Shown: in pieces, positions 1 through 64,000 of the stretch | Position numbering within the stretch: position 1 is the stretch's first letter | Layout: each line of letters begins with the position of its first letter | Position numbers and translations under genes: made by a program | The notes under the pieces: model-generated | Databases searched by the model: none | What the model saw: the letters and a program-made list of their open reading frames with translations, nothing else | What the model was told of the DNA's origin: nothing | Assembly: GCA_964016885.1 (NCBI GenBank) | Contig: OZ024747.1 | Location: 16,864,001-16,928,000 of the forward strand | Length of the DNA stretch: 64,000 bases | Direction of reading: 5' to 3' | Source of the DNA: Eledone cirrhosa | Taxonomy: Eukaryota

Positions 1-256
1 TGTTATACTTGGGGAGGGTCATATTTGTGTAATATTGCCAGAATTAATAACAGAACACACTCACTGTTTGGTTGGTTTTCGCTTCTCGCTTCTGTGTCTT
101 TTATATCGGTAATCTAACTTACTCGATCCTCAATGTTGCCATTGACTGACCGACGGTCAAAAATAATACAGATACAATATAGACACAAACACATATATAT
201 AGTTTATCATAAATCTTTCGTTGCACATCTGCAACATCGTCAGTGGTGCTATCGTT
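1..256 (-). mobile_element. PLE-derived family A, inverted arm with HHR-like motif
   Basis: Near-identical to 50341-50595. Minus strand reads CUGACGA-U-GUUGCA(GAUG)UGCAAC-GAAA. Shares the end motif TGTTATACTT(G/T)GGGAGGGTCAT with family B. Confidence 0.7.
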
Positions 257-266
257 ATATATATAT

Positions 267-375
267 ACACTGGCGCACGGAACAGTGTGGCCACTGTCGC
301 CATTGAAATATATATCACAGCATTATTATTAAAGGACTTGAACAACTGAAATTACTTCGCTTTTCCTTATTCGAT
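267..375 (+). mobile_element. Family C fragment (3' half of HHR up to the inversion point)
   Basis: Matches 28868-28975. Contains GAAA-TATATA-TC-ACAGC. Flanked by (TA)n. Confidence 0.75.
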
Positions 376-1468
376 TATATATATACATATATATATATAC
401 GAAGGAAGCATATATATATATACGAAGTTGTGCTGCTCACCGCAAAATGTCAGTGACGCAAGCGCCTAGAGTTGCATATATATCTTAATCAATCTACGTA
501 TCCCTTTCATTATCTCTGTATTCATCAATCTAACTATTCCCTTCTAACCATGACTGTATATCGACTCACATTACGCAGGCGGTAAGTTGATAAAATGCGT
601 ATTAGAAGTATATAGATGAGAATTGAGTATGTTGTTTCTACTAGATAAAATAATACCAATATATTACTCTATATCAAAAATATCAATACATTATTTGCAT
701 CAGTGATGATATCAATACGAATATATTAATATATCAGATGATCAAGATATAGAAGAATCATCTAACTGCATCGACAGTATTGCACTATCATATTATTTGT
801 ATATAGACCAGGCAGAACCTACTGCCTATAACATATAACATCTCTGAAATGCTACTAGAATACGAATGAAAAAAAACATAGAATATATGAATTTGTAACA
901 TCTGTTTCAGATATAATTTATCTATTCAATATTCAATGTTATACCAAAAATTTTATTTGACGTAATGTCTAAAAAATATAGTATTTGATGATATATATCG
1001 TTTTCAATGAAAGCGAATCTGCACCTTGTTTTGCAAATAAATGTTTTACATAATATTTCTATGTATTATGTTACGTGAATACATTGACATAAATATGTGT
1101 TAATGTTATGTCTAAAATTCTTGCAATAATATAGAGTGATACGAATTATTTAAATATTCTTTAGTTTGACAAGACAGGATACTAGAAATTTATGTTATGG
1201 ATCAATGTTTAAAATGTCATGCTTTTATATAATATGTTGCTGTTTGAAAAGTGATTTCTCACACACAAAATATTACCTCTAAATAATAGGTGTAAAATAT
1301 GCCTATAGACAAACAGAAAACGCATCATTCATTATTTGAAATATCACTAGTAACGATATTGTCCATAATAAACTTTCATGCTTCTAAATATTCCCAAAGT
1401 ATTTCAGTGGCATGCCTATGATAAATATAGCGTATTATAATCCACAACACACAGATTATTTTAAACTG

Positions 1469-1550
1469 ACTCACCTGAGAAAATTGATTAGATTGTTGAT
1501 TGGAAATAAGTCTACACTTTAACTTACCTGTAATAAAATAAAATAAAAAC
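1469..1550 (-). other. Candidate recursive splice site with 53-nt RS-exon, or a micro-exon
   Basis: Minus strand: TTTTATTTTATTTTATTACAG|GTAAGT (junction 1528/1527), then CTAATCAATTTTCTCAG|GTGAGT (junction 1475/1474). Confidence 0.35.
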
Positions 1551-1709
1551 ACTTTATTAAATATATTAGAAGAAATATGAGGATTTCTATAATAGTATAT
1601 TTGAATACATATATCAAAATAAATATATAACTTATTTATATGTACGTGAGTGGGGCCATGTACAAACATACAGACACACACACACACGCACAAGTTCGTA
1701 CAGACACAC

Positions 1710-1780
<71 letters not shown>

Positions 1781-2999
1781 TGTATTATATATATATGCAT
1801 GTATAGAAGGCGATGAATTGGTAGGTAACATGTCACGCTGGGGTTCAATTTGTATTTCAATCTTTCGAGTTCGATAAATATAGCATCATTCCAGAACTGG
1901 TATCGATTACTCCTCTACATCTCTTTCACCAATCTTTTTTTCCTTTTTATAGAAGAACTCAACATTGTTCAGAGCTGTATGTATATATGCATGTATAAAT
2001 GTATGTATGTTTGCGTATATGCATGTATGCATATATTTTCTCCATTTCTCTCAACTTTAAGTTTATTTTTGACCGGTAACCTTCCCGGTGGCAAGGTTGT
2101 AAAGGAAGGAAATTGTCGTCGTCATTTTTCAGAGCGTTCATCTATGAACTGTAATAATATTTTTAAATTGTTAAGGTTCCAAATATCACGAATATTCTTA
2201 GCTTACGAATTAAAGAACGGAGTTCTTTGTCCACAAACCCAATCTCAGTTATACATTAGTCCAACCGGTTTGGCATATAAACTGTAGTTTTCATACGTGT
2301 ATAAACCTGAACGTGTATTTTGCATAGTGGATCTGCAAACCCTTCATCAATGTGACATAGATATCCACTTTCTCGTGCATATTGAGCACCACACTGATAA
2401 CGAGTGTGTAGCTAACATCTACAAGAAAACATCTTTATCTGCTTCTCCCTAAACAACCCTATTAGGCCGGCTGTTCTTTAACTTGGTGACAGGTTGTATT
2501 TTTAGTTTCCACCTGTATCCCTTTAAGCCACCAATATCAACACTTCCCTATTTGATTTGATTTTTGACTGTTTGTATGTACGTATGATATTTTTTATCGA
2601 CAAATTCGTTTACGTGTAATTAAATATTGTTCTAATAGAATTTAGATCTGATGCTTTGTCAATATCAGTATATTATTTCATTGGTGATCACTTCTCCGTA
2701 TGTTCTTTAACAAATTGTTTATTAGATGTTTCACTGAATATAACAAAAAAAACTAATCCAAAGATATATATCAGGTATATTATACAACACTTAGAATATA
2801 ATAAACACTTAGAATATAATAAACATTTACGTAAAACACTAGTCAGTTGTGACATATGTCTTATGGTTCGATTGTCAAATATATATAATCAGTATCTATC
2901 AATGTGTGTGTATATTTGTCTCTTTATATATGACATTATAAATATCAGCATGGATTCATTTAGAGATGCACAGTAGATAACGATATATATATATGTATA

Positions 3000-3221
3000 G
3001 ATAGTGGATGAGTGATACATGAGGATGGTGAGGATGGTTCTGAACATTAATCAGTACGCACTGAGGATGAAGAACACAGAGCTCTACGGGAACCTTACAA
3101 ATCATCTCGAATGTGACACAGAGGAGACTGAGGTTAGCTGGATATGTGCACCGACATTTAGAGCTGACACTGCATTCAATGGTCGTGTGGGAGCCCCTAC
3201 AGGTACATACTAGAAGAGACC
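3000..3221 (+). mobile_element. Degenerate RTE-clade LINE 3' fragment
   Basis: Homologous to 32763-32990 (MRMVRMVLNINQYALRMKNTELYG). Cut off by the family D array. Confidence 0.8.
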
Positions 3222-3675
3222 GTAATAACATCGAAACTAGTCCAATATTCCTGTCTGGCCCTCTGGAGAATAGAGGAAATGTGTTTCCTTGAAACCTCGT
3301 ATGACTCTAAAACCCGGTCCGTCTGTGTGGTTACATACAGACTAGCTGACACTCACTGTAAAGTGTCTAGTGAAAAAAACTGAGTACATGTACAGATGTA
3401 TACATGTGTGTATTTATATGCATACTAATACTTCCGTATACATATGTAGATGTACACTTTAACTTAATTGTTTAAGCGTCAGTCATACAAAAGTGAGTTA
3501 GAAGCGAAACGAAATTTAATTTCGTTTCGTTATTTGTTTTTATCGTTTCCGCTGAACCGGTGCGTACAATGACTCACGTTCTATGCAAATTAGTCTACCC
3601 ACTACTAATTTTCATAGAAAAAGCATATAACGATATGTGCTTTTACAATTCTCCAGAGAAGCCGGAAGATGGGTA

Positions 3676-3720
3676 AATATTGCTGATGAGATGTAATAAC
3701 ATCGAAACTAGTCCAATATT
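3676..3720 (+). ncRNA. Type I hammerhead ribozyme (family D, complete copy 1)
   Basis: Stem I AAUAUUG/CAAUAUU; CUGAUGA; stem II GAUGU-AAUA-ACAUC; GAAA; palindromic stem III (A)CUAG(U); GUC cleavage triplet, cut predicted after 3713. Confidence 0.9.
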
Positions 3721-4145
3721 CCTGTCTGGCCCTCTGGAGAATAGAGGAAATGTGTTTCCTTGAAACCTCGTATGACTCTAAAACCCGGTCCGTCTGTGTG
3801 GTTACATACAGACTAGCTGACACTCACCGTAAAGTGTCTAGTGAAAAAACTGAGTACATGTACAGATGTATACATGTGTGTATTTATATGCATACTAATA
3901 CTTCCGTATACATATGTAGATGTACACTTTAACTTAATTGTTTAAGCGTCAGTCATACAAAAGTGAGTTAGAAGCGAAACGAAATTTAATTTCGTTTCGT
4001 TATTTGTTTTTATCGTTTCCGCTGAACCGGTGCGTACAATGACTCCCGTTCTATGCAAATTAGTCTACCCACTACTAATTTTCATAGAAAAAGCATATAA
4101 CGATATGTGCTTTTACAATTCTCCAGAGAATCCGGAAGATGGGTA

Positions 4146-4190
4146 AATATTGCTGATGAGATGTAATAACATCGAAACTAGTCCAATATT
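4146..4190 (+). ncRNA. Type I hammerhead ribozyme (family D, complete copy 2)
   Basis: Same sequence as 3676-3720. Confidence 0.9.
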
Positions 4191-4476
4191 CCTGTCTGGC
4201 CCTCTGGAGAATAGAGGAAATGTGTTTCCTTGAAACCTCGTATGACTCTAAAACCCGGTCCGTCTGTGTGGTTACATACAGACTAGCTGACACTCACTGT
4301 AAAGTGTCTAGTGAAAAAACTGAGTACATGTACAGATGTATACATGTGTGTATTTATATGCATACTAATACTTCCGTATACATATGTAGATGTACACTTT
4401 AACTTAATTGTTTAAGCGTCAGTCATACAAAAGTGAGTTAGAAGCGAAACGAAATTTAATTTCGTTTCGTTATTTG

Positions 4477-4512
<36 letters not shown>

Positions 4513-4521
4513 TATATATAT

Positions 4522-4696
4522 ATGTTTGTGCCAGATGGTATTTGTTCGAAATCATTAGACGTGTCCGTCGAACCTGCAGATCCAGAATCAGACAGATCCA
4601 CACAATGATCGTGTCTCGAGCTGTCCGCCGGTGAAACAATTGTAACACACAATAAATTCAGTTCAGATGCATCACTGATTTTTCGTTTTATATTAC

Positions 4697-4700
<4 letters not shown>
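4522..4700 (+). mobile_element. Family H PLE-like fragment with HHR-like fold (shortened core)
   Basis: Reverse complement matches 52885-53035. Reads GUGU-CUCGA-GCUG..CGGU-GAAA-CAAUUG-UA-ACAC. Flanked by (TA)n. Confidence 0.6.
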
Positions 4701-4742
<42 letters not shown>

Positions 4743-4989
4743 GTTGTTACACAACAGTTAGTTTACCATACCGAGAACAATTGTTTCACCGTAGCGGATC
4801 CTCAGCACGTAATGGGCATGGTTAAACGGAGCAGGAAGGAGAACCGTACGAACGCGCATGCGCAGAAACCCGTCACTTCACACAGGCAATACTAAAATGC
4901 GTGCGAGAGGTGTAAGGGAGATAACTGCGAAAGTCCGAAAAGTTTTTAGTTGATAAGAAAAAAATATTGATGTTGTTACAATAATTCAT

Positions 4990-5382
4990 TCAATCCGGGG
5001 CTTTGTAGTTATGCAATAGGTGTTTCGAGACGTGTGGACAACGTGTGAAAAACTCATTTCTCGTGTTTAGGCATTCACTATTGCATAATCTCTTTAGAAT
5101 ATTTATTCCTTCGTCAATACACAGTCCACACGACGGATGTCCCCTTGCGTATGGCTTGGACCTAGTAATGGCTTTCCATTGAATGGAGTAGTCTATACTT
5201 GAGACCTTGAGTGACCATACGTGGCTCGCGAGTTTCGTGGATGGACATCTGTCCAGGTACCTAAAGGTCGACTGATGGTTCAGGAAACTTTCCTTAAATC
5301 CGCCCTCCGACATGTCCACATAGGATTTGACCTCCTGTGGTTGGTTTGGTCGGTTGGAAGTGACTACAGCAGTGCAACACAC
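4990..5382 (-). pseudogene. PLE (Neptune-like) GIY-YIG endonuclease C-terminal part
   Basis: SYVDMSEGGFKESFLNHQSTF..TKLASHVWSLK..IQWKAI..CGLCIDE..LNTRNEFFTRCPH fits the Neptune EN pattern YIG..FK.R..NH..T.LS..W.LK..C.LC..E..LN.R.E..C.H. The forward copy reads YVGMSEGGFKER. Confidence 0.85.
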
Positions 5383-5733
5383 CAGCTGTAATTTATGAAG
5401 CTGTGGTCACTTCCAACCGACCAAACCAACCTCAGGCGGTCAAATCATATGTGGGCATGTCGGAGGGCGGATTTAAGGAACGTTTCCTGAACCATCAGTC
5501 GACCTTTAGGTACCCAGACAGACATTCACCATGACTACAAAGCTCTGGATTGAATAACATTTTGTAAGAACATCAATATTTTTTTCTTATCAACTAAAAA
5601 CTTTTAGGACTTTCGCAGTTATATCCCTTACAACTCTCGCACGCATTTTAGTATTGCCTGTTTGAAGTGACGGGTTTCTGCGCATGCGCGTTCGTACGGT
5701 TGTCCTTCCTGTTCCGTATAACCATGCCCATTA

Positions 5734-5771
5734 CGAGCTGAGGATCCGCTCAGGTGAAACAATTGTTCTCG
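5734..5771 (+). ncRNA. Type I hammerhead (family I; antisense twin at ~4771-4810)
   Basis: CGAG / CUGAGGA / short stem II CC(G)..(C)GG / GAAA / CAAUUG palindrome / UU / CUCG. Confidence 0.8.
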
Positions 5772-5868
5772 GTATGGTGAACTAACTGCTGTGTAACCAC
5801 TTCTACTAGCTCGTCCCATAGACTGAGTGCTCTACCACTACGGATATTACCTTCCAGTGTTCTACCAT

Positions 5869-5900
<32 letters not shown>

Positions 5901-8900
5901 CATATATACGTATGTGCATGCGTATGTATGTCTATGTGTGGAGTGTGTGTTTGCATACATGTGTGCGTATGAGCGTATGTAGGAGTGTGTATGTATATGT
6001 GAGTATAACGTTTATCCCTCTCTTATGCAATGTTCACCGTTTATGTGTTTTACACAATTATGTGAATTGCTTTGCTGATAATTCCTTCGATTGTCCATTG
6101 AATCCCGATAGATACGGCCGCCTATTCTTCGAGCCAAAAAGGGAGCAACTATGTGATCATCCGCATCCGTTCAGTTAGAAATAACAGATTATTTTAACTA
6201 CAGTCACATTTTCTTTTCTTAGTGATAGATGGAATTGTCAATCCAGGATTAATACGAATTTAACAAGAACAAAATAAGAACAATCTTATCGCAAAAAATA
6301 TATTCACCCCCGAAAACAACACCATATGGCGCATAGTTTCCAATGAGAAGTTTTTAAATGTTTTTCTCTTTTCGGAATTACCCAACCTCTATATTATTTT
6401 TTACTGTTTTTATGCTTTATTACCTTCGTGGAAATTTCGCCAACATTCCATTAATTCAAAACTATCCTAACGATGCCATTCGAATGGCTAATGAAAATTT
6501 ATTGTATTGTAAAATTACGCAAAGTACGGTATACTTCTTCGCTCATTTGAATTGTATATGTCTTTTCATCTCTTTTCATTTAAAGGCATAAAAGACAACC
6601 AACATCATTAAATTGTTTGAATGTCCAATTCAGGCTTATACAGATTTAATCACTCTCATTACTTGCAAGAATAAACACTGACAGTGATTTACAAACGCCT
6701 CATGACAGCTTTATTTCATTTCTACATACAATACTATGTCAGCAAACACAAATATACTAAACAGATAAATGTGATCTTACACTTTGAGACAGAAGTTCGT
6801 AGTTAGTATAGATGTCATTACGTATTTACTGAAGGTCATTTATCAGTATTACTTCAGTTATAAATGAAGTATATTGGTAGAAACGTATCCCACTCCCATC
6901 TCAATACAAATCTTATTGAGATAGACCCGGCATTCCATCTCACGGTAGTGTTTGGAATTAATGCAGATAAAATACTTAGATCAATTAAATTAACTCAAAA
7001 CATTTTCTTTGTGCCAAATCCAAGATTATTAATGCTATTATGTTTGAATTGTTTAAGTATTAAGAGAAAATTGGATAGAATTCATCATCACAACATCACC
7101 ATAACTAAAATACTCAATATATTCATCATCATCCTTGTCATCATCATTGTTGTTATCATTGCTATTTACATAATTGGATTCTCAGAATCATTGTGCCATC
7201 GAACAAAATCCTTTCCTGTATTTATTCTAGCTAATAATGTTGACAGTTCAAATCCCACAATCGTAAACTTTGTCATATTTCCTTGCAGGGCAGATAGACT
7301 AAATTATTTGTCTATTAGTATTTCGGTTCACTAGTTTGGTAATAGTGAGAGTTAGAATTTAGTTGTTATTTAGAAAAAGATTTCTCTCTCTAAAACAGTT
7401 TGACATCAAAACATCCAGTGCCAAATAGGCTTAACGCCAAATCGACTTCACCGAATCAGCAGTGCTTAATCGATTGCGTCAATGCGTTAAATACGGTCGT
7501 AGGCTGGCATAAAGTCCTAGTTGACGGTATTTGCTTTCGGTGTCTCAAGGTAGTCCGGATTTTTTTTTTTTTTTTAAATCCAAACTATATACGGTTTAGA
7601 TTTGCAGAAATAATAGAGCATCGAACAAAATGTCTTGCACTATTGGTTTCAGGTCCTTACATACTGAGATCAAGTCAACCCGAAGTCATATTTAACTTTC
7701 ATCATTCTAGAATCAATAGCATATAGTACTAATCAAAATTGCTTGGTTTTTGCCGAAATTAGAAAACCTTATGATGATGGGCGTTGTATAGGAAACAGAC
7801 ATAGCTCTGGAATATAAAGATCTACAAGTTGGCCTTGTGACAATCCAATAAGCCATTTTTATTATTTCTGTTTAAATTTACTCAGTATTCATAATATTTC
7901 CCTATGGATTTATAAAATAGCAATAATAAATACAAGACACGATGTAAATGAGGATACTCTTTCCCATAAATATATTTCATTGTTGAAAAGTTTGAGACAC
8001 TATATTTAATACCGTCAACTTCGCCAAAACAGAATATTGTCTGTTTTCAGCTTTATCTCAATTAGGAAGCGAATGTCGAAGTTGATCTATTTCTAATATA
8101 TTTTTCTTTCATTCATTTTTTTTGTATTTGTGTTTATCAGGAATTGTGATGAAATTGTAAGTAAATGTTGACAGCTGTCCGAACACCTACCACGATTATG
8201 ATAAAGTATATATCTAATGTTTATTTCGGAAATATTTTAGAATATTCCGATGTGTAAGAAATTTATTTTTCTCCGAACAATTACTTGAATGGTCAACATA
8301 TGAATTTAAAACGTCATCTGCGAATGCAATAACCATTCTTAGATATATATATATTTAAGCATCAAAACAAAATATCAAAGAAATATCTTAAAACAACAAT
8401 AAGGTTTTTACCTTATTGTATATCCATATATCACACGTTTTCTTTGTAAAATAAATTGTATACACACCATGAATGGTTGTTATCAATAAAGATATGGCAT
8501 ACAGCATAACACTATATCTAAATTGTTTGACTTGGAGATGTTACCTTGAACGCTAACGATATTATATGAACTCGTTTGTGGTGTACCATTTCCTTTGTAC
8601 ATAATTTATATTCACACCATTCATGTGTCCTTCAATAAAAGTTACTAAGTATGGCGTTCCATTAAAACATAATTTGACATTTTATTCGTAGATAACGGAA
8701 AATATTTTATTAAGGTAACAGACAAACCTCTCCCCAATATAGGAAATGAATCGAACAATGTGTCAGGCATTCGTGGGAGAGATACAGTATATTAAATATA
8801 CACAAATATTTCTTATGATAAGTTTGAACGAGCATTTGAGAGGCTATCAGGGTTACTGATGCTTTACTGAAAGCGGAAAACGTGTATCGGTGAGATAATC

Positions 8901-9159
8901 GGGCACGCTGAGACAGATGTGACGAATTACGTCAAGTTCTTGCAACAAAGTAATGTCACCTGGAGACATTAATGCAAGTGAATGATTACAGCTAGCATTC
9001 AAAACATTGTGTTTATGATTACGTATATTTTTTTCAGTGACTAGGTTTTGTTCTCACCTTTATCTGGTCGAATTATTCCTCCTAGTACTGACTCGATATC
9101 GAGTGGATGTATTTGGTTCACTAGTTATTTAATTGAATCTAGCTATCTAGTATCTGCAA

Positions 9160-9760
9160 TCTTACAGAAGTGGTGACGAAGAAAACTGGTGCAATGTCGA
9201 TCTCAATTGAACAAATAGAGGGACTCCTTCAACGTCAACAGGTAAATTTTGAATCAGCACAATTTAATCTAAGAGGATTACTAACAGAAATGTTATCAAT
9301 CAAACGAAACAGTAACATAACACAGTCAATGTCTAATTTAATTACGAAATTTATTTTGACCCAGTTGCAGATATTAATTTCGATTTGGGGTTTTCATGTT
9401 TTAAGATATTTTTCGAGTAGACTATTCTAATATTGATTATCCAACTGAAGTCAGATCGTTATTGGCAACAGTTGGAACTAACCCACATAACAAACATATT
9501 AACAATATTATTCTAAGAAACCCTGGAGATATCAGATTTCACATAACTATTTAAATATCGAGAAAGAGCTTAGTGCGTTTTCTGTTTTGCTTAACATTAT
9601 ATATACTTGTTTTAAGATTAACAAGCCAGGACAGTTGTGGTGGTAGTCGTGAACCGGGAATTTCGATCTACATTCTTTAACTGACAATCAGTTTAAGTGT
9701 GTCATTATGGGGAGGATATACAGTCACCAGTGGATACAGATTACGGCGCTAAACCATTAT
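9160..9760 (+). pseudogene. Highly decayed Gypsy/Ty3 (K02A2.6-like) gag remnant preceded by a PBS-like motif
   Basis: TGGTGACGAAG at ~9171 follows ..TTACA. Frame-hopping translation gives MSISIEQIEGLLQRQQ..FYFDPVADINFD..RVDYSNID..VRSLL..VNRE..LTDNQFKC..QSPVD, which resembles Gypsy gag (recognised from memory). Confidence 0.6.
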
Positions 9761-11706
9761 AAGAGTTGGTGCGAGATGAGTAAAATGCAAGCCAGGGAAA
9801 AGCACCACAAGCTAATAAACGTAAAGTTCGATAAGACATCATTGACACGACTGACATGTTTTCAGTTTTCGATAGGGTAAATTAAGTAAGAACCACTAAT
9901 CCTAAATCATTACAGAGTTCTATCGACAGACTTAAAAGAACCGAGAACGTTTTGTATCATAGGTGTGCTGAATGTGAGAGAATCCGGCGTTTAACGACGT
10001 CTACAAAAAGCTGTAAAAAAATATCTTAGAAGTCTCTATATTCCTAAATTATGTAACATCAGCAAATAAAGTTGCATTATATTCCTGCATGTAAAGAGAA
10101 TATATTCGTCTTACTAACTTGATAAAAATGTGTTTACTCATCGTGTTATTCGCTAATTCAGAAAGGAATTGCGCACAGTTAATTGAATATAATTCCATAT
10201 TGAACCATTTCCTACTATACACTAAGTCATTTATCTAACATACATCATTTTGTAGTCAGCTAAAGAATCTGGAATTACGATAGATATATCATATATTTAT
10301 TTCACATATTAGGATAGCCTATTACTATTAACACTTCTTTGATTACGGAAGATAACATCTTAGTAACAGATTGACAGGCTTCGATAACAATAGATACGAT
10401 TTAACAAACTATTGGAACCAATTAGTTTGACCATGTACCTGAATCTGGGAAAGATAACTGCAGTTATGTAATTGCTGATATGCAAATATGGTAGCATTAT
10501 ATTTTCTGCTGAATATTGGCAGACAGAATTCAGTTCGATAATATAATTTGGTTAACGGCATGTTTTAAATTAACGTCAGCATATGTTTTATTGGAAATGA
10601 TACAATCTAGACATATCGAAGGATATCCGCTAATGCTTTACTCTAAAGACAATTATACATGTTGCACAAAATGTTTAGTAGATATTCATCCTATGCTATG
10701 TTGACCTAAACCTTCAGTGTTCGGTTATTTAGAGGAACATTAATGCAGTCTGTTAAAATTTTGCAATATATGGATACTGTGTTGATTATATAACAAATAC
10801 ATTTCACGTTGGAAACCTAAGCTTTATAAATGCCCAAATTAGAATGCTATGTACAAACGGAATATTTCAAAATAAAAATGTATCACGGTTAAGTGTACAA
10901 CCATCGAGAATCATTCGCGAGGATGCAGAAAACTCCTAGAAAATATTTATGAAATGTCAACCAACTGACTGTATTAAAAAGCAATAAATAGACATTTTTA
11001 TTGTTTTAATGCGAATATTATTTTGAATATTCATTCCTATTTTGTTTTCTGTATAGCCTTTTTTTTCTAACAATGCTATTATTTGTAACTGTAAGATTAG
11101 ATTTAGAAGCATGCTGTGTTATATTTCTGACGCGTACATAATATATACAGTATTATATATGCAGTATTATTGTTGGGTTTTGTATATTTACTATGAAAAT
11201 AAGAATATCGGTCTTTATAATTGAATTCTATAGTACATTGATTTCTAATTTAATCACAATGCGAACAATTTTGAGGCAAGTGCATATTAAATTCAATCAA
11301 CGCCAAGACTTTTATTTATCGACAGCGGAAGATGGAAATACATGTTCAACTCAGCCGGATTTGAACTCGGTATTTAAAGCACCAGACATACCGAAATATA
11401 ATTATATACGAGATTATACCTATTCTGCTAATCCAACAATTCTTTACACAATAAAACTGTACATATGAATGGATAAATACAACAAAATGGCGGTGGACAA
11501 TGCATTGATTGGGAAACGTTACAAACACTATCTATATCAGTATTTTTAGTTGTTCAGATCTAAAACTTTTGGGTCGATAGTATAAAGAGCAAATCCTCTG
11601 CATGGCTTTATGTGCGCTTAATAAAATTTGTCTATTTTCCATATTTTTCACATTTCCTTTGTTGTTGAAACACATGTACGAGTAATAAATATATCTTAAA
11701 TTTAAA

Positions 11707-12156
<450 letters not shown>

Positions 12157-12522
12157 GAGACGTGACTAGAAGCTAAGATACGTCATTTCGTAACGTTATT
12201 TAACGATTTGAATTGTTCGCTATTTCCTGACACCGTATAACTTTTTATTCATACAAGCCGTTTTGAAAACCGAAAAAATCTCTGATAAGCATTTTGTTTC
12301 GATATCACCCTATTATTTCTATATTCACTATAATCACTATATGTGTTTGTTTGATTTTTTTTATTTCTATTGGAACGAATTCAAGTTATTTAATAGTTTA
12401 TGTTATATATGGTTTAGGAGAAGTGATCATTCATAATAATTTCTTCTTCACGATATTATTCATATTATTCTTATTAAAGACATTTCATTTCTTCTTTTTC
12501 TTCTTCTTTTTATTATTGAATA

Positions 12523-12745
12523 GGACGGTGGATTGGCAGTATCGGAAGAGAGTCGGAAGCCATGCTTTGCAGCATAGAGTTCTGCCCGTTTATGATCTGA
12601 GTTCAAATCATGCCGAGGTTAACTTTGCCTTTCATCCTTACGGGGTCGATAAAATAAAGTATCCGTCAGGCACACTGAGGTCGATTTAATCGACTTGCCT
12701 CTCTTCCAAAATTGCTGACCTTGTCTCTAAAATAGAAATAATTAT
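12523..12745 (+). mobile_element. tRNA-derived SINE with Meta-like central domain
   Basis: A-box TGGCAGTATCGG, B-box GAGTTCAAATC, core GCCTTTCATCCTTACGGGGTCGATAAAAT. Many copies in the window. Confidence 0.85.
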
Positions 12746-13214
12746 TATTATTGAATAGTGAGGTAGAAGCATGTTTTCGGCTCTCAAACATTTTCTAAAA
12801 TTTATTTATTACATCGGTTCTAACCTTTTGTTTAAGCTCCTGAATTAGACGAAGGTGCAGAAGAGTCACCCTTCTCTTTGTAGGTGGGAGTATCTGCCAC
12901 GACACCATTTAGTTGGTTTCGTGATATCGGCATTTTAAATGATTTAGTTTTTATCGCAGTCAAAACTTTTAACATGGATACCTCAAGAGGAAAATGAGAG
13001 AGCAATAGTACATCACATAGAGAGGCGGACGGGGTTTTCCCTACCAAAGTGAAAATATATGTAATATAAGCATCTGCCATTCAGCAGAGGAAATATGAAA
13101 AAAAAAACACAAAGCAACAACTATATTTCAAACAATACGGCTTTAAATAACGAAAGCTGCTTGAATATTTATAGCAACAATAAAACAAAAATAAGAACAG
13201 CGATAAGAACAACA

Positions 13215-13425
13215 GTATCAGTAAAGCGTTGGACACCATGCTGCACGGTACAGAGTTACGGCCCGTTACGTTCTGATTTCAAATCCCGCTAAGCTAGCTT
13301 TGCCTTTCATCCTTACGGGGTCTATAAAGTAAAGCACCAGTATTGCACTGGGCTCAATTTAATCGACTGCCCCCCCCAAAAAAAAAAAAGAAAGAATTAC
13401 TGCCCTTGTATATAATGTAGAAATC
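13215..13425 (+). mobile_element. tRNA-derived SINE (same family, diverged)
   Basis: TTCAAATCCCGC..GCCTTTCATCCTTACGGGGTCTATAAAG..CACCAGT. Confidence 0.8.
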
Positions 13426-13603
13426 ATCATCATTATTATTATTATTGTTATTGATGTTATTTATGTTGTTGATGGTATTGTTGCATTGCTATGCTTTGTA
13501 TTATTATTATCCTGACTTTTACTGCAATTATTAGTATCACTATCATTAATACTATTCTTATTATCGTCATCCTTTTTACTACAACTATTAGGTAAATTAT
13601 AAT

Positions 13604-13636
<33 letters not shown>

Positions 13637-14276
13637 GACGCCTTCGCTTCTGCTGTATATATTGTTGAATTTTGGCTCTGACAACATTCCTATCGTTGGC
13701 ACAGTATCAAATACCTATTTATGCATTATCACATCTCAAGAATATTTGAGTTAATGAATTTAAACAGTTGTCTAGCACTACTGACCCTGGTTATTTTCCC
13801 CCAAAAGCTGCTGCTGTCTGCTAGAATTACTATCTATAATGATAGCTGTAAGACTAGTGTCTGCGTTTACTTATAAACATGATGATGGAAAATCCCATTA
13901 TGATGTAACATAAATACATTTTACTGGGCGACCTCAACAGTCGATTATTAGTAAAAGCTCAAAAGGCTAACATATATAGTGTACTGCAATAAAACATATT
14001 CATTTTCAATAACGAATGCATCTATTGTAATGATTTGGCTGATATTTGAGACTGTAATGTTTAATGCCTGTTGGAAATATCAATGAAAAGCACAGTGCAA
14101 TGAATAGTCACTATTATAAAGGCAAAATATTTTGCCCGTATTCCAAATTTAAAGCATATTCATATCATCAAGTTTAATAGACACACACAAGTTTTAAGAC
14201 CCACAGTGATATCCAAGCAAGTAGAAAATATATCTACTTGACATTTTTTCCCTGCATATATACGTATGTGTACAAG

Positions 14277-14555
14277 AGGTGTGGCGTAGTGGTTAGGGTG
14301 TTCGGTACTGGATTGGACTGTACTGTAAAGCCGCGAATTCCTGTCCTTCATCAACGCAATTTATTTCACGTTCTTCCAGTCCACTCTCCAAGCAACAACT
14401 TCTATTTGCAATTCAAAGCATCAGTCGTGTCATACAACGTTTCATGCTGAGTCTCCCTGCGAACTTCCTTACGTGCACACGTATCCTGGGTAAGTTCAAG
14501 TACATGCTCGTTAATTTCACGAGTAGGCTGTTCCATTGATCACGCAACTAGCCCA
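14277..14555 (+). mobile_element. Second tRNA-headed SINE family, degenerate
   Basis: Head GTGGCGTAGTGGTTAGGGTG. Body is loosely reverse-complementary to 15185-15478. Confidence 0.55.
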
Positions 14556-15184
14556 CCCACCCACACGCAAACACTGTCAAACACCCACCTGAGCACAATT
14601 TGCATCAAAGTTGTCACCTACCTTAAGGCTCTTATATGGTATATTAAAAACTCGTATATCAAATGTTGGTAGATTTTAGCCATCTTTTTATATAGAAATG
14701 ACTTCTACAGATCTTAAATATTTCATACTTATGAAATAGTTCTGTACAAGTTATTTCTATATACAATATAGAAGTAGCTTTCTGATATGTATATATGTGA
14801 GAAAAACCACAAACCCTCCATCTCAATTCTACTCTTAAAAGCAGAAGAACTGCGAAACGAGTAAAGGAACCAAATAAATATATATTTTTATAAAAAAAAG
14901 ACCATAGTTACATTTTCGATTTCATCTTTTTTCCTTTTACTTTCACTCGTGTAGGAGACCTCGTTTTTTCTTCATTTTGTAAAAGAACCTCACTTTCTAA
15001 TCTATATATATATGTATATATATATATAAACCTATATATAACGAAGGAGGTGTGGTAAGGAACCAGATGAACCATAACGCACCAGAGTACACAATACTTA
15101 AGTAGTAGAGTGGGTGATAGGGGAAATAGCTGTCGAAATAGCTGTCGAAATGTGCGTGTGTGTGTTTGGTGTGTGTGTGTGTAT

Positions 15185-15478
15185 GGCCCTCCGTCAGTAA
15201 CGACGAGAAGCTTTCCAGTTGAAACGATCAACGGAAAATGCTATCTGCTTGTGAAATAAACTTGCAAAGGCTGTGCAAACCGAAACATGTGTACTCTTAA
15301 CATAGTTCTCAGGTAGATTCATTGTGGCATAGAATGAAACGCTACATGCCCGTTGAATTACTGGTACAACTCATTTTTGTCTTCTGTGTGGACTGTCTTC
15401 CACAATGCCACAACGCTTCCGGTAATCGAACTCTCAAATCTTCGATATGGAAATGATATCCCCACTACTTAGCCACAC
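15185..15478 (-). mobile_element. Second tRNA-headed SINE family, minus copy
   Basis: Minus-strand head GTGGCTAAGTAGTGG..GAGTTCGATTACC. Related to 14277-14555. Confidence 0.55.
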
Positions 15479-15577
15479 ACACACGTGTGTGTGTATGTGT
15501 ACGTGTTACTTAGTGGTTCGCCATGTATATATACATACATTATATATATAAATATATATATATATACATATATATAT

Positions 15578-15648
<71 letters not shown>

Positions 15649-15698
15649 TATATACATGTTTATATATATATATGTTTATATATATATATATATATATA

Positions 15699-15751
<53 letters not shown>

Positions 15752-18700
15752 GTGTGTGTGTGTGTGTGTGGGTGTGTGTGTGTGTGTGTATATATCTTAC
15801 GGTTGTAGAGTTGATTATAACTCAAACAATTCCACCTCTATTCCTTTACAAATATCAATATCGCATCCTCTCCGATCAGAGATTTTATTGCGTTACTTCT
15901 TTCTTCATACCTCAACCAATTTATTTCTGAGCGAGACATTTATTAGAAAACTTCTACTTATGATTATCTCGCCTAGTGGTAATATCTTTCTCCCGGCATA
16001 GAACACGAATCGATTAAATTAAGCTTAATAATATATGAAAAAGACCTGCATTTGTGTATTTATATGTATGAGCATGAAGTCAATCTGATATATGCGTTAT
16101 TATTTAAATCTATTGACCGGTCTGAATATATGATAACCTGCCTACGATTGACCAGGCAATCACCACCCCTGCCAATTTCATTTGACCAATATCTTGCTAC
16201 AAACTCTACCACCATATACACATTATTTACTTCCATCTCTATTGTACATAACCCGAACTATTTATTCTGAGTTGTTCCCACATATTGTATCCCAACAAAA
16301 GCCATACCAAGTCACTCGTTTCATTTCTTGTTTCTTCATTAATAATTTGACCACAATTCAATACATTCACTATCTCTGAAGAAGTATTAGTCTCTCACTT
16401 ATTTGCAATCCATCACTTCTTTCCTTGTGATAAATTTAATTATGATATCTTATTATTTGGGTTTCTCTGCTTTAGTATATATTGAGGCAATTAATTAGCA
16501 GATTTGGTAGAGTGTCGGGTACATTGTCTTGCGGCATTCACCCCGGTTTTGTGCACAATGACAATTTTAGATTTCATTCTATCTGGATCAATATTTAATC
16601 TATATAGCCAAGCTGGTTAAATTCTTCTCTCTAGGCTCCTGTCACACATACATTCTTTCCATATTTCCAGATAGAGATAGTGAGAGACTGTGTGCCACTC
16701 AAATTTTGACTGTCCTCATATGGTGTGCTGCGACAGGTTTAAATAGCACGACGGTGCCCTTATGATATCCTTGGGAGATCAAGGATCAATGAATGACAAA
16801 TGAATATATGTTGAGTAAATATGTCATTATTAGAATGCATTCGAAATGATGTTAATACTCATGAATCATATCTTCTTCAGACAAATGAGTTGGACATTTT
16901 TCATGAGTCAGGCACCACTCTATAGCTGGTAGATTTTTTTTACAAACCTTTTTATTTTAGGAGCAACTAATGTAATTAATAAGACGTCTTCAACGAAGTA
17001 ATAGCACTTGCTACTAATATCAAAGGAATCTCACTCAACCCATACGCTATCGCTTTGTTAAAAACAAGAAAAAACTTATCTGGATGGTCACGTTTAGATT
17101 AACTGTTTTATATTTGATTCCTCGGTCGGTAACAATCTTATCTAAAGAAGAAAAATGTAACATTAACTGTTTACATGTTATTACCCATGTTAGGAACATT
17201 TAATTTATAATTATATCAGGACTGACTAATAAATATAAACGTATTTGTAGATGAGTTTCTACAATGAATGAGAGAGAATGATTGATAGATTCTGACTCCA
17301 TAATTTGTTTACGAAAATATTTTCAATCACCCCTTTGGTTGACATAAAAACTGCCTAAGGCTAGTCAATGATAATATCAAAGATTAAAGCAAGACAGGAG
17401 TGTTTTTCCAAGTATATTTACATACGAATTCTTTAGAACATTTTCCCCTGCCATTGACTGGTTTCAAAGCAAATATTTGATTTCGTAAAGGACTTTAACC
17501 ATCGATAATCTTTGAAATCTATTTGATCTATATAATCGTTTATTTGAAATAATAAGTAAACATATATACACGATATTCATCTAAGTATACGAACATATTA
17601 AATATAGACTGACGCATTGGTAGTATTATATTTTTTATATCTTCAGAATTATTACGAAATAGATTTCTGCTCATCAAAAATAGATTAAATTCAACATGGT
17701 TTAATATATAGGGATTCAATGTCTGTTATTTATGTGTACTATGTAAGAATGTGGCAGCAGGGTGATACTGGATATAGAATGTACGGGTACAATTGCTCAT
17801 AAATTAAATCTCGTGCTCAAATACTAGTGTATATATGCCCGCCCACTCAATGTCAGCCTAGTAATTTATATTTACATAACGCAAATAAGTATAAAATATT
17901 TTGGGAAGCAGTGAATCATTGAGCTTTCTTAAATTACATCCCGAAATATAAAGGCGGTACTTAGATTATGTCTTTGTGAGGTGATTCATCGCTAAGTTAT
18001 ATTTTACAAGATATTCTAAAAAAAATAGAGATAGTCTTTATGTATGAACAATTCTTCGTACTTTTTATCATTTTTATATTCTCAGTCATAGTGAAAAAGT
18101 ATTGGTATCATAATACGATTTTCAATTTCATGGCCTTTTTATTTGTAGTAAGGATGAAGCGTGGGAAGTTTATAGAGTTAGATACATAGACAGACAGACA
18201 GGGTAGACAGGTATAAATATATATATATATATACAGAGACAGTCAACAGACAAACACAGAAGGAAAGAAAGAGAGAGAAGCAGACAGACACACAGAGAGA
18301 GGGAGAGAGAGAGAGAGTGAGAGAGGTGGGGCGGAGAGAGAAGGAACAGCACCAGTATTTGATATGGTATTAAAGGATTAAATGGAAAGCCGACCTTGGT
18401 AAATTTGAAATCAGAGTACAGCCAGCCGGAACAAACAATGCAAGACGCTTTTGCGTATTTGATTATTTGCTGCAAGTGTGTGTTATTTCTAAAGGCTAAA
18501 AAAATGTGCTTTTCTGAACCCAAATTGGCTCGGATTCTACAGGCCTAAGTCCAAAAATTATTGTTGATTTTGCATAGCCGAAAATGAACGGTAATCAAGT
18601 AAAGCTATCTCGTCAATTTCTACGTCCATAGGCTACTGTGTGCCATGTGCCCATCAATTTCCTCACCATAGCCTCTGATGTAGGATCGATTTGGTTAGAA

Positions 18701-19215
18701 GTTCTGACTTGTTGTAAGCACTTTCTGGACGGATGACCTCCTCACAGTCTGTTATGTCTCAATGTTATTGTCAGTTCGTTTTGTTTTCAATAAAGAATAA
18801 AATTCTAAATATTTTATAATATATGAACAGTATTTGAATGTATGTCATTTTCTATTCGATGGTTTGTTACACAACGCTTTAATATATTACAAAACCAAAC
18901 CATTTAAATGTTTATACAAAATACCCTGAGTGAAATAAATATAAATAGATATTTTTGTTATAGAAATAAACACACATTTTCCTACTTTATGATCTGTACA
19001 TAAGCCTAACATGTTGAAAGTTGACATATCCATGATTTGTTCGTACACAATGAACAGAAGAAGATAAGTTTATGATTAAATATTGACATTTTATTTTTTC
19101 ATCTATTTAACTGAGATATAGAAAGAAGATAACGCTTAACAGTCAACCATCAGAACACAATGAGATATAATACCAAAGTAAGCTCCGGAAAATGATATTT
19201 CCAATAAACATCGGT

Positions 19216-19399
19216 GATGGGGAGAGCATTAATACTTCAATGGAAAATTCACTGTTGGTGACTTGACCCATTTGTTTTTAATTAATTATAGGAACGTGTG
19301 TGCATATATTACCAAGATGCACCATTTAGCCATAATAAAATAAATACGGAAACTCTATATTGGTTTTGAGTACGCACTTCTCTCAGCCGTCACCCACAT

Positions 19400-19461
<62 letters not shown>

Positions 19462-19602
19462 CGAAGGAAATGTGGTAAGGAAACAGATGGACCATAACGC
19501 ACCAAAGTACTCAATACTTAGTGTAGTAGAGTGGGTAATAGGAACGTGTAGGACCCCGACAGCTGAGCTCAAGCCGTTTCGATGGCTAATTCTGGACTAA
19601 AA

Positions 19603-19661
<59 letters not shown>

Positions 19662-19845
19662 ATGTGGGTGACGGCTGAGAGAAGTGCGTACTCAAAACCA
19701 ATATAGAGTTTCCGTATTTATTTTATTATGGCTAAATGGTGCATCTTGGTAATATATGCACACACGTTCCTATAATTAATTAAAAACAAATGGGTCAAGT
19801 CACCAACAGTGAATTTTCCATTGAAGTATTAATGCTCTCCCCATC
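19216..19845. repeat. Perfect 189-bp inverted duplication (19216-19404 / 19657-19845) around (TA)n-J-(TA)n
   Basis: Arms identical by eye. Followed by a 75-bp copy (19846-19920) of 20319-20393. Confidence 0.92.
19460..19608 (-). mobile_element. Family J PLE-like 3' fragment with tail
   Basis: Homologous to 15040-15125 and 48161-48312. Confidence 0.7.
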
Positions 19846-19954
19846 GCTGGTCGTTTGTGTTACAGATACAGCTCATCCGAAGCATTTCCAAACAGTCTCC
19901 ATCTATGCAATATCACTAATATATATATATATATATATATATGTATACACACAT

Positions 19955-20020
<66 letters not shown>

Positions 20021-21568
20021 GAGAGAGATAGACGTGTGTGTGTTTATGTTTAATTATTTATGTCTATTTTCCTATTTTCAAAAGTCTTAATATATTATGC
20101 AACACTGTTGACTCACAAACGATTGTTTGTATACCTATGTATGTTATATTAACAATTTTTGTAACTGGGTGGATAACCATCGATATCGAAGACGAGTGCT
20201 TTAGTTGTGCACCCAACTGAACTACATGCTCATGAAATGTAAGTTATTGAGTTTTCTACACATACCTGTACCCTTAACGCAAAACTTAGTGAAATTCAGC
20301 GTTAGTATATGTAACAAGGCTGGTCGTTTGTGTTACAGATACAGCTCATCCGAAGCATTTCCAAACAGTCTCCATCTATCCAATATCACTAATAAGGCAA
20401 ACATCCTACTTGCTCAAGATATCATGGGGTATGATTGCAAAGCGGTCTTCCTTACCATTCGGCCATGCTGCGCCCCCCAACTTTCTGCAACACATAGTTG
20501 TACGAATGAATGGGTACCTTTTGGCAAATAAACAAAGAGTAAGTGTTATGATAATTATTGTTTTTACTAGAAATCATCATTCCTGTTAGTAGCGTCGTTT
20601 CACTTGTGTTTTTCCTTGGTATTATCAACGTCATCATCATCGCAATCATATCTCCATCCTATTTATCAATGCATACCCGTATATAGGTGTAACACGTATT
20701 CTAGCTAGATTTCACTACTAACTGCTGTACTGCTTACAGTATCACAAACAAGTGCCGCTCTGTCTCTTAAGAAAATAGATATGCTATTTTTACTACGGGA
20801 AATCCTTGCTGCTGTTGAGTTTCCTACCGAATTATTTTTATAACGAGTTGAGATGATAAAAAAGAGAAAAATAATAAAGAGAGGGAGAGATAAAGGTGAA
20901 GTAGAAAATATGACAGAAAGGTGTGGAGAGGATGACATTAGCAAGAGAGAAGGGAAGGAATGAGTGCCAGTTAGAGTGTAAATGAGAGAAAGACATTAAG
21001 ATTGAAAGTGTGCTAGAAAGATTATTTAGACTCAGCAACAGAGAAACAGAAAGAGAGTGAAAGAAGCAATAAAGAAAGGCTAAATTATCTGGTATAAAAA
21101 GAGCACGTGTCGACAACGTGGATAGTTATATTCTGTTTATATGTGTATACTTTTTACATAAATTGCTTTTGATACTCTAGTTTCCATATGTCTGAAATGA
21201 AGCGCTAATTCTGTGGCTACATATATCTATTACCTACTGAGAACTATGGTATATGCAAAATATATATTTATGTGTGTGTGTCGTATATATATATTTATTA
21301 TATTATACAATATTAAATATTTGTGAACGTGTGGGGTTGGGGGCTGTGTATGATATGTATTTATATGTGTGTGTGCAGGATCGCAGTTGCATGTATGTAT
21401 AAATATACTTATTCTTGCAGGCAGTTCATGTATAATTGGATTTCATATAATTAGGTTATCAAAAACTGTGTGCTCAGCGTATCAATATGTCTAGTACATG
21501 TATATATAAATATGTATATATGTGAGTGAGGGTGTATAAACCAACCCCCTCAAAACAATGTATCTGTT

Positions 21569-21780
<212 letters not shown>

Positions 21781-21793
21781 AATATATATATAT

Positions 21794-21856
<63 letters not shown>

Positions 21857-21861
<5 letters not shown>

Positions 21862-22424
21862 ATGCTTTGGGAGGGTCATGTTGCCAATAAGAAACACACG
21901 CACCAGATGCTTTCACTTCAATTTATTATAAATTAAATTTATAAATTTAGGAATTTATAAATTTCCGGTTGGTTGGTTGGTTGGGTCAACAACCAGACGA
22001 TTGTTCATATATTGTCAAAGTTCTTTCGTCACACATTATGTGACCTCTTCAGTGACTGGGGATTATTTTCTTTGTTTTTGTGCCTCTCCAAACTAAGCAC
22101 ACAACACACACAAAAACAAGATGGTGTAGGACAGACAAAGGAGAGGCACAAAAACAAAGAAAAGAATCCCCAGTCACTGAAGAGGTCACATAATGTGTGA
22201 CGAAAAAACTCTGACAATATATGAACAATCGTCTGGTTGTGGAACCAACCAATCAACCGGAAATTTATAAATTCCTAAATTTATAAATTTAATTTATAAT
22301 AAATTGAAGTGAAAGCAACTGGTGCGTGTGTTTCCTATTGGCAACATGACCCTCCCAAAGCATAACAATATCGGTTTCAACACACATTTTCAGATAAATA
22401 ATCTTGCTAAACAAATTCAGACAC

Positions 22425-22427
<3 letters not shown>
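21857..22427 (+). mobile_element. Family B palindromic HHR element (inverted arm, forward arm, ~57-nt tail)
   Basis: 21857-22089 is the inverse of 22140-22368. Tail TCGGTTTCAACAC..CAGACACGAA. (TA)n flanks. Confidence 0.9.
22173..22215 (+). ncRNA. Minimal type I hammerhead (family B; also 28007-28049, 44897-44939, 59043-59085 and antisense twins)
   Basis: GUCA / CUGAAGA / G-GUCACA..UGUGAC / GAAA / very short stem III / UGAC. Confidence 0.75.
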
Positions 22428-22515
<88 letters not shown>

Positions 22516-23468
22516 TTTATATGTGTTTGGAGTGTTCATTTGCAGATATTCTGCTCTAGAGAAATAGTTAATTTACTGATGGATTGACCCCATAAGTGTA
22601 GTTATATTTATTATATATTATATATATATATTGTTTCTCAAGTCTCGCGATGCCAACACTTAATCCATGTAAAATACAAGTGCTAGAAACGGACGGGTGA
22701 CGCCAAGCAGAGTGAACGCACGTATTTAACAATGAACTGATGAACGAGCAAATAGTCACCTTTTATGACCATTATAATTGTATAGACTCTAGTTCATATC
22801 TGTCTTGGTGACAACAATTCTGTTTGCGGTTGACCCACATAATTTAGGCCATTGTGAAGGAAAACGTTTCTATCAGTGAAAAGAATGTTGTTCTATGTCC
22901 CAGATAAGAAAAGAGCCTTCACGTGGTAATCTTTATTGTTGTAACGGTGGATGTATCACCTGACTAGACTAGATAGAAACACTTAACGCGTTGTATCCAG
23001 GCACGTACGATTACGCGGAATATGTAGCATAGACATGAACAGTTACAGTCATCTAGACGGCGACGTAGCCGTATGTTTCTTTGCTTCTGTTCTTTGAGAA
23101 CAAGAATCTAATAAATGTTTGCCTTGGAAACAATCTAATCACGTCACGTTTGTATCATGTTGCCAGGATCCGGCTCCAGCAGCCATGGATCTTACCTTCT
23201 AATCATGTTTGTTTGTTTGTGTGTATGTGTGTGTCAGTATATATATACGTGTAACTTTGTAAAAAGAAACATACTTAGAGTTCAATACATGTATATAACA
23301 AAATTGTATATGGAAAATGTATTCACCTGTATGCATGAGCTTTGCATAATCTGCACTTAAAGCTTAGTATTTATGAAGATATACAAGATTGGTTATCTTG
23401 GTCGATTCAAGGTAAAACACCTTACCGTAACAAATCAACGCGATGCTCAACTTCTGTATCTCTGTATC

Positions 23469-24002
23469 ACTATATCCATAAACAGAACTTTATATACAAT
23501 ATCTCAAGTATTCAGTAAACAGTATTTTATATTTAACATTTTCTTAAATATTCCTCTCAATCATTCGCTTTACATTCGTTGGAAATCTACGTAAAATAGA
23601 AAAGCAATTACCACCTGAAATACCATATATATTCAAAATAAGCTATATTAAAATTAGCATTTGCCTAAAAATAATTCTATGCCTTTAATTGTGCAAAATG
23701 TTCGTTTCTCGAAAGCTAATTTACATTATAAACATGGTGTATATCTACTTCTGATAACACACAAGGAGTACCTTTCATTTTCCATAGTCTGAACGACTGA
23801 GTGTTATAAATAGCACGTAAATAGCTGATTCCCTTACATACCTAACACCCAACATATCATCTTAAAGATATAAGGAAATAATAATTCCATAGACACATTA
23901 TATACATTTTTAAAGGATCGTCTGTGACACACATATACGAGTGTATACATACAATGAATGAATATATATAGCCAGCATGGAAAACACTAAGATATTTTAT
24001 TG

Positions 24003-24036
<34 letters not shown>

Positions 24037-24063
24037 TATTATTATATATATTATATTTTATAT

Positions 24064-24111
<48 letters not shown>

Positions 24112-24672
24112 AATAATAATAATAATAATTTTATATATATATATATCAATAAAATATCTTAGTTTTTTCCATTCATATTAATTCATTGTATGTATACACT
24201 CGTATATGTGTGTCACAGACCATCCTGTAAAATGTATATAATGTGTCTATGGAATTATTATTTCCTTATATCTTTAATATGATGTGATGGGTGTTAGGTA
24301 TGTAAGGGAATCAGCTATTTACGTGGCTATTTATAACACTCAGTCGTTCAGACTATGGGAAAATGAAAGGTACTCCTTGTGTGTTATCAGAAGTAGATAT
24401 ACACAAATGTTTATAATGTAAATTACCTTTCGAGAAACGAACATTCTGCACCATTAAAGGCATAGAATTTTTTTTAGGCAATGCTAATTTTAATATAGGT
24501 TATTTTGAATATATATGGTATTTCAGGTGGTAATTGCGTTTCCATGTTTCGTAGTTTTCCAACGAATGTAAAGCGAATGATTGAGAGGAATATTTAAGAA
24601 AATGTTAAATATAAAATACTGTTTACTGAATACTTGAGATATTGTATATAAAGTTCTGTTTCTGGATATAGT
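23469..24672. repeat. ~550-bp-arm imperfect palindrome centred on an AT-rich/(TA)n core
   Basis: 23469-~24050 is the inverse of ~24110-24672, with scattered substitutions and indels. Confidence 0.9.
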
Positions 24673-24685
24673 ATATATATATACA

Positions 24686-24936
24686 TAGAAACAAAAGCTG
24701 AATATTTCTACAAAGAACATACCAGTACGTTTTACGAAACATTTACATCTGCGTTCACAGATTGATTTTTTTTAGTTTCAGAAGATCCCGTTTGGGTGAA
24801 AGCAGCGATTCTTTGCTTAAACTTTAATATGTTATTTTAATAAATATTTGCTCTACGGTTCTTATATATTTTATATATATTTATCCTTATCGAGCCCTCT
24901 TTGGTTTTTAGTCTCCAATTTTATTATTATTACTAT
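24686..24936 (+). mobile_element. Family F element with HHR and ~95-nt tail
   Basis: Pieces recur at 29342-29424, 35355-35465, 58292-58483 and 63873-63910. Confidence 0.75.
24774..24823 (+). ncRNA. Type I hammerhead-like fold with CAGAAGA core (family F)
   Basis: AGUUU / CAGAAGA / CCC-GUUU-GGG / GAAA / GCA..UGC / UU / AAACU. Same core in the minus copy at ~29358-29411. Confidence 0.65.
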
Positions 24937-26056
<1,120 letters not shown>

Positions 26057-26060
<4 letters not shown>

Positions 26061-27049
26061 AAGTATAAGAATCAAAGAACTGTTCAAAACATTACAGTGC
26101 TTACAGCTGTTTCCTCCAAACCGAGGTTTGGATTCTTCGGAGCAATTTATTAATGATTGGACAGTTATATGACCTCCTTTTCAGCCAAGAGACATACCGA
26201 TACATATGCAAATATTGTGGGTCAACATGCATTACAGCATTTAGAGTGGCAGTACACACTTCGAGATTACATTCATAATAAAAGGTACAATCAATAATCA
26301 AAAATACAGGTTAAAGTACAACATGAAGATAAGCGGTTATATAGTGCAAATGTTATATGTGTGGCAAGCACGTGCGTCTTGTTTATATAGTGTGGCAGAG
26401 AGATATATGTGTGGTAGGAGCACTTAGGTGGGTAAAGAAGAGTGTTAGGTTGGTTGATCTGGTGGGAAATTTTTTATATGATTGTTATAGTCTGTGTGTG
26501 GAGAAAAGATATAAGCATTAAAACTATTTTTAATGCTTAAACATATTTTTGATGCTTATATCTTTTCTCCACACACAGACTATAACATTTGCACTATATA
26601 ACCGCTTATCTTCATGTTGTACTTTAACCTGTATTTTTGATTTTTGATTGTACCTTTTATTATGAATGTAATCTCGAAGTGTGTACTGCCACTCTAAATG
26701 CTGTGATGAATGTTGACCCACAATATTTGGATATGTATCAGTATGTCTCTTGGCTGAAAAGAAGGTCATATAACTGTCCAATCATTAATAAATTGCTCCG
26801 AAGAATCCAAACCTCGGTTTGGAGGAAACGGCTGTAAGCACTGTAATGTTTTGAACAGTTCTTTGATTCTTATACTTCATATAACTGCTCTGTAAATCAT
26901 CTGATGTTCTTACATTGAGCTACTTAACTTACTGGTAATAAGCTAGTAATACATTACTGCCTACCACTATTTAGGGTTTGTATAAAAAATACATATAACT
27001 GCTAAATGTTTTTGTGTTTTCATAACCATAAATAGTACAATTAATACTA
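26057..27049 (+). mobile_element. Family K palindromic PLE pLTR element (inverted 26057-26530, forward 26530-26881, tail 26882-27049)
   Basis: Arms are inverse. Tail is homologous to 56055-56212 of the Neptune element. (TA)n flanks. Confidence 0.88.
26794..26840 (+). ncRNA. Type I hammerhead with CCGAAGA core (family K; twin at 26098-26144, minus strand)
   Basis: UGCU / CCGAAGA / UCCAAACC-UC-GGUUUGGA / GAAA / CRGCUG / UA / AGCA. Confidence 0.72.
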
Positions 27050-27150
27050 TATATATGTATATATATATACATATATGTATGTATATTTACATATATATAT
27101 ACATATATATATATACATATATGTATGTATATATACATATAAATATATAC

Positions 27151-27225
<75 letters not shown>

Positions 27226-27559
27226 CATATATATTTATATATATGGCGGCTGCCAACTCGTTTTCGAGTACGGCCACTACTTTATATCCATGTAGGAGAA
27301 CCCCCACCAATGCGCTGAACGAGTGTGACTTTTTAGTCCAGCCAGCGACTTGAAAACTCTGGTACAAACACTACACTTGTGACAATTATTGACACATAGT
27401 GCTGGGCCCATGGTACCATGTGACGACATATGCAGAGAGATCTCCAGATATAAAGCAATGCCTGTGCCGTGAAGCTTTTATAGTGAGCAAAGGCACTGCA
27501 CAAAGCCAGTCCCACTCTCTTAACCAAGATGATATTTACCAAATATATATATATATATA

Positions 27560-28269
27560 TCGTTATACTTTGGGAGGGTCATGTTGCCAATAAGAAACAC
27601 ACGCACCACATGCTTTCAATTCAATTTATTTACCAAATATATATATATTGTTATACTTTGGGAGGGTCATGTTGCCAATAAGAAACACACGCACCAGTAT
27701 GCTTTCACTTCAATTTATTATAATAAATTTACAAATTTAGGAATTTATAATTTTTACGGTTGGTTGGTTGCTTCCACAACCAGATGGTTGTTTATATATT
27801 GTCAAAGTTCTTTCGTCACACATTCTGGGACTTCTTCAGTGACTGTGGATTCTTTTCTTTGTTTTTGTGCCTCTCCTTTGTTCTGCCCTACGCCATCTTG
27901 TTTCTGTGTGTCACACAGAAACATGTATATATGGTGTGACACACAGAAACAAGATGGCGTAGGACAGAACAAAGGAGAGGCACAAAAACAAAGAAAAGAA
28001 TCCCCAGTCACTGAAGAGGTCACATAATGTGTCACGAAAGAACTTTGACAATATATAAACAACCATCTGGTTGTGGAACCAACCAACCAACCGGAAATTT
28101 ATGAATTCCTAAATTTATACATTTATAAATTTATTATAATAAATTGAAGTTAAACGTATGTGGTGCGTGTGTTTCTTATTGACAACATGACCCTCCCAAA
28201 GCATAACAATATCGGTTTCAACACACGTTTTCAGATAAAGAATCTTGCTAAACAAATTCAGAAACGAAA
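27560..28269 (+). mobile_element. Family B palindromic element with an extra short inverted start (27560-27630)
   Basis: Same inversion start and tail as 21857-22427. Confidence 0.88.
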
Positions 28270-28282
28270 TATATATCTATAT

Positions 28283-64000: not shown

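Follow-up and report, generated by a model that had tools for sequence, protein, structure and literature searches.

Insertions of Penelope-like elements (PLEs) in the genome of Eledone cirrhosa carry two fixed 3′ ends, a tail end (site T) and an internal site (site I) situated 40-170 nt upstream of it, and these ends are coupled: in nearly all head-to-head pairs of arms whose outer ends could be typed, one arm ends at T and the other at I. Probably, both 3′-OH ends of a cut TA array prime on one element RNA at two internal sites, whereupon the cDNAs are joined by microhomology-mediated repair. The element type and the layout of the insertions are known; the process that we infer, with good support, is a variant of target-primed reverse transcription.

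PLE copies in the window

The window, i.e. the whole stretch of 64,000 nucleotides that was analysed, contains a family B copy at 21854-22426 which, judged by its sequence, is composed of two 5′-truncated, head-to-head 3′-UTR arms of a Neptune-type PLE. The features of this copy, followed by those of the other family copies, are listed below with the strand in brackets where one was recorded (a point stands for no single strand).

21597-21857 (.): left (TA)n array, the target microsatellite
21854-22089 (-): family B inverted arm, 3′-UTR segment -284 to -55 of the Neptune-type PLE; its outer end is the fixed internal site I, the terminal AATAT merging into the TA run
22089-22371 (+): family B forward arm, -338 to -55
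22173-22215 (+): type I hammerhead-like motif predicted by pattern (CUGAAGA core at 22177, stem II, GAAA at 22202)
22372-22426 (+): family B tail, 55 nt, site I to site T
22374-22412 (+): predicted bulged RNA stem, just 3′ of site I
22427-22512 (.): right (TA)n array
267-375: family C (F43) solo arm, I-ended
4738-5867 (.): family I head-to-head insertion, Hydra-type PLE
4990-5406 (-): GIY-YIG C-terminus in the family I copy, open frame
26057-27047 (.): family K (F42) head-to-head insertion, tail about 160 nt, bulged stem GCTC/GAGC
27557-27630: local 88-bp duplicate of the I end of the 27645-28267 copy
27645-28267 (.): second head-to-head B insertion, I left, T right
28277-28975 (.): family C (F43) head-to-head insertion, left-side tail
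29048-29280 (.): family L (F2) head-to-head insertion, I left, T right
29336-29423 (-): family F (F3) solo arm, ending at I
44741-45092 (+): solo B arm, ending at site I
46456-47920 (.): family M (F8), a near-symmetric T/I pair followed by three tandem copies, in which the T arm comprises just the terminal 32 nt of the tail
50338-50744 (.): family A pair, B-related and Neptune-type, with a short inverted arm (62 nt)
about 58380-58483: additional family F copy
58989-59290 (+): B arm, ending at site T

Alignment of the two B arms at 21854-22371 over 232 bases gives 225 identities, and the arms share 1 nt at the inner junction (position 22089). The arrangement of (TA)n, inverted arm, forward arm, tail and (TA)n that had been described for the window is present in eight of its named families, with tail lengths near the earlier values (64 nt in family I, 55 in B, about 160 in K, 77 in C, 86 in L, 89 in M, about 91 in F and about 48 in A). 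The initial annotation considered these families unrelated and the outer end of the inverted arm to be the same in independent copies. Many families do share the layout, but A has its 3′ end in common with B (79-83% over 70 nt) and F has a ribozyme-like segment in common with I, so that not all of them are unrelated. Likewise, the fixed site is real, but the end at 27560 is not independent, since it arose by the 88-bp local duplication of the end at 27648, and the ends at 45090, 29342 and 375 belong to solo arms. Two tandem arrays were also noted, one with a 99% identical 470-bp unit (3222-4483) and one with a 339-bp unit, which is the family M T/I unit plus its TA flank repeated (46736-48064).

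Neptune-type and Hydra-type elements

Family B runs upstream into a single ORF that encodes an RT and, C-terminally, a GIY-YIG endonuclease (translations L208, L192 and L217); Pfam RVT_1 matches it with E=0.00098, under the curated cut-off, and GIY-YIG is recognised by motif only. The linker reads C-x4-C-x2-C, two Cys are located between the GIY-like and YIG motifs, and two His follow downstream. With a CX2-5CxxC linker and CCHH, family B can be classed as a putative Neptune-type PLE by motifs, not by tree. The N-terminal part of the Neptune-type ORF displays an asparagine/threonine-rich low-complexity stretch (L231:2505-6075, L239, L246); N-rich inserts occur in rotifer PLEs at other positions, as described in part of PMC3846280. 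A reading of B as a 500-nt non-autonomous element was rejected, since B turned out to form the 3′ end of a longer unit (about 4.07 kb).

The ORF of family I carries RWR, a CxCX5C linker, CxxC and CxH, and no Cys inside GIY-YIG; the DKT position is HKT in the single copy that covers it (L180). Section 11 of PMC8557442 gives as marks of Hydra an RWK-like motif, DKT, a CxCX5C linker and CxxC/CxH near the C-terminus, without CCHH. Compared with the clades defined there, family I has the Hydra motifs, and B the Neptune linker and CCHH. Together with (TA)n insertion and a canonical hammerhead pattern, this suggests that family I is a Hydra-type PLE, again by motifs and not by tree. Pfam and PDB searches with the Hydra-type ORF did not recognise it. 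Fragments of a divergent second Hydra-like PLE, with an endonuclease 34% identical to that of family I, lie at 55141-56092 (-) of the window, and L182 and L183 are near-identical segments about 256 kb apart on the same chromosome, in which a family I copy stands beside a transposase-like ORF.

The assignment of the elements to PLEs in the initial annotation is thus borne out by RT/GIY-YIG ORFs with Neptune and Hydra motifs. These ORFs also fix the polarity: the arms point 3′-outward, and their truncated 5′ ends meet in the middle. In the window, the GIY-YIG frame at 4990-5406 (minus strand) shows this orientation for both family I arms. Family B moreover displays a pLTR-type partial tandem and an inverted 5′-truncated copy with a one-sided tail. 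A hammerhead pattern is found in 9 of 21 families including B, where it is situated at -247 (activity predicted only). A scan with Rfam gave no hammerhead among the best 150 of 293 rows, which contained miRNA-like matches on repeats and hairpins, all below the gathering score.

Two fixed 3′ ends throughout the genome

A search of the 3.0-Gb genome with the forward B arm gave 2453 candidates, of which 40 were scored; in these, the inverted arms share one reference end position, as do some solo arms. The genome sample comprised the window and 118 stretches of 10 kb, most of them evenly spaced and 12 adjoining the window (1.244 Mb in total). It contained 142 inverted repeats with TA at one end; 17 of the 142 with TA at both ends were not followed. 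From 106 seeds, all asymmetric repeats and chosen after the satellite L063 had been dropped, 45 clusters were obtained and 21 families kept.

In about 20 families the 3′ ends that abut TA are bimodal, located either at the tail end T or at the internal site I. Of 100 TA-abutting non-tail 3′ ends in six families, 80 lie within 3 nt of one family-specific site I; in family B, 18 of 21 lie exactly at -55. Because a TA-like stretch inside the element had truncated the F3 reference, the T value used for F3 in the end-typing counts is too short. Of the 124 head-to-head pairs, 81 touch TA at both outer ends, 33 at one and 10 at neither. Additionally, 18 solo arms end at I next to TA, and in most solo arms inspected no short partner arm was found beside them. 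Altogether, PLE arms account for about 6.6% of the sample, in which each Mb holds about 100 head-to-head pairs. The end positions confirm the fixed inversion point as real and genome-wide: far from being scattered, which had been named as the outcome that would speak against it, the 3′ ends sit at two fixed sites. A search of short-read contigs for empty sites found none.

A predicted bulged RNA stem behind the presumed start sites

Common to the tails is a structure that begins no more than about 8 nt after I and in which a 2-nt 3′ bulge separates a 4-bp stem (RYTY/RARY) from a second stem. In the window copy, the predicted stem at 22374-22412 consists of P1 GTTT/AAAC, the bulge CT and P2 CAA/TTG, and differs from the minimum-energy fold of this copy; minimum-energy folding in B does not single out the stem (z -0.63). 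A structure search detected it in 14 of 21 families, one of them spurious, compared with 4.8 expected by shuffle, and in a test anchored on P1, P2 was paired 3/3 in 11 of 16 families. Among 12 families, picked from the 21 for having the stem so that the test is partly circular, 86.9% of cells pair versus 71.9% when shuffled (slid controls 21-52%), and double changes amount to 21 versus 8.5 (0/500), with 3 of the 12 rows misplaced in the MAFFT alignment. Within B-like tails, CAA/TTG is dominant (44 with a CT bulge); the compensatory change to CGA/TCG was counted 5 times. The same P2 variant CGA/TCG is found in the family A subfamily, the copy at 50338-50744 reading TGA/TCG.

About 5-10 nt after T there is a second stem, seen in one run-on copy each of F0, F22 and F43 and in copies of F26; family I has a looser long-loop stem at this place, and B a looser hairpin that fits the pattern loosely. 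The stem is absent in F7, F9, F10, F28 and F34. The published Hydra consensus sequences accompanying PMC8557442, in the portion compared by eye, display it completely in two of six (coral and sea cucumber), with one mismatch in a third and weakly in another, while two have no tail; the text of that paper, in its available part, does not mention the stem, yet it is visible in the consensus file. Taken together, the sequences point to a covarying bulged stem after I in most families and after T in several.

F10, F28 and F34 (e.g. L117:9200-9739) have tails of about 40 nt that share another motif, CAATGCTTCAAG, and lack the bulged stem. These families possibly form another PLE clade; no partner ORF was found for them.

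Coupling of the ends and position of site T

All 124 head-to-head pairs in the 1.244-Mb sample join arms of the same family. At least one end was untyped in 37; the 87 typed pairs comprise 83 T/I, 3 I/I and 1 T/T. Inspection of the exceptions revealed that the T/T pair and one I/I pair are larger inverted duplications including flanks, and that in another I/I pair the T arm is cut by another insert, which leaves one true I/I pair. As counted, the I/I pairs in L108 and L150 speak against strict T/I coupling. After removal of local duplicates, 80 T/I pairs remained. Among 15 long B elements (>4 kb) that contain tandem junctions, 10 could be resolved at the far end: 8 are T/I, 1 is T/T and 1 is I/I.

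A few copies run on past T. With the B run-on sequence as query, 786 candidates were obtained and 40 of them scored, and 30 loci with sequence beyond T were fetched; in all 30, which were selected by that query, an upstream partial copy ends exactly at T and is followed by the 5′ UTR, with the ATG of the unit at +45. The upstream laps have scattered 5′ ends (-45 to -1515), which argues for tandem or circular templates. In family B, an identical AATATCG stands directly after both I and T. Since T is a tail-to-head junction followed by the element's own 5′ UTR, it is likely internal and not the RNA 3′ end; the second stem behind T in four other families points the same way. Both start sites are thus likely internal, as are the two that the Anolis element PAc uses in vitro (part of PMC11167929). 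The initial annotation had proposed priming at the RNA 3′ end and at a defined internal site, with subsequent joining of the two cDNAs. The fixed internal site and the two cDNAs fit the data, but the start at the RNA 3′ end is not supported.

Common origin of the two arms

The divergence between the arms of a pair has a median of 3.2%, compared with 11.0% between copies, and is the lower value in 62 of 67 pairs; it is lower than the divergence from the nearest other copy in only 21 of 67. The selected B loci give 2.1% between arms versus 3.4% between copies (22 of 28 pairs) and 0.8% to the nearest copy, the arms being closer to each other than to that copy in 2 of 28. In family I, 4.5% compares with 6.2% (8 of 8 pairs). 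At subfamily-diagnostic sites the arms agree in 429 of 443 cases (255.5 expected), and 49 of 52 pairs agree at ≥80% of these sites. Rare changes at 17,748 conserved sites in 67 pairs number 507, of which 471 are confined to one arm and 36 found in both, where an arithmetic estimate of same-site coincidences predicts about 3. The shared changes bear no A-to-G editing signature (6/36 vs 38/471, p=0.11). The arms therefore appear mostly to share a source copy. The comparison of arm-to-arm with copy-to-copy divergence, which had been suggested as a check, thus reveals alike arms and a common template lineage and is compatible both with one molecule and with two RNAs of the same source.

Twin priming might instead proceed on two RNAs, or the two templates might be units of one tandem or circular transcript; an asymmetric dimer would use T on one and I on the other. 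Such a process would make strand displacement unnecessary. Multi-unit templates do exist, as seen from the elements longer than 4 kb and the upstream partial laps (-45 to -1515), and 2 of the 10 resolved long elements break the T/I rule. Moreover, an arm often resembles sibling copies at least as closely as its partner arm, which is compatible with a pair of RNAs that stem from the same source copy or from a co-active subfamily. However, no cross-family pair occurs among 124 although many families have the stem in common, 49 of 52 pairs agree at ≥80% of diagnostic sites, the 36 shared rare changes exceed the roughly 3 expected, and the near-strict T/I coupling would demand an additional rule. 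Two templates are therefore regarded as unlikely.

A single template switch of the RT, onto antisense RNA or displaced DNA, or two separate head-to-head insertions homogenised by gene conversion, is very improbable. Many inserts are stacked per TA array in this genome, multi-piece junctions occur, and the 36 shared rare changes could be due to conversion. However, no TA is found between the arms, nor any cross-family pair; 93% of the rare changes are one-armed while 97% of the diagnostic sites agree, which argues for a common template and renders conversion too rare to explain the agreement.

Arm extents and inner junctions

The arms of a pair reach 5′ independently of each other. Of the 80 T/I pairs, 46 are symmetric within 15 nt; where the extents differ by more than that, it is the I arm that extends further 5′ in 25 pairs and the T arm in 9 (p=0.009). 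In 11 pairs, the T arm stops inside the tail or no more than 10 nt past I. Extreme extents in selected long copies (T/I) are -90/-1840, -2916/-128 and -63/-1306.

These counts bear on fold-back or self-priming, in which one cDNA (or an antisense RNA, as proposed in part of PMC3846280) folds back and is copied, the endonuclease trimming at I. The near-symmetry of 46 of the 80 pairs and the likeness of the arms would suit this published hypothesis, and duplications with flanks by fold-back do occur in this genome. However, in 25 of the 80 pairs the tail-less arm has sequence that is missing in the tail arm, while the tail itself is present only in the tail arm, so that neither arm can have been copied from the other. 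In the 11 pairs with the shortest T arms, the arms overlap barely or not at all, and T arms consisting of tail only cannot be built by fold-back. Furthermore, the 18 solo arms end at I beside TA, and a PLE RT uses both start sites in vitro (part of PMC11167929). For the asymmetric pairs the self-priming model as given in that part of PMC3846280 is thus contradicted, and as a general explanation it is at least as improbable as template switching. A MITE or fold-back DNA transposon with terminal inverted repeats and TA target duplication, which would suit inverted repeats flanked by TA, can be virtually dismissed, since instead of symmetric, fixed-length TIRs the copies have asymmetric ends, centres that vary over kilobases, hammerhead-like motifs and arms that run into RT/GIY-YIG ORFs.

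The inner junctions, which had been described as simply variable, are symmetric within 15 nt in the 46 pairs and cluster at family-specific positions: at about -312 in B, -127 to -140 in F0 (blurred, as the F0 reference diverges at -127), -133 in F5, -97 in F3 and -263 in F8. These clusters may represent RNA 5′ ends or strong stops. The symmetric junctions of B near -305 to -320 coincide with a AAGATGGCG motif (window 27645-28267, L002, L008, L039), which we take to be a YY1-type initiator, and this cluster could mark the transcript start. The inner junctions of F3 and F5 are concentrated 2-8 nt 5′ of the CUGANGA core of the hammerhead (L130:6587-6746, L129:5692-5893). The main 5′-end clusters lie just 5′ of the core in F3 and F5 and about 65 nt upstream of it in B and F8; no clear pile-up at the predicted hammerhead cut was seen in the cluster positions.

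Overlap at the junctions has a mean of 3.2 nt in 43 real joins and 2.1 nt in 84 simulated blunt joins (p=8e-5). Among 62 real joins, 26 have overlaps of ≥3 nt, compared with 23 among 99 simulated ones, a modest excess over a noisy null; inserts of ≥5 nt are present in 13 of 62 and 8 of 99, respectively. Several inserts repeat neighbouring sequence, and complex multi-piece junctions are present in L252, L257 and L261. Inserts that copy nearby sequence are typical of polymerase theta joining, and the joining enzyme is thus presumed to be polymerase theta.

Proposed mechanism

In the mechanism that is considered probable, i.e. priming of both DNA ends on one RNA, the endonuclease would cut both strands of the TA array. 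A protein dimer might be seated on two RNA stems separated by roughly the length of the tail, with each subunit starting a few nucleotides 5′ of its own stem, possibly aided by a 2-8 nt UA-like match to the target. One cDNA would start from I and the other from T on a single RNA. The T-primed enzyme would presumably trail and displace the I-primed cDNA, or stall; the longer I arms and the T arms stopping in the tail fit such a trailing enzyme. If both cDNAs stopped at one family-specific point, a near-perfect palindrome would arise, and loss or extreme shortness of the second cDNA would leave a solo arm. The cDNA ends would likely be joined by microhomology. The earlier description of these copies as a direct readout of integration overstated the case: the use of one or of two RNA molecules and the joining enzyme are reached by inference.

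A more specific version has about an even chance of being right. It holds that in Neptune/Hydra-type PLEs twin priming is programmed: the two stems at the tail-to-head junction would seat an RT dimer on the same RNA, the leading cDNA would be displaced, and host end joining would complete the insertion without a conventional second-strand step. The tail would then serve as a spacer, and the stem would be conserved across phyla, in the sister group of telomerase, as an element that positions the RT.

Relation to known systems

The layout has been published (Arkhipova 2013, Craig 2021), as have two start sites in vitro (Frangieh 2024). Endonuclease-positive PLE insertion units with an inverted 5′-truncated pLTR and a one-sided tail of 30-40 bp are described in parts of PMC3846280 and PMC8557442, and the families reported here resemble them in head-to-head arms, one-sided tail, partial tandems and hammerhead motif. 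(TA)n targeting is likewise common to them and to the Hydra, Naiad and Neptune clades of PMC8557442, as described in part of its text. In the published account, as far as those portions of it go, self-priming on an antisense template and endonuclease resolution explain the layout; in contrast, tails here measure 40-170 nt, and T/I coupling, independent extents and a shared template have been counted.

The Poseidon element PAc of Anolis belongs to another clade. According to part of PMC11167929, its purified protein cuts and extends both strands in vitro, is predicted to form a dimer, and acts on an AT-rich target from two internal RT start sites bracketing the tail, with a stem-loop at the start site and no strand preference seen for either site. 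That part of the work assigns no site to either DNA end and offers no explanation of inverted copies. The start-site structure of PAc is given there as an AC-rich stem-loop; the families here have a bulged stem. Animal non-LTR retrozymes, i.e. short hammerhead-bearing units tied to PLE pLTRs, are presented in part of bioRxiv 10.64898/2026.07.22.740005 as non-autonomous PLE derivatives, and several short families here may by analogy be retrozyme-like derivatives of this kind; a term search of the main text of that preprint, as far as available, gave 0 occurrences of tail, hairpin, stem, priming and initiation. In the portions of the PLE literature that were covered, no account of T/I coupling, of twin priming in PLEs or of the bulged stem was found.

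In LINE-1 twin priming, both target ends prime on one RNA, and the resulting inversion is joined by microhomology; the internal site at which the second primer anneals varies, and there is no overlap between the pieces. The PLE process works in a similar manner and shares microhomology at the junctions, here in modest excess over simulation, yet it is not that process: the second site is fixed, and the arms overlap fully in most pairs, for which displacement synthesis would be needed.

The origin of the inverted ends and the one-sided tail of PLEs is called an open question in parts of PMC8557442 and PMC11167929. The present counts argue against the self-priming proposal (part of PMC3846280), link the two start sites seen in vitro with the two ends that each insertion has in the genome, and point to a small RNA stem that could be mutated in an existing assay. 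If true, the programmed version would be target-primed reverse transcription with programmed rather than accidental twin priming in the RT group closest to telomerase. The reading would also explain about 100 asymmetric palindromes per Mb in this genome, which might otherwise be misfiled as MITEs.

Other repeats

Inverted duplications of larger size, which extend into flanking DNA and microsatellites and are in some cases 99-100% identical, were observed at 23455-24685, 59292-60255, 19216-19845 and 11839-12156 of the window, and further ones with flanks at L141:2785-3150 and L129:267-612. They could be either secondary fold-back events or assembly artefacts. Between TA arrays at 29505-32610 of the window lies a LINE with broken frames for an AP endonuclease (Pfam Exo_endo_phos_2) and an RT (RVT_1, E=4e-29). 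LINE 3′ ends, presumably RTE-like, are situated beside TA-rich arrays at 32693-33122 and 48306-48759, where they stand without the inverted-arm layout.
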